Assembly (NCBI GenBank): GCA_963836205.1
Contig: CAWIIV010000014.1
Location: 128,001-192,000, forward strand
DNA from: an uncultured Acidimicrobiia bacterium
GTDB lineage: Bacteria; Actinomycetota; Acidimicrobiia; Acidimicrobiales; AC-14
DNA length: 64,000 nucleotides
Direction of reading: 5' to 3'
Shown: piece after piece, positions 1 to 64,000 of the stretch
Numbering within the stretch: the first letter of the stretch is position 1
Layout: each line of letters opens with the position of its first letter
The notes under the pieces: model-generated
The model's database searches: none
Seen by the model: only the letters and a program-made list of their open reading frames with translations
Told to the model about the DNA's origin: nothing
Translations under genes and position numbers: made by a program

Positions 1-980
1 AGGGCGGGGAGGAGGCGCTGGGCGCCCGGGCCCACGCCGAAGTGCCCCACCCGGGCCTCGCCCAGCTCCTCGAGGGCGAGGACGACCGCGGCCTGGCCCA
101 TCGGCGACTCCAGGTTGTCGACGGTGGACACCTTGCCGTTGGCGGTGGCGTCGCCCCGCAGCAGGCCGACGAACACGCCCCGGCCGCCGTCGGTGTCCTG
201 GCCCGCCTCGGCCGCCACCGCCCGCCCGTCACCGGTGGCCAGGGCCCGGGCCAGGGGGAGGGCGAGGATGTCGTCGCCGACCTCGGCGCCGGCGCCGGAC
301 ACGACCACGAACCGGGTGCCGGCGATCGGAACCACCCCCAGGGCGGGGGGTGCGCCGGTGATCTCGGGCGGCGGCTCGTAGGACAGGAACCCGGCCGACA
401 CCATGGCCGCCAACGTCGCCGGCTCGGCGATGAGCCTGGCCAAGGCCTGCTGGCGCACCTGGTCGGCGGTAGCGACGGTGGCGACGGCCGTGGTCGTGGG
501 TGTCGGCGCCGATCCTCCGGATGCCCCGGCGTCGGGTGCCACCGTGGTGGTGGGCACGGCGCCGGTGAGGGCGGTCGTGAGGGCCCGGATCTCCCCGTCG
601 TTGTCGAGGCGCATCTTGGACGTCACCCACACCGTTCCCTGGAGAGACGCCCCCGACGTGACGAGGGACTGGCGGAGGGCATCGACCGGCTTGCGGTCGA
701 TGCCGGTGACCGCGATCACGAGCACGGGCACGCCCGGGAGCTGGTCGCGCACGACGTGGGTGAGGGCCTGGTCGGCGAAGTCCTGTCCCTCCCGGACCTG
801 GTCGGACAGCCGGCGGTTCTCCTCCCGGGTCCGGTTCACGTCCGACCGCACGTTGTTGAGGTTGTTGTTGAGGGCGTCGACGGTGACCCGGTCGATCACC
901 GTCGACCCCATCACGATTCCCATCCCCAAGGCGAGGAACACGGCCACCAGGGAGACGACGTGGTACCGAAGGTTGATCAC
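1..980 (-). CDS. MctB/DUF3186-like 'copper transporter' (SteB-like) membrane protein, runs off window edge
   Basis: Manual translation from GTG at 980 gives MINLRYHVVSLVAVFLALGMGIVMG... and a C-terminal VSTVDNLESPMGQ motif; GTGA overlap with the steA stop; typical steA-mctB order. Confidence 0.8.
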   Translation of the reverse strand, partial: MINLRYHVVSLVAVFLALGMGIVMGSTVIDRVTVDALNNNLNNVRSDVNRTREENRRLSDQVREGQDFADQALTHVVRDQLPGVPVLVIAVTGIDRKPVDALRQSLVTSGASLQGTVWVTSKMRLDNDGEIRALTTALTGAVPTTTVAPDAGASGGSAPTPTTTAVATVATADQVRQQALARLIAEPATLAAMVSAGFLSYEPPPEITGAPPALGVVPIAGTRFVVVSGAGAEVGDDILALPLARALATGDGRAVAAEAGQDTDGGRGVFVGLLRGDATANGKVSTVDNLESPMGQAAVVLALEELGEARVGHFGVGPGAQRLLPA

Positions 981-2236
981 AGGAGGGCGCGCCAGGTCTC
1001 TTCGAGGCTGAACCACAAGGCCCGGATGAAGACGTGCAGGGGTTGGGCCACGGCCACCATCACGAGCATGGCGAACAGGGCCGCCGCCACCAGGAAGCCC
1101 AGGTCGCGGGTGCGGACCCGGCTCTGGTACAGCCGGCTCACGCCCTTGGCGTCGACGAGGATGGGTCCCACCTTCAGCCGCACGAGGAAGGTCGAGGCCA
1201 TCCCCGCCCGGCCCTTGTCGAAGAACTCGACCATCGAGGCGTGGGTGCCGACGGCCACGATCAGCTCGGCCCGCTTCTCGTAGGCCAGCAGCATGGCCAC
1301 GTCCTCGGAGGTGCCGGCGGCCTCGAAGGTGGCGTAGGGCAGCCCCAGCTCGTCGAGGCGGGCGGCCCCCGGGGCGTGTCCGCCCCGGAAGGCGTGCACC
1401 ACCAGCTCGGCCTCGCCCCGGAGGGCGTCGGTGGACACCGAGTCGAAGTCGCCGATGATGACGTCGGGCCGGTGCCCGGCCTCGATCACCGCGTCGGCCC
1501 CGCCGTCGACGGCGATGACGACGGGCCGGATCTCGTGGATGTAGGCCCGCAGGGCTTGCAGGTCGGCCCTGGAATCCGACCCGCCCCGCACCACCACCAG
1601 GACGTGACGGCCGGCCATGTCGATCTTGAGGTCGGGCAGGACGGGCGTCTCGGTGAGGAGGTGCCGCTCCTGGCGCAGGTACTCGAGGGTGTTCTCGGCG
1701 AAGGCCTGCAGCTCGACGTCGATCGACTGCTTGGCCACCTCGATCTGGGCCTCGAGCGACTCCAGGCTGTGGCGGGTGCCGGTGGCGACCACCTCTCCGT
1801 CGCGGGACACGGCGCCGCCCTCGATCCGCAGGACGTCGCCCTCCGCGATCCGGTCCATCACCTGGCTGCCGATCTCGTCGACCAGGGGAATGCCGGCCGC
1901 GGCCAGCAGCAGGGGCCCGAGGTTGGGATAGCGGCCGGAGATCGACCGAGAGGCGTTGACCACCGCCGCCGCCTGGGCCCGGATGAGCCCCTCGGCCGCC
2001 ACCCGATCGAGGTCCTCGTGGTCGATGACGGCCACCTCGCCCGGGAGCAGGCGGGGGATGAGGTTCTTGGTGCGGCGGTCGACCCGGGCCCGGCCGACGG
2101 CCACGCCCGTCTGCTCGGGGGCGGCCGGCCCCCCGGGTTGGCCGTTGCCGTTGGCCCGCGACCACACCTGGCGCAGCCGGGGCGCCAGCCGCGACCGCTC
2201 CCGGTCGGCAGTCGGGTCGGTGGTGGGACGGGCCAT
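977..2236 (-). CDS. steA: SteA-like cytokinetic ring protein (thiamine pyrophosphokinase-like domain)
   Basis: C-terminal part of the 957-aa ORF: RVDRRTKNL, DGGADA, GMASTFLVRLKVG..LVDAKGVSRLY motifs and a C-terminal TM; ATG at 2236. Confidence 0.8.
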   Translation of the reverse strand: MARPTTDPTADRERSRLAPRLRQVWSRANGNGQPGGPAAPEQTGVAVGRARVDRRTKNLIPRLLPGEVAVIDHEDLDRVAAEGLIRAQAAAVVNASRSISGRYPNLGPLLLAAAGIPLVDEIGSQVMDRIAEGDVLRIEGGAVSRDGEVVATGTRHSLESLEAQIEVAKQSIDVELQAFAENTLEYLRQERHLLTETPVLPDLKIDMAGRHVLVVVRGGSDSRADLQALRAYIHEIRPVVIAVDGGADAVIEAGHRPDVIIGDFDSVSTDALRGEAELVVHAFRGGHAPGAARLDELGLPYATFEAAGTSEDVAMLLAYEKRAELIVAVGTHASMVEFFDKGRAGMASTFLVRLKVGPILVDAKGVSRLYQSRVRTRDLGFLVAAALFAMLVMVAVAQPLHVFIRALWFSLEETWRALL

Positions 2237-3850
2237 CAGCGTCCCCGCGCGGGACGCGGCGGCCAGCAGTTCCTCGGCGTGGTCGTGGGCGGTGGCGCTC
2301 GACGGCTGACCCGACAGCATGCGCGACAGCTCCACCACCCGCTGGCGGTCGCCGAGGGGACGCACGTCGGCCACCGTCCGCCCGTCCCGCTCGTCCTTGG
2401 TGACCGCGACCTGGTGGTCGGCGAAGGCGGCCACCTGGGCCAGGTGGGTGACGACCACGACCTGGTGCCCGGTGCCGTAGTGACCCGCCCCCGGACCGGC
2501 CAGCTCGGCGAGAGCCCGGCCCACGGCCAAGGCGGCCTGGCCCCCGACGCCGGCGTCGACCTCGTCGAAGACCAGGGTGGGCGGGGCGTCGCTCAGCACC
2601 AGCCGGCAGGCGAGCATGGTGCGGGCCAGCTCGCCACCGGAGGCGACCTTGGCCAGGGGCAGGGCGTCCTCCCCCGGGTTCGCCCCCAGGAGGAAGCTCA
2701 CCGAGCCGCCCGCGGGGTCGTCGTCGGCCACGGACACCTCGAACCGAGCCCGGGGCAGGGCCAGCTCCCTCAGGTGGCGCTCGACCGCGGCCGCCAGCCG
2801 GGGCGCCGCCGCTCGGCGGGCCCGACCCACGGCCGCGGCGGCATCTTCGACGGCGGCCACGGCCACGATCCGCTCCTTCTCCAACTCCTTCACCCGCTCG
2901 TCGTGGGAGTGGAGCTCGGCCAACCGGTTTCGAGCGTCGGCCCCGTACTCCAAGACGTCGGACAACCGCTCACCGTACTTGCGGCAGAGCTCGCTCAGCA
3001 GTCGCCTCCGGCCCCGGACCTGATCGAGCCGCTCCGGATCCTCGGCGATGGCGTCGGCCGTCCGGCGGGCGTCGGCCGCGGCCTCGTCCAACTCGGCCGC
3101 CACCGAGCGCAGCCGGGACTCGATCTCGGCGAACGGCCGCCGCCCGGCGACGGCCTCGATCGCCACCGCCACCGCGTCGGCGGCACCGCCGTCGTCGCGC
3201 AGGGCGGCGTGAGCGGCCGTCCCCGCCTGACGGTGGGCGGCGGCCGCAGCCAACAGCTCCTCCTCCACCTCCAAGGACTCGTCCTCACCCGGATCGGTGA
3301 TCCCGGCCGCGTCGAGCTCGCCCACCTGGAAGGCCAGCAGGTCGATCTCCCTGGCTCGCGACCGGGCGTCGCCCCCGAGCGCGCCGAGTGCGTCGTCGAG
3401 CTCCTTCACCCGAGCCCGGGCCGCGGCCAGGGGCTCGAGGTCGACCGCGCCGAAGCGGTCGAGGGCGGCCCGCTGCACCCGTCCCCCGAGCAGGGACTGG
3501 TGGGCGTGCTGGCCGTGGAGGTCGACCATCCGGGCGCCGATCTCGGCCAGCTCGGCCACCGTGGCCAGCCGCCCGTCGACGTAGGCCCGCGACCGCCCAC
3601 GGCGGGGCACGACCCGGGCCAGCACCACCTCGTCGTCGCCGATCACGAACCGTCCCTCGACCCGGGCCTCGTCGGCCCCCGGGCGCACCAGGACGGGGTC
3701 GGCCCGCTCGCCGACCAGCAGCTCGATGGCCTCCACCACCAGCGTCTTGCCGGCACCGGTCTCGCCGGTGAGGGCGGTCATTCCCGGTTCGAGGACGAGG
3801 GTGAGGTCGGCGATCACCCCCAGGTCGCGCACGTGCAGCTCGGCCAGCAT
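2236..3850 (-). CDS. recN: DNA repair protein RecN (reads in frame into steA in this assembly)
   Basis: MLAELHVRDLGVI, Walker A GETGAGKT, ASGGELAR signature, Walker B LVFDEVDAG, VTHLAQVA. Confidence 0.95.
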
Positions 3851-4716
3851 CAGCGGTCGGCCACCCGCAGCTTGGCCCGGAGGACGCCGTAGAAGTCCCG
3901 CGATCCGAAGGTGACGAAGCGGGCGGGCCGGGCCGCAGGGCGGCAGACGATGGCGTCACCCCGACGCAGCATCCCGTGCTCGCGGCCGTCGACGGTGAGG
4001 GCGGCGGGACGGTCGTCGGCCACCTCCACCCGTACCGGCTCGTCGCCGGCCACCACCAGGCTGCGGTCGAGGGCCAGGTGGGGGAACACCGGGGTGACGA
4101 CCATGGCCCGCAGCCGGGGCGACACGATCGGCCCCCGGGCGGAGAACGAGTAGGCGGTTGATCCCGTGGGCGTGGCCACGATGAGGCCGTCGCCGGCGTA
4201 GGTGACCCACGGCTGGCCGCCGATGGTGGTCGAAAGGTGGACGGTGTTGCCCGGCCGCGGCTTCTCCACGACGGCGTCGTTGAGGGCGAGGATCTCGGCG
4301 CTGGCGGCGGCGGAGCCGGACGCCGCCCGCCGGACCTCGACCGCCAGCATCATGCGCTCTTCGATGGTGTAGTCGCCGGCCAGGAAGCGCTCGAGGGCGG
4401 TCAGAAGCTCGTCCGGCTCGACCTGGGCCAGGTAGCCGAGGTGACCGAGGTTGACGCCGAGGACGGGCGTGCCCGGCCCTGCCGCCAGCCGCACGGCACG
4501 GAGGACGGTGCCGTCGCCGCCGAGGGCGACGATCACGTCGGCCGGGTCGGCCAGGTCGTTGGCGCCGGCACCGAGCTCGGCCATACCCAGGTGGGCGGCG
4601 TCGTCCTCCGGCATGTTCACCGCGTGGCCCCGCTCGGCCAGCCAGGCCGACGCCTTGCGGGCGTACTCGCCGGCGTGGGGGCGGCGGGGGTGGACGACGA
4701 GGACGACGGTGGCCAT
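3850..4716 (-). CDS. nadK: NAD kinase
   Basis: GGDGT, NLGHLGYL and ATPTGSTAYS motifs; lies between tlyA and recN. Confidence 0.95.
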   Translation of the reverse strand: MATVVLVVHPRRPHAGEYARKASAWLAERGHAVNMPEDDAAHLGMAELGAGANDLADPADVIVALGGDGTVLRAVRLAAGPGTPVLGVNLGHLGYLAQVEPDELLTALERFLAGDYTIEERMMLAVEVRRAASGSAAASAEILALNDAVVEKPRPGNTVHLSTTIGGQPWVTYAGDGLIVATPTGSTAYSFSARGPIVSPRLRAMVVTPVFPHLALDRSLVVAGDEPVRVEVADDRPAALTVDGREHGMLRRGDAIVCRPAARPARFVTFGSRDFYGVLRAKLRVADR

Positions 4717-5553
4717 TCAGTCCGCCCCTGGCTCGGCCGCCCGGACCGCCTCGGCCACGGTGTTCTCGACGAGGTCGGCCAGGAGGGCGGGTGCGAGGCC
4801 CGGGTGGCCCGGGTGGCCCGGGTGGCCCGGGTGGCCCGGGTGGCCGACGCCGAGGTGGGCGAGGAACTCGACGTTGCCGTCGGCTCCCCGGAGGGGCGAG
4901 ACCATCAGGCCCCGGAGACCGGCATCGGCCGCGCCGTACGTGGCCACGACCTCGGCGACGACCCGTGACCACACGTCGGGGTCGCGGATCACGCCCCGGT
5001 TGCGGCTGGCTTCGGCCCGTCCCGCCTCGAACTGGGGTTTGATCAGCACGACCAGGTCGGCCCCGGGCGCGGCCAGCCCGAGCAGGGCGGGAGCGACCGT
5101 GCGCAGGGAGATGAAGGACAGGTCGGCCACGATCAGGGGGAAGGGCTCCGCCTGGAGGCGGTCGGGCGTGAGGTCGCGGATGTTGGTGCGCTCGACGACC
5201 GTCACCCGGGGGTCCTGGCGCAGGCGAAGGTCGAGCTGGCCGTAGCCGACGTCGACCGCCACCACCGACGCCGCCCCCCGCTGGAGGAGGCAGTCGGTGA
5301 AGCCACCGGTCGACGACCCCGCGTCGAGGGCCCGCCGCCCCTCGACGACGACGTCGAAGCGGTCGAGGGCGGCGTCGAGCTTGTCGCCGCCCCGGCCCAC
5401 GAACCGGGCCGGGGGACCCTCGATCTCCAGACGGTCGTCGGGCGCGACCATCCGGGCCGGCTTGTCGGCGGGGACGCCGCCCACCCGCACCCGGCCGGCC
5501 TCGATGTCGTGGCGCGCCCGATGACGGGTAGGCGCCAGGCCACGCCTGACCAT
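4717..5553 (-). CDS. tlyA: TlyA family rRNA 2'-O-methyltransferase (true start may be ~30 nt upstream)
   Basis: S4-like N-terminus, DAGSSTGGFTD, DLSFISL and KPQFEAG motifs. Confidence 0.95.
   Translation of the reverse strand: MVRRGLAPTRHRARHDIEAGRVRVGGVPADKPARMVAPDDRLEIEGPPARFVGRGGDKLDAALDRFDVVVEGRRALDAGSSTGGFTDCLLQRGAASVVAVDVGYGQLDLRLRQDPRVTVVERTNIRDLTPDRLQAEPFPLIVADLSFISLRTVAPALLGLAAPGADLVVLIKPQFEAGRAEASRNRGVIRDPDVWSRVVAEVVATYGAADAGLRGLMVSPLRGADGNVEFLAHLGVGHPGHPGHPGHPGHPGLAPALLADLVENTVAEAVRAAEPGAD
4797..4845. repeat. 9-bp tandem repeat (GGCCCGGGT)x5 encoding (GHP)5 in the TlyA C-terminus
   Basis: Read directly from the sequence. Confidence 0.9.
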
Positions 5554-5582
5554 CTCGGCATCCAGCCGCCGGCGCAGCGAGC

Positions 5583-6283
5583 TCAGGCCTTCTCGGGGGC
5601 GGACGGCCCGGACGGCCCCGCGGCTCGGCCCTTCCGCGGCGTCGCCCTCCCGGCGGCCGGCTTGAAGGCCGGCTCAGCCGCGTCGACTGCCGGCGCGGCG
5701 GCCCTCGCCGCCGGCGTGGCCGGCATGGCAGTGTTGGCGGCTGGGGCCGGCCCGCGCCTCTTGGCGGACGGCGTGGCGGTCTTGGCGGCCGGCGGGACCG
5801 GCGTGGCGGTCTTGGCGGCGGACGGCTCGGCGCGTCGACACGCGGCTTGGGGGTCTTGGCGCCTGGCTTGGGGGTCTTGGCAGCCGGGTTGGGGGTAGTC
5901 GCGGCCGGCTTGCCGAGCCTTGCGGTCTTGGCGGTCGGGGCCGGGGGGCGGGCGGGCGGCTCCGGTCTTGGCTCGGCGGGCGACTTCGGGTTTGCGGGGC
6001 GAACGGCGTCGAGCTTGGCCTCCATGCGGGCGATGTCGTCCTTGGTAGCCAGACCCAGGGCGGCCACCTGCTCCCGGATCTCCGACCGGACCAGGTCACG
6101 CAGCTCCTCCGAGCCCTGACGGCTGCGCTCGACGATCCGCTCGAACGCCTTCTGCGCCTGGCCCACCGCCGTCTCCCCCGAGTCGGCCAGATCGCGCAGG
6201 ATTCCCTCCGCCTTCTGTTGCGTCACCGAGAACCAGGCCATCCCCGCCTCCACGTAGCGGCGGAACCCTTCATCCTCAGACAT
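5583..6283 (-). CDS. Phasin-like protein with Ala/Lys/Pro-rich tail (apparent frameshift ~5835)
   Basis: Helical N-terminus ending LGLATKDDIARMEAKLD, then AKTP/AAKTAT repeats. The tail continues in another frame to TGA at 5583-5585. Confidence 0.55.
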
Positions 6284-6333
6284 GGGTCGAGGGTACCAAT
6301 CGACCCTCCAGCCGAGCGTAAGCTCGGCCAGGC

Positions 6334-7092
6334 GTGATCCCGCTCAAGGACTACAACCCGACACGCAGGTTCCCGGCGGTGACGGTGCTGCTGATCGCCA
6401 TCAACGTCGGCGTCTACTTCCTGGTGCAGCAGCCCAACGAATCGCGCGACGGCGAGGCCGAGTTCACGTACTCCCATGCCGCCATCCCCTGCGAAGTGGT
6501 CGAGGGTGAGCCCCTCTCGGAGGAGGAGGTTCGTCGCACCCTGGCCCTGAACGACACCGAGTCCTGCATCCACAACGACTCGACCCCTCAGGTGTTCCCC
6601 AACAAGAGCGTCTACCTGGCCCTTCTCTACTCGATGTTCCTGCACGGCAGCCTGCTGCACATCGGCGGGAACATGCTCTTCCTCTGGATCTTCGGCAACA
6701 ACATCGAGGACCGGATGGGTGTCGGCGGCTACCTCGCGTTCTACGTGGTGTCGGGCCTGGTGGCGAGTGCGGCCCACATCGCGGTCCAGCCCAACAGCAC
6801 CATCCCCGTGATCGGGGCGTCGGGGGCCGTGGCCGGGGTGATGGGCGCCTATCTGGTGCTCTTCCCGCACGTGCGCATCCGGACCCTGTTCCTCTTCCTC
6901 CTCGTCCTCATCCGCGACATCCAGGCCAAGTGGCTGCTCGGCTTCTGGTTCGTGCTCCAGTTCTTCACCAATCCATCGGCGGGGGTGGCGTGGGTGGCCC
7001 ACGTCGGTGGCTTCGCCTTCGGCGCGCTGGTCGCGCTCTTGCTCCGCAACCGCCTGCGGCCAGCCACCGTCGACCCCACGCCGGCGTACTGA
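6334..7092 (+). CDS. Rhomboid family intramembrane serine protease
   Basis: MFLHGSLLHIGGNMLFLWIFG, GASGA (catalytic Ser) and AHVGG (catalytic His). Confidence 0.95.
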   Translation: MIPLKDYNPTRRFPAVTVLLIAINVGVYFLVQQPNESRDGEAEFTYSHAAIPCEVVEGEPLSEEEVRRTLALNDTESCIHNDSTPQVFPNKSVYLALLYSMFLHGSLLHIGGNMLFLWIFGNNIEDRMGVGGYLAFYVVSGLVASAAHIAVQPNSTIPVIGASGAVAGVMGAYLVLFPHVRIRTLFLFLLVLIRDIQAKWLLGFWFVLQFFTNPSAGVAWVAHVGGFAFGALVALLLRNRLRPATVDPTPAY

Positions 7093-7094
7093 CG

Positions 7095-8306
7095 ATGGCC
7101 CTGTTCCAGCCCTTCCCCGGCATCCGCTACGACCCCGACCGGGTCGAGCTGGCCGACGTGCTCGCCCCCCCGTACGACGTGGTCGACGACGAGGCCCGGG
7201 CCCGATTGGAGGCCCGCAGCCCTTATAACGCGGTATCGGTGGAGTTGGGCCGGGTCGGCGCCGACGACGATCGCTACGACCGGGCCACCCGGCACTTCGA
7301 CGACTGGCTGGCCGAGGGAATCCTCGTCGTCGACGAGGAGCCGAGCTTCTACGTCTACCGGATGGGGTGGCACGACGAGTCGGGCCAGGCCCACCAGACC
7401 ACCGGCATCCTGGGCGCGCTCGAGCTGTCGCTGCCCGAGGAGGGTCGGGTGCTCCCCCACGAGCGGACCATGGGCAAGCCCAAGGGCGACCGCCTCCGCC
7501 TCTTACGGGCGTGCCGGGCCAACCTGTCGCCGGTGTGGGGCCTGTCGCTGGCCGAGGGACTCTCCGATCTCTGTGTGGTGGCGGGTCCGCCGGTAGGGCG
7601 GGCAACCGACGAGGACGGAGTGCACCACCGGCTCTGGCGCGTCACCCAGCCCGGCGTGGTGGCGGCCATCGCCGAGGCGGTGGGTTCGGCGCCGGTGGTG
7701 ATCGCCGACGGCCACCATCGGTACGAGACCGCTCTCGCCTACCGGGACGAACGGCGGGCCGCGACCGGCAAGGCCAGTGGCGACTTCGACATGCTTCTGG
7801 CCCTGGTGGTGGAGCTGAGCGAGGATCAGCTGCAGGTACAGCCGATCCACCGGCTGATCTCCGGCCTGCCCGACAACTTCGATCTCGTGGGTGCCCTGGC
7901 CCGGTTCTTCGAGGTGCAGGACCTGGTCGACCCGCCCCCCGCCGGCGCCGCCGCGTGGCTCACCACGCGGATGGACACCGACGGCGCCCTCGCGCTGGTC
8001 GTGGGCGAACGGGCCTGGCTGCTGCGACCCCGCGGCCACGAGAACAGCGCCGACGAACCCGACGCCACCATGCTCGACGCCGCCCTCTCCGCCCTGCCCG
8101 ACCACATCCTCGACTTCCACCAGTCGGCCGCCCTCGTCGTCGAGCTGGTGCGCTCCGGCAAGACCCAGGCGGCCGTGTTCGTGCGCCCGGTGGCAGTGCG
8201 CCAGATCGCGGCCGCGGCCCGGGCCGGCCATCGGATGCCGGCCAAGACGACGTTCTTCGCCCCCAAGCCTCGCACCGGCCTGGTGTTTCGCCGCCTCCAC
8301 GACTGA
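7095..8306 (+). CDS. DUF1015 family protein
   Basis: MALFQPFPGIRY, PPYDV, VLPHERT, IADGHHRYETAL and MPAKTTFFAPKPRTGL motifs. Confidence 0.9.
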   Translation: MALFQPFPGIRYDPDRVELADVLAPPYDVVDDEARARLEARSPYNAVSVELGRVGADDDRYDRATRHFDDWLAEGILVVDEEPSFYVYRMGWHDESGQAHQTTGILGALELSLPEEGRVLPHERTMGKPKGDRLRLLRACRANLSPVWGLSLAEGLSDLCVVAGPPVGRATDEDGVHHRLWRVTQPGVVAAIAEAVGSAPVVIADGHHRYETALAYRDERRAATGKASGDFDMLLALVVELSEDQLQVQPIHRLISGLPDNFDLVGALARFFEVQDLVDPPPAGAAAWLTTRMDTDGALALVVGERAWLLRPRGHENSADEPDATMLDAALSALPDHILDFHQSAALVVELVRSGKTQAAVFVRPVAVRQIAAAARAGHRMPAKTTFFAPKPRTGLVFRRLHD

Positions 8307-8340
8307 TTCCGCCGTCGCCCGACCCGGGGGCGCCTGCCCC

Positions 8341-8700
8341 TCACGTGCACGCCGCGTCCAGCCGGGCCTGGGCCGCCTCCAGCGCCGATCGGGCCCGCTT
8401 GGCCTGGCGGGCGGCGACCACGATGTCGGCCACCACCTCGGTGCGGCTCTGGGTAGCGCCCCCGGTTCGGAAGAAGCGCCGTCGGACCCGGCCGACCACC
8501 ACCACCTGCTCGTCGACCGGCAGCTCGGCCGCCCGAGCGGGCGCATCGAACCACACCACCGGCACGCTCTCCGCCCGCTCCCCCGGGCGGGGAACCGTCA
8601 CCTCGTAGGTGACCATCCGGTCGCCCGACGGGAGCTCGCGCACCTCGGCCGGCCGGGCCAGATGCCCCACCAGCGCCACCACGTTCGTCATCGCCATCAC
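8341..8700 (-). CDS. Single-stranded DNA-binding protein paralog (SsbB-like, no acidic tail)
   Basis: OB-fold pattern NVVALVGHL..EVRELPSG..VVVGRVRRRFF..TEVVAD. Confidence 0.8.
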   Translation of the reverse strand: MMAMTNVVALVGHLARPAEVRELPSGDRMVTYEVTVPRPGERAESVPVVWFDAPARAAELPVDEQVVVVGRVRRRFFRTGGATQSRTEVVADIVVAARQAKRARSALEAAQARLDAACT

Positions 8701-8896
8701 CCCTGTTGTCGTGGCCGCGAAGGCCCGGAGACGAGGGGGAAGCGTCTGCCGACAAGGCTATCGGGAGGCTGAGACACCTCGGTCCGCTCGAAGGTCCGGC
8801 CATCTCTGTGGACGGCCTTCGTCGTCGGATCGGTTCCTTCGGTTCGGCTCACGGTGCGACCGGAGCGGCCACCACTCGACAGCGGCGCCGGCCGGG

Positions 8897-10546
8897 TCAG
8901 TCAAGGGCGAGAAGGCGCTCGGCGGCGTCGGCGAGGGTGGCGTCGGCCGCCACCACCCGGCTGAAGAGCTCGCGCGCCCGGGGGGCGTCACCCGCCCGTT
9001 CGTGGAGGTCGGCGAGGGCGTACCAGAGGCGGAGGTGGTAGGGCCGGACCACCCGGCGGGGCTCGAGGGGGCCTCGCTCCAAGAGGCGGATCGCGCCCTT
9101 CACGTCGCCCCGGTCGGCCAGGGCCCCGGCGGCGACAATCCGGCCCTCGGCCATCAGCTCCGGCTCGGGCGACGCCTCCCGGAGCTCCTCCCACAGGGCG
9201 TCGACCTTGGCGTAGCGCCCGAGGGCGCGGTAACAGTCGGCCAGCACCGGGTGTTGCTCGAAGGACCCGGTCGCGGAACGGAACGCTTCCAGGTGGCGGG
9301 ACGCCTCCGCCCACCGGCCCAGCCGGTAACAGGCCAGCCCGGCCAACTCCCGCACCGAGGGGACCTCGGGCGCGTCGCGCAGAAGAGGCCGGAGCAGACG
9401 CATGGCGTCCTGGGGGCGGTCGCGCTCGAAGGCGGACGCCGCCTCCACCAGGCGAGCCTCCATTTTGACCGCAATCGGGGCACCGACGGCCCGGACGAGC
9501 TCGTCGGCCACCGGCTTGGGGGCCTTGCGCCGGGGCCGCTCTGGTGCAGGCGGGGGCCGACCGGTCGAGCCGGCCGGGGCGAGCGCGGCCGCGGTCTCCA
9601 CCGGGCCCTCCCTCTGCCAATCCTCCGGCTCCCACGCCGGCGGCGGCCCCCCTCGCTTGTCGTACTCGTCGTTGCGGGGCCGGTCGTCGGCCACCTGCAT
9701 GTTGTGGGCGCCCTTGCGGGCCAGACTCCCCCATCCCTTGGGACCGGGCGGCGACCACGGCCCGGCGTCGGCGGGACGTGCCCCTTGGCCGCGTGGGCTC
9801 CGACCACGGCTGTCGCTGTCACCGCCGCCGGTTGGCGGGCGGGGTGATCGAGGGTCGTCACCGCCGGACCGGGCCGGACCCCGTCCGGTCGACGTGGGAC
9901 GCCCGCGAACCGGCGGGCGGTCGGAGCGGGGGTCACGGGGCGACGACGATCCCGGGACTCGTCCTCCGCTCCACGCGCCGGAGTCGGCCGTGGGTGGTCG
10001 AGCGCCCCGGACCGGTCGACGCTCTCCATCGACGCCATCGGACGAGGGCCGAGCCGACGAGGATCGCCCTGTCGACGGACGAGGCGTCGAGGGCCGGGCT
10101 GACGAGGTTCGCCCCGGGAACGGTCGGTCTGAGGAGGGCCGCTCTGACGGCCGGTCTGAGGAGGGCCGGTCTGAGGACCGAGCCGACGACGGACGGGCTG
10201 ACGAGGACCGAGCCGAGGAGGGACGCCCCGACGAGGGACGGGCTGGCGACGGACGGGCTGGCGACGGACGGGCTGACGAGGCTCGAGGCGGCCGGGCCCC
10301 GGGCCCGGCGGCCGACGGGCGATCACTCCGGCTTGGTCGGCGCTCACCCTCGGACCCGGCCGACGGGCGAGGCCCCCGCCCGGTTGTCGCCGGTCGGCGC
10401 GACCCGGCATCGGCACTCCCACTCCCCGCTCGTCCGGCCTGGGGCCGGGCCCCGGAGGGCCGCTGGGTCCCTCGTGCCGGCGGTCGTCCGCCCTGACCGG
10501 CAGGGGGCGTCGGCTCGTCGTCGGGCCGGGGACGACGGGTAGCCAT
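8897..10546 (-). CDS. Tetratricopeptide-repeat protein with long low-complexity N-terminus
   Basis: C-terminal TPR-like helices (ELAGLACYRLGRWAEA, VLADCYRALG, LWYALADLHERAG); N-terminal S/A/R/P repeats. Confidence 0.8.
   Translation of the reverse strand: MATRRPRPDDEPTPPAGQGGRPPARGTQRPSGARPQAGRAGSGSADAGSRRPATTGRGPRPSAGSEGERRPSRSDRPSAAGPGARPPRASSARPSPARPSPARPSSGRPSSARSSSARPSSARSSDRPSSDRPSERPSSDRPFPGRTSSARPSTPRPSTGRSSSARPSSDGVDGERRPVRGARPPTADSGAWSGGRVPGSSSPRDPRSDRPPVRGRPTSTGRGPARSGGDDPRSPRPPTGGGDSDSRGRSPRGQGARPADAGPWSPPGPKGWGSLARKGAHNMQVADDRPRNDEYDKRGGPPPAWEPEDWQREGPVETAAALAPAGSTGRPPPAPERPRRKAPKPVADELVRAVGAPIAVKMEARLVEAASAFERDRPQDAMRLLRPLLRDAPEVPSVRELAGLACYRLGRWAEASRHLEAFRSATGSFEQHPVLADCYRALGRYAKVDALWEELREASPEPELMAEGRIVAAGALADRGDVKGAIRLLERGPLEPRRVVRPYHLRLWYALADLHERAGDAPRARELFSRVVAADATLADAAERLLALD
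10021..10285. repeat. Degenerate 15-bp tandem repeats encoding (S/P)ARPS pentapeptides
   Basis: SSARPS/SPARPS/SSDRPS series in the translation. Confidence 0.75.
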
Positions 10547-10570
10547 GCTTTGCAGACTACCTACGAACGC

Positions 10571-10601
10571 GGAGAAGGCTCCCCGACGGGGAGCCTTCTC
10601 C
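10571..10601 (-). terminator. Hairpin downstream of 5S rRNA (rrn terminator)
   Basis: GGAGAAGGCTCCCC-gac-GGGGAGCCTTCTCC, a perfect 14-bp stem. Confidence 0.75.
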
Positions 10602-10608
10602 TGAAGAA

Positions 10609-10726
<118 letters not shown>

Positions 10727-10915
10727 ACCTGTTGTCAACGGGATTTCTCCCGAGAACTTGATAGCGAGCACAAGCAAAAATATCCCCAAGCCCTCGGCCG
10801 ATTAGTACCGGTCGGCTGAAGACCTTGCGATCCTTACACCTCCGGCCTATCAACGTGGTCATCTGGCCACGGGCCTTACCAGGTTAACCCTGTGGGAGAT
10901 TTCATCTTGGAACGA

Positions 10916-10947
<32 letters not shown>

Positions 10948-11064
10948 CACCCGCAGGTCGCTAACCAGCCGTGCCCTTGGCAGGACAACTGGCACACGAG
11001 AGCTGCGTCCGTCCCGGTCCTCTCGTACTAGGGACAGCCTTCCTCAAATCTCCTACGGCTGCGA

Positions 11065-11096
<32 letters not shown>

Positions 11097-11112
11097 AAAC
11101 CCAGCTCGCGTA

Positions 11113-11146
<34 letters not shown>

Positions 11147-11156
11147 GATGCTTCAC

Positions 11157-11195
<39 letters not shown>

Positions 11196-11731
11196 TCCCG
11201 TCGATATGGACTCTTGGGGAAGATGAGCCTGTTATCCCCGGGGTACCTTTTATCCGTTGAGCGACGGCGCTTCCACACGCTACCGCCGGATCACTATGCC
11301 CTGCTTTCGCACCTGCTTGACGTGTTTGTCTCGCAGTCAAGCTCCCTTGTGCCATTGCACTCGACGGCTGATTGCCAACCAGCCTGAGGGAACCTTTGGG
11401 CACCTCCGTTACATTTTAGGAGGTGACCGCCCCAGTCAAACTACCCAGCTGCCGCTGTCCCCGATCCGGATAACGGACCTGGGTTAGAGCCCCAGTACGA
11501 ACAGGGTGGTATTTCAACGTTGGCTCCACCACGGCTGGCGCCGCAGCTTCCTAGCCTCCCACCTATCCTACACAATCCGTACCAAAGCTCAACATCAGCC
11601 TATAGTAAAGGTCCACGGGGTCTTTCCGTCCTGTCGCAGCTACCGAGCATCTTTACTCGGAGTTCAATTTCGCCGGGTCAGTGGTTGAGACAGTAGCCAA
11701 GTCGTTACGCCATTCGTGCAGGTCGGAACTT

Positions 11732-12109
<378 letters not shown>

Positions 12110-12844
12110 CCCTATATCCCCATATCGCTATGAGGGGTGGACCATATCTTCATCCGTCAGCTTCGATGACGGAGCTCTGCGTATGGCCTCTGAGGATTCC
12201 CAACACCTCAACACACCGATGATCTGCTCATCGGTGCGGCGTCGCTTGCCACCGCGGTTCATCGGGCTCCTCAATGCGAGGATTTCGATGATGCCTGCGG
12301 GTAGCAGGTGACGATCTGACTGGACGAGGCTCGTGATCTGACGGAAGACCGCCAGGTCGTTGGCCTTGGGGCCGCGCAACGGAAAGCGCTCGAAGAACGG
12401 GAAGACCCGCACCGCGAGCTCCGTCGGCCTTGTGACTTCAAAGTAGAAGACACCATCGCCGCGGCCTCGCACCGTTCCCACTCCGAAGGTCTGCCGCAGA
12501 AACGATGGCGCTTCTGGACCGACCTGCGAAACGTTGAACGACAGCGAGACCCGCCATGGCAGGCCACGGTCACCACTCCGACGGATGGGAACGTTGAAGC
12601 TTCCTTCTCCATCGACGAATCCCGCGATGTAGTGACCTACATCGGATGGAATCCGGTCCAACCAGTTCGAGGACCTGGGCCTTTCCTGCTGATTGTCCGC
12701 ACCGATCGGATTGTCACTGCTCACCCCACACACTCTACAAAGAGGGTGCGACATGAACGAGTACCGTCGGATACACGGGGTTTCCAGCATATAGCAGAGT
12801 TTTTGTCTGGCGGATTACTCCACCAGGGCCGCAACTTGGACCTT
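12110..12844 (-). mobile_element. Group I intron in 23S rRNA after U1911 (helix 69), 735 nt, with homing endonuclease
   Basis: Interrupts GGCGGCCGU^AACUAUAACGGUCC. P1 is GGCCGUAA/UUGCGGCC with U.G; core elements P AUGCUGGAAA, Q AAUCAGCAGG, R UCAGAGGCCAUA, S AAGAUAUGGUC; terminal G. Confidence 0.9.
12128..12790 (-). CDS. Single-motif LAGLIDADG homing endonuclease (intron-encoded; real start uncertain)
   Basis: YIAGFVDGEGSF motif, FNVSQ, and PFFERFPLRGPKANDLAVF. Confidence 0.92.
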   Translation of the reverse strand: MLETPCIRRYSFMSHPLCRVCGVSSDNPIGADNQQERPRSSNWLDRIPSDVGHYIAGFVDGEGSFNVPIRRSGDRGLPWRVSLSFNVSQVGPEAPSFLRQTFGVGTVRGRGDGVFYFEVTRPTELAVRVFPFFERFPLRGPKANDLAVFRQITSLVQSDRHLLPAGIIEILALRSPMNRGGKRRRTDEQIIGVLRCWESSEAIRRAPSSKLTDEDMVHPS

Positions 12845-13715
12845 ACGGCCGCCGTTTACTGGGGCTTAGGTTCAGAGCTTCGCCCTTGCGGACTAACCCT
12901 TCCCCGTAACCTTCCAGCACCGGGCAGGCGTCACAGCGTATACATCGTCTTACGACTTCGCACGCTGCTGTGTTTTTAGTAAACAGTCGCTTGGCCCTGC
13001 TCTCTGCGACCTCCTCGAGCTCGGCACGCGAAGTGCTTCACCCTAATGAGGCCCTCCTTCTCCCGAAGTTACGGAGGTATTTTGCCGAGTTCCTTAACCA
13101 CTGTTCTCCCGATCGCCTTGGTATTCTCTACCTGCCCACCTGCGTCGGTTTGGGGTACGGGCACCATGTCAGCTCGCTAGAGGCTTTTCTCGGCAGCATG
13201 GGATCAGTCACTTCGCCTGAAACGGCTCGGCATCGCGTCTCAGAGTATATGAAGCCCGGATTTGCCTAGGCTTCCTCCTACACGCTTACCCCGGGACAAC
13301 CAACGCCCGGGTTGACCTACCCTCCTGCGTCTCCCCATTGCTGTCCGCCACGGAAAGGGTCGGTTCGTCTCCCGAAGGAAACAAGCCCCTTAGCATTTCC
13401 GTCTTGGAATGGGCGCGGACACGGTGGTACTGGAATATCAACCAGTTGTGCATCGACTACGCCTCTCGGCCTCGCCTTAGCTCCCGACTCACCCTGGGCG
13501 GATTAGCCTTCCCCAGGAACCCTTGGGCATTCGGCGGACGAGTTTCTCACTCGTCTTTCGCTACTCATGCCGGCATTCGCTCTCGAACGCGCTCCACGAC
13601 GGTTTCCACCCCCGCTTCACGGCACGCTCGACGCTCCCCTACCACTTCTGCGCAAGCGCAGAAATCCGCAGCTTCGGCTCTAGGCTTGAGCCCCGTTACA
13701 TTGTCCGCGCGGGAC

Positions 13716-13746
<31 letters not shown>

Positions 13747-13747
13747 T

Positions 13748-13790
<43 letters not shown>

Positions 13791-14799
13791 TCCCACATCG
13801 TTTCCCACTTAGCCTAGAATTTGGGGCCTTAGCTGGCGGTCTGGGCTGTTTCCCTCTCGACCATGAAGCTCATCCCCCATGGTCTCACTGCCGGGCTGTG
13901 AGCATTGGCATTCGGAGTTTGATTGGGGTCGGTAAGCTTGTAGGCCCCCTAACCCATTCAGTGCTCTACCTCCAATGCTGATCACCCGACGCTGCACCTA
14001 AATGCATTTCGGGGAGAACCAGCTATCACCGAGTTTGCTTGGCCTTTCACCCCTATCCACAAGTCATCCCCCATGTTTTCAACCATGGTGGGTTCGGTCC
14101 TCCACGGGGTCTTACCCCCGCTTCAACCTGCCCATGGATAGATCACTCGGCTTCGGGTCTACCGCAAGCGACTGAACGCCCTATTCAGACTCGCTTTCGC
14201 TCCGGCTCCCCCTCACGGGTTAACCTTGCCACTTACGGTAACTCGCCGGCTCATTCTTCAAAAGGCACGCCATCACGGCCTTGTGGGCGAACCCACAAGA
14301 CGACGCTCTGACTGTTTGTAAGCCAACGGTTTCAGGTACTATTTCACTCCCCTCCCGGGGTGCTTTTCACCTTTCCCTCACGGTACTAGTTCGCTATCGG
14401 TCGCCTGAAAGTACTTAGCCTTACGAGGTGGTCCTCGCAGATTCACGCCGACCTTCCCGGGTCCGGCGCTACTTGGGATGACGATCTGAGTCTGAATACC
14501 TTTCGCATACGGGGCTCTTACCCACTACGGCGCGACGTTCCAGAACGCTTCTGCTAGGCATCAGATTTGTAACTCAGTTCGTGGGTCTGGTGCCCCACGC
14601 TATCGGTCCCGCAACCCCGAACTGGCAACGCCACCAGGCTATTGCACCAATCCGGTTTAGGCTCTTCCCGTTTCGCTCGCCGCTACTCAGGGAGTCGCAT
14701 TTGCTTTCCTTTCCACAGGGTACTGAGATGTTTCAGTTCCCCCGGTTCCCTCTACCCGCCCTATATATTCAGGCGGGAGTAACGCCCCATGACGGGCGC

Positions 14800-14831
<32 letters not shown>

Positions 14832-15126
14832 AGCTTGGTCGGCAGCTCCCCGTAGCTTTTCGCAGCCACCCACGTCCTTCATCGGCTTCAGGCGCCAAGG
14901 CATCCACCGTTGGCTCTTTGTAGCTTGGAGAATCAAAGATGCTCGTGCTCGCTATGAAGTTCTCAAGAGGCCGACGAATCGGCACCGAAGGCGCCTTCGA
15001 CTCGTCGGAACAGACAAGCGGTCAGCGCCGAAGGCGCTGGCATTGCCTTTGCTGGCTGGAGACGCCAACGGCCGCCCCTCGAAAGGAGCGGCGCGGGGAC
15101 GACCCCGAAGGGGGCGAGTGCCCCCA

Positions 15127-15144
15127 GAAAACGGAACAGAGACA
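15127..15144 (-). other. 3' strand of the 16S processing stem (pairs with leader 17034-17051)
   Basis: 18-nt perfect inverted complement: GAAAACGGAACAGAGACA / TGTCTCTGTTCCGTTTTC. Confidence 0.75.
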
Positions 15145-15301
15145 TGCGAGAAACAAACGTCGAGGCCGACCCGGAATGGGTCGTCTACCTCGGCGGTCCT
15201 TCCAGCGAGACCTTGCGGTCGGGCCGGTCGACCAGTGATCAACTGGGAGTCCTCGAGTGACGAAACCTCAGTGAAGAGGCCTCGTGTCGAGCAGTAAGAC
15301 T

Positions 15302-16832
<1,531 letters not shown>

Positions 16833-17206
16833 GACCTCAGGCCAGCTGTCCCCCCAAAAAATGAGTGGGCAACCAACCGTGAAATCGGAGAGCCAGGCCG
16901 CGGAGTGACTGAACTCCTTGGCCCGACTGGCACAGAGCGGTTTGTGGCGTCTGGATCGCTCCAGACGCGTTGTCCGTTCAGTGCTTGAAACTGATGCGAT
17001 CGCACGCGATCGCCCGCACTGGCGTTTACAAGCTGTCTCTGTTCCGTTTTCAAGGAGCGCTGGCCAGGGGGGCACGCGTCGGAGACGGTGGTGCACTCCT
17101 GTCTGGTCGAGGGTTGCGGGCAGAACTCGCACTTCCTCGGCACTCGGACCTCTCACCTGCTCGCAGCCCTGGGTCTCCCCGAGGCCGCAGTCCGGCGCAA
17201 TTGCCT

Positions 17207-17235
17207 AACGTACCACCGCGGGTGCCTCTTGGCAA
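17207..17235 (-). promoter_or_regulatory. Sigma70/SigA-type rRNA promoter
   Basis: TTGCCA-17 nt-TACGTT with extended TGn, upstream of the rrn leader. Confidence 0.7.
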
Positions 17236-17259
17236 CCGGGCGGGGCGTGCACGGACCCC

Positions 17260-18531
17260 TCAGACGAAGCGCACCAAGTGGTAGCTGCGCTTGCCCCGCC
17301 GGAGCACGAGGTACGAACCTACCAGCAGATCGGAAGGCCCCAGTCGCCGGTCGACGTCGGCCTCCCGCCGGTTGTTGACGTACACCCCGCCCTGGTCGAT
17401 CGCCGTCCGCGCTGCCGACTTCGACGCCACCAGCCCGGTGTCCACCAGCAGCTCCACCAGGCCGAGGCCGTCGCCGTCGAGCTCGGCCCGCGGCCGCGAG
17501 GTCGCGGGAGCCTCCGCGAACACCTCCAGCAGGGTCGGCCCGTCGAGTCCGTCCAACTCGCCGCCGAACAGCGCCGCCGCCGCCTGCTCCGCGGCGACGG
17601 CGGCATCCCGCCCGTGTACGGCCGTCGTCACCTCCCGGGCCAGCACCCGCTGCGCCTCCCGCCGCTCGGGGTGCTCCGCCACCGCCGCCTCCAGCTCCTC
17701 GATGCGGGCGCGGCCGAGCCACGTGAACAGGCGCAGGTAACGGCCGACGTCGGCGTCGCCCACCCGCAGCCAGAACTGGAAGAACTCGTAGGGGCTGGTG
17801 CGGGCGGGGTCGAGCCAGAGGTTGCCGCCCTCGCTCTTGCCGAACTTCGATCCGTCGGCCCGCGTGACCAGGGGGAACGTCATCCCGTAGGCCTGGACGC
17901 GGGAGCGGCGATGGATGAGGTCGATGCCGGCGGTGATGTTCCCCCACTGGTCGCTGCCGCCGACCTGGAGCCGGCAGCCGCGATGCTCGCACAGGTGCCA
18001 GAAGTCGTAGGCCTGGAGCAGCATGTAGGAGAACTCCTTGTAGGAGATCCCCTGGTCGCGCTCGAGGCGGGCCCGCACCGAGTCCTTGGCCATCATGTCG
18101 TTGACCCGGAAGTGGCCGCCGACGTCGCGCAGGAAGTCGGTGAGGCGCAGCGGACGCAGCCAGTCGGCATTGTCGACCAGGTCGATCTCGGTGCCGACGA
18201 TCCGCTCCACCTGCCGGCGAATGCCCTCGGCGTTGGCCCGGATCTGGTCATCCGCCAGCATGGGGCGCTCGGCGTCCTTGCCGCTGGGGTCGCCGACCAG
18301 GGTGGTGCCGCCGCCGAGCAGCACGATCGGACGATGCCCCGCCCGCTGCAACCGGGCGGTGACCATCAGCGGCAGGAGGCTGCCCACGTGCAGGCTGTCG
18401 GCGGTGGCGTCGAAGCCGACGTAGAAGGTGAGCGGCTTCCCCCCCAGCCGGGTGCCGAGCTCGGGGTCGGTGACCTGGGCCACCATGCCCCGCCACTCCA
18501 ACTCCTCGAACACGCCCGACGTGGCCCGCAC
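17260..18531 (-). CDS. tyrS: Tyrosine--tRNA ligase
   Basis: YVGFDATADSLHVGS (HIGH-like), QVGGSDQWGNI, KFGKS, C-terminal S4 domain. Confidence 0.97.
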   Translation of the reverse strand: MRATSGVFEELEWRGMVAQVTDPELGTRLGGKPLTFYVGFDATADSLHVGSLLPLMVTARLQRAGHRPIVLLGGGTTLVGDPSGKDAERPMLADDQIRANAEGIRRQVERIVGTEIDLVDNADWLRPLRLTDFLRDVGGHFRVNDMMAKDSVRARLERDQGISYKEFSYMLLQAYDFWHLCEHRGCRLQVGGSDQWGNITAGIDLIHRRSRVQAYGMTFPLVTRADGSKFGKSEGGNLWLDPARTSPYEFFQFWLRVGDADVGRYLRLFTWLGRARIEELEAAVAEHPERREAQRVLAREVTTAVHGRDAAVAAEQAAAALFGGELDGLDGPTLLEVFAEAPATSRPRAELDGDGLGLVELLVDTGLVASKSAARTAIDQGGVYVNNRREADVDRRLGPSDLLVGSYLVLRRGKRSYHLVRFV

Positions 18532-18708
18532 CGCGGCACCGTACCCCGCTCCCGACCGACCACCTCGGGTTTGGTCCCCCGCCCGTAGGCGCAGGCGACC
18601 GTCGGGTCGGCGACGACCAAGGCAGGTCGCCCTTGCGACGGGTGGGGGAGCGGACGCCGTCGGCGGCGGGTGCCGGCGCGAGCGACGCGAGCGTCCCTGC
18701 CGGTCGGC

Positions 18709-19299
18709 TCAGCCGGGGCGGGACAGGCCGGGGGCGCCGGAGACGTAGTAGCGCCAGGGGCGCTCGGTTGCCACCCGGATGCCGACGCGGGCGCTGGATG
18801 CGACCGCCAGGGGCGGCGGCGTCCCGTCGTCGGCGACCACCACGCCCCGGTCGCCTGTCACCAGGTCGGCGCCGTCGAGCGCCCGGTCGATCCCGAGGGC
18901 CAGACAGAGGCGGGCGGGTCCGGCACACAGGTCCCGTTCACGATGGCACCGAGGGCGGACCGTCCACATCTCGTCGACGCCGTTCACCGGGGTCAGGCCC
19001 CGGAGGAGCACGGCCGACGCCTCCCCCTCGGCGCCACAGACCACGTTGGCGCAGAAGTGCATCCCGTAGGTGAAGTAGACGTAGAGGTGCCCGGGCGGAC
19101 CGAACATGGTCGCGTTGCGGGCGGTGCGGCCCCGGAAGGCATGGCTGGCGGGGTCGTCGGCGCCGCAGTAGGCCTCCACCTCCACGATCCGACCGGCCCG
19201 ACCGTCGCCCACCACCAGCAGCTTGTTGAGCAGGTCGGGGGCGACCTCCAGGCTGGGCCGGCGGTAGAAGTCCCGGGCCAGGGCACCCGCCTCGGTCAA
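18709..19299 (-). CDS. DNA-3-methyladenine glycosylase (MPG/AAG family)
   Basis: GRIVEVEAY, DPASHAF, GHLYVYFTYGMHFC and GPARLC; TTG start overlaps the argH stop. Confidence 0.92.
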   Translation of the reverse strand: MTEAGALARDFYRRPSLEVAPDLLNKLLVVGDGRAGRIVEVEAYCGADDPASHAFRGRTARNATMFGPPGHLYVYFTYGMHFCANVVCGAEGEASAVLLRGLTPVNGVDEMWTVRPRCHRERDLCAGPARLCLALGIDRALDGADLVTGDRGVVVADDGTPPPLAVASSARVGIRVATERPWRYYVSGAPGLSRPG

Positions 19300-20684
19300 C
19301 CGCGGGCCAGCCGTTCCCCGTCGAGGTCCAGTCGGGACCGGAAGCGGCGCAGCTGCTCGGCCACCGGACCCGGTCCGGCCCCGCCCGGCGTGGTGCGGCG
19401 GGTGACGGGGACCCCCGGCTCCAGCAGGCCCACCGCGTCGGCCCCCAGGTGGGGCGAGGCCGCCACCAGCTCGGCCAGGGGGACGTGGCGGTCGAGCGAT
19501 TCCCGCACCAACTCGGCCACGATCCCGTGGGCGGCCCGGAAGGCCACCCCCCGCACCACCATCCACTCGGCCAGGTCGACCGCGGCCGCCTCGGGCGAGT
19601 CGGCGGCCGCGGCCATACGGCGGACGTCGAAGCGGGCGGTGTCGAGCAGCCCGGTGAGGGCGAGCAGGCCCAGACCCATCTGGTCGACCGAATCGAAGAG
19701 CGGTTCCTTGTCCTCCTGGAGGTCGCGGTTGTAGGCGAGGGGCAGGCCTTTGAGGGCCACCAACATCGCCATCAGGTTCCCGATGAGCCGGCCCGCCTTG
19801 CCCCGGGCCAGCTCGGCCACGTCGGGGTTCTTCTTCTGGGGCAGCATCGAGCTGCCGGTGGCCCACTCGTCGGCCAGGCGGAGGAAGCCGAACTCGCCGC
19901 TCGACCACAGCACCACCTCCTCCCCGATCCGGGACAGGTGGATGCCGAGCAGGGCCAAGGCGAACAGGGACTCGGCCACGAAGTCGCGGTCGCCCACCGC
20001 GTCGAGCGAGTTGTCGAAGGTGGCCGCGAAGCCGAGGTCGCGGGCGGTGCCCACCGGGTCGAGGGGCAAGGACGAACCGGCCAACGCCCCCGCCCCGAGG
20101 GGGGACACGTCGACCCGGCGACGGGCGTCGAGCAGACGGTCGACATCGCGGGCCAGGGCCCATCCATGGGCCAGCAGGTGGTGGGCCAAGAGCACCGGCT
20201 GGGCCCGCTGGAGGTGGGTGTAGCCGGGGAGGTAGACCCCCTTGTCGAGGGCCCACTCGGCCCGGCCCAGCAGGACCCGCTGGAGGCCGATCACCTGGCG
20301 GGCGACGGTGACCAGCTCCCGCTTCGTCCACAGCCGCAGGTCGGTGGCCACCTGGTCGTTGCGGCTGCGGCCGGTGTGGAGCTTTGCCCCCGCGGGGCCG
20401 GCCAGCTCGGTGACCCGGCGCTCGACCGCGGTGTGCACGTCCTCGTCGCCGGGGCCGAAGCGGAAGGTGCCCTCCGCCAGCTCCTCGCCCACGGTGTCGA
20501 GGGCCTCGAGGATCGAGGCGGCTTCTTCACCGGTGAGCAGACCCCCCCGCTGGAGGCCCCGCACGTGGGCCTTGGAGCCGGCCACGTCGTCGGCCGCCAG
20601 CCGGACGTCGACCGGCAGGCTGGCGGTGAAGGCCATGAGGCCGTCGGCCGCCTCGGCGTCGAACCGTCCCTGCCAGAGGGTCAC
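19296..20684 (-). CDS. argH: Argininosuccinate lyase
   Basis: LWQGRF, HTGRSRNDQ, PGYTHLQRAQP, GSSMLPQKKNPD. Confidence 0.97.
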   Translation of the reverse strand: MTLWQGRFDAEAADGLMAFTASLPVDVRLAADDVAGSKAHVRGLQRGGLLTGEEAASILEALDTVGEELAEGTFRFGPGDEDVHTAVERRVTELAGPAGAKLHTGRSRNDQVATDLRLWTKRELVTVARQVIGLQRVLLGRAEWALDKGVYLPGYTHLQRAQPVLLAHHLLAHGWALARDVDRLLDARRRVDVSPLGAGALAGSSLPLDPVGTARDLGFAATFDNSLDAVGDRDFVAESLFALALLGIHLSRIGEEVVLWSSGEFGFLRLADEWATGSSMLPQKKNPDVAELARGKAGRLIGNLMAMLVALKGLPLAYNRDLQEDKEPLFDSVDQMGLGLLALTGLLDTARFDVRRMAAAADSPEAAAVDLAEWMVVRGVAFRAAHGIVAELVRESLDRHVPLAELVAASPHLGADAVGLLEPGVPVTRRTTPGGAGPGPVAEQLRRFRSRLDLDGERLARG

Positions 20685-21907
20685 GAGCCCCCGTCGCCGG
20701 AGCCGGAGCCGGAGTCGCCGCGCACCTGGCGGCTGGCCCAGGTCTGCACGCCCAGTCCCCAGAGGCGGACGAAGCCGGCGGCGTCGTCGTGGTTGAAGGT
20801 GTCGGACGCGTCGTAGGTGGCCAGCCCGTGGTCGTAGAGGCCGACCGGGCTGCGGCGGCCGACCACCTCGCACCGGCCGGAGGCGCAGCGCAGGCGAACG
20901 TCGCCCGTCACGTAGGTCTGGCTCTCGTCGACGAAGGCGTCGATGGCCTGCTTGAGGGGGGAGAACCACATCCCGTCGTAGACCAGCTCCGCCCACCTCG
21001 GTTCGAGACGGAGCTTCTCGTGGGCCAGGTCGTGCTCGAGGGTGAGCCCCTCCAGGTCCTGGTGGGCGTGGATGAGGGCGAGGGCGCCGGGGGCCTCGTA
21101 GACCTCCCGGCTCTTGATGCCTACCCGGCGGTTCTCGACCATGTCGATCCGTCCCCAGCCGTAGGAGCCGACGACTCCGCCGACGGCCGGGATCAGCTCG
21201 TGGAGGGCCATCCGCACCCCGTCGACCGCCACCGGGAGGCCGGTCTCGAAGCTGATCGTCAGCTCGGTGGGCTCGGTGGCGGTGGGCACCGTCATGGCGA
21301 AGACGTCCTCCGGCGGCTGGGCCCAGGGGTCCTCGATGATGCCGCACTCGATGGCCCGGCCCCACAGGTTCTCGTCGATGGAGTAGAGGCTGGTCTTGCT
21401 GGCCCGGATGGGGATGCCGTGGCGGTGGGCGTAGTGGAGGGAGTCCTCCCGGGTCATCCCCCACTCCCGCACCGGGGCCAAGACCTCCAGGTCGGGGGCC
21501 AGGGCCCGGGTGGAGACCTCGAAGCGGACCTGGTCGTTGCCCTTGCCGGTGCACCCGTGGGCGACGGCGTCGGCGCCGAACTCCCGGGCCGCGGCCACCA
21601 GGTGCTTGACGATCACCGGCCGGGAGAGCGACGACACCAACGGGTAGCGGCCCTCGTACAGGGCGTTGGCCTTGAGCGCGGGGGCGACGAAGTCAGCCGC
21701 GTACTCGGCCTTGCAGTCGACGACCAAGGCCTCGATGGCGCCCGCGGCCAGGGCCCGCTCCTTGAGGGTCTCGGGCGAGTCGGATGCGCCCTGGCCCACG
21801 TCGGCGGCGAGGGCGATCACCTCCACGCCCTTCTCCTCGATCAGCCAGCGGACGGCGACCGAGGTGTCGAGCCCCCCCGAGTACGCCAACACGACACGCT
21901 TGGCCAC
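20681..21907 (-). CDS. argG: Argininosuccinate synthase
   Basis: LAYSGGLDTS, HGCTGKGNDQVRFE. Confidence 0.98.
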   Translation of the reverse strand: MAKRVVLAYSGGLDTSVAVRWLIEEKGVEVIALAADVGQGASDSPETLKERALAAGAIEALVVDCKAEYAADFVAPALKANALYEGRYPLVSSLSRPVIVKHLVAAAREFGADAVAHGCTGKGNDQVRFEVSTRALAPDLEVLAPVREWGMTREDSLHYAHRHGIPIRASKTSLYSIDENLWGRAIECGIIEDPWAQPPEDVFAMTVPTATEPTELTISFETGLPVAVDGVRMALHELIPAVGGVVGSYGWGRIDMVENRRVGIKSREVYEAPGALALIHAHQDLEGLTLEHDLAHEKLRLEPRWAELVYDGMWFSPLKQAIDAFVDESQTYVTGDVRLRCASGRCEVVGRRSPVGLYDHGLATYDASDTFNHDDAAGFVRLWGLGVQTWASRQVRGDSGSGSGDGGS

Positions 21908-21910
21908 AGG

Positions 21911-22498
21911 TCAGTCTTCTCCTTCAGAGGGGGTGGAGGCAGAGGGGGTGGAGGCAGAGGGGGAGGCAGAGGGGTCGGGGGTGCCGAACGCGAACCGGCT
22001 CAGGCGCTGGGCCACCTTCTGGCCGCCAGCCCGTTCGGTGGCGATCACCAGGAGGGTGTCGTCGCCGGCCACCGTCCCCACGATGTCGGGCAGCGAGGCC
22101 CGGTCGAGGGCGGAGCCGACCACGTGGGCCGACCCGGGCGGGGTGCGGAGGACGACGACATTGTCGGAATAGGCCACCTCCAGCACCCACTCGCCCAGCA
22201 CCCGGCGGAGGTGCTCCTCGGGCGCCAACCGCTCCTTGGCGTGCTCGGGGATGGCGTACATGGGCTCGCCCCCGGCCATCCGCACCTTGACCGCGCCCAG
22301 GTCGTCGAGGTCGCGCGACACGGTGGCCTGGGTGGCCACCACGCCCTCGGCGGCCAGGAGGTCGACGAGCTGGGCCTGGCTGGACACGGCCTGGGCCTCG
22401 ATGATGCGGGCCAACCGGTGCTGGCGCTGGGGCTTGGCCAGCCGCAACGGGCCCCCCGCGATCACGGGGTCCCGCCGGGGCACGCCGGCGTTGGTCAC
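21911..22498 (-). CDS. argR: Arginine repressor
   Basis: SQAQLV..TQATVSRDL, RTPPGSA, GTVAGDDT. Confidence 0.95.
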   Translation of the reverse strand: MTNAGVPRRDPVIAGGPLRLAKPQRQHRLARIIEAQAVSSQAQLVDLLAAEGVVATQATVSRDLDDLGAVKVRMAGGEPMYAIPEHAKERLAPEEHLRRVLGEWVLEVAYSDNVVVLRTPPGSAHVVGSALDRASLPDIVGTVAGDDTLLVIATERAGGQKVAQRLSRFAFGTPDPSASPSASTPSASTPSEGED

Positions 22499-22507
22499 GC
22501 GCCGCCC

Positions 22508-22623
22508 GCCAACCAGTGACGGATCCGGTGGTCCTGGCCACCGAAAACGTCACCGGTTCGTACGGGGTGGGCCAACCGGTGACGGCTCCGGTGGTCCTGG
22601 CCACCGAAAACGTCACCGGTTCG
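22508..22623. repeat. Two tandem copies (63-bp period) of a palindromic REP-like element
   Basis: AACC(A/G)GTGACG..CGGTGG..CCACCG..CGTCACCGGTT occurs at 22508 and 22571. Confidence 0.8.
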
Positions 22624-22637
22624 CACCGCAGTGGCAT

Positions 22638-23519
22638 TCATGAGCGGGCTCCGAGGAGCCAGAGGAGGAGGCCGCGCTGGGCATGGACCCGGTTGGCGGC
22701 CTGGCGCCACACCGCGCTCTGGGGGCTGTCGATGACCGAGGCCGAGACCTCTTCGCCCCGGTGGGCGGGCAGGCAGTGGAGGAAGACGGCGTGGGGCGCG
22801 GCCGCGGCCAGCATGGCGTCATCGACGGTGAAGCCGGCGAAGTCCTCCCGGCGGCGGGTGGCCTGGCCCTCCTGGCCCATCGAGGCCCACACGTCGGTGT
22901 AGACGGCGTCGGCCCCCGACACCGCGGCCAAGGGGTCGTTGCCGACCTCGACACCATCGCCGTCGCCGGGATCGGGCCGGGGGGGCTCGTAGCCGGCCGG
23001 CGTGGCCACCCGGACGGTCATCCCGGCCAGGGCGCCGGCCTTCATCAGCGACCGGCACACGTTGTTGCCGTCGCCCACGTAGGCCACCGTCAGCCCCTTG
23101 AGCCGGCCGAAGCTCTGGCGCAGGGTGAGGAGGTCGGCCAGCGTCTGGCAGGGGTGGGCGTCGTCGGACAGGAGGTTGACCACCGGCACCGTCGCCGCCC
23201 CCGCCATCCGCACCAGCCGGTCGTGGTGGTAGACGCGGGCGGCCAGGGCCGCGCAGTAGCTCGACAGCACCTTGGCCACGTCCTCCGCCGGCTCGCGGTC
23301 GTCGACGCCCACCTCCTCGGCCCGCAGGCTCACGGGATGCCCGCCGAGCTGCACCACGGCCATCTCCATCGACACCCGGGTGCGGGTGGACGCCTTCTCG
23401 AACAGCAGCGCCACCCCCCGCCCGGCCAGCAGCGGCGGCGGGCTGGGGAGCTCGGCCAGGTCGAGGACGTCGGCCAGCTCGGCGGGATCGAGGTCGTCGA
23501 CGTCGAGCAGGTGTCTCAT
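22638..23519 (-). CDS. argF: Ornithine carbamoyltransferase
   Basis: [27 protein letters not shown]. Confidence 0.97.
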
Positions 23520-24682
23520 CGGGCCAGCACCTCCCTCAGGACGGCCAGCGCCTGGTCGATCTCGTCGTCGGTGACGAGGAGCGACGGGGCGAGGCGGATG
23601 GCGGTGGGCGTGACCGGGTTGACGACCAGGCCCCGAGCGAGCGCGGCCAGGGCCACGTCGCGCGCCGCCGGCCCGTCCGGCGAGAGCTCGGCCGCCAGCA
23701 GCAGGCCCAGCCCTCGCACCGACACCACGCCCGGCAGCGCGGCCAGCCCGGCGGTCAGGCGGGCCCCGGCCCGCGTCGCGCGGGCCGGCACGTCCTCCGC
23801 CTCCATGACCGCCAGGACGGCCCGGGCGGCGGCGGTGGCCAGGGGCTGGCCGCCGTAGGTGGTGCCGTGGTCGCCGGGGCGGAAGGCGTCGGCGATCTCG
23901 GCCCGGGCCCAGCAGGCGCCGATGGGCATGCCGTTGCCGAGGGCCTTGGCCAGGGTGACGACGTCGGGCCGGATGCCGTCGTGCTCGAACCCGAACCACC
24001 GGCCGGTGCGGCCGAGGCCGGTCTGGACCTCGTCGACGATGAGCAGGACGCCCTTCTCGTCGCACAGCCGGCGAACCTCGGCCAGCCAGCCCCGGGGCGC
24101 CACGTTGACCCCGCCCTCGCCCTGCACCGGCTCCAGCAGCACCGCCGCGATCGACGGGTCGATGGCCGCGGCTAGGGCGTCGAGGTCGCCCAGGGCGACG
24201 TGGCGGAAGCCGGGCGGCAAGGGCTGGAAGGGCTCGTGCTTGGCCGGCTGTCCGGTGGCGTGGAGGGTGGCCAGGGTACGACCGTGGAACGACCCGTAGG
24301 CGCTGACCACCCCGTAGCGTCCGGGGCCGCCCCACCGGCGGGCGAGCTTGATGGCGCACTCGTTGGCCTCGGCGCCCGAGTTGCAGAAGAAGACGCGTCC
24401 CCCGCCGCCCAGCAGGCGGTCGAGGGTGGCCGCCACCTCGGGCCCGACCACGTTGCCGTAGAGGTTGCTCACGTGGACCAGGGTGCGGGCCTGCTCGGCG
24501 ATGGCGTCGGCCACGGCCGGGTGGCAGTGACCGAGGGACGTGACCGCCAGCCCGCCGAGGAAGTCGAGGTAACCCTTCCCGTCGGCGTCGAACAGCCACG
24601 ACCCCTCCCCCCGCACGAACGTGACCGGCGGGGGGGCGTAGTTGCGCATGAGCACGTCGGACAGAACGGGCGCCGCACTCAC
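23516..24682 (-). CDS. argD: Acetylornithine aminotransferase
   Basis: [33 protein letters not shown]. Confidence 0.96.
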
Positions 24683-25536
24683 GGCGTCACCATCGTGCCG
24701 ACGCCCTCGCTGGTGAAGACCTCCAGGAGCAGGGCGTGGGGCACCCGCCCGTCGAGGATGTGGGCGTGGCCGACACCGTTGCGGACGGCCCGCACGCAGG
24801 AGACGATCTTGGGGATCATCCCCCCCTTGACCCGACCGGTGGCGAGGAGGGCCTCCAAATCGTCGGCCGACGTGGTGGTGATGAGGCTGAAGGGGTTGCC
24901 CACCTCCGACAGCAGGCCGACCACGTCGGTGAGGTAGACGAGCTTCTCCGCCCCCAGGGCCTCGGCCACCGCCCCCGCCACCGTGTCGGCGTTGATGTTG
25001 TAGGCCTGCCCCTCGGCGTCGGAGCCGATGGTGGCCAGCACCGGGATGAGCTCCTCCGCGATCAGGCGCTCGAGCAGGCCCGGGTTGACGCCCTGTACGT
25101 CGCCCACGAAGCCCAGCTCGGGCGACCGGGCGCTGGCCACGATGAGGCTGGCGTCCTCCCCCGAGAGGCCCACCGCCAGCGCCCCGTGCACGTTGATGCT
25201 GGCCACGATGTCGCGGTTGACCTTGCCCACCAGCACCATGCGGGCGATGTCGAGGGTGTCGGCGTCGGTGACCCGGAGGCCGTCGAGGAACTCGGGCACC
25301 TTGCCCAGGCGCTGCATCAGCTCGCCGATCTGGGGCCCGCCGCCGTGGACGACGATGGGGCGAATGCCGACCATCCGCATGAGGACCACGTCCTGGGCGA
25401 ACAGCGACCCCAGGCTGGGGTCGGTCATGGCCGCCCCGCCGTACTTGATGACGACGACCTTGCCCGAGAACCGGCGGATGTAGGGCAGGGCGTCGGCCAG
25501 CACCGCGGCCTTGGCCAGGGCAGTGGTGAGGTTCAT
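24679..25536 (-). CDS. argB: Acetylglutamate kinase
   Basis: [28 protein letters not shown]. Confidence 0.96.
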
Positions 25537-26690
25537 GAGGTGCGCATGTTCTCGTCGATGTAGCCGGGGGTGAGGTCGGTGAAGAGCATGGCCGCCCGGC
25601 CCTCGCCCAGGCCCAGGTCGGCGGTGATGACGACGTCGCGGTCGGCCAGGTGCGCGGCCACCGCGGCGGTGTCGTGGTCGGCTGCGATCCCGTCCCGGCA
25701 AACCTCGACCCCGCCGTAGGAGATCGTGACCCGAGACCCGTCGAAGTCGGCGCCCGAACTGCCCAGCTCGCTGATGATGCGGCCCCAGTAAGGGTCGGCG
25801 CCGAACAGCGAGCACTGCACCAGCTGGCTCTCGGCGATCTTGCGGGCGGCGCGGCGGGCGTCGGCGTGGGACGCCGCCCCGTGGACCCGGATGCGGGCCA
25901 GCTTGGTGGCCCCCTCGGCGTCGGCCGCCATCTGCTCGGCCAGGGCGTTGCAGGCGTCGGCCAGCACCGAGGCGTCGAGCGGGCGCCCGGAGCGGCCGTT
26001 GGCCAGCACGATCACGGTGTCGTTGGTCGAGGTGCACCCGTCGACGACGAGGGCGTTGAACGAACCCGCCACCGCCTCCCGCAGCTGCCCGACGAGCAGG
26101 TCGGGGTCGGCGACGGCGTCGGTGGTGAACACGGCCAGCATGGTGGCCATGTCGGGCGCGAGCATGGCCGCCCCCTTGGCCATCCCGCCCACGGTGTAGC
26201 CGTTGACCGTGATCGACACCTCCTTGGGCACGGTGTCGGTGGTCATGATGGCGTGGGCGGCGGCCAGCCCCCCGTCCGCCCGCCGAGCGGCCACCAGGGC
26301 GGGGATGCCGTTCTCGACCGCGGCCATGGGCAGGTAGTAGCCGATGAGGCCGGTTGAGCAGATCAGCACCTCGGCCGTCTCGCACCCGAGGCCGGCAGCC
26401 ACCAGCTCGCACATGCGCTCGGCATCGGCGTCACCGGTCGCGCCGGTGGCGGCGTTGGCGCAGCCGCTGTTGACGACCACCGCCGAGGCCCGTCCGCCGG
26501 TGGCGGCCAGGTGGGCGCGGGTGACGTTCACCGGCCCGGCCGTGGCCTTGTTGGTGGTGAACACCGCCGCGGCCACGACCGGCCGGCCGTCGTCGGTGGC
26601 CACCAGGGACAGGTCGGAATCGCCGCTGGCCTTGATCCCGGCAGCCACGCCCGCAGCCACGAAGCCCTCGGGAGACGTCACGCCGCTCAC
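25533..26690 (-). CDS. argJ: Bifunctional glutamate N-acetyltransferase
   Basis: NSGCANAATG, IMTTDT, KGAAMLAPDMATML, STNDT. Confidence 0.96.
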   Translation of the reverse strand: MSGVTSPEGFVAAGVAAGIKASGDSDLSLVATDDGRPVVAAAVFTTNKATAGPVNVTRAHLAATGGRASAVVVNSGCANAATGATGDADAERMCELVAAGLGCETAEVLICSTGLIGYYLPMAAVENGIPALVAARRADGGLAAAHAIMTTDTVPKEVSITVNGYTVGGMAKGAAMLAPDMATMLAVFTTDAVADPDLLVGQLREAVAGSFNALVVDGCTSTNDTVIVLANGRSGRPLDASVLADACNALAEQMAADAEGATKLARIRVHGAASHADARRAARKIAESQLVQCSLFGADPYWGRIISELGSSGADFDGSRVTISYGGVEVCRDGIAADHDTAAVAAHLADRDVVITADLGLGEGRAAMLFTDLTPGYIDENMRTS

Positions 26691-27709
26691 GGGTACACCC
26701 CCACCGGCGACAGGCCCGCGGTCTCGTCGAGGCCGAGGACGATGTTGGCGCACTGGACGGCCTGCCCCGACGCCCCCTTGACCAGGTTGTCGATGGCGGC
26801 CAGGACCACCACCCACCCGGTGCGGGGGTCGAAGCGGGCGGTGAGGTGGGCGGTGTTCGATCCCCAGGCGGCCTTGGTGGACGGGGGCCCGTCGCCGACG
26901 ACCACGAACGGTTCGCCCGCGTAGGTGTCGCGGAGCAGTTCGAGGAGGGCGGCGGTCGACGTGGGACCGGCGGGGCGGGCGTAGCAGGTGGCCAGGATGC
27001 CCCTGGTCATGGGGGCGAGGTGGGGGGTGAAGAGGACGGTGGCTCCGGTGGCCTGCTCGATCTCGGGCGTATGGCGGTGGTCGAGGAGGCCGTAGGCGAC
27101 GAAGTCCTCGTTGACGGTGCCGAAGTGGGACGTGTGGCGCAGGGTGCGACCGGCCCCCGACACCCCGCTGGCGGCGTCGACCACGATCCCCTCGGGCTCG
27201 ACCACCCCCGCCGCCACCAGGGGGGCGAGGGCAAGGGCGGCGGCCGTCGGGTAGCAGCCGGGGGCGGCCACCGCGGTGGCACCGACGATGTCCTTGCGGT
27301 GCAGCTCGGGCAGGCCGTAGGCGAAGCGTGGGAGAAGGTCGGGGGCGGTGTGGGCCTCGCCGTACCATCGCTGGTAGGCGGACGGGTCCTTCAGCCGGAA
27401 GTCGGCGGCCAGGTCGACGACGCGGGTGCCGGGAGCGGCGGCCAGCAGCTCGGGCACCAGCTTCTGGGACGCCCCGTGGGGAAGGGCCAGGAAGACGAGG
27501 TCGACGCCGGCGGCCATGGCCGGGTCGCACGAGTCGAACACCATGGTCGGGTAGGCGGCGGCCAGGCTCGGGTAGAGGGCGCCGACGGCGGTGCCGGCCT
27601 GGGTGTCACCCGTCGCCCACGCCACCCGGAGGTGGGGATGGCCGTGGGCCAGGCGCAACAGCTCGGCGCCCGTGTACCCCGACCCCCCGACGATCCCGAC
27701 TTCGGCCAT
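26687..27709 (-). CDS. argC: N-acetyl-gamma-glutamyl-phosphate reductase
   Basis: GGSGYTGAEL, PGCYPT, DNLVKGASGQAVQ. Confidence 0.97.
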   Translation of the reverse strand: MAEVGIVGGSGYTGAELLRLAHGHPHLRVAWATGDTQAGTAVGALYPSLAAAYPTMVFDSCDPAMAAGVDLVFLALPHGASQKLVPELLAAAPGTRVVDLAADFRLKDPSAYQRWYGEAHTAPDLLPRFAYGLPELHRKDIVGATAVAAPGCYPTAAALALAPLVAAGVVEPEGIVVDAASGVSGAGRTLRHTSHFGTVNEDFVAYGLLDHRHTPEIEQATGATVLFTPHLAPMTRGILATCYARPAGPTSTAALLELLRDTYAGEPFVVVGDGPPSTKAAWGSNTAHLTARFDPRTGWVVVLAAIDNLVKGASGQAVQCANIVLGLDETAGLSPVGVYP

Positions 27710-27715
27710 CCGCCG

Positions 27716-27744
27716 AGCATACACACCGCTGCATCATTATGCGA
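27716..27744 (-). promoter_or_regulatory. ARG box operator plus -10 element of the arg operon
   Basis: CGCATAATGATGCA resembles the actinobacterial ARG box (TGCATAnnnATGCA); TATGCT lies 6 nt before the argC ATG. Confidence 0.7.
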
Positions 27745-27779
27745 GCGGATTAACCCGGGCTCACGGGCGCCCGGTCGGG

Positions 27780-28985
27780 TCAGGGGTGCCGGCAGAACTG
27801 GGTCTCGTCGTCGAACCGGGGGGCCAGGTCGAGCGGCTCGAAGCCCCCGACCATGACGAGGTCCCAGTCGCCGCGGAACGGCTCCTCGGTTCCGAACCGC
27901 CAACTCCCGAAAACGACCTCCCCGGTCGGTGTCGAGGCCAGCGTCCACTCGACGTCGCCGGCGTCGTCGGGGGGTTGACGGGTCGACGTGTGACACCACC
28001 ACCCACGGAACACGCCATCGGGCGAGATCCGGCCGACGACCGTCCCCGTGCCGAGCCGGTACACGGCCCGCAGCTCGTCGCCGACCTCACGAATGACGAC
28101 GACCCCGTACGTGTCTGAGTTCCACACACCGGCCAACTTGCTCGGCGTGAGGTCGAGCTTGATCTCGTCGTCGGCCAGGACATGAGGCTCGTCCCTCGCC
28201 CAGAACGTGGCCAGGGCGCCGGCCTTGAAGTGGTTGCTGCTGACGGAGACGTCGCCCGAGAACGGGTAGTTCATCACGATGGTGAGCAGGTAACAGAACG
28301 ACACCACGGTGGCGAGCAGGCCCATGTGTATGAACCGGGGTCGCAACGGCATCCTCGACCGGTATTCGAAGACGAGCAGGAGCAGGACACCCAGCGGGAG
28401 GATGACTCGCAGCAGGGCGGGAAGGTCGGACGAGCTCAGGCTGAGGCGCTCCCGCCGAGCCGAGGTCACCTCTGAAAGCTGGTCCACCGCCTTGCTGTAG
28501 AACTCGGCTTCCACCCCGTCGGCCGGCGGCGGACTGTAGGACTGGTAGAGGGCGTACAACGACTCGAGGGCGGCTGAGGCGCGCGGGCTGCCTTCACCGT
28601 CGCCGGTGCGCATGGTGTCCCACTCTGTTTCGACGATGGCGTGGACGTACTGGTTGATGCCTGAGTCCAACCGTCGCTGCTGGTCAAAGGGCAGCCCGTC
28701 GTTGGCCCGCTTCATGTGGGACAGGGTGGAGGCCTCGGCGGCCACCGAGGCCTCCGCGGTCGAGAAGCTGTCGAGAACCGAGCCGATGACGAAGGCGAGG
28801 ATGAGCGCGAAGACGAGCTCGTAGACCACTCGGAGCCCGTCGACGGTGTCCTCGAAGGGACCATCGGCCAGGTTGGGGAAGAACTTGTTGGCCACGAGCA
28901 CCCCGACCAACGCCAAGGCGACCGTGCCCCCGACGAACATGAGAATGATCGTCGTCGACGAATACGAATTGAGCAGCGAGCGCAT
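27780..28985 (-). CDS. DUF4239-like membrane protein with an extra C-terminal soluble domain
   Basis: TM pair, AEASTL..YVHAIVETEW..M, RRERL, second TM pair and YPFSGDVSVS, followed by a Trp/Gly-rich beta-type domain. Confidence 0.7.
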   Translation of the reverse strand: MRSLLNSYSSTTIILMFVGGTVALALVGVLVANKFFPNLADGPFEDTVDGLRVVYELVFALILAFVIGSVLDSFSTAEASVAAEASTLSHMKRANDGLPFDQQRRLDSGINQYVHAIVETEWDTMRTGDGEGSPRASAALESLYALYQSYSPPPADGVEAEFYSKAVDQLSEVTSARRERLSLSSSDLPALLRVILPLGVLLLLVFEYRSRMPLRPRFIHMGLLATVVSFCYLLTIVMNYPFSGDVSVSSNHFKAGALATFWARDEPHVLADDEIKLDLTPSKLAGVWNSDTYGVVVIREVGDELRAVYRLGTGTVVGRISPDGVFRGWWCHTSTRQPPDDAGDVEWTLASTPTGEVVFGSWRFGTEEPFRGDWDLVMVGGFEPLDLAPRFDDETQFCRHP

Positions 28986-29129
28986 CAGTCGAGGCCCCCA
29001 CGGCCGAGGCTCCGAGCCGGGCCGTTACGCAAACGACCCGGGCCCGAAGATCGGCCTCGTTCCTATCGCCCTAGTCGCCGATGGGCATGGAGCACGACGC
29101 CCACGCGGTGCCGAGCGGGATGCGCGCTC

Positions 29130-30929
29130 CTACTCGTGATGCACCGCCACCGGGAGCTTCTCGACCACCGAAACCGCCTCCATCATGCCCAGATCCTCGT
29201 GATCGAGGACATGGCAGTGCATGACGAAGGTGCCGGTGAAGTCCTTGTAGTCGGTGTAGATCCAGACGGGTACCGCCGGCTCCCCGAATGGAGGGGCGGG
29301 TACGAGGACCGTGTCCCTCCAAACCAGGGCCGTGCCCTCCGGTCCTTCCCGCTCCACCTGGAACGGATTGATGTGGATGTGGAAGATGTGCTCCACCGGG
29401 GGAACTCGTTGTGCCGGGTCGAGAGGCACGCCCTCGGGGTCGCCCTCGGCGATGATCCTCCAGGCATCGGTCGAGTTGAGCTCCACGTACCGGATTTGCG
29501 TCTCGGTAAAGGCGTGCCCGTTGACCTGGAAGTAGTGCTGGGCCGAAGCCTGGAGGTCGCTCCCGACCAGGAACTGGACTTGCTGCACACCTACCGCCGG
29601 ATTCACCTTGGTGCGCAGGTCTTCGCCCGCCCTGAACGCAAGTGGCGCCATCTCGGCATCGGTGGGCAGCGCCATGTCGATCGGATCGCCTTCGATCTTC
29701 ACCGTGGCGAGGAGCACCTTGTCCTCCGCGGTGCCGCGCACCGAGTCTTCGGCCGGCACCGCTGCGTCGTAGAACTCGTAAGTGCCCGGCGTGGAGCTGG
29801 CCTTGACCACGACGTCACTGCGGTAGCCGGACTCCATGGGGAGGCTCTGGTCGGTTCCCCACGTGTCGACCTTGCCCGTGTACAGGCCGTCGAGCGCGAT
29901 CTCGTGGAGCTCGTGACCCTCGAGGCGGAGGTGCAGGCTCTCCCGGAAGGTGCCGTCGACCAACCGCCAGCGTTGGACCTCTCCCGGCTGCATCCGGATG
30001 ACCGGGGCGATCAACCCGTTCACGACCGTGCGCCGGTTGGAGTGCTGCCACGTGCAGTTGTCCTGGCCCTTTTCGCAGAACACCTTGGTGTCGGGGGAGT
30101 CGGGGAAGGAGGCCTCGATGTTGTCGACCGCGCCGTGGGTGTCGTAGAGGATCTGTTCGAAGACGATGACCTTCTCGCGCGCGGTGGCCTCTCGCAGGGA
30201 CGCCGGCAGCTTGGCCGCGTCGTCCTCGATGATGAGGGCACCGACCATGCCGCTGCCCACCTGGATCGAGCTCGAGCCGTGGGCGTGGGCGTGGTACCAG
30301 TAGGTGCCCGCGGGGTGGTCGGCCGGCAGCCTGAACTGGTAGTGGAAGTCGGTACCGGGCCCGACCGCGATCAGGACGTTGTCGCTGTTTCCCTGCGGCG
30401 AAACGTGCAGGCCATGGGTATGGATGTTGGTGGTGTTGAAGGAGTTCGGCTCCATGATCAGGTGCGCGTTCGCCGTCTCCTGGGCGATATCACGGGCCGG
30501 ATCGCCGAGTGGCAGCTCGTTCTTCAGCGTGAAGTCGATGGTTTCACCGGCCTTGGCCCGGATGGTGGGGCCGATGAGCTTTCCGTTGTAGGAGCGGAGC
30601 TTCACCTCGCATCCGCCGATGGTGGTGCCCGCATCCGAGTACTTCACTGAGAGCGTCTGCGAAGCATCGGTGAAACGCGCATCCGGTGGGTTCGCGAAAT
30701 CAAGGCCCCCGAACCTCACGACATCGATCGGGTCATAGGGGCAGGGGCCGTTGGTCAGCGGACCCGCATTTCCCGCCGGCTCGGGCCCCACCGTCTCGGC
30801 CGCTGCCGTCTCTGTCCCCGACCCTCCGGGGGACGCGGTGTCGGAATCGGAATCCGAGTCGCTACAGGCGGCCCCCAAGAGGGCAAACACGGCCACGGAC
30901 ACGATCCCAGACATGAACCGGGTCTTCAT
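29130..30929 (-). CDS. Multicopper oxidase (laccase-like) lipoprotein
   Basis: Four Cu motifs (HTHG, WYHAHAH, HIFHIH, HCHVLDHEDLGMM); lipobox LGAAC. Confidence 0.93.
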   Translation of the reverse strand: MKTRFMSGIVSVAVFALLGAACSDSDSDSDTASPGGSGTETAAAETVGPEPAGNAGPLTNGPCPYDPIDVVRFGGLDFANPPDARFTDASQTLSVKYSDAGTTIGGCEVKLRSYNGKLIGPTIRAKAGETIDFTLKNELPLGDPARDIAQETANAHLIMEPNSFNTTNIHTHGLHVSPQGNSDNVLIAVGPGTDFHYQFRLPADHPAGTYWYHAHAHGSSSIQVGSGMVGALIIEDDAAKLPASLREATAREKVIVFEQILYDTHGAVDNIEASFPDSPDTKVFCEKGQDNCTWQHSNRRTVVNGLIAPVIRMQPGEVQRWRLVDGTFRESLHLRLEGHELHEIALDGLYTGKVDTWGTDQSLPMESGYRSDVVVKASSTPGTYEFYDAAVPAEDSVRGTAEDKVLLATVKIEGDPIDMALPTDAEMAPLAFRAGEDLRTKVNPAVGVQQVQFLVGSDLQASAQHYFQVNGHAFTETQIRYVELNSTDAWRIIAEGDPEGVPLDPAQRVPPVEHIFHIHINPFQVEREGPEGTALVWRDTVLVPAPPFGEPAVPVWIYTDYKDFTGTFVMHCHVLDHEDLGMMEAVSVVEKLPVAVHHE

Positions 30930-31145
30930 GAATCCTCCCGCCCTTCACCTGCGTCGAGCCCCCAGCTCGCGCGGAAGTCTCCAGCGGGACCGGCGCGCTG
31001 TCAAGCCGGCGGGCAGATTTCGCTCGAATGCGATATCGCCGTCGGGAAATGGCGCCGCGACCGGACGCCGTCATGACGCGATGAAACCGGTTTCAGCCCC
31101 GTGACGACGCAGATGTGACCGCCCTGCCGGGGAGCTGACTTGGCG

Positions 31146-31574
31146 CTACTCCATCCAGATGTCGTACTTCTCGCCCAAGGCGTTCACCACGTCTTCGTCC
31201 GAGAGCTTCTCGCCGAGGGCGGCGAGCTCGGCGAGGTAAAGGTCGAAGCCGCCCGGGGTGAAGACGGTGATCAGCCGGGCACCGTCGGGGGCGTGAGCCT
31301 CGTGCCACTCGCCTGCGGGGACGGTGACCGTCGTGCCGGCACTCGCAGTGACCGTCTCGTCGTCGAAGGTGAAGACGATCTCGCCTTCGAGGACCACGAA
31401 GATCTCGACCATCGAGCGGTGGTGATGCCGGGGGAGATGGAATCCGGGCTTGAGGGTGTCCTCGACGACCGTGACCCGTCCGTCGGCCATCCCCACCGGC
31501 GTCTTGACGAAGACGTGGTCGCTTTCCCACTCGTACTCGGCGCCCTCACCAGGGAGCACGACGCTGTGTCGCAT
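31146..31574 (-). CDS. Cupin domain protein
   Basis: PRHHH..EIFVVLEG and VPAGEWH cupin motifs. Confidence 0.88.
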   Translation of the reverse strand: MRHSVVLPGEGAEYEWESDHVFVKTPVGMADGRVTVVEDTLKPGFHLPRHHHRSMVEIFVVLEGEIVFTFDDETVTASAGTTVTVPAGEWHEAHAPDGARLITVFTPGGFDLYLAELAALGEKLSDEDVVNALGEKYDIWME

Positions 31575-31777
31575 GTCGGCGGCCTACCTTTCAACGACGC
31601 ACGAGAGGGCTTCGGGTGCATTTCTCGCCACCTGTGGTCGAAGCCTAACCCCGAACCTCGGCACTCGGCGCTGACAGCCGTGGGGTCCGGGGTTCCACCA
31701 GGTGCTGCCTGCGCCGGGCCACGGAGCCCGACCGGCGGGTGTGTTGAGAAAGCGCTGCTCCTCGGTAGAGTTGCTCT

Positions 31778-32965
31778 ATGGGCTGGACGATCGTGGTGCG
31801 TCCCAAGGAGATGGAGGTCCTCCGCGCCTGCCGGCGCCAGTGGGACTTCGACAGCCGGCTGCGCCAGAACCTGGTTCCCATCAAGCCGCCGACGATGTTC
31901 GACTTCGACCTGGCCATGCATCAGGCCCTCGCCGTCTGGTACTTCCCGGCCATGGACGACTGGAGCCGGGTCATCGTGCGGCCGGTGGCGCTCAAGGGAT
32001 TCGAGCGCAAGATGCGCGAGGACCGCACCGCCTACGGCGACTACCACGAGATCACGCCCGAGATGGACGAGGAGTTCGAGAAGTACCTGAAGCTGGGTGA
32101 GGCCGTCCTCAGCCGCTACTTCGACTGGGCCACCACCGCCGACGACCTCGACTCGATCCTGGCCGACGAGGACATCTGGACCGCGGTCCCCGACCCCGAC
32201 AACCCCGAGAACGACCTCGGATCGGTCGACCTGAAGCGGGAGATCCGCTACTTCGGGCGGGTCGACCAGGTGATGTCCACCCCCGACGACGAGTACTGGG
32301 TGGTCGACCACCGGATCGTGTGGGACAACTTCACCGACGAGGACGACCTGCTCGACGACACCCGCACCCTGCTCGGCCAGCGGGCGCTGGAGATCGCCTA
32401 CCCCCAGCTGCGCATCGCCGGCACCGTCTACAACGAGCTGCGCATCGGGCGCGACGAGCTCGAGGGGGCGGCCCCGTCGCCCGAGCCCGCGGGTGAGGAC
32501 ATCCGCGACCACTCCAAGGGCGCCCGCCACATCAACTTCCGGCGGGTGGCGGCGGCGATCGAGAGCAAGTACACCGACGACGGCGCCGACCACGTGGTGC
32601 AGCGGGAGGGCAACGACTACATCCGGCGCACGTACATCACCCGGTCCCGGGCCACGCTCGAGCCCATCAGCCGGCGCATGGCCGAGGACGCCATCCTCGT
32701 CCGCGACGCCGACATCGAGATCTACCCCGACCCCTCGCCCGAGAAGTGCTCGGTCTGCCTGTTCGAGGTGCCGTGCAAGATGCTCGACGAGGGCCTCGAC
32801 ATCACCGAGTACATGGCCGTCCACTTCCGGCCCCGCACCGACGAGGAGTTCGACGAGGAGGGGCTGCGCTTCTCGCCCCGGCGCCAGGCCTACCGGGCGT
32901 CGCTCGGCGGCGTCCAGGAGCGGATGCAGAACGCGGCCAAGTGGCGCGGAGGCGGCGCCACCTAA
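31778..32965 (+). CDS. PD-(D/E)XK (Cas4/AddB-like) nuclease-family protein
   Basis: N-terminal CRRQW, GRVD..VVDHR core and C-terminal CxxCx5C (CSVCLFEVPC); strong coding-type codon bias. Confidence 0.75.
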   Translation: MGWTIVVRPKEMEVLRACRRQWDFDSRLRQNLVPIKPPTMFDFDLAMHQALAVWYFPAMDDWSRVIVRPVALKGFERKMREDRTAYGDYHEITPEMDEEFEKYLKLGEAVLSRYFDWATTADDLDSILADEDIWTAVPDPDNPENDLGSVDLKREIRYFGRVDQVMSTPDDEYWVVDHRIVWDNFTDEDDLLDDTRTLLGQRALEIAYPQLRIAGTVYNELRIGRDELEGAAPSPEPAGEDIRDHSKGARHINFRRVAAAIESKYTDDGADHVVQREGNDYIRRTYITRSRATLEPISRRMAEDAILVRDADIEIYPDPSPEKCSVCLFEVPCKMLDEGLDITEYMAVHFRPRTDEEFDEEGLRFSPRRQAYRASLGGVQERMQNAAKWRGGGAT

Positions 32966-32980
32966 CCGGGGACCGGAGCG

Positions 32981-35348
32981 TCAGCCGCGGATGCGGCCCC
33001 CGCACTGGGCCGCGACTGCGTCGATGCACGTCCGGCGCAGGGCCGCCAGTTCATCTTCGGTGAGGGTGTGGTCGAGGGCGGAAAAGCGCAGGTGGAAGGC
33101 CAGGCTGCGGGTGCCGGGGTCGACGCCGGGCCCCCGGTAGACGTCGAACAGCTCGACGGTCTCGAGGAGGTCGCCGGCCGCGGTGCGCAGGGTGCGCTCG
33201 ACGTCGCCCGCGGGGACACCTTCGTCGACCACCAAGGCGAGGTCGATGTCGGCCGACGGGAAGCGGCTGATGGGTCGGTAGGTCGACGGGCGGCGAGCGG
33301 TTTGGTCCAGGAGCAGGCCCAGGTCGACCTCGATCCATCCCACCGGGCCGTCGAGCTGGTGGGCGGCCAGCACGCCGGGATCGACCTCGCCCACCGCGCC
33401 GAGGACGAGGCCGTCGCCCGCGACCAGCCCCGCGGTGCGGGTGGGGTGGAGGCCGGCGCGGGTGGTGACCTGCAAACGCACGTCGTCGAGGCGGAGGCCC
33501 GCGGCCAGGCCCCGCCAGGTGCGGACCGCCTCGGCCGCGTCGCGCCCGGCCAGCATCACCGCCAGGTGCTCGGGCTCGGGGGGCAGCCGTTCGCCGTCTT
33601 CCGGGGGCAGGAAAACATGGCCGATCTCGAAGAGGGCGACGTCGGGCCGGCGATGATTGGCGTTGGTGACGAGCGCCTTGAGCAGGCCGGGTAGGAGCGA
33701 CGGGCGCAGGATGGACTCCTCCGCCGCCAGCGGGTTCTCCACCTCGACGAAGGCGGGGGGCAGGCCCGCCCGGGCCAGGTCGTCGGGGGCGAGGAACGAG
33801 GTGGCCCACGCCTCCGACAGCCCGGCGCCGACGAGGATGTCGGCCACCGTGCGCCGGTCGCGCTGGTACGGGTTGAGCCTCCCCACGGTGGCCACCGGCG
33901 GGCGGGTGCGGGGGATGCGGCTGTACCCGTGGTGGCGGGCCACCTCCTCGACGACGTCGATCTCCCGCTCGCTGTCGGGCCGCCACGACGGGATGGTGAC
34001 GGCGAACGTGCCGTTGGCGCTCGGCCCCGTCCTGAAGCCGATCGGCTCCAGGTACTCGCGGACCTGGTCGGACGACAGGTCGGTGCCGAGGATGGCATTG
34101 ACCCGGGCCGTGCGGACGGGAACGGTGACGGGAGCGGGCAGGTGCTCGGCATCGGTGACGTCGACGATGCCGCCGACGACCTCGCCTCCCGCGATGGTGG
34201 TGAGGAGCTGGGCGAAACGAGCCGCGGCCCGGGCGGCACCCTCGGGGTCGACGCCCCGCTCGAATCGCACCGACGCCTCCGAGCGCAGGCCCAGGCGCTT
34301 CGACGTGCGGGCGATGGCCTCGGGCCGGAACCAGGCCGACTCCAGCAGGACGGTGGTGGTGGCGTCGGAGATCTCCGACGACGCTCCGCCCATGATCCCG
34401 CCGACGCCTACGGGCGTGCCCTCGGCGTCGCAGATGAGGCAGTCGTCGGGACCGACGTGGCGGACGACCTCGTCGAGCGTGACGATCGTCTCCCCCGGCC
34501 GACCCCGCCGGACGAGGAGTCCTCCACCCGGGAGGCGGTCGAGGTCGTAGGCGTGGTTGGGCTGGCCCAACTCGAGCATCACGTAGTTGGACACGTCGAC
34601 CACGTTGCTGATCGGGCGCATCCCGGCCAGAACGAGACACCCCGCCAGCCACCTCGGCGACGGGCCGACGGTGATCCCCCGGATCACGGTGCCGGTGAAG
34701 CGGGCCGAGAGATCGGCGGCCTCGACCACGACGGTGGCCGGGGACGGGCCGTCGCCCAGGGCCGGTGGGTCGGGGATGGCGAAGGGCAGGCGGTAGTGGG
34801 CGGCCAGGTCTCGGGCCACGCCCGCCACCGACATCGCGTCGGGGCGGTTGGGGGTGATGTCGAGGTCGAAGACGACGTCGGGCCGGATGCCGAGGGCGTC
34901 GGCGAGGGCCATGCCGGGGGCGGCGCCGTCGGCCTCCACGATCATGATCCCGGAGTGATCGTCGGCCAGGCCGAGCTCGGAGGGGGAGCACAACATCCCC
35001 TCCGACCACTGCCCCCGCACCTTGCGGCGGGCGATCTCCATGCCGTTCGGGAGGCGGGCGCCGATGGTGGCCAGCGGCACGAGGTCGCCGGGCCCGAAGT
35101 TGAACGCCCCGCACACGATCTGCCGCGTCGCCCCGTCGCCGGCGTCGACCTCCACCAGCTGCACCTTGTCGGCGTCGGGGTGCGACCGAGGTGGCCATCA
35201 CCCGAGCCACGATCACCCCGTCGAGCCCCTCCCCCACCCGCTCCACGCCCTCGACGACCAGCCCCAACTCCGACAACGACGACGCCAGGTCGTCCACATC
35301 GTCGCCAAACGGCGCGAAGTCACGCAGCCAGGAGAGGGGAACCTTCAC
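32981..35348 (-). CDS. pheT: Phenylalanine--tRNA ligase beta subunit (1-nt frameshift ~35185)
   Basis: MKVPLSWL N-terminus in one frame; HPDADKVQ, ITPNRPD and RFERGVD in the next frame. Confidence 0.95.
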
Positions 35349-35451
35349 GCCCGCGCCCCTCCCGCGATTCGGATCACTCCAAGCGGGGTGATCGGAGCCG
35401 AAACCGCCGGATCCACCCCGCTCCGGGAGCACGAAACGATCGCCGCCGCCA

Positions 35452-36477
35452 TCAGAACTGTTCCAGGAAGCGGATGTCGTTCGAGATGAAGTGGCGGATG
35501 TCGTCGACGTCGTGGCGGAGCATGGCGCAGCGGTCGATCCCGAAGCCGAAGGCGAAGCCCTGCCACTCCTCGGGGTCGATACCGACGGCCTCGAACACGT
35601 TGGGGTCGACCATCCCGCAGCCGCCCAGCTCGATCCAGCCCGACTGCGAGCACACCCGGCACCCCTTGCCCTCGCAGAAGATGCACGTCACCTCGAACTC
35701 GGCCGAGGGCTCGGTGAACGGGAAGTACGACGGCCGCAGCCGGGACGTGATGTTGGGCCCGAAGTAGGCGGTGGTGAAGGCCTCGATGGTGCCGGCCATG
35801 TCGCCGAACGTGATCCCCCGGTCGACCACCAACCCCTCGATCTGGTGGAAGACGGGCAGGTGGCGGGCGTCGGGCGTGTCGCGGCGGTAGGTGCGGCCGG
35901 GGGCGACGATGTAGATCGGCGGCGGCTGCGACGTCATCACCCGGATCTGTACCGGCGACGTGTGGGTGCGTAGCAGGGTCGACTCGGGCTGGCCCAGCTT
36001 CACGTAGAGGGTGTCCCACATCCCCCGGGCGGGGTGGGCGGGGGGCATGTTGAGGGCCTCGAAGTTGTGCCAGTCGGTCTCCACCTCGGGGCCTTCGGCC
36101 ACCGAGTAGCCCATGCCGACGAAGACGTCCTCCAGCTGGCGGCGGGTCTGGTTGACCAGGTGGAGGTGGCCCCGGGGCGTCGCGCCCACCACCTCGGTGA
36201 GGTCGAGCCGGTCGGCGTGCAGACGCCGGTGCCGGTCGGCCGCCTCCAGCACCGCCCGCCGCTCGTCGATCGCGGCCGTCAGTGCCTGGCGGACGGCGTT
36301 GATGGCCCGGCCCGCGTCCTTGCGCTCCTCGGCCGGCATCGCCCCCAACTGCTGGTTGAGCCCGGAGAGGGCCGAGCGCTTGCCCAGCACCTCGGTGTCG
36401 ACGACCCGCAGCTCATCGAGCGTGCCCGCGCCCGCGATCCGGGCCAGACCCTTCTCCTCGACTTCCTCCGGCGTCAC
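35452..36477 (-). CDS. pheS: Phenylalanine--tRNA ligase alpha subunit
   Basis: LLRTHTSPVQ, FHQIEGL, YFPFTEPSAE, GFAFGFGIDR. Confidence 0.97.
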   Translation of the reverse strand: MTPEEVEEKGLARIAGAGTLDELRVVDTEVLGKRSALSGLNQQLGAMPAEERKDAGRAINAVRQALTAAIDERRAVLEAADRHRRLHADRLDLTEVVGATPRGHLHLVNQTRRQLEDVFVGMGYSVAEGPEVETDWHNFEALNMPPAHPARGMWDTLYVKLGQPESTLLRTHTSPVQIRVMTSQPPPIYIVAPGRTYRRDTPDARHLPVFHQIEGLVVDRGITFGDMAGTIEAFTTAYFGPNITSRLRPSYFPFTEPSAEFEVTCIFCEGKGCRVCSQSGWIELGGCGMVDPNVFEAVGIDPEEWQGFAFGFGIDRCAMLRHDVDDIRHFISNDIRFLEQF

Positions 36478-37547
36478 AGGAGCTCCTCGGGGACGGCCGT
36501 CGGGAGCGTGAAGCGGAACGTCGAGCCGACGCCCACCACCGACTCCACCACCAGCCGGCCGCCGTGGGCCTCGACCAGGCCTCGACTGATCCACAGGCCC
36601 AGGCCCGAGCCGGAGGGCCGGGTCTCGGCCCGCCGGTAGAACTTGGTGAACACGCGGGGCAGGTCGGACTCGGGGATGCCCTCGCCCTGGTCGACGACGG
36701 CCACCGTGACCTCGCCGTCGACGATCCGGCCCAGCACCCGCACGCCCTTGGGGTCGGCGTACTTGGCCGCGTTCTCCACCAGGTTGGTCAGCACCTGCTC
36801 GATCTTGTCGGGATCGGCGTAGACCTGCGGGAAATTTTCGTCGAAGTCGACCTCGGCACTCACCTCGGCCTCGATCATCCGTACCTTGTCGACCACCACC
36901 ACCACCAGCTTGGCCAGGTCGACCATCTGCCGGCGCAGCACAAGGCGGCCGCTCTCCAGCCGGCTGATGTCGAGCAGCTCGGTTACCAGGCGGGTGACGC
37001 GGTCGGCGTCGTGGTGCACCTGCTCCAGCATCATCAGCTTCTGCTCGTCGGCCAGCCGGTCCCAGCGGTTGAGGAGCAGGCTGGTGTAGCCCTTCACCGA
37101 CGTGAGGGGCGAGCGCAGCTCGTGGCTGACGGTGGAGATGACCTCGATGCCCTGGGCCGCCGCCTGCCGGCGGCGGGTGCCGTCGCGGAGCACCATCACT
37201 GCGCCCCGCACCCGACCGTCGGGCCCCCGCTCGTAGCGTCCGGTGAGCATCACCCGCACCTCGGTGCCGTCGGCCGCCCGCAGCCGCACCTCGTGTTCGG
37301 GGATGCGGGCCACCGACACCAACCGGGTCGACCGGTGCCACCCCTCGGCCAGCAGCCATTCCCCGTCGGCCCCCCGGGGGGCCAGGACCCCGTTGACGTC
37401 GCGGCCCACGATCTCGTCCGCCGGGTAGCCGAGGAGGGCGACGAACGCGGTGTTGACCGCCCGCACCCGGCGGTCGGCGTCGCACTCCAGCACGGCGTCG
37501 GGCAACCGGTCGAGCTCGTCCCGTCCGGACGGCACGGGAACGCTCAT
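36474..37547 (-). CDS. PAS-domain sensor histidine kinase
   Basis: PAS N-terminus, SHELRSPLT H-box, NLVENAAKY, DQGEGI, GSGLGL. Confidence 0.93.
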   Translation of the reverse strand: MSVPVPSGRDELDRLPDAVLECDADRRVRAVNTAFVALLGYPADEIVGRDVNGVLAPRGADGEWLLAEGWHRSTRLVSVARIPEHEVRLRAADGTEVRVMLTGRYERGPDGRVRGAVMVLRDGTRRRQAAAQGIEVISTVSHELRSPLTSVKGYTSLLLNRWDRLADEQKLMMLEQVHHDADRVTRLVTELLDISRLESGRLVLRRQMVDLAKLVVVVVDKVRMIEAEVSAEVDFDENFPQVYADPDKIEQVLTNLVENAAKYADPKGVRVLGRIVDGEVTVAVVDQGEGIPESDLPRVFTKFYRRAETRPSGSGLGLWISRGLVEAHGGRLVVESVVGVGSTFRFTLPTAVPEELL

Positions 37548-38344
37548 GTGGCGCGCTGGCGGGCCGCCTCGAAGCACAGGACGGCGGCGGCCATTCCGAC
37601 GTTGAGCGAGTCCCCCCGCCCGGCCATGGGGATGGTCACCGTCTCGTCGACCAGCCGGTCGAGCGCCGCCGGCAGGCCGGCGGCCTCGTTGCCGAGGACG
37701 ATGGCGGTGGGACGGGCCAGGTCGGCCTGGTGGTACGCCTGCCCGCCTGCGGGCCGGGTGGCCATGCGGTGCAGTCCCCACTCGCCCAGCGTCGCCAGCA
37801 CCTCCTCGGGCTCCCCTCCTGCAACGACACGGACGTGGAACAGCGAACCTGCCGACGCCCGGACGGTCTTCGGGTTGTAGACGTCGACGGTGCCGTCACA
37901 GCAGATTACCCCGCCCACCCCCGCTGCCTCCGCCGTACGCAGCACCGTGCCCAGGTTGCCGGGATCGCGGACGTCGACGCACACCACCACCAGGTCGGCC
38001 CCCCGCAGGGTGTCGAGGGCGACGTCGACGTACGGGGCGACGGCCAGCACCGGCTGGGGAGTGACCGTGCCCGCCACCCGCTCCAGGACTCCCGGGCCCA
38101 GGTCGGACGCCCGGATGCCCGCGGCGAGGGCCCGTTCGACGACGGCGTTGTCGGCCCCTCCCGGGGGCAGGTAGAGCGACTCGATGGCCGCGCCCGCGGC
38201 GAGGGCGGCGTCGAGGACCTTCAGGGAGTCGACCACGAACGCCCGCTCCGCCTCGCGGGCGGTGTGGCGTTGCACCAGCTTCCGCACCCGCTGCACCCGC
38301 TTGTGCTTGAACCCCAGCCCGTTCCCCGGGAGGGGGGCGGTCAC
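37544..38344 (-). CDS. TrmH/SpoU family RNA methyltransferase
   Basis: DPGNLGTVLRTA, GNEAAGL, SLNVGMA. Confidence 0.93.
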   Translation of the reverse strand: MTAPLPGNGLGFKHKRVQRVRKLVQRHTAREAERAFVVDSLKVLDAALAAGAAIESLYLPPGGADNAVVERALAAGIRASDLGPGVLERVAGTVTPQPVLAVAPYVDVALDTLRGADLVVVCVDVRDPGNLGTVLRTAEAAGVGGVICCDGTVDVYNPKTVRASAGSLFHVRVVAGGEPEEVLATLGEWGLHRMATRPAGGQAYHQADLARPTAIVLGNEAAGLPAALDRLVDETVTIPMAGRGDSLNVGMAAAVLCFEAARQRAT

Positions 38345-38354
38345 GGGGTCCGGC

Positions 38355-38813
38355 TCACGATGCGGCGGTGGCCTCCGCGTCGGCGCTGTCCTCGGTGTCG
38401 GTGTCACCGGTGTCCGCGGCGTCGGCCGTGGCGGCGGTCTCCCGGTCGGCGGAGGCCTTGGCGTTGCCTGCCTCGGCCGTCTTGACCAGGGCGGCGAAGG
38501 CGACGTCGTCGCGGACGGCCAGGTCGGCGAGGATCTTGCGGTCGACCTCGACCCCGGCCTCGCGGAGCCCGGAGATGAAGCGGCTGTAGCTCATCCCGTG
38601 CTGGCGGGCACCGGCGTTGATGCGTTGGATCCAGAGCTGGCGGAAGTCGCCCTTGCGGGCCCGGCGGTCGCGGAAGGCGTACTGCAGGGAGTGCATCACC
38701 TGCTCGTTGGCCGCCTTGTACGAGCGGCTCTTGTTGCCGTAGTACCCCTTGGCCGCCTCGAGGACTGCGCGGTGGTGCTTCCGACCGTGGACGGCGCGCT
38801 TGACCCTGGCCAT
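38355..38813 (-). CDS. rplT: 50S ribosomal protein L20
   Basis: [28 protein letters not shown]. Confidence 0.98.
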
Positions 38814-38866
38814 GGGCGTTCCTACCTTTCTTTCTTCGGGGGGAGTCTGTCGGGGAGAGCTGGGGG

Positions 38867-39061
38867 CTAGAGGCCCAGGAGCCGCTTGACCTGCGCCTTG
38901 TCGCCGCCCGTGACCTCGGCCGGGCGGGCCAGGCGACGGGTGCGGACGGAGGACTTCTTCTCGAGGATGTGGGCCCGGTAGGCCTTGCGGCGCATGATCT
39001 TGCCGGTGCCGGTCACCTTGAACCGCTTGGCCGCTCCGCGGTGGGTCTTCATCTTCGGCAT
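38867..39061 (-). CDS. rpmI: 50S ribosomal protein L35
   Basis: [21 protein letters not shown]. Confidence 0.98.
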
Positions 39062-39096
39062 TGGTTCAGCTCTTCCCTCGTGTGTATGTGCGGCTG

Positions 39097-39711
39097 TCAG
39101 GTCTGGCCGTTGCCGGCCGCCGCCGTGCCCTGGTCCTGCTCGTGCGGGTGCTCGTCGTGCTCGTGGGACTTGGCCTGGCTGGCCTGGCGAGCCCGACGGT
39201 CGGGGGCCAGCACCATGATCATGTTGCGCCCGTCGAGCTTGGGTGCGGCCTCGACCTTGGCCGTCGGGAGCTGCTCGGCGATGCGGTCGAGAATGCGCTT
39301 CCCCAGCTCGGGGTGGGCGACTTCACGGCCTCGGAACATGATCGTGATCTTGACCTTGTGACCCTGGTCGATGAACTCGCCGACCTTGCGGGTCTTGGTG
39401 TCGAAGTCACCGCCGCCGATCTTGGGCCGGTACTTCATCTCCTTGATGGCTGCGTTGGTGGCCTTCCGCCGTGACTCCTTCTCGCGCTGAGCGGCCTCGT
39501 ACTTCCACTTCCCGTAATTGAGGATGCGGCAGACGGGCGGATCGGCGAGAGGTGCCACTTCCACCAGGTCGAGCTCCAAGTCACGGGCGATGGACAGCGC
39601 CTCGGGCAACGGCTTGATGCCCAACTGGTTGCCATCGGGGTCGACGAGACGAACTTCTCGCGCCCGGATCCGGTCATTGATCCTGGGGTCGCCACTCTCC
39701 GGTGCAGCTAT
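39097..39711 (-). CDS. infC: Translation initiation factor IF-3 (non-canonical ATA start inferred)
   Basis: [14 protein letters not shown] lies upstream of the track's start. The ATA follows a GAGGAG SD, with an in-frame TGA three codons earlier. Confidence 0.95.
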
Positions 39712-39922
39712 GCGGCATCACTCCTCATGCAGAACGGTTACGGACTTCAAACGCGTACAGAGGCGGACGTCGAGGAAGCGACGCCCGCCTCAGCGGTCGA
39801 TCGACCTGGACGCACCGGTGCGATCGCTCTGTACCTCGATCGGTGGTGGCCGGGTGGGGGCCGGTCGCATCTCTGCCGTAGGCCCCGCTTCCGTTCTTCA
39901 GTTGTCTGGTTAGGGTAGCAGC

Positions 39923-40342
39923 ATGAGTTCGATCTGGACACCGTCGGGGGAGCGCCCAGTCGGTCGACCGGAGCCCGAACCGGCTCCCCGACCCCAGCCC
40001 CGAGGAGCTCCCGCCGGCCCCGACGACCTCACCGACGAGGAGATGGCGGAACAGATGCTGCTCATGCAGCAGCAGGTCCTGTCCACCCCGGCGGCGGTCG
40101 TCGTGGCCAACCACGCCATGGCCCTGTTCGAGCTGGCCGCCCTCTACCTGAGCCCCGAGCCGCCCCAGCTCGACGACGCCCAGGTGGCAATCGACGCCAT
40201 GGCCGCCGTCATCGACGCCGTCGGACCCCGCTTCGGCCCCAACGAGCGACCCCTGCGCGAGGGCCTGGCCCAGCTGCGCATGGCCTTCGTCGAGGCCAAG
40301 TCCCACGCCACGCCGCCGCCGCCGACGTCGCCGCCGACGTAG
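39923..40342 (+). CDS. DUF1844-like hypothetical protein
   Basis: MSSIWTPSGE..LFELAALYL..AQVAIDA..LAQLRMAFV; divergent from infC. Confidence 0.7.
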   Translation: MSSIWTPSGERPVGRPEPEPAPRPQPRGAPAGPDDLTDEEMAEQMLLMQQQVLSTPAAVVVANHAMALFELAALYLSPEPPQLDDAQVAIDAMAAVIDAVGPRFGPNERPLREGLAQLRMAFVEAKSHATPPPPTSPPT

Positions 40343-40357
40343 GAACCGCCCGCCGCC

Positions 40358-40405
40358 TTCGTGGGCATGAAAAGGGGCGTCTGGCGCACCTTTTCGTACC
40401 CAGGA
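40358..40405. terminator. Hairpin between convergent genes
   Basis: TGGGCATGAAAAGG...CCTTTTCGTACCCA inverted repeat. Confidence 0.55.
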
Positions 40406-40417
40406 ACGACCGTGCCT

Positions 40418-41296
40418 CTAGTGCACGATCTTGGAGATCGGCAGCTCGATGATGTCGCTGGCGCCGGCGTCCTTGAGGGCGGGGATGAGGGTGTTGATCT
40501 CGGCCTTGGGGACGACGGTCTCCACCGCGTAGTCGGTGCCCCCGAAGAGCTGCGACACGGTGGGCGCCTTGAGCGAGGGCAGCATCTTGATGACCCGGTC
40601 GAGGTCGGCCTCGCCCACGTTGACCTTCACCAACACCCGGCCCCGGGCCTCGAGTGTGCCCTGGAGCAGGGTGTGGAGCTGGGCCATGGCGTGGCGCTTG
40701 GCCGGGTCGTCGTAGGCCAGCGGGTTGGCGATGAGCTCGGTGTAGCTGACCAGGATCGTCTCGATCACCTTCAGCCCCGCCGCCCGTAGCGCCCGGCCGG
40801 TCTCGGTGATCTCCACCACCGCGTCGGCGATGTCGGGCACCTTGGCCTCGGTGGCGCCGTACGACAGGCGGATGTCGGGCCGGGTGACGCCGTTCTTCTC
40901 CAGGTACTGGCGGGTGAGGCGGGGGTACTCGGTGGAAACCCGCAGGTCGGGGGGCAGGTCGCCCACCGAGTCGAAGGGGGAGTCGCCGGCCACGGCCAGC
41001 ACGATCTTGACCGGGCGGGCGGTGGCCTTGGAATAGTGGAGCTGGCCGAGGGAGACGACGTCGGCACCGGTCTCCTCGATCCAGTCCCGGCCGGTGATCC
41101 CGATGTCGAACAGGCCCTCGGCCACGTAGGTGGGAATCTCCTGGGGGCGCAGGATGCGGACGTCGACGATGCGGGGGTCGTCGATGGTGGCCCGGTAGTC
41201 GACCGACGACGACCGGTTGACCGCCAGGTCGGCCGACTCGAACAGCTCGAGGGTGGCCTTCTCCAGGGAACCTTTGGGGAGGACGAGGCGCAGCAC
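40418..41296 (-). CDS. hisG: ATP phosphoribosyltransferase (long form)
   Basis: LPKGSL, DIGITGRDW, SYGATE, EITETG and a C-terminal regulatory domain. Confidence 0.95.
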   Translation of the reverse strand: MLRLVLPKGSLEKATLELFESADLAVNRSSSVDYRATIDDPRIVDVRILRPQEIPTYVAEGLFDIGITGRDWIEETGADVVSLGQLHYSKATARPVKIVLAVAGDSPFDSVGDLPPDLRVSTEYPRLTRQYLEKNGVTRPDIRLSYGATEAKVPDIADAVVEITETGRALRAAGLKVIETILVSYTELIANPLAYDDPAKRHAMAQLHTLLQGTLEARGRVLVKVNVGEADLDRVIKMLPSLKAPTVSQLFGGTDYAVETVVPKAEINTLIPALKDAGASDIIELPISKIVH

Positions 41297-41301
41297 CGTG
41301 G

Positions 41302-41778
41302 TCAGCCTCCAGCCTTGGGCAGCTGGCGCAGGAGGTCGGCCATCTCCACCGCCGCCACCGCCGAGTCGTGGCCCTTGTGGCCGTGGGGGCCGCCCGCCCG
41401 GGCCATCGCCTGCTCCAGGGTGTCGGTGGTGAGCACGCCCAGGACGACGGGCACGCCGGTGTCGAGCTGCACCCGCTGGCAGCCGGCAGCGGCCTGTCCG
41501 CCGACGTGGACGTGGTGGTCGGTCTCGCCCCGGATGACCGCCCCCAGGCAGATGACCGCGTCGTGGTCGCCCGCCGACGCCAGCCGCTGGGCGACCAGAG
41601 GCAGCTCGAAGGCGCCCGGGACGTGGGCCACGGTGATCGACGCCTCGTCGACGCCGAGCTCCGCCAGCCGGGCCAGCGTCCCCTCCAGGAGCAGGCCGGT
41701 GACCAGCTCGTTGAACCGGCTCACCACCACGCCGATGCGCAGGCCCTCGCCCCGGCGGGATCCCTCGTACGTGGTCAT
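41302..41778 (-). CDS. ribH: Lumazine synthase
   Basis: [21 protein letters not shown]. Confidence 0.96.
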
Positions 41779-43004
41779 TCGAGGCCGCCTGTCATTCGAG
41801 GCCCGTCGAGGAGGTGGCCGAGGCGCTGCTGCTTGGTGCGGAGGTAGCGCAGGTTCTGGGTGGTGGGCACCGACTGGAGCGGCACCCGCTCCACGATGTC
41901 GAGCCCGAAGCCCTCCAGGCCGCCGTACTTGGCCGGGTTGTTGGTGAGCAGGCGCATGGTGGTGATGCCCAGGTCGACCAGGATCTGGGCGCCGATGCCG
42001 TACTCCCGGCTGTCGACGGGCAAGCCCAGCTGGAGGTTGGCGTCGACCGTGTCCGACCCCTGATCCTGGAGGGCGTAGGCCCGCAGCTTGTGAGCCAGGC
42101 CGATGCCCCGGCCCTCGTGGCCCCGCAGGTAGAGGACGACGCCGATGCCGGCCTCCGCCACCCGTTCCAGCGCCCCTTGCAGCTGGAGGCCGCAATCGCA
42201 GCGCAGCGACCCGAACACGTCGCCGGTGAGGCATTCGGAGTGGACCCGGACGAGCACGTTCTGCTCGCCCTGCACCGCGCCCCGGACCAGGGCCACGTGC
42301 TGGTCCCCGTCGAGGAGCGACTCGTAGACGTAGCAGGTGAAGTCGCCCCACTCGGTGGGGATCTGGGCCTCGGCCACCCGCTTCACCAGCTTCTCCGACT
42401 GGCGCCGGTGGCGGATGAGGTCGGCGATGGTGATGAGGAGCAGGCCGTGGGTGGCGGCGAAGGCCTCCAGCTCGGGGAGGCGGGCCATCGACGTCTTGTC
42501 CTCGGTGACCACCTCGCACAGCACCCCGGCCGGGACGAGGCCGGCCATGCGGGCCAGGTCGACCGCGGCCTCGGTGTGCCCGCCCCGCTTGAGCACGCCA
42601 CCCTCCCGGTAGCGCAGGGGGAAGACGTGGCCGGGGCGGGCCAGGTCGATCGGTGTGGTGGCGGGGTCGATGAGGGTGGCGATGGTGGCGGCCCGGTCGG
42701 CGGCCGAGATGCCGGTGGTGGTGACGTAGCGGGCGTCGACCGACACGGTGAAGGCGGTGCGGTTGGACTCGGTGTTGGCCGCCACCATCGGCGGCAGCTC
42801 GAGCTCGTCGAGGCGCTCGCCCAGCATCGGCAGGCAGATGACGCCCGACGTGTGGTTGAGGAAGAAGGCGATCTTCTCGGGCGTGGCGTACTCGGCGGCG
42901 ACGATGAGGTCGCCCTCGTTCTCCCGGTCGGCGTCGTCGACCACGACCACGATCTCGCCGCGGCCGAAGGCCTCCACGGCCTTGTCGATGGGGGCAAAGG
43001 GCAA
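41775..43004 (-). CDS. ribBA: Bifunctional DHBP synthase / GTP cyclohydrolase II
   Basis: [32 protein letters not shown]. Confidence 0.97.
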
Positions 43005-43008
43005 CTGG

Positions 43009-43567
43009 TTACCGTCCCGGGAGGAGGCGCTCGACGTACTTGGCGATGAGGTCGAACTCGAGGTTCACCCGGTCGCCCGGCCGGCGGCCGCCCAGCGTGG
43101 TGACCTCGGCCGTGTGGGGGATGACGGCCACGGTGAACCCTTCGTCGGTCAAGTCAACCACCGTCAGGCTGACTCCGTCGACCGAGATCGACCCCTTCTC
43201 CACCAGGTAGCGGGTGTGGGGGCTGGCCACGCCCAGGTGGGGGGCGGCGCTGGTGATCCGGCCCACCGCGTCGACGTGGCCCTGGACCAGGTGTCCGCCG
43301 AGGCGGCCGTCGAGGCGGAGGGGTCGTTCGAGGTTGACCGGGTCGCCCGGCCGGAGGTCGCCGAGAGTGGTGCGGGAGAGGGTCTCGTCGACCACGTCGG
43401 CCGACCAGGTGGTGGGGGTGAGGTCGACCACGGTGAGGCAACAGCCGTTGACGGCGATGGAGTCGCCCAGGTGGGTACCGTCGAGGACGACGGCCGCCTC
43501 GAAGCGTGAAGCGGTGGTCGTGGCGCTGGCGGAGGCGGCCCCGTTCCTCGATCAGGCCGGTGAACAC
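43009..43567 (-). CDS. ribE: Riboflavin synthase (1-nt frameshift ~43503)
   Basis: MFTGLIEE start; [18 protein letters not shown] and [10 protein letters not shown] in the shifted frame. Confidence 0.93.
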
Positions 43568-44592
43568 GTTGGCTCCAGCTCGATGCGCAGATCGTCGCCC
43601 AGGCGGGTGACGGACACGATGCGGCCCCGCCACACGTCGTCGATGGTGGCCGCGCCGGGGCCGGCGAGGAGGGGACGGCCGTCGTCGCCGCCGGCCAGGG
43701 CGGGGGCGAGGTAGATCACGTAGCGGTCGACCAGCCCCGCCCGGTGGAACTCGCCGGCCACGGTGGGCCCGCCCTCGACCAGGACCTGGAGGGCGCCGAG
43801 GCCGCCGAGGTGGTCGAGGATCGGGCCGAGTTCGCCTTCGAGCTCGAGCGCGGGATGGACCTTGGCGCCCTCGGGGGCGTGGCCGAGGACGACCCGGAGG
43901 GGGTCCGTGCCGGCGACGTGGCGGACGGTGAGGGACGGGTCGTCGGCCCGGACGGTGCCGGCGCCGACGATGACGGCGTCGCTCTCGGCCCGGAGGCGGT
44001 GGGCGTCGGCCCGGGCCGCCTCGCCGGTGATCCACCGGCTGGAGCCGTCGGCGGCGGCGGTGCGCCCGTCGAGGGTGGCGGCCAGCTTGAGGACCACGTA
44101 GGGCCGGCCGGTGGTGCGGTGCCTGAGGTAGGGGGCGAGCTGGGCCCGCACCTCGTCGGCCCGGAGGCCGACGTCGACCTGGATGCCGGCTGACCGGAGC
44201 CGGGCGATACCGGCCCCCCGCACGCTGGGGTCGGGGTCCTCGATGGCGACGACCACCCGGGCGATGTCGGCGGCGATGATGGCGTCGGCGCACGGCGGGG
44301 TGCGGCCGAAGTGGGAGCACGGCTCGAGGGTCGTGTAGAGGGTGGCCCGTTCGGCGTGGGTGCCGGCCGCGTCGAGGGCGACGACCTCGGCGTGGTACCC
44401 GCCCGGGGGCTGGGTGGCCCCCTCGTAGCCGCCCGGCTCGATCACGCACCCCACCCACGGGTTGGGCGACGTGGACGTCCGCACTCCTGCCGCCAGGGCG
44501 ATGGCCCGGTCCATGGCCGCCTCGTCGCCGTCACGGGCCGGGTCATGTCGGTCGAGTGTGCGGAAATGTACGAAATGTGTACGTTCTCGCAC
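43552..44592 (-). CDS. ribD: Riboflavin biosynthesis deaminase/reductase (start probably ATG ~44514)
   Basis: SPNPWVGC, HAE, TLEPCSHFGRTPPC, VEGG. Confidence 0.95.
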   Translation of the reverse strand: MRERTHFVHFRTLDRHDPARDGDEAAMDRAIALAAGVRTSTSPNPWVGCVIEPGGYEGATQPPGGYHAEVVALDAAGTHAERATLYTTLEPCSHFGRTPPCADAIIAADIARVVVAIEDPDPSVRGAGIARLRSAGIQVDVGLRADEVRAQLAPYLRHRTTGRPYVVLKLAATLDGRTAAADGSSRWITGEAARADAHRLRAESDAVIVGAGTVRADDPSLTVRHVAGTDPLRVVLGHAPEGAKVHPALELEGELGPILDHLGGLGALQVLVEGGPTVAGEFHRAGLVDRYVIYLAPALAGGDDGRPLLAGPGAATIDDVWRGRIVSVTRLGDDLRIELEPTCSPA

Positions 44593-44600
44593 ACTCGACC
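44550..44600. repeat. Palindromic REP-like hairpin between mog and ribD
   Basis: GGTCGAGTGTGCG...CGCACACTCGACC, 13-bp arms. Confidence 0.7.
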
Positions 44601-44613
44601 TGGTGGGGGGCGG

Positions 44614-45090
44614 TCACGGGTGCTCCGTGGGGCGGCCGGCGAGGAGCTCGAGGGCGTGGGGCAGGACGTCGAGGACGGCCTCGAGGGTCTCCACCGACCC
44701 GGCCGTCGACCCCGGGGTGTTGAGGACGATGGCGGTGCCGACGGTGCCCGCCGCGGCCCGGGACAGGCGGCCCTTGTCGGGGTTGGTCGCCCGCATGGCC
44801 TCGGCCAGGCCGGGGGCGTGGCGGTCGAGGACGGCGACGGTGCCCTCGGGCGTGAGGTCGCGGGGTCCGAAGCCGGTGCCGCCGGTAGTAACCACCAGCC
44901 CCGCGAACCCGGCGGTGAGGCGGCGGAGGGCGTCGGCCACCGAATCGGTGCCGTCGGCCACGACCTCGTGGCTGACCACGTCGTAGCCGGCGGCCGTCAG
45001 CCGCTCGACCAGGGCCGCGCCCGACTTGTCCTGCCGGGTGCCGCCGACCACGCCGTCGGAGACGGTCAGCACCTTGGCCTGGAGGGTCAT
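44614..45090 (-). CDS. MogA/MoaB molybdenum cofactor biosynthesis protein
   Basis: LTVSD..DKSG, TTGGTGFGPRDLTPE, NTPGS. Confidence 0.92.
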   Translation of the reverse strand: MTLQAKVLTVSDGVVGGTRQDKSGAALVERLTAAGYDVVSHEVVADGTDSVADALRRLTAGFAGLVVTTGGTGFGPRDLTPEGTVAVLDRHAPGLAEAMRATNPDKGRLSRAAAGTVGTAIVLNTPGSTAGSVETLEAVLDVLPHALELLAGRPTEHP

Positions 45091-47027
45091 TGGTTGTCAG
45101 GGGCGCGCCGCTCGCTGACGAGCACGTTTCCCCCTCCCCCTTTCGATTCCGTGCGTGCGGTTTTCCCGCACACGGCTCACCGATGGTCTTCTGGACATGG
45201 TTACGCAGCCTTCGGGTAACGGATGGTGCCCATGAGCTGGTGCAGGCCCTGGTCGTGGAACCAGGCGTGCGTCCAACGCTCGGCCTGGCCGGCTCGCAGG
45301 TTGCGGCCCCGCTTCTTGATCAAGAGGCGCTTGAGCCGCCACACGACGTGCCGGTCGAGGGAGACGAACTTGTCGGCCGCGTTCCCGGTGCGGAAGTAGT
45401 TGCCCCATCCCCGAAGGAACAGGTTGAGGTCGTCGATCACGTCCTCCAACTCCAAACCGAGCCGGCTCCGACCGGTGAGGGCCTTGATTCGCAGTCGTGC
45501 CCGCTTCATGGACCGCTGTGACGGCCACCGGTGCAGGTAGTAGCGGACGATGCGCCGCTGCTCCCACAGGCGACCCGACATGCGGGCGTGAAGGTGACAG
45601 CCCAGGAAGTCGAAGCCCTCCTTGCCCTCCCGAAGATCGACCACGCGGGTCTTGTCCGGGTGCAGGCTCAGACCGAGGTCGCCCAACATGGCGGCTGCCC
45701 GCAATTGAGCTTCATCGGCTTGTTCCCGGGTCGTGCACAACACCACGAAGTCGTCCGCGTAGCGGACGAGCTCGCCGGTGCCGGACTCGGCCCAGGACCG
45801 GTCGAAGGCGTGCAGGTAGACGTTGGCCAGCAGCGGGGAGATGACCCCGCCCTGGGGCGTGCCCGTGACCGTCTCGGAGCGCACCCCCTCGACCAGCACC
45901 CCTGCACGCAGCCACTGGCGGATGAGCTTGAGCACCCGCCGGTCCGAGACGCGCCGTTCGACCTCGACCAGGAGGCGGTCGTGGTCGATCTGGCCGAAGA
46001 AGTCGCGGATGTCGGCCTCGAAGACGAACTGCCGTCCTCGGGGGAACGCCACCCGGATGGCTTCCAGGGCGTCGGTGGCCGAGCGCTTCGGTCGGAAACC
46101 GAAGCTGGTCGGCAGGAAGTCGGCCTCGAAGATGGGCTCGAGGACGATCTTGGCTGCCGCCTGGCACACCCGGTCGCGCACGGTGGGGATGCCCAGGGGC
46201 CGCATCCGGCCGTCGGGCTTGGGGATCTCCACCCGGCGCACAGGTGCCGGGCGGTAGTTGCCTGCACGGAGGTCACGGGAAAGCTCGTCGAGCATGCGCC
46301 CGACCCCGTAGTCCTCCACCGCCTCCAGGGTCAGACGATCGACCCCGGCGGCGCCACGATTGGCTCGGACCCGCCTCCACGCCTCCCACAGGACGTCACT
46401 CCGGTGGATGCGGTCGTACAGGGCGTGGAAGCGGCGACCCGGAGACTGCTTGGCCGCAGCCCATAGCCGGTTCTGGAGTTTTCGCACGTTGTCGACGGGC
46501 GTCTGCCCGGCGGGGGATTTGGACCGGGCGGTCCCGGCCATGCCCTTGTGCTTACCCCCATCGTCGGCGTGACCAAAGTCGGGGCCCTTCCCGCCGGCTG
46601 GCGGTACTACGACCCCGTCGGACTCCCGCTGCGCTCCGCTCGATTTCACCACTGGCTTATACGAGCGGTCTTTGCTGACGAGGCTGCGCAGACGGGTCTC
46701 TCCCCTTCCGAACCTGACCTTGCGTACGTGCCGCTCCCCATACCCCGGGGGGACCCGACCAGGGGCATTCCGGAACGCCAGTCGGTCGGACGTGGGCCTT
46801 GGCCGTGACATGAGCGGCTCGGCTCCCCCGTTGTACATCTGACGAGGCTGCAGGACTCACGCCTGGTGGCGCTACGGCCCGCACGCTTGCTCCCTCCGAA
46901 GAGGCTCTTGACGCCCCGCTCAGCCCGCCGCCTCTCGGCGACGAACCGGGGCCTGCTACCGGGCTCTCCGGCGATTACCCGGGCGGGACTCACACCCGCT
47001 GGTCTGGTCCAGCTTCGAGGACGCACC
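45089..47027 (-). mobile_element. Group II intron (~1.94 kb) inserted in the mog start codon
   Basis: 5' GTGCG at 47026; domain V GAGCCGTGTGCGGGAAAACCGCACGCACGGAATC; domain VI ending CCCCTGACAACCAAT. Boundary ambiguous by a few nt. Confidence 0.9.
45201..46838 (-). CDS. ltrA: Group II intron reverse transcriptase/maturase, no endonuclease domain (true start probably downstream, ~46541)
   Basis: RPLGIPTVRDR, GTPQGGVISPLLAN, YADD, FDFLG and maturase GWGNYF; ends without an HNH domain. Confidence 0.95.
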   Translation of the reverse strand: MYNGGAEPLMSRPRPTSDRLAFRNAPGRVPPGYGERHVRKVRFGRGETRLRSLVSKDRSYKPVVKSSGAQRESDGVVVPPAGGKGPDFGHADDGGKHKGMAGTARSKSPAGQTPVDNVRKLQNRLWAAAKQSPGRRFHALYDRIHRSDVLWEAWRRVRANRGAAGVDRLTLEAVEDYGVGRMLDELSRDLRAGNYRPAPVRRVEIPKPDGRMRPLGIPTVRDRVCQAAAKIVLEPIFEADFLPTSFGFRPKRSATDALEAIRVAFPRGRQFVFEADIRDFFGQIDHDRLLVEVERRVSDRRVLKLIRQWLRAGVLVEGVRSETVTGTPQGGVISPLLANVYLHAFDRSWAESGTGELVRYADDFVVLCTTREQADEAQLRAAAMLGDLGLSLHPDKTRVVDLREGKEGFDFLGCHLHARMSGRLWEQRRIVRYYLHRWPSQRSMKRARLRIKALTGRSRLGLELEDVIDDLNLFLRGWGNYFRTGNAADKFVSLDRHVVWRLKRLLIKKRGRNLRAGQAERWTHAWFHDQGLHQLMGTIRYPKAA

Positions 47028-47072
47028 ACGGCCCCGATGGTAGGTGCCCGATCGTTTGCGACGGCTCGGCGG

Positions 47073-47949
47073 TCACGTCCCCAGGCGTTCGCCCGGCTGG
47101 AGGCGGGCCCCGTTGCGCCAGGCGGCGGCCGGCTGCGCGCCCTTTCCCTCCGGTCGCACCTCCACCAGGGTGAGCGCCCCTCCCCCGCCGGTGCCCACGT
47201 CGAGGGTGGACGGGTCGAGCTCGCCCGCGGCCAGCCCCCGGCCCTCGACCGCGGCCAACGACGCCCGGGGCACGAGGAGTCGCCTGCCCCGGAACGTCGT
47301 CCACGCCTGGCCCAACCGCACCACCCGGTGAAGGTGCTCGGCCGACCGTGTCCAGTCGAGGTGGTGCTCCTCGGGTTCGATCTTGGCCGCGTAGGTGGTC
47401 TCCCCGACCTGGGGCGTCGGATTCCGGCAGGCCCTCGGCCAGCAGGCGCACGAGCAGTTCCGTCCCCTCGGCCGACAGCGCCGTCCGCAGCTCGTCGAGG
47501 GTGGCGTCGGGGCCGATCGGGTGCTCGACCGACGCGTAGACGGGGCCGGTGTCGAGTCCCTCCTCCAGGGCCATGACGCACACTCCCGTGACGTCGTCGC
47601 CGGCGAGGATGGCTCGCTCCACCGGCGCCGCCCCCCGCCAGCGGGGCAGGAGGGAGAAGTGGAGGTTCACCATGGGCAGGGCGTCGAGGACGTGGGGCTT
47701 GATCAGCCGGCCGTAGGCGACGACCACGCCCAGCTCGGCACCGACGCCGAGCACGTCGTCGACCTTGTCGGTGACGGGCAGGCCGAGCTCGCTGGCGGCC
47801 GCCTTCACCGGGCTGGGCAGCAGGGCACCACCCCGTCCCCGGCGCCGGTCGGGACGGCTCACCACCAGGGCGACGTCGTGGCCCGCGTCGACCAGCGCCC
47901 GTAGCGGGCCCACGGCGACCTCGGGCGTCCCCAGGAACGCCAGCCGCAC
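47073..47949 (-). CDS. fmt: Methionyl-tRNA formyltransferase (1-nt frameshift ~47423)
   Basis: AFLGTPE, NLHFSLLPRWRGAAP and EGLDTGP; TYAAKI continues in the shifted frame. Confidence 0.93.
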
Positions 47950-48455
47950 TAGACGCCGGCGATGCCGAGGGTGCGCTGGCGCAGGGCGCGCATGGCCTGC
48001 TTGCGCTGGACCGGGTCGAGCCGCTCCAGCAGCAGGATGCCGTCGAGGTGGTCGACCTCGTGCTGGAACATGCGGCCCAGGAGCTCGTCGCCCTCGATGG
48101 TGAGCGGCTTGCCGTCGACGTCGAACCCGGTGAGCAGCACCTGGCTGGGGCGCAGGATCGGCCAGTGGAGGTCGGGCACCGACAGGCAGCCCTCGACGTA
48201 CTCCCACTCCCCGTGGTGGTTGGTGAGGGTGGGGTTGACCACGATCCCCCAACCCGCCCCGTCCTGGATGTCGTAGACGAACATCCGCTTCTGGATGCCG
48301 ATCTGCGGTGCGGCCAGGCCCACGCCGGGCGCCTCGTACATGGTCTCCAGCATGTCGTCGGCCAGTCGCCGGAGGTCGGCGTCGAACTCGGTGACCTCCA
48401 AGGCGGGCTGCCGGAGGACGGGGTCGCCAAACGTGCGGATGGGAAAGAGAGCCAT
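47949..48455 (-). CDS. def: Peptide deformylase
   Basis: GVGLAAPQIG, EGCLS, QHEVDHLDG. Confidence 0.97.
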   Translation of the reverse strand: MALFPIRTFGDPVLRQPALEVTEFDADLRRLADDMLETMYEAPGVGLAAPQIGIQKRMFVYDIQDGAGWGIVVNPTLTNHHGEWEYVEGCLSVPDLHWPILRPSQVLLTGFDVDGKPLTIEGDELLGRMFQHEVDHLDGILLLERLDPVQRKQAMRALRQRTLGIAGV

Positions 48456-48607
48456 CGCCGTCGAGGCTACCCGCCGGTCCATCGCGCCCGGAGCCACCTG
48501 GTGGCCCGCTGATCGGGGCCCGGGACGCCCCGCAGTGTCACCAACCGCGGGCGCTGACATGATCGCCGGAACGTCGTGCTCCGGGCGATCTCGGACGTGA
48601 AGCTGGG

Positions 48608-48958
48608 CTAGGGCGACGAGCTGCCGGCGTCGAGGAGGTCGACCACGCCGGCCAGCTCCAAGACCCGGCGGACATGGGGCTTGGGTGAGCGGACCCGGAC
48701 CATGCCCCCGCGGCCGTGGATCGTGTTGCGGAAGGAGAGGAGGGCGCCGACGCCGGCGGCGTCGATGAAGTCCAATCGGCTGAGATCGACGGTGACGAGC
48801 GTCGGCCGCTCGGGGTCGTCGAGATCCTCCACCGAGGCCCGGAACTGGGCGGTGGTGGCCACGTCGAGCTCACCCTTGACCGCGAGGAGCACCGCCTCGC
48901 CTACCCGCAGCACCTCCGCCCGGAAGGCGTCGGGTGCGGGCCGGTTGCCCACGACCAC
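48608..48958 (-). CDS. STAS-domain anti-sigma factor antagonist
   Basis: GELDVAT, DLSRLDFIDAAG, VRRVLELAG. Confidence 0.85.
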   Translation of the reverse strand: MVVGNRPAPDAFRAEVLRVGEAVLLAVKGELDVATTAQFRASVEDLDDPERPTLVTVDLSRLDFIDAAGVGALLSFRNTIHGRGGMVRVRSPKPHVRRVLELAGVVDLLDAGSSSP

Positions 48959-49057
48959 GAGCCACCCCCTGCTCGCGTTTCCGGCAGGCCCCTGTTCTTG
49001 AGGACCGCCCGAAGTCTGACGTTCACGGTACCGGAACCCTGCCCGTCAGGGAAGGGC

Positions 49058-50821
49058 TCAAACCCGGTGGGGATCGACCTCCAGCCGCAGGCGGCCGGAG
49101 GGGCGGGGGGTGGCGGCCAGGGTGTCGGCGAGCACGACGTGGTCCGGGGCGCGGACCAGCCACCGCCCGTCGGCCGGACCGAGGACCTCGACTTCCGCGC
49201 CGAGGCCCTGGACGAAGGCGGGGGCGGCTTCGCCCGACACGACGGCCAGGGCCGTCTCCGGGGGCAAGCGCAGGGCCACCCGCCGGGCCGACTCCACCAG
49301 CGCGAAGCGGGACGGGTCGGCGTGGACGGCGGCGTCGAGGACCTCGTGGCCCGGGAGCCGGGTCTGGACCAGAATGCGCCCGCCGGAGCCGGGGTCGGAG
49401 CCGGGGCCGCGGCTGCGACCGCCGACCAGGCGGGCGGCCCGGACGATCAGGGCCAACGCCTGCTCGCCGGCGGTGTGGCGGGGGGCGAGCAGCTCCTGGT
49501 CGAAGTCGAGGAAGGCGACCGCGTGGGCGCCGGCCACCCGGTGGAGCACGGCCTCGGTGCCCACGAGCACGTTCGCGTCCGGCACCCGGCCGCCGTCGCC
49601 CGCCACGACCTCCGCCACCGGCCGCCCGGCCAGCAGCTCGAGCTCCTCGCGGGCCCGGGCCACCCCCACCCGGAGGGCCTTCATCCGGGTCGCCCCGCAG
49701 TTGGTGCACACCACCGGCCGGGTGGCCCCGCAGCGACGGCACTGGAGGACGCCGTCGCCCGCGTCAGCCATGGGGCCGGTGCACACCTCGCACCGGGCCA
49801 GCTCCCCGCACGCCCCGCACGCCAGCAGGAGGGCCCGGCCCTTGCGGTTGAGGACGCAGACCACCCGGCGGTCGGGGCCGGCCTGGCGGAGCAGGTCGAC
49901 CACGCGGGACGAGTAGAGGCCCGACCCCGGCGGCTCGTCCCGCCGGTCGACGACGTCGACGATGGGCCACCCCGCCCGCTCGTCGGCGCGGGACGGGGCC
50001 AGCAGCTCCGCTCCGGGCAGGGCCAGCGCCTCCAGCGACGGGTGGGGCGAGGTGAGGACGCACGGCACGCCCGCCCGCCGGGCCCGTTCGACGGCGACGT
50101 CGCGGGCGTTCCAGGTGGGCGCCCGCTCCTCCTGGTAGACCTCGTCGCCCTCGTCGAGCACGATCACCGCCCCCAGGTGGGGCCGGGGAGCCCACGCTCC
50201 CGCCCGCGCCCCCACCGCCACGCACCCACCGGCCGCAGCCATGGCCCAGTCGCGGGGGACCTCCGCCACCCGCACGCCCTGCCGGCGCAGCCGGGCGACC
50301 AGGAGCCCGGCGGCCGACAGCGACGGGGCCAGGACAAGGGCATCGGGCCGGGCCGCCGCCTCCAGGGCGAAGGGCAGGAGATCGTCGGCGGGCGGCGTCC
50401 GGACGACGGCCACGCCCGGTCGGGCGGCGAAGGCCTCGGCCACCAGCGACCCGGCCGGCGCCGCGGATGGTGCCGTCGAGGCCGGCGGCCGTGGGACCGT
50501 CGGCAGTCCCCGCACCGCGTGCGGCGGCGACGCCGACTTCAGCAGCGCCGAGCGCCGGCCGGCCCACCGCCAGGCGGCCCAGTCGGCCAGGTCGACCAGG
50601 TCGGCCGGGGGCCCCCAGCCCGTCACCTTGGCCAGCGGCTGCAACGGACGGTCGGTGGCAGCCTCGTCCGACAGTGCCACCACCCAGCCGCCGATGCGAC
50701 GCCCGGCCAGTGGCACCCGCACCATCGTCCCCACCCGGACGTCGGCCGCCATCGCCGGCGGGACCAGGTAGTCGAAGACCTTGGCGATGCCCGCCACGTC
50801 GGGCACCACCCGGGCGATCAC
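49058..50821 (-). CDS. priA: Primosomal protein N' (actinobacterial PriA, degenerate helicase motifs)
   Basis: FDYLVP..GTMVRVPL, LNRKG, four CxxC Zn motifs, LVQT; position between metK and def/fmt. Confidence 0.88.
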   Translation of the reverse strand: MIARVVPDVAGIAKVFDYLVPPAMAADVRVGTMVRVPLAGRRIGGWVVALSDEAATDRPLQPLAKVTGWGPPADLVDLADWAAWRWAGRRSALLKSASPPHAVRGLPTVPRPPASTAPSAAPAGSLVAEAFAARPGVAVVRTPPADDLLPFALEAAARPDALVLAPSLSAAGLLVARLRRQGVRVAEVPRDWAMAAAGGCVAVGARAGAWAPRPHLGAVIVLDEGDEVYQEERAPTWNARDVAVERARRAGVPCVLTSPHPSLEALALPGAELLAPSRADERAGWPIVDVVDRRDEPPGSGLYSSRVVDLLRQAGPDRRVVCVLNRKGRALLLACGACGELARCEVCTGPMADAGDGVLQCRRCGATRPVVCTNCGATRMKALRVGVARAREELELLAGRPVAEVVAGDGGRVPDANVLVGTEAVLHRVAGAHAVAFLDFDQELLAPRHTAGEQALALIVRAARLVGGRSRGPGSDPGSGGRILVQTRLPGHEVLDAAVHADPSRFALVESARRVALRLPPETALAVVSGEAAPAFVQGLGAEVEVLGPADGRWLVRAPDHVVLADTLAATPRPSGRLRLEVDPHRV

Positions 50822-50883
50822 CCGGCGAAGGGTAACCCCGAGTCGATAGCCTGGCCGGGCCGGATCTCCAGGGAAGGCAGGGC

Positions 50884-51303
50884 GTGGACGGGTCAGCAGC
50901 CGACGGGTTTCCCATTCACATCGAAGCCGGCAGCGATCGCTACGACGCCGACGATGACCGGTGGCGAAGCCAGGTGGGCGCCATGGCGGTCGCGCTCCAG
51001 CAGGAGGTCGGAGGGGTGCGGCGGGAGATCCGGCCGGGCCAGGGCACCAAGGGCGGCCCCGAGTCGCTCATCCTCGCCCTCGGGTCGGCGGGCGCCTTCA
51101 CCGCCGCGGTCCAGTTCTTCCGAGCCTGGCTGGGGCGAGACCGCACCCGCCGCCTCGACATCACCTGGACCGACGGGGATGGGGTCCAGCGCATCACGGT
51201 GAGCGGCGACGCCATCGACGACAACGCCATAGCCATCCTCGCCGCGGCCGCGGCCAACAGGATCGGAGGTGCGGGGTGGACCCTCGATACCGCGCCCTCC
51301 TGA
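50884..51303 (+). CDS. EACC1-like effector-associated small protein
   Basis: 139 aa with GTKG followed by hydrophobic LILALGSAGAFTAAVQFFRAWL; overlaps the caspase start. Recognised from memory of the family, not by HMM. Confidence 0.7.
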   Translation: MDGSAADGFPIHIEAGSDRYDADDDRWRSQVGAMAVALQQEVGGVRREIRPGQGTKGGPESLILALGSAGAFTAAVQFFRAWLGRDRTRRLDITWTDGDGVQRITVSGDAIDDNAIAILAAAAANRIGGAGWTLDTAPS

Positions 51304-53429
51304 TCGGGAACTCCACCTTCCCCAACGACAGCCACAACCTCCAGCCCCTCGAAGGACCGGTGAACGACGTCGCCCTGCTGCGCGACGCGCTGACCGACCC
51401 CGCGGTCGGCCTGTTCGCACCGGGCGACGTGCGCATGGTGCCGGAGCGGACGATGACCGAGGTCCTCATCGAACTCGAGACGTTCTTCGCCTCCGCCGGC
51501 AAGGACGACCGGCTGTTGCTGTTCTACAGCGGCCACGGGCTGCTCACCCTCGACAACCAGCTGCTGCTCGCCACCAGGGACACCCGTACCGACGTGGCCC
51601 GCGCCACCGCCGTCAACGCGGCCGCCGTCAACGCCATGATCGACAGCTCGGCCGCGGGAACGACCATCATCCTGCTCGACTGCTGCTACAGCGGCGCCTT
51701 CAAGTCGGGGTCCATGCCCGACAGCCTCCGGGGCAGCGGTCGCTTCCTGCTCACGAGCAGCCGCAGCGGCCAGCTGGCCAACGACGCCGACCGCCGCAAC
51801 GGGACGAGCCTGTTCACCCAGCACGTGGTGGACGGGATCCTGGGCGCCACCGCCGACGGCGACGGCGACGGCTACGTCGGCCTCGACGATCTCTACGAGT
51901 ACGTGTACAGGCGGCTCCGGGACGAGGGCCGCCAGCTCCCGCAGCGGAGCTTCTCCGGCCACGGCGCCATCGCCATCGCCCGCCGCCCGCCGCCGGCGCC
52001 GGTAGCCCCGCTCGCGCCCGCCCCGTCACCCGAGTCCGCCCCGTCACCCGAGTCCGCCCCGTCACCCGAGTCCGCCCCGTCACCCGAGTCCGCCCCGTCA
52101 ACCGAGTCCGCCCCGTCCCCCGTGCCCGCCCCGTCACCCGAGTCCGCCCCGTCACGCGAGTCCGGGGCACCTGCCTTCGCGCCCACAGCCGTGCCACCCG
52201 CGCCCGCGCTCGCGACCGCAGCCCCGCCAGCTGCGCCCGCTCCGGCACCCGAGTCCCCACCGCCGACCTTGGCGACCGCGGCTGCCTCCACCCCGCCGCC
52301 TCCCACCGCACCGGATCCTCAGCCGGCCCGCCCCCCGGCAACCCCAACGCCGGTTTCAGGACCGCCGGCCCACCGCCGGCCGCCGGTGCGCGCGCCGGTC
52401 CTGGTCGTTGCCGCACTCATCGCGGTGGCGGTCGTCGCCCTGGTGATCTCCCGCCTCGGAGGCGGTGGTGGCGGTGGGCAGGACGACGCCAGCGCCTTCC
52501 TCTCGCCCGAGGGCATCGACCTCGACGGCTCCGGCGGGGCGTTCCTCGTCGACACCGGCCGGGCCACGGTGTATCGCCTGGTGCCGGGCACCGGTTCGTA
52601 CAGGTCGATCTTCGAGCCCGGAGCCATCGCCCGGCCGGCGGGCGGCGGCCCACCGGTGAGCGCCGCCCTGCAGGACCTCCACGCGGTCACCGTCGAGCCC
52701 ACCGGTGACGTCGTCTTCGCCGCCGACGGGCGGCTGTACCAGGGGTCGTCCGACGGGCAGCGACTGGAGTACCTGCCCATCGTCGTTCCCGGCCTCGACC
52801 GGCCGATCGTGCGGGGCCTGGACTTCGACGCCACCGGCCTGCTCGCCGCCGTCGGGCCCGACCTGGCCGGCAGCATTTACCACGTCGTGGCCGACGGCAC
52901 CTTCGAGCTCGTCGTCGGAACCGGCCAGCTCGGATTCTCCGGTGACGGCGGACCGGCCCGGGAGGCGCAGATCGCGGCCGCCGGCATCGCCTCCGACGGC
53001 GAGGGGGGCATCCTCATCGCCGACCAGGGCAACCACCGGGTGCGGCGGGTCGGTCCCGACGGGACGATCGAGACGGTCGTGGGCGACGGCACCGCCGCCT
53101 CAGTCGTGCAACCACTGTTCGGCGACGGTCGTCCCGCCCTCGAGGCCCGCCTCACCGCCCCCCGGAACCTGGCCGTCGACGACGCGGGCACGCTCTACGT
53201 GGCCGACGGCAACACGGTGCGGGTGATCTCGCCCGTCGGAGTCATCCAGACGCTCGCCGGCACCGGGATCCCGGGCCATTCCGGCGACGACGGCCTGGCC
53301 ACGGCGGCCCAGCTCGACACGGCCACCGGCATCATGGTCGACGGCCAGGGCGTCGTCTACGTGACCGAGACCGGGAGCGGACGTCTCCGCAAGGTCGATC
53401 GGGACGGCGTCATCGACACCGCCATGTGA
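51276..53429 (+). CDS. Caspase-family (peptidase C14) protease - Pro-rich linker - TM helix - NHL-repeat beta-propeller
   Basis: RALLIGNS, FYSGHG and LLDCCYSG (His-Cys dyad); TM VLVVAALIAVAVVALVI; NHL motifs GFSGDGGPA, IADQGNHRVRRV and GHSGDDGLA. Confidence 0.9.
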   Translation: MDPRYRALLIGNSTFPNDSHNLQPLEGPVNDVALLRDALTDPAVGLFAPGDVRMVPERTMTEVLIELETFFASAGKDDRLLLFYSGHGLLTLDNQLLLATRDTRTDVARATAVNAAAVNAMIDSSAAGTTIILLDCCYSGAFKSGSMPDSLRGSGRFLLTSSRSGQLANDADRRNGTSLFTQHVVDGILGATADGDGDGYVGLDDLYEYVYRRLRDEGRQLPQRSFSGHGAIAIARRPPPAPVAPLAPAPSPESAPSPESAPSPESAPSPESAPSTESAPSPVPAPSPESAPSRESGAPAFAPTAVPPAPALATAAPPAAPAPAPESPPPTLATAAASTPPPPTAPDPQPARPPATPTPVSGPPAHRRPPVRAPVLVVAALIAVAVVALVISRLGGGGGGGQDDASAFLSPEGIDLDGSGGAFLVDTGRATVYRLVPGTGSYRSIFEPGAIARPAGGGPPVSAALQDLHAVTVEPTGDVVFAADGRLYQGSSDGQRLEYLPIVVPGLDRPIVRGLDFDATGLLAAVGPDLAGSIYHVVADGTFELVVGTGQLGFSGDGGPAREAQIAAAGIASDGEGGILIADQGNHRVRRVGPDGTIETVVGDGTAASVVQPLFGDGRPALEARLTAPRNLAVDDAGTLYVADGNTVRVISPVGVIQTLAGTGIPGHSGDDGLATAAQLDTATGIMVDGQGVVYVTETGSGRLRKVDRDGVIDTAM
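52020..52163. repeat. 18-bp tandem repeat x8 (GCCCCGTCACCCGAGTCC; APSPES) in the caspase linker
   Basis: Five exact and three variant units read directly. Confidence 0.92.
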
Positions 53430-53444
53430 GCAGCGGGAGTTGGG

Positions 53445-54641
53445 CTACAGCCCCAGCGCGCTCTTCACGTTGTCGAGGCGACCGAGGTGCTCCCAGGTGA
53501 ACTCCTTGTCGCTCCGGCCGAAGTGGCCGTAGGCGGCCGTGCGCCGGTAGATGGGCTTGCGCAGGTCGAGGTCGCGGATGATGGCCGCCGGCCGGAGGTC
53601 GAACACCTCGTTGACCATGGCCGCGATCTTCAGCGGGTCGACGGTCTCGGTGCCGAACGTCTCGACCATGATCGACACCGGCCGGGCCACGCCGATGGCG
53701 TAGGCCACCTGGATCTCGCACTTGCGGGCGGCGCCGGCGGCCACGATGTGCTTGGCCACCCAGCGGGCGGCGTAGGCGGCCGAGCGGTCGACCTTCGACG
53801 GGTCCTTGCCCGAGAAGGCCCCGCCGCCGTGGCGGGCGGCGCCGCCATAGGTGTCGACGATGATCTTGCGCCCGGTGAGGCCGGTGTCGGCGTGGGGGCC
53901 ACCGAGCACGAAGCTGCCGGTGGGGTTGGCCATCAGCTGGTACTTGTCGTGGGCGAACTGCTCGGGCAGCAGGGGATTGATGACGTGCTCCCGCAGGTCG
54001 GGCTTGAGCAGGGTCTCGATGTCGAGGCCGGGCTGGTGCTGGCTGGAGATGAGCACCGTCTTGAGCCGCACCGGACGGCCGTTCTCGTACTCGAACGTGA
54101 CCTGGGTCTTGCCGTCGGGCCGGAGGTAGGGCAGCACGCCCGCCTTGCGCACCTCGGACAGCCGCTGGGCCAGGCGGTGGGCCAGCCAGATGGGCAGGGG
54201 CATGAGGTCTTCGGTCTCGTCGCAGGCGAAGCCGAACATCATCCCCTGGTCACCGGCGCCCTGGGAGCTGATCTGGTCCTCGCCGCTGGTGCCCCGCCGC
54301 ACCTCGTAGGCGGTGGTGACGCCCTGGCTGATGTCGGGAGACTGCTCGTCGATGGCGGTGATGACCCCGCACGTGTTGCCGTCGAAGCCGTAGGACTCCC
54401 GGTCGTAGCCGATCCCACACACCGTCTGGCGCACGATCTTGGGGATGTCGACGTAGGCCCGGGTGGTGATCTCGCCGGCGACGACCACCAGCCCGGTGGT
54501 GAGCAGCGTCTCGCACGCGACCCGCCCGGTGGGGTCCTCGGTGAGGATGGCGTCGAGGATGGCGTCGGAGATCTGGTCGGCCATCTTGTCGGGATGACCT
54601 TCGGTGACCGACTCCGAGGTGAACGTGTAATTGCTGCTCAT
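53445..54641 (-). CDS. metK: S-adenosylmethionine synthetase
   Basis: [28 protein letters not shown]. Confidence 0.98.
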
Positions 54642-54653
54642 GGGTGGAGAAGG

Positions 54654-55909
54654 CTACTCAACCGTCGGCCGGCCACCGAGACGGCGGGCGATCATGTCGA
54701 CGACGGCCGCGGCCACGTCCCGTTTGGATGCGAGGGGCACGTCGGTCTCGGCCACTCCGCCGGCGCCGTCGTCCTCCAGGATCACGGCCGCATTGGTGTC
54801 GTGGCCGAAGCCGGCGCCGGGGGCGGTGACGTCGTTGGCCACGATGGCGTCGACGCCCTTGGCGGCCAGCTTCTCCCGGGCCCGGGGCCGGGGGTCGCCG
54901 GTCTCGGCCGCGAAGCCGACGAGGACCTGGCCCGGCCGCCGGGCCCGGCCGAGGGCGGCCAGGATGTCGGTGGTGGGCTCGAGGACGATGTCGGGGACAC
55001 CCTCGTCCTTGCGCAGCTTGGCGTCGGCCACCGCCTTGGGCCGGAAGTCGGCCACCGCCGCCGCCATGACGACCACGTCGGCCGACGGGGCCCGGGCCAG
55101 GACCTCGGCCTCCATCTCGGCCGCCGTCTCCACCACCACCACGTCGATGCCGGGCGGGGCCGCGCGGTCGCGGGCCGCCGTCACCAGCACCACCGACGCC
55201 CCCCGGGACGCGGCCTCGACCGCGACCGCCTCCCCCTGCTTGCCCGACGAGCGGTTGCCCAGGTAGCGGACCGGGTCGATGGGCTCGCGGGTGCCGCCGG
55301 CCGTGACCAGGAACCGGCTTCCGGCCAGGTCGGGGGGGACGACCGCCGATGGTCGGCGAGGGCGGCGAGGGCGGCGGCTACCGCCTCCAGGATGCGCGCG
55401 GGGTCGGGCAGGCGGCCGGCACCCTCGTCGCCCCCGGCCAGGCGACCCACGCCGGGGTCGACCACCTGGACGCCACGGCTCCGCAGCACAGCCACGTTGG
55501 CCCGGGTGGCGGGGTGCTCCCACATCTCGGTGTGCATGGCCGGGCACACCACGACGGGCGCGGTGGTGGCGAGCAGGACGTTGGTGAGCAGGTCGTCGGC
55601 GATGCCGGCGGCGTAGGCGCCGAGGAAGCGGGCGGTGGCCGGAGCCACCAGCACGACGTCGACCGAGCGGGCCAGGGCGATGTGGGGTACGGCCTCGCCG
55701 TCGTCGGAGGTCCACAGCGACGTGCGCACCCGCTCCGACGCCAGGGCCGACAGGGTGACGGCACCGACGAAGCGCTCGGCGTCGGCGGTCATCACCGGCA
55801 CCACGTGGGCTCCGGCGTCGACCAACCGCCGGCACACCTCCACCGCCTTGTAGGCCGCGATCGACCCGCACACCCCGAGGAGGACGCGGGCGCCGGCGAC
55901 CTCGACCAT
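54654..55909 (-). CDS. coaBC: Bifunctional CoaBC (frameshift ~55340)
   Basis: GSIAAYKA and PAMHTEMW in one frame; TAGGTREPIDPVRYLGNRSSGKQG and GFAAET in another. Confidence 0.94.
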
Positions 55910-55915
55910 CGCGGG

Positions 55916-56194
55916 TTACGCCTCGGGGGCTTCCTCGCCCTCGACCGGCTCCTCGATGCGGACGAACGTGATCTTGTTGGCCGCGATCTCCTCCAGGGCG
56001 ATGGTGAGGGGCTTGCGGGAGACGGAGGCCACCTGGGGGGGGACGATGGCGCCCAGGCCCTCGCCCAGCTGGCTGAAGTAGGAGTTGATCTGCCGGCCCC
56101 GCTTGGCGGCCAGGCTGACCAGGCTGAACTTGGAGTCGACCTTGTCGAGCAGGTCCTCGATCGGGGGGTGGATCATGCTGGCGCGCTCGGACAT
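55916..56194 (-). CDS. rpoZ: RNA polymerase omega subunit
   Basis: [35 protein letters not shown]. Confidence 0.95.
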
Positions 56195-56246
56195 GCTTGA
56201 CTCCTGGCTCACTGGGGTGGTGGCGGCGAAAAGGCTGGCCCAGAGG

Positions 56247-56789
56247 TCACGATCGCCGCGACCGATGCCATTCCACGATACCAGCCGCCTCCTCGGTGGC
56301 CCGGCCAAGGTCGTCGTTGACGATCACGTGGTCGGCCACCGCCAGGCACGCCTCCTCTTCGGCGTCGGCCAGGGCCAGGCGGCGGGCGATCACGGCCTCG
56401 TCGTCGCCCCGTTTGCGCAGCCGTTCCTCCTGGGTCGCCCGCGACGGCGCCCGCACGCAGAGCACGACCGCGTCGGGACGCAGCCCCTTGACCTGGGCCG
56501 CGCCCTGCACGTCGATCTCGAGGAGCAGGTCGGTCCCCGGGGGCGGGGCGGGCACGGGCGTGCCGTAGAGGTTGCCGAACACCTCGGCCCACTCCAGGAA
56601 CCGTCCCCGTTCGCGCTCGGCGTCGAAGGTGGCCCGGTCGACGAAAACGTAGGCGTCGGGGGCGTCGGAACCCCGGCGGGCCCGCGTGGTCCACGACCGG
56701 CTCAGCCACAGCCCGGGCACTCCCGCCATCAGTCCTGCGGCCACCGCCCCCTTGCCCACGCCGGACGGGCCGACGATGACGAAGATCAG
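56247..56789 (-). CDS. gmk: Guanylate kinase (start uncertain)
   Basis: [36 protein letters not shown]. Confidence 0.93.
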
Positions 56790-56841
56790 GGAGCCGGGCG
56801 CGTCCGGGGCCGCAGATGCCGTTGTCTCGGGAGCCGTCGTC

Positions 56842-57165
56842 TCAGGTGTTGGACGGGAACTGCTTGAGCAGCGCTTCCCGCTGCTGGGCGCCCAGGCCGC
56901 GCACCCGGCGGGCCTCGCTGATACGGATCTCGTCCATCAGGCGGCGGGCCCGCACCTTGCCCACGCCGGGGAGCGACTCCAGCACCGTGAGGACCTTCAT
57001 CTTCCCGACGACCTCGTCGTTCTCACCCTGCTCGATCAGTTCCTTCAAGGTGAGCGAACCCATCTTGAGCTTGTCCTTCAGCTCGGCGCGCTGACGCCGC
57101 GCGGCTGCGGCCTTGTCGAGCGCCTTCTGGCGAGCCTCGGGTGACAAAGGAGGGGGCAGCGGCAT
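56842..57165 (-). CDS. mihF: Actinobacterial integration host factor
   Basis: ALDKAAAARRQRAELK..LESLPGVGKVRA..RRVRGLG. Confidence 0.95.
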   Translation of the reverse strand: MPLPPPLSPEARQKALDKAAAARRQRAELKDKLKMGSLTLKELIEQGENDEVVGKMKVLTVLESLPGVGKVRARRLMDEIRISEARRVRGLGAQQREALLKQFPSNT

Positions 57166-57240
57166 GGGCCGAACCCTAGCGCGACCAGCCCGAGCGCTGC
57201 CGGGGCGCGACCGCGGCCCCCCCAAGGGGGCCGGGGCCGC

Positions 57241-57756
57241 TCAGCAGTTGGCGGAGGAGGCGCCGCTGCCGAGGATGGGCCGGCCGTAGCGGGCGGCCCA
57301 GATACCCCTCGGGTCCTCGTCGGCGACGGGCAGCCGCCAGGTCTGGATCTCGGGGGTACCCAGGCGAAAGGGGATGGAGACGAGTGCCCGCCGGACGTGG
57401 ATGGTGGACGCCAGGTAGGGGTCGACCTCGTCCTCGTCCCAATACCGAAGGCACAGTGTGCGGTAGGTGTCGCGCCAGGCCGCGTCGTCGCCCGGCCGGT
57501 GGAGCATCTCCGCGTCGGTGGACACCACCACCTTGCGGTAGGGGAGCACGTCCTCGTCGACGACCGCGCACACGCTCGGGTTGGTCTCCAGGTGGGACAG
57601 CCAGGCGGCCTGGGACCGGGGAGTGATGAGCAGCGCCCCCTCGACCGGCAGGAACCAGAGCGGGACGACGTGGGGACGGTGGTCGGGGTCGACCGTCGCC
57701 AGCCGAACGAGGTGACGGCGTTCGCCGAGGAACGCCAGCGTCTCGGTCGGGCTCAT
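57241..57756 (-). CDS. Pyridoxamine 5'-phosphate oxidase-like (split-barrel flavin/F420-binding) protein
   Basis: RLATVDPDHRPHVVPLWF..HLETNPSVCAVVD. Confidence 0.8.
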   Translation of the reverse strand: MSPTETLAFLGERRHLVRLATVDPDHRPHVVPLWFLPVEGALLITPRSQAAWLSHLETNPSVCAVVDEDVLPYRKVVVSTDAEMLHRPGDDAAWRDTYRTLCLRYWDEDEVDPYLASTIHVRRALVSIPFRLGTPEIQTWRLPVADEDPRGIWAARYGRPILGSGASSANC

Positions 57757-57776
57757 CACCGGCACGTCGGACGAAC

Positions 57777-58037
57777 CTAGTCTCCGCCCTCGCCGTGCCT
57801 GGCCTCCACCTGGCGCTCCACCAGGGTGACGATGTCGCCGTACGTCCGGACGGCGGACACCAGCCGGTCGGGCAGGGCGATGTCGAACTCGTCCTCCAGC
57901 ACCATGGTGAGCTCGATGGCGTCGAGGGAGTCGACGCACAGGTCCTCCCCCAGGCGGGCGCCGGGCAGCAGCCGTCGGGGGTCGACGTCGAGGTGGGCGG
58001 CCGCCACCTTGCGCAACTGGACCTCGATGTCGCTCAT
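57777..58037 (-). CDS. Acyl carrier protein
   Basis: DLCVDSLDAIELTMVLEDEFDI with the phosphopantetheine Ser. Confidence 0.9.
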   Translation of the reverse strand: MSDIEVQLRKVAAAHLDVDPRRLLPGARLGEDLCVDSLDAIELTMVLEDEFDIALPDRLVSAVRTYGDIVTLVERQVEARHGEGGD

Positions 58038-59752
58038 CGGGCCGCTCGATCCGGTTCCCGTCGTGCGCCCAACTCCGTGGTGTTCCCCAACTCCGTTTTC
58101 ATGGTCTCCCTCAGGGCCTTCTTGTCGATCTTGCCGGTGCGGTTGCGGGGGATCACGTCGACGACCCGGACGTGGCGGGGCACGGCGTAGTCGGCCATGT
58201 GGCCGGCCACCCATGTCTGGACGTCGGCGACCTCGACCGCCCGCCCGGTGGCGGGCACGACGTAGGCCGCCACCGACTCGTAGGCCAACCGGTCGGGCAC
58301 CCCGAACACGGCCGCCTCGGCGATGTCGGGGTGGCTGACCAGCAGGTATTCGAGCTCGACGGAGTACACCTTGTTGCCTCCCCGCATGATCATGTCCTTC
58401 TTGCGGTCGAGGATGAAGACGTAGCCCTCGTCGTCGAGCCGGGCGTAGTCGCCGGTGTGCAGCCAGCCGTCGGTGATCGCGTCCCCGGTGGCGACGGGGT
58501 CGCCGAAGTAGCCGGGCGTCACCATCGGCCCCCGCACCCACAGCTCCCCCGGCTCACCGGGGGGGACGTCGCAACCGTCGTCGTCGACCACCCGGACCTC
58601 GGCGCACGGCACCGGCCGGCCCACCGAGCCCGGCTTCCGGCGGAACTCGGAGTCGAGGAGGATGGTGGCCGGGGAGTGGGTCTCGGTGAGCCCGTAGGCG
58701 TCGTAGAGCCGGAGTTGGGGCATCCGCCGGCGGAGGGCGGCGACGGTGGAGAGGGGCACCGGCGAGCCGCCGAAGGCGCCGATCTCGACGTGGGCCAGGG
58801 CGGGCCAGGTGAAGTCGGGATCGCGCAGGAGGAGGGGCCAGATGGAGGGGACGACCATCAGATAGGTGATACGGCGCCGACCGATGAGGCGGACGAACTC
58901 GGCGGGCACGACCTCGGCCACCGTCACCGACGTTCCCCCCACCAGCATCATCGGCGTGACCTGGGCCACGTGGCCGGTGACGTAGTAGAGCGGGAACACG
59001 ATGGCGGTGCGGTCGCCGGCGGTGAGGGCGAGGATTCGCACGTAGGCGATGGCCGAGTGCATGGTGCCCCGGTGCACGACCTGGCTGGCCTTCGGCCGGC
59101 CGGTGGTGCCGGACGTGTAGATGACGGCGTAGGTGGCGTCTTCGTCGGGGAAGGGCACCGTCCTCGCCCCGCCACGGGCGGCGGCGCCCGGTGAGGTGGT
59201 CGCCGACCGACCGCACCCGGTCGGCGGCCAGTCCCGCCTCCGCCGCCGCCTCCCGCAGGCCGTCGGCGAACTCGGGGTGGGCGAGGGCGAGGGTCGCTCC
59301 CGAGTGGGAGAGCATGTACGCCCATTGGGTCGGCGACAGCCGGGTCGACAGGCCGACGAAGACGAGTCCGGCCCGGGCGCAGGCCCAGATGGCGACCACG
59401 ATGTCGAGGCCGTTGCGAAGGGCGACGGCCAGCCGGTCGCCCGCCACCAGCCCCTCCTCGGCCAGGCGCTCGGCCGCCCCCTCCACCAGCTGGGCCAGCT
59501 CGGCGTAGGTGACGTCGCCCTCGGGGGTCTCGAGGGCCACCGCGTCGGGGTGGAGGCGGACGGCCCGGTCGAGGGCCTCGACGATGGTGCGCACGCGGTC
59601 GGGATAGCAGCGCACCTGGGTGCCCAGCCAGGGCTCGAGCGCCAGGCCGTCGGGGTTCAGGTGGTCGGAATCGGGGCCGTCGGGGCTGGGTCTTGGGGGC
59701 TGGGTCCTTGGGGGCTGGGTCCTTGGGGGCTGGGTCCGTCGGGGCTCAGCAC
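58034..59752 (-). CDS. Class I adenylate-forming (acyl-CoA/ACP ligase) enzyme, apparent frameshifts ~59160 and ~59692
   Basis: YTSGTTGRPK, YGLTE, GWLHTGD, RKKDMI and PRNRTGK; the N-terminal part is in another frame. Confidence 0.85.
59682..59737. repeat. 15-bp tandem repeat (GPSPQ) at the ligase N-terminus
   Basis: GGGGGCTGGGTCCTT units; one unit lacks a base. Confidence 0.8.
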
Positions 59753-60081
59753 GGGTCGTCGGCGGGCGGGGCCTCCGACACCGCCCCCGACGCGCCGACG
59801 AGCCGGCCGACCCGCCGGTGCAGCTCCTGGAGCCCGTCGCGGTCGGCTGCGTAGCAGCTGAAGTTGCCCCGCCGGCTCTTGGTGACGAGGCCGGCCTTGA
59901 GCAGCACCGACAGGTGGTAGCCGGCCAGGGGCTGCGACATCCCCACTGCCTGGGCCAGGTAACCGGCGCTGCGGGGGCCGCGGCGCAGGTGGCGAAGCAT
60001 GAGCATGCGGTGGGGCTCGGCGATGACGGCGAGGTCCTCCGAGAGTCGTTCGGCTTCGTTCTGGGTCACGGCGGTCACCAT
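59746..60081 (-). CDS. ArsR/SmtB family transcriptional regulator
   Basis: AEPHRMLML..GMSQPLAGYHLSVL..GLV..RRG winged-helix pattern. Confidence 0.88.
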   Translation of the reverse strand: MVTAVTQNEAERLSEDLAVIAEPHRMLMLRHLRRGPRSAGYLAQAVGMSQPLAGYHLSVLLKAGLVTKSRRGNFSCYAADRDGLQELHRRVGRLVGASGAVSEAPPADDPC

Positions 60082-60112
60082 GGCCGAGACTGTACGGGCG
60101 GGGCCGGGTCTG

Positions 60113-60130
60113 TATCAAGAGAAACTGATA
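60113..60130. promoter_or_regulatory. Putative ArsR-type operator between divergent genes
   Basis: TATCAA-GAGAAA-CTGATA resembles ATCAA-N6-TTGAT. Confidence 0.55.
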
Positions 60131-60144
60131 TCGTCCCCGCGCCC

Positions 60145-61035
60145 ATGGAACTGTTCCTCACCGTCTGTGTGACGAGCCTGACCCTGGGCCTGCTCTACTC
60201 CCTCTTCGCCCTCGGCCTCAGCCTCGTCCTGCGGACGTCGGGCCAGCTCAACCTGGCCCACGGTGACTCGCTCATGCTGGCCACCTACGTCGGTCTGGGG
60301 ATGTCGTCGCTGGCCGGCGCCTCGGTGGTGGCCGTGACGGCCGCGGTGCTGGCCGCGGCCGCCTTCGGCACTGTCGCCCACCTGGCCGTCTACTCGCCGG
60401 TGGCGTCGCGTCGGCGGGCGGGGATGGCCGGGCTCGGGTTCCTTCCCGCCCTGGGCGTGGCCCTCGTCGTGCGCAACATCGCCGTCCGGGCCGACCCCGA
60501 GGGCGCCAGCCCCTTCCCCTCGCTCTTCGCCGGTGGCCCCACCAACCTCTTCGCCGACTACCGCCTGCCCGCCGCCGGCTGGTGGATCCTGGCCGCGGGC
60601 GTCCTTGTTCCGGTCGCGGTGGCGGTGGTGCTGCGGCGCACCGCGGTCGGGCACTGCATCCGGGCGGTGGCCGACGAGCCGGTGCTGGCCCGGCTCACGG
60701 GGCTGCCCGTCACCCGCACCCTGTCCGCCTCCTACGCCTTGGCGGGCATGGTGGGTGGGCTGGCCGGGGTGCTGTTCGCCTCCTTCTTCGGCCAGGTGTT
60801 CGTGGCCCTCGGCTGGCAGGCCACCCTCAAGGGCTTCGTGGCCGCGGTGCTGGGCGGGATGGGGTGGGTGCGGGGCGCCGTCCTCGGCGGACTCGCCCTG
60901 GGCACGGTGGAGAGCTTCGTGTCCGGCTACCTGTCCACCCGCTTCCGCGACGTGGCCACCTTCGCCCTGCTCATCGGCGTCCTCCTGCTGGTCCCCCGCG
61001 GGGTGCTGGCCGGCGGCCGCCTGCGCACCGTCTGA
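60145..61035 (+). CDS. Branched-chain amino acid-type ABC permease (LivH-like)
   Basis: ALGLSLV..LNLAHG, RAVAD, KGFVAAVLGG, PRG. Confidence 0.9.
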   Translation: MELFLTVCVTSLTLGLLYSLFALGLSLVLRTSGQLNLAHGDSLMLATYVGLGMSSLAGASVVAVTAAVLAAAAFGTVAHLAVYSPVASRRRAGMAGLGFLPALGVALVVRNIAVRADPEGASPFPSLFAGGPTNLFADYRLPAAGWWILAAGVLVPVAVAVVLRRTAVGHCIRAVADEPVLARLTGLPVTRTLSASYALAGMVGGLAGVLFASFFGQVFVALGWQATLKGFVAAVLGGMGWVRGAVLGGLALGTVESFVSGYLSTRFRDVATFALLIGVLLLVPRGVLAGGRLRTV

Positions 61036-61073
61036 CCTCGCCCATCCCGAAGCGCATCGAAAGGACACCCATC

Positions 61074-62300
61074 GTGAAGAGGTGGCGGCTGGGACTCCCG
61101 GCGCTGGCGTTGGTCCTGGCCCTGGTGGCGGGCGCGTGTGGCGACGACGCGGACTCGCCTGCGCTCGGCGGTGGCGAGACCAAGACCGTCACCATCGCCC
61201 TCGGCGGCCCGTTCTCGGGATCGTCCAAGCCCACCGGCGACAAGATCCGTGACGGGGCCGAGCTGGCGGCGGAGGAGGTCAACGGCGCCGGGGGCATCGC
61301 CGGCGGGCCCCTCAAGGGCGCCACCATCGTGTTCAAGGAGTTCGACGACGCCGGTGTGCCCGCCAACGGGGCCGGCAACATGCGCACCATCATCGACGAC
61401 GAGGACGTGGTCGCCTTCGTCGGGTCGGGCATCTCCGACGTCTCGGTGGCCATGGCCCCCACCGCCAGCCGGGAAGCGTTCCCGTACCTGTCCGCCTACG
61501 CCTCGTCGCCCAAGATCCTGGAGGCGGCCAAGGACGCCAAGTCGATCTTCGTGGTGCCCCCGACGTTTCCCGCCTACTCCTTCTCCGTCACCGACGAGCT
61601 GCTCAAGGCGGGGCACACCCGGCCCGGCATCATCAACCTCACCGGCACCTACGGCGACGGCGTGGCCGATCTGGTGGTGGAGCGGCTGAAGGAGAAGGGG
61701 ATCGACCCGGTGGCCAAGGAGTCGTTCACCTCGTCCGACACCGACCTCCGGGTGCAGCTGGCCAGGATCAAGGACGCCAACCCCGACTCCCTGGTGATGG
61801 TGGGCCTGGCCAACCTCGACGCTCTCATCGTCACCCAGGCCGACGAGCTCGGGCTGAAGGTACCCATCTTCGACCCGGGCGGCATCACCAACAACGACAC
61901 GTTCCTCACCACAGCGGGGCCGCTGGCCAACGGCGTTGTCGGCAACACCCCCACCCTGGCCAGCCGGGACACGCCCGCCACCACATCCCTGCGCGACCGG
62001 TACCTGGCCCTCACCGGCCAGTCGGTGATCCCCGACCCGGCCGTGTTCTCCTACGAGGGGGTGCGGGCGGTGGCCGCCGCCTTCGCCGCCGGCGCCTCCG
62101 GCCGAGCCGACCTGCCGCAGTACCTGCGAAAGATCTCCATCGCCGACACGGGTGTGGGCGCGCTCGCCTTCGGTCCGGACGGCTCCCGCATCGGCGGACG
62201 GCTGTACGTCTTCAAGATCGTCGGCGGCAAGCCCGAGTTCTTCACCGGCTACGAGCAGACGGGGCCGCGAGCGGTCAAGGAGATCGCGCTCGGAGGTTGA
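61074..62300 (+). CDS. LivK-like ABC substrate-binding lipoprotein
   Basis: Lipobox AGAC, GPFSG, GAELAAEEVN..GGI. Confidence 0.88.
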   Translation: MKRWRLGLPALALVLALVAGACGDDADSPALGGGETKTVTIALGGPFSGSSKPTGDKIRDGAELAAEEVNGAGGIAGGPLKGATIVFKEFDDAGVPANGAGNMRTIIDDEDVVAFVGSGISDVSVAMAPTASREAFPYLSAYASSPKILEAAKDAKSIFVVPPTFPAYSFSVTDELLKAGHTRPGIINLTGTYGDGVADLVVERLKEKGIDPVAKESFTSSDTDLRVQLARIKDANPDSLVMVGLANLDALIVTQADELGLKVPIFDPGGITNNDTFLTTAGPLANGVVGNTPTLASRDTPATTSLRDRYLALTGQSVIPDPAVFSYEGVRAVAAAFAAGASGRADLPQYLRKISIADTGVGALAFGPDGSRIGGRLYVFKIVGGKPEFFTGYEQTGPRAVKEIALGG

Positions 62301-63250
62301 GCCGGCTGCGGACGCCAGGGGTGAGGATGGGGGCGGCGGTGGCCGCCCTCGTCCTCGTCGCGGGGGTGCCGGTGCTGATCGGCGGCAACCGGGGCTATGG
62401 GTTGGGCACCACCGCCGCCATCGCCGTGATACTGGCCCTCGGCTACCAGGTCACCTACGGCCTCTCCGGGCAGCTGTCGGCGGCCCACGCTCCGCTGATG
62501 GGCATCGGCGCCTACACCATGGCCCAGCTCACCACCGCCCACGGATGGTCGTTCTGGGCCGCGCTGGTGCCGGCGGCCCTGGCCGCGGCCGCGGTAGGGG
62601 CGGTGGTCGGACTGCCCGGCCTGCGGGTGCGGGGCGACGTGCTCGCCCTCGTCACCCTGGGCGCGGGTGAGATCCTCCAGTCCCTGTACCTCAACACCAC
62701 CGCCTTCACCGCCGGGTCCGCCGGCATCTCCGGCATCCCCCTGGTGTCGGTGTTCGGCACCACGCTCGACTCGCGGGGGCTGTACGCGGTGGCCCTGGGG
62801 CTGGCGTTGGCCTCGCTGGTGCTGGTGCGGGGCCTGCGCGACTCGCCCCTCGGCCGATCGTGGACGGCGCTGCGTGACGACGAGGTGGCGGCCGCCGCCC
62901 TGGGAATACGCACCGGGCGCCTGCGCATCCTCGCCTTCGCGGTGGGCGCGGCCTTGGCCGGGGTGGCGGGCGCGGTGTACGCGGTGCAGGACGGGTTCGT
63001 GTCGTCGGTGTCGTTCGGGCTGGCCCAGACCGTCACCGTCATCCTGGTGGTGCTCGTCGCGGGCGAGGGCCGCCTCGGTCGGACGGTGGGCGCCGCCGTC
63101 CTCATGACCGCCCTGGTCGACCGCCTGGCCGGCTACGGGGGACTGTCGGAAGGCGTGACGGGCGCCTTCATCCTGGTGGTCGTGGCCGCCCGCCTGGGCC
63201 TGTTCGGCGGCCTGGCCGTACTCGGCCGCCGGGTCGCCCTGCGGTGGTGA
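62297..63250 (+). CDS. LivM-like ABC permease
   Basis: GLSGQLS, LRVRGD.LALVTL, GRSWTALRDDEVAA. Confidence 0.9.
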   Translation: MSRLRTPGVRMGAAVAALVLVAGVPVLIGGNRGYGLGTTAAIAVILALGYQVTYGLSGQLSAAHAPLMGIGAYTMAQLTTAHGWSFWAALVPAALAAAAVGAVVGLPGLRVRGDVLALVTLGAGEILQSLYLNTTAFTAGSAGISGIPLVSVFGTTLDSRGLYAVALGLALASLVLVRGLRDSPLGRSWTALRDDEVAAAALGIRTGRLRILAFAVGAALAGVAGAVYAVQDGFVSSVSFGLAQTVTVILVVLVAGEGRLGRTVGAAVLMTALVDRLAGYGGLSEGVTGAFILVVVAARLGLFGGLAVLGRRVALRW

Positions 63251-64000
63251 CCCGCCGGGCGCGGGAGGACGGCGGCGGCGGGCTTGTCCTGCGGGGCGTG
63301 TCCCGCGACTTCGCCGGTGTCCACGCGGTGGTGGGAGTGTCGCTGGCCGTCGCCCGGGGGGAGGTCGTCGGGCTGGTCGGGCCCAACGGGTCGGGGAAGA
63401 CGACGCTGGTGAACCTGGCCAGCGGGGCGGTGGCGCCCAGCGGGGGGACCGTGGCGGTCGACGGGGTCGACCTCACCGGCGCTTCCAGCCGCCGCTTCGC
63501 CGCCGCCGGGGTCGTGCGCACGTTCCAGTCCCTGCGGCTGTTCGAGGGCCAGCCGGTGCTGGCCAACGTGGTCGTCGGCGCCCAGCGCCGGGTGCGGCCG
63601 TCGCTGGCCGCAGCCTGCCTGCGCCCCCCTTCGTTCCGCCGCCGGGAGCGCGAGTTGCGGGAGCGGGCCCGGGAAGTCTTGGCCGCGGTGGGCCTGGCCG
63701 GGTTCGACGACCGTCCCGTGGAAGGGCTGTCGCTCGGGCAACGGCGACGGGTGGAGCTGGCCCGGGCGGTGGCGGCCGAGCCCTCCTACCTGGTGCTCGA
63801 CGAGCCCGCGGCCGGCATCGACCCGGAACAGGCGGAGGGGCTGGTGGCCCTGGTGCGGTCGCTGGCCGGCGCCGGCTGCGGGGTGCTGGTGGTGGAGCAC
63901 GACCCCGCCCTCGTCGACCGGGTGTGCGACCGGGTGGTGGGCATGGCCGACGGGGCGGTGGTCGCGTCCGGCACCTACGACGAGGTGGCCCGCCACCCCG
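63247..64000 (+). CDS. LivG-like ABC ATPase (runs off window)
   Basis: Manual translation gives GPNGSGKTT, RTFQ, LSLGQRRRVELAR, LDEPAAG and VEHD. Confidence 0.9.
   Translation, partial: MTRRAREDGGGGLVLRGVSRDFAGVHAVVGVSLAVARGEVVGLVGPNGSGKTTLVNLASGAVAPSGGTVAVDGVDLTGASSRRFAAAGVVRTFQSLRLFEGQPVLANVVVGAQRRVRPSLAAACLRPPSFRRRERELRERAREVLAAVGLAGFDDRPVEGLSLGQRRRVELARAVAAEPSYLVLDEPAAGIDPEQAEGLVALVRSLAGAGCGVLVVEHDPALVDRVCDRVVGMADGAVVASGTYDEVARHP

Follow-up and report, generated by a model that had tools for sequence, protein, structure and literature searches.

Why should a group II intron lie directly behind the start codon of mog, a gene whose transcript probably begins with that very codon? The locus raising this question is on the minus strand of the window (the whole 64,000-nt stretch analysed, within which all positions are counted). 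The results described below make it likely that the element is an active, mobile group II intron encoding a protein devoid of an endonuclease domain, and that it belongs to a widespread lineage homing to leaderless gene starts.

Identity of the element

The element is a real group II intron. Its RNA matches Rfam model RF02003 (group-II-D1D4-4) with 91.1 bits, against a gathering score of 49, between positions 47001 and 46867; the match covers model positions 1-138 of 138, aligns fully from intron position 26 and represents the domain I-IV ribozyme core of group II introns. An internal ORF in domain IV (positions 45201-46652, minus strand, delimited from the overlap motif described below) encodes a 483-aa protein with reverse transcriptase (RT; RVT_1, 3.7e-36) and maturase (X) domains (GIIM, 8.7e-16), in which the Pfam search found no endonuclease domain. 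Folding of a 25-sequence alignment gave domain V (45145-45178, minus strand) ten pairs, three of them with compensatory changes, and gave domain VI (45092-45140, minus strand) a basal helix paired in 25/25 sequences, with 12-13 double changes at inner pairs. Domain VI carries a bulged A at position 45094, probably the branch point, followed by the six nucleotides CCAAUG before the 3' splice site. The RT gene starts at intron position 375, and domains I-III occupy only about 375 nt.

The 5' end of the window copy is GUGCG, in agreement with the GUGYG of group II introns; across the 62 introns of the lineage analysed here, 39 begin with GUGCG, 19 with UUGCG and 4 with UCGCG. With the splice site set by EBS3, the 3' end is UG rather than AY, which is obtained only in the alternative register considered below. 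The terminal UG and a U as the first base (23/62) are unorthodox for group II introns. The solved structures nearest to the window protein are those of IIC reverse transcriptases (6ar1, 211 bits; 7uim, 197 bits), and IIC-like Paenibacillaceae introns, which sit after T-runs, are among its relatives; a quick tree puts them, on a long branch, either within the clade or close to it. L069 is a long-branch artefact in this tree because its intron carries an insertion.

Insertion site in mog

As the preliminary description had stated, the upstream junction on the minus strand reads TACCAT, seven nucleotides, GTG and then GTGCGTCC, starting at position 47026, while the downstream junction reads CCCCTGACAACCA, followed by ATG (45090-45088) and ACC-CTC. 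The ORF that continues from codon 2 (44614-45087, minus strand; the 3' exon) is Mog-like according to Pfam (MoCF_biosynth, 6.1e-26) and its orthologues, and RibD comes next. Excision of 1,939 nt yields TACCAT-N7-GTG-ACC-CTC-CAG, which is, as had been anticipated, the allele type of intron-less genomes of the same genus (G001-G007). At all seven of these empty sites the start codon (GTG in six, ATG in one) is directly followed by codon 2 (ACC, AAC, AAA or ATC) and then CTG. The box TACCAT (47042-47037, minus strand), a -10-type sequence that would serve as the mog promoter, is kept as TAC(C/G)AT 6-8 nt upstream of the start in six of the seven, the other having CACGAT. This comparison, proposed earlier as a check, brought no refutation: the allele GCCGTG-CAATGACC, in which the ATG would belong to the host, was absent from all seven same-genus genomes.

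The statement that many genes here are leaderless is borne out by 661 TAnnnT-N6/7-RTG sites in the 4.05-Mb genome, 392 of which lead into an in-phase ORF that shows coding periodicity and is 100 codons or more in length. A sigma-70 scan of positions 46900-47300 with an E. coli-type consensus returned zero promoters and zero terminators, and none at the mog site. The host GTG (47029-47027) is probably both the transcription start and the entire 5' exon of a leaderless transcript.

The preliminary description had placed the intron inside the start codon, with one of its ends offset by 1 nt. The offset holds and is most likely at the 3' end, but the intron appears to lie directly after the codon, as GUGCG...CCAAUG, because the base that covaries with EBS3 is the one following the terminal ATG (51/53 pairs). 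The best-supported register, most likely the correct one, is thus 45088-47026 (1,939 nt, minus strand), on the evidence of the Rfam match, the empty alleles, an identical copy and EBS3 covariation. Inclusion of the ATG or GTG in the 5' end of the intron is excluded, since identical copies differ there (GTG in L001, ATG in L002 and L008).

The last three nucleotides of the intron (45088-45090, minus strand) are an AUG in phase with mog, so that the intron end rebuilds an in-frame start as had been claimed. Of 55 introns of the lineage, 52 have ATG as their terminal triplet and the other 3 have GTG, and the frame of the terminal ATG has the best downstream coding periodicity in 45/51 cases (P=6e-16) and not in the other six; upstream of the intron the frames show no preference (16/17/18). 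Members from phyla that use Shine-Dalgarno sequences have AGGA or GGAGG 7 nt upstream of the terminal AUG. In keeping with the earlier proposal, the insertion may be host-neutral, with mog translatable from unspliced RNA.

Distribution of the lineage

Eight copies belonging to two subfamilies are present in this genome, seven complete and the eighth cut by a contig end. L002 is identical to the window intron (0 mismatches). The identical pairs of the genome, L001 with L002 and L005 with L006, point to recent mobility. Three copies in the genome have 1-nt frameshifts in the RT gene. All eight copies are preceded by ATG or GTG, seven have TAnnnT 6-8 nt upstream (the box of L002 is TAGCGA), and all seven complete copies terminate with CCAATG. 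Five of the seven complete copies have entered unrelated Pfam-recognisable genes at codon 1 (Mog, Hist_deacetyl, PIG-L, HIT and CHAT), which ties the copies to start codons rather than scattering them without relation to such codons. L002 lies antisense within a GmrSD-like gene. L005 lies in sense orientation within a histidine-kinase gene, yet it still follows TATCGT-N7-GTG, for which the per-site chance is 0.006.

Foreign loci were taken from the best 80 of 591 protein relatives, and 5' ends could be placed in 69 of the 80. When the flanks were tabulated as the preliminary description had suggested, the expected start codon preceded 62 of the 69 foreign introns (ATG or GTG, with one TTG and one ATT), and the expected ATG was found at the end of the introns in the proportion given above; the seven that do not follow a start codon all belong to a sister clade. 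Relatives in many bacterial phyla share the start-codon placement, and most of the copies in those phyla are at the first codon of Pfam-recognisable genes. The set used for further analysis comprised 62 introns (8 from this genome and 54 foreign) picked by NTG or ATT before the 5' end, a feature that is no independent count within the set; the introns are also mutually related, so the counts overstate independence. In this set, TAnnnT occurs 6-8 nt before the start codon in 60/62 introns, compared to 88 of 13,829 other RTG sites at the same loci (0.64%) and 8 of 1,111 CRTG sites in the window. The 5' flanks of the lineage have this -10 box and the start codon but no further conserved position. 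The seven empty alleles, together with the other copies at start codons, uphold the view of a start-codon-targeting retroelement. Targeting of leaderless starts, which had been put forward as something unusual, draws support from the frequency of the -10 box and from covarying base pairs that reach both the box and the start codon. In the literature open to full-text search, no description of group II introns inserted at leaderless starts was found.

Recognition of promoter and start codon

Three loops of the intron covary with its flanks, as expected of the exon-binding sites of group II introns. EBS1, the hairpin loop CAUG at intron positions 215-218 (46809-46812, minus strand), matches IBS1, which consists of the host start codon and the C before it (47027-47030, minus strand), CAU pairing with the start codon; throughout the set, EBS1 pairs with the start codon and preceding base at position -4 in 59/62 and at position -3 in 61/62 introns. 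EBS2 is GAUG at intron positions 188-191, in the loop GUCA-GAUG-UACAA (46836-46839, minus strand), and its partner IBS2 is CATC, made up of the last three bases of the -10 box and the one that follows (47039-47036, minus strand). In the lineage, this pairing, 3-5 bp long, involves box positions 4-6 and the first spacer base in 240/310 cells, whereas 2,000 permutations gave a mean of 171.7 (sd 6.8) and never more than 198; at box position 5, 57/62 introns are paired (MI 0.95). A search for the EBS2 partner anchored at the splice site found none, as such a search is blind to a box whose distance from the codon varies (6, 7 or 8 nt), whereas anchoring on the box found the pairing. EBS3 is the U at intron position 287, in GGGGUA[U]GGGG (46740, minus strand), whose partner is A45087, with which mog codon 2 begins (IBS3); EBS3 and the first base of codon 2 share 1.30 bit of mutual information and pair in 51/53 introns (G:C 20, C:G 14, A:U 13, G:U 3, U:A 1).

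The preliminary description had considered a 5' exon of two or three nucleotides too short for normal EBS1-IBS1 pairing. This difficulty is eased, as the EBS1 of this lineage is only CAUG, the complement of the start codon plus one base. Pairing of the terminal AUG with EBS1 was also considered and rejected: of three introns with a CAC loop, L013 ends in GUG but L012 and L030 end in AUG. Reverse splicing into leaderless mRNA at its 5' end is disfavoured, as the intron covaries with the pre-start base and the -10 box, two elements that precede the presumed transcription start. In open promoter complexes the last T of the -10 box is held by sigma; here this T pairs with an invariant intron A in 61/62 introns, which agrees poorly with the strict version of an attack on the sigma-bound open complex. 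For the first two bases of the box, T (61/62) and A (62/62), no pairing was found that accounts for them. Possibly the particle takes advantage of promoter DNA in the course of opening, or the protein reads the box in a sigma-like manner.

An open frame from the host start codon

A point that is new here is the open frame that runs from the host start codon through domains I-III. In the window copy, the frame opened by the host GTG continues for 127 codons (46646-47029, minus strand) and ends at UGA (46648-46646) within GUGGUGA (46646-46652, minus strand), where the host-phase stop overlaps the GUG-GUG of the RT frame; this overlap is found in 23/62 introns. In 58/62 introns the host-phase frame remains open over 100 or more codons, and in 56/62 it is free of stops over the first 360 nt, a stretch in which frames 0, 1 and 2 contain 13, 153 and 249 stops, respectively. 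In the seven sister-clade introns, stops occur in all three frames. Open frames are common at 71% G+C. The host-phase frame runs directly into the RT ORF in 21/62 introns and stops -1, +6 or +7 nt from an RT-frame ATG or GTG in 31/62; the remaining 10 are outside fusion or tight coupling (five with early stops, three with starts 33 nt further on and two odd cases). Inspection by eye of the window copy revealed no Shine-Dalgarno-like run before the RT start. Because the host-phase frame is open and either fused to the RT or ending at its start, translation of the RT is probably driven from the leaderless start of the host.

Alternative explanations

There are several potential alternatives to this account, concerning the targeting, the register and the translation of the RT. 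It could be argued that there is no special targeting, that any CATG-like site is used, and that only copies at promoters and start codons survive or are seen. RNA pairing on the start-codon side is indeed short (4+1 bp), the genome offers 72,452 CRTG sites, and the invariant TA of the box is unaccounted for by pairing. However, EBS2 covaries with the -10 box itself, none of the eight genome copies is at a box-less site, and the harmful copies L005 and L002 (TAGCGA) still have a matching box; the box at L005, inside a kinase gene, argues for recognition rather than survivorship. We regard the absence of targeting as highly improbable. Somewhat less remote, but still improbable, is a variant in which the targeting is the same and insertion occurs inside the start codon (RU|G), making the intron G-GUGCG...CCAAU with orthodox ends. 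Excision of 45089-47027 leaves an identical empty site, and in this register every intron begins with G and ends with AU, whereas in the preferred one 23/62 begin with U and all end with UG. The variant implies that the partner of EBS3 is the second base of the 3' exon. In known introns EBS3 contacts the first base of the 3' exon, and in this lineage its position covaries only with the base directly after the terminal ATG, the next two giving at most 0.33. In addition, a distance of 6 nt between the bulged A and the intron end, the same spacing as that reported for Pe.th.I2 (PMC3753933), requires that the G be counted as intron. The register that places the intron between codons 1 and 2 accordingly remains the preferred one.

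Of the three alternatives, the one that we take most seriously, although it too is unlikely, accepts the targeting as described but has the RT translated independently from an internal start. The open host-phase frame would then serve otherwise, for example by avoiding early termination, transcript polarity or decay. Several fusion-type introns (L039, L042, L050, L059 and L028) do carry ATG or GTG in frame where the RT normally starts, and tight coupling is absent in the 10/62 introns mentioned above; other fusion-type introns (L044, L054, L018 and L033), however, have no start codon there, the conserved AUAAGCCRAUGGUGAAA puts stops in both non-RT frames at the RT start, and no ribosome-binding sequence is visible ahead of the RT in the window copy. 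We therefore retain translation from the host start as the more probable source of the RT.

A model for the life of the intron

In the model that we propose, the three domain I loops read the DNA target: EBS2 contacts the last three bases of the box and the one behind them, EBS1 the start codon and preceding base, and EBS3 the first base of codon 2, so that the intron lands exactly between codons 1 and 2, here those of mog. The host promoter 7 nt upstream would transcribe the intron, and for that reason the 5' exon of the transcript would be just the start codon. Ribosomes may load on this 5'-terminal codon, traverse domains I-III in the open frame and then either continue into the RT gene or, as would be the case in the window, stop at the UGA of GUGGUGA and restart. 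The RT/maturase would aid splicing, which would restore the native leaderless mog mRNA, and on unspliced RNA the terminal AUG in phase with mog could be a spare start. We infer the transcription start, the splicing and the translation in this model from sequence. Public assembled contigs from RNA libraries X8 and X16 and from two DNA runs match the intron body at 90-99%, and none of these contigs bridges an exon-intron joint or skips the intron.

Taken in full, this amounts to a lineage that parasitises the whole leaderless gene start, to which we give about an even chance: the RT would lack a ribosome-binding site of its own and would be made by ribosomes that enter at the host's 5'-terminal start codon and read through domains I-III, the 5' exon would be only 3 nt long, and an in-phase AUG would be held in reserve. 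If the RT is made in this way, the intron must land one codon behind a promoter.

Comparison with known introns

The introns of class IIC (GsI-IIC, B.h.I1), which insert after transcription terminators, resemble the present lineage in having a protein without an endonuclease domain, a very short EBS1 and a one-base EBS3, and in targeting a gene-expression signal rather than a unique gene sequence. The IIC target, however, is a hairpin, whereas here it is a -10 box and start codon; judged on the conserved 5'-flank positions, insertion at terminator or attC hairpins does not apply to this lineage. IIC introns also lack EBS2, whereas here an EBS2-type pairing is supported beside a 4-nt EBS1 and an EBS3, a departure from the IIC pattern. 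Moreover, unlike IIC introns, this intron lies inside a transcription unit, between codons 1 and 2, and has an RT frame linked to the start codon of the host. The proteins of the yeast mitochondrial IIA introns aI1 and aI2 are read in frame with the upstream exon, and the likeness to the present case is that an intron protein is translated from the start codon of the host gene through intron RNA. Those introns are organellar, with long upstream exons and proteolytic processing of the protein, while here the exon is one codon, the transcript leaderless, and a stop/start overlap takes the place of fusion in many members.

Placement at single codons is also known from the IIB1 start/stop-codon lineage (Michel et al. 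2007), in which a working codon is recreated, as when the groEL UAA becomes UAG on insertion (PMC12584367); the present intron likewise lies next to an initiation codon and supplies an in-phase AUG. According to the same source, domain I of IIB1 members carries 300-700 inserted nucleotides close to its 5' end, which are absent here, the Rfam model being colinear from position 26, and its introduction reports no link to a -10 box or to leaderless genes. In IIE/IIF introns, EBS2-IBS2 is conserved but dispensable for self-splicing, and a role confined to homing has been put forward for it (Nagy et al. 2013, PMC3753933). This logic fits the present lineage, whose IBS2 is upstream of the presumed transcription start; the portion of that paper drawn on here describes no association with start codons or promoters. 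The endonuclease-less varieties F and g1-g4 of Toro and Martinez-Abarca 2013 include, among the entries used here, actinobacterial introns (g1) and a Sorangium intron (g2). L039 of the present set comes from a Sorangium.

Implications

These findings have consequences for annotation, since in mog and dozens of other genes the 'ATG' that is called as the start is intron RNA, and the 'intergenic' DNA ahead of such genes includes an intron of about 2 kb. More broadly, the lineage would add a third specialised group of bacterial group II introns, beside the terminator-seeking IIC and the start/stop-codon IIB1 introns, with a promoter plus start codon as the target, read by RNA pairing through the short and readable code of EBS1, EBS2 and EBS3. 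It would raise the mechanistic question of whether group II splicing can proceed with a 3-nt 5' exon. It would also be a bacterial counterpart of the exon-fused intron proteins of mitochondria, and would show how a retroelement with neither a promoter nor a ribosome-binding site may gain both from one landing site.

The insertion at mog

On the minus strand, the fmt stop codon (positions 47075-47073) is followed after 30 nt by the box TACCAT (47042-47037) and, 7 nt later, by the GTG start codon of the host gene (47029-47027), which runs directly into GTGCGTCC from position 47026. Approximately 1.9 kb past this 5' end, the sequence ...CCCCTGACAACCAATG closes with an ATG (45090-45088), after which ACC CTC CAG continues in the Mog reading frame; mog (MoCF_biosynth) and ribD are the genes downstream. 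The inserted element matches Rfam RF02003, a domain I-IV model, over the whole model length (47001-46867; 91.1 bits versus a gathering score of 49), its ORF contains the Pfam domains RVT_1 and GIIM with nothing after them, and when 25 relatives are aligned, domains V and VI fold with compensatory changes. The preliminary description was correct in every detail at these junctions, including both junction strings, the group II intron identity and the two downstream genes. The upstream fmt gene (48252-47073, minus strand) seems frameshifted, with Formyl_trans_N in one frame (48252-47330) and Formyl_trans_C in another (47324-47073), which may be a sequencing error in the assembly or a real break.

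Using Mog as a query in 30 related genomes, the orthologous locus was obtained in all seven same-genus genomes; none of the conclusions given here depends on the unpublished genomes G008, G009, G015 and G017. In each of the seven, codon 2 (ACC, AAC, AAA or ATC) directly follows the start codon, which is GTG in six genomes and ATG in one, and CTG-CAG/CGG/GAG-GCC/GCG-AAG comes next. TACCAT or TACGAT stands 6-8 nt before the start codon in six of them and CACGAT in the seventh, with the fmt stop a few dozen bases farther upstream. Because these empty sites pass straight from start codon to codon 2, the insertion measures 1,939 nt (preferred ends 47026-45088) and its terminal ATG is not host DNA. 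The allele GCCGTG-CAATGACC, which the preliminary description had set against its own reading, was absent from all seven empty sites examined.

Intron copies across the genome

Eight copies of the intron are present in the genome (4.05 Mb, 25 contigs, 71.4% G+C). Subfamily 1 consists of the window copy (L001), L002 and L008, with no differences between L001 and L002 over 1,939 positions, while subfamily 2 (L003-L007) has approximately 90% identity to subfamily 1 and includes the identical pair L005 and L006. Because identical copies occupy different places, these sequences indicate that the intron has recently been mobile in this genome. A 1-nt indel shortens the RT gene of L003, L004 and L007 to 330, 330 and 112 aa, respectively, versus 489 aa; these may be decaying copies or homopolymer errors of assembly.

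All eight copies are directly preceded by ATG or GTG, and seven have TAnnnT 6-8 nt before that codon (TAGCGA in L002). The seven complete copies all end in GAC(A/T)ACCAATG, L008 being cut by a contig end, and five of the seven occupy codon 1 of genes unrelated to one another (Mog, histone-deacetylase-family, PIG-L deacetylase, HIT and CHAT-domain). Copies are therefore mostly tied to gene starts, and the preliminary description had taken the opposite outcome as counting against its reading. The other two are off-target. L005 (C17) lies in sense orientation inside a histidine-kinase gene (HAMP, HisKA), cutting HATPase_c at profile position 82 of 111, at a site that nonetheless mimics a leaderless start (TATCGT-N7-GTG). 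L002 (L002:1508-3447, C6) lies antisense inside a GmrSD_C-type restriction-endonuclease gene, whose domain is cut at profile position 55; this gene is probably inactivated, since an antisense intron cannot splice from its mRNA.

Relatives in other genomes

A protein search of species-representative genomes found 591 relatives, and the best 80 of the 591 were taken further. The 5' end was placed in 69 of these 80 loci: 54 by profile and pattern, four by eye (L036, L037, L048, L056), four with just 4-6 nt of flank before a contig end (L041, L043, L049, L083) and seven as a distinct group (L068, L070, L074, L077, L078, L079, L081). As expected from the preliminary description, 62 of the 69 have ATG or GTG directly before the 5' end (TTG in one case and ATT in another), and the last intron triplet, which always abuts codon 2, is ATG in 52 of 55 introns and GTG in the other three. 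The seven lacking a start codon at the 5' end all fall in a sister clade of a quick protein tree, where the start-codon clade has an SH-aLRT of 97; 58 of its 68 rows show the habit, and the other 10 have no placed 5' end. According to record titles, mostly of metagenome-assembled genomes, the hosts include Acidimicrobiia, Actinomycetes (Embleya, Pseudonocardia, Mycobacterium simiae), Solirubrobacterales, Chloroflexia, Gemmatimonadales, Acidobacteriota, Nitrospirae, Planctomycetota, Spirochaetia, Myxococcota and Pseudomonadota.

The other 11 of the best 80 loci are truncated or have an unplaced 5' end, and five of them are Paenibacillaceae introns. These five (L080, L082, L084, L087, L088) join the start-codon clade on a long branch of the quick tree; in L084 and L088, the two with a visible 5' end, (G/U)CGCGUGCCC comes straight after a T-run, as in terminator-seeking class C introns. 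Three loci are far longer than the rest (L011, L069 and L083, at 2,789, 3,917 and 4,253 nt) and probably contain a nested insertion, which accounts for the very long branch of the L069 protein. In L010, the 11-base run accgacgagcc is present on both sides of the intron, once approximately 20 nt ahead of the start codon and once immediately past the intron's 3' end.

A leaderless-type target site

Flanks were compared in 62 introns (eight from this genome and 54 from others) chosen by NTG or ATT before the 5' end, a feature therefore not counted within the set. TAnnnT precedes the start codon in 60 of the 62, at 6 nt (37), 7 nt (20) or 8 nt (3), counts that are not independent events since the introns are kin, though all insertion sites differ. 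The misses are L002 (TAGCGA) and L057 (GACAAT), and the box occurs at that spacing in 0.64% of 13,829 other RTG sites in the same loci. The base before the start codon is C in 47 of 62, and the 62 flanks have no conserved position beyond the box, this base and the start codon, and no -35 element. Among the 51 loci with enough downstream sequence, third-position G+C periodicity peaks in the frame of the terminal ATG in 45 (one third expected; P=6e-16), and in 43 this frame runs without a stop for 100 codons or more. The three upstream frames show no such preference (16, 17 and 18), and an in-phase stop occurs within 30 codons in 33 of the 51. From these frame and box counts, most copies lie at real gene starts without room for a leader or Shine-Dalgarno sequence.

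Leaderless-type starts had been described as common in this genome, and the genome-wide count agrees: 392 of 661 TAnnnT-N6/7-RTG sites lead in phase into a coding ORF 100 codons or longer and, judged from sequence, roughly a tenth of its genes therefore look leaderless. Of the 392 sites, 47 fit the code of subfamily 1 (C-RTG-A) and 76 that of subfamily 2 (C-RTG-G). A promoter scan of the mog site with an E. coli-type consensus found no promoter.

Reading of the target by RNA pairing

The 62 introns were aligned over their first 520 nt, and intron positions were screened for pairing with the flanks. EBS1 (46812-46809, minus strand) lies in the hairpin loop U-CAUG-UC, with the start codon and its preceding base as partners. 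Its fourth loop base tracks the flank in 59 of 62 introns (C:G 47, G:U 5, A:U 3, U:A 3, G:C 1), while the third, in the 11 introns that follow GTG, is C in three and leaves a G:U pair in the other eight. EBS3 (46740, in GGGGUA[U]GGGG, minus strand) covaries with the base right after the terminal ATG (mutual information 1.30 bit), pairing in 51 of 53 introns with G:U as well as four Watson-Crick pair types; mutual information with the following two exon bases is 0.33 or less. In known IIB and IIC introns, EBS3 contacts the first base of the 3' exon. Because its partner here follows the terminal ATG, the 3' splice site most likely lies after ...CCAAUG and the intron spans 47026-45088. Given this splice site, the bulged A of domain VI (45094) is 6 nt from the intron end, the same spacing as reported for the IIF intron Pe.th.I2 (PMC3753933).

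EBS2 (46839-46836, minus strand; loop GUCA-GAUG-UACAA) has box positions 4-6 and the first spacer base as partners, and this pairing appears when flanks are anchored on the box, not on the splice site. Box position 6 pairs as T:A in 61 of 62 introns, position 5 pairs in 57 (mutual information 0.95), the first spacer base in 48 and position 4 in 44. In total, 240 of 310 cells are paired, versus 171.7 (sd 6.8; maximum 198) in 2,000 permutations. In the window, CAUC pairs with GAUG (EBS2), CGUG with CAUG (EBS1) and A with U (EBS3). The first intron base (47026) is linked to EBS3 (46740): 19 of 22 introns with C at EBS3 start with U and 36 of the other 40 start with G (Fisher P=2e-9, ignoring relatedness), which may avoid pairing of EBS3 with the intron's own first base, a pairing by which the 5' junction would resemble ligated exons.

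The box could reflect either recognition by the intron or survivorship of the copies found beside it. Recognition is the better explanation because both off-target copies keep a matching box, for which the chance is 0.006 per site. Box bases 1 and 2 are near-invariant (T in 61 and A in 62 of 62), and no pairing partner for them was found in the 62-intron alignment; protein contacts, promoter function or ease of DNA melting are candidate routes to their recognition.

The short 5' exon and the terminal AUG

If transcription begins at the start codon, the 5' exon is 3 nt. EBS1 comprises four bases only, three of them matching the start codon, and the presumed transcript begins downstream of IBS2. 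This parallels IIE and IIF introns, for which PMC3753933 describes EBS2-IBS2 as dispensable for self-splicing and perhaps serving homing only.

In a clade from phyla using Shine-Dalgarno sequences, 11 of 22 members carry AGGA, GAGG or GGAGG at a distance of 7 nt ahead of the terminal AUG, whereas the actinobacterial clade has CCCCUGACUACCAAUG in its place. The 11 members, with the run in the last 26 nt of the intron, are L035, L039, L042, L046, L050, L053, L059, L063, L065, L066 and L085, and the phyla of the clade are Proteobacteria, Planctomycetota, Myxococcota, Acidobacteriota and Spirochaetota. The pattern fits the suggestion in the preliminary description that the terminal AUG may keep the host gene translatable from unspliced RNA, as a spare start codon.

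Comparison with known introns

No account of group II introns at leaderless starts turned up in the literature search. The IIB1 start/stop-codon family (Michel et al. 2007), as summarized in PMC12584367, carries 300-700 nt of extra sequence close to the 5' end of domain I that the present intron lacks, and that summary mentions no link to -10 boxes. By protein sequence, the nearest solved relatives of the RT are class C reverse transcriptases. The present lineage resembles class C introns in its short EBS1, its EBS3 and its use of an expression signal as target, but differs in the target itself, in its EBS2 pairing and in lying inside the gene. The protein may fall in g1 or g2, two of the endonuclease-less varieties outlined in Toro and Martinez-Abarca 2013.

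Proposed translation of the RT from the host start codon

Followed into the intron, the reading frame of the host start codon stays open for 100 codons or more in 58 of the 62 introns, while the other two frames close at medians of 17 and 3 codons. Summed over the first 360 nt, the host phase contains 13 stops (zero in 56 of 62 introns) and the other phases 153 and 249; seven sister-clade introns have stops in every frame. The open frame continues through the RT gene to its stop in 21 of 62 (617-680 codons). In 31 it ends close to an RT-frame ATG or GTG, at -1, +6 or +7 nt, by an (A/G)UGGUGA overlap in 23, UAG-GGC-AUG in five and a UAA 7 nt before the start in three. The window intron belongs to the 23, with GUGGUGA at 46652-46646 leading into an RT ORF of 483 aa (46652-45201, both minus strand). 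The frame ends 33 nt before an ATG in three introns and early in five, and the remaining two are odd (L007 with its frameshifted RT gene and L011 with its insertion).

The main rival to translation of the RT from the host start codon is independent initiation at the internal start. Some fusion-type introns (L044, L054, L018, L033) have no start codon of any kind at the usual RT start. The conserved motif AUAAGCCRAUGGUGAAA places UAA in one frame and UGA in another and leaves AUG-GUG open in the RT frame; with stops in both other frames, a ribosome therefore ends up at the RT start whichever phase it arrives in. Ribosomes starting at the host start codon are proposed to translate the RT, and such dependence on the host start would explain why these introns land one codon behind a promoter.
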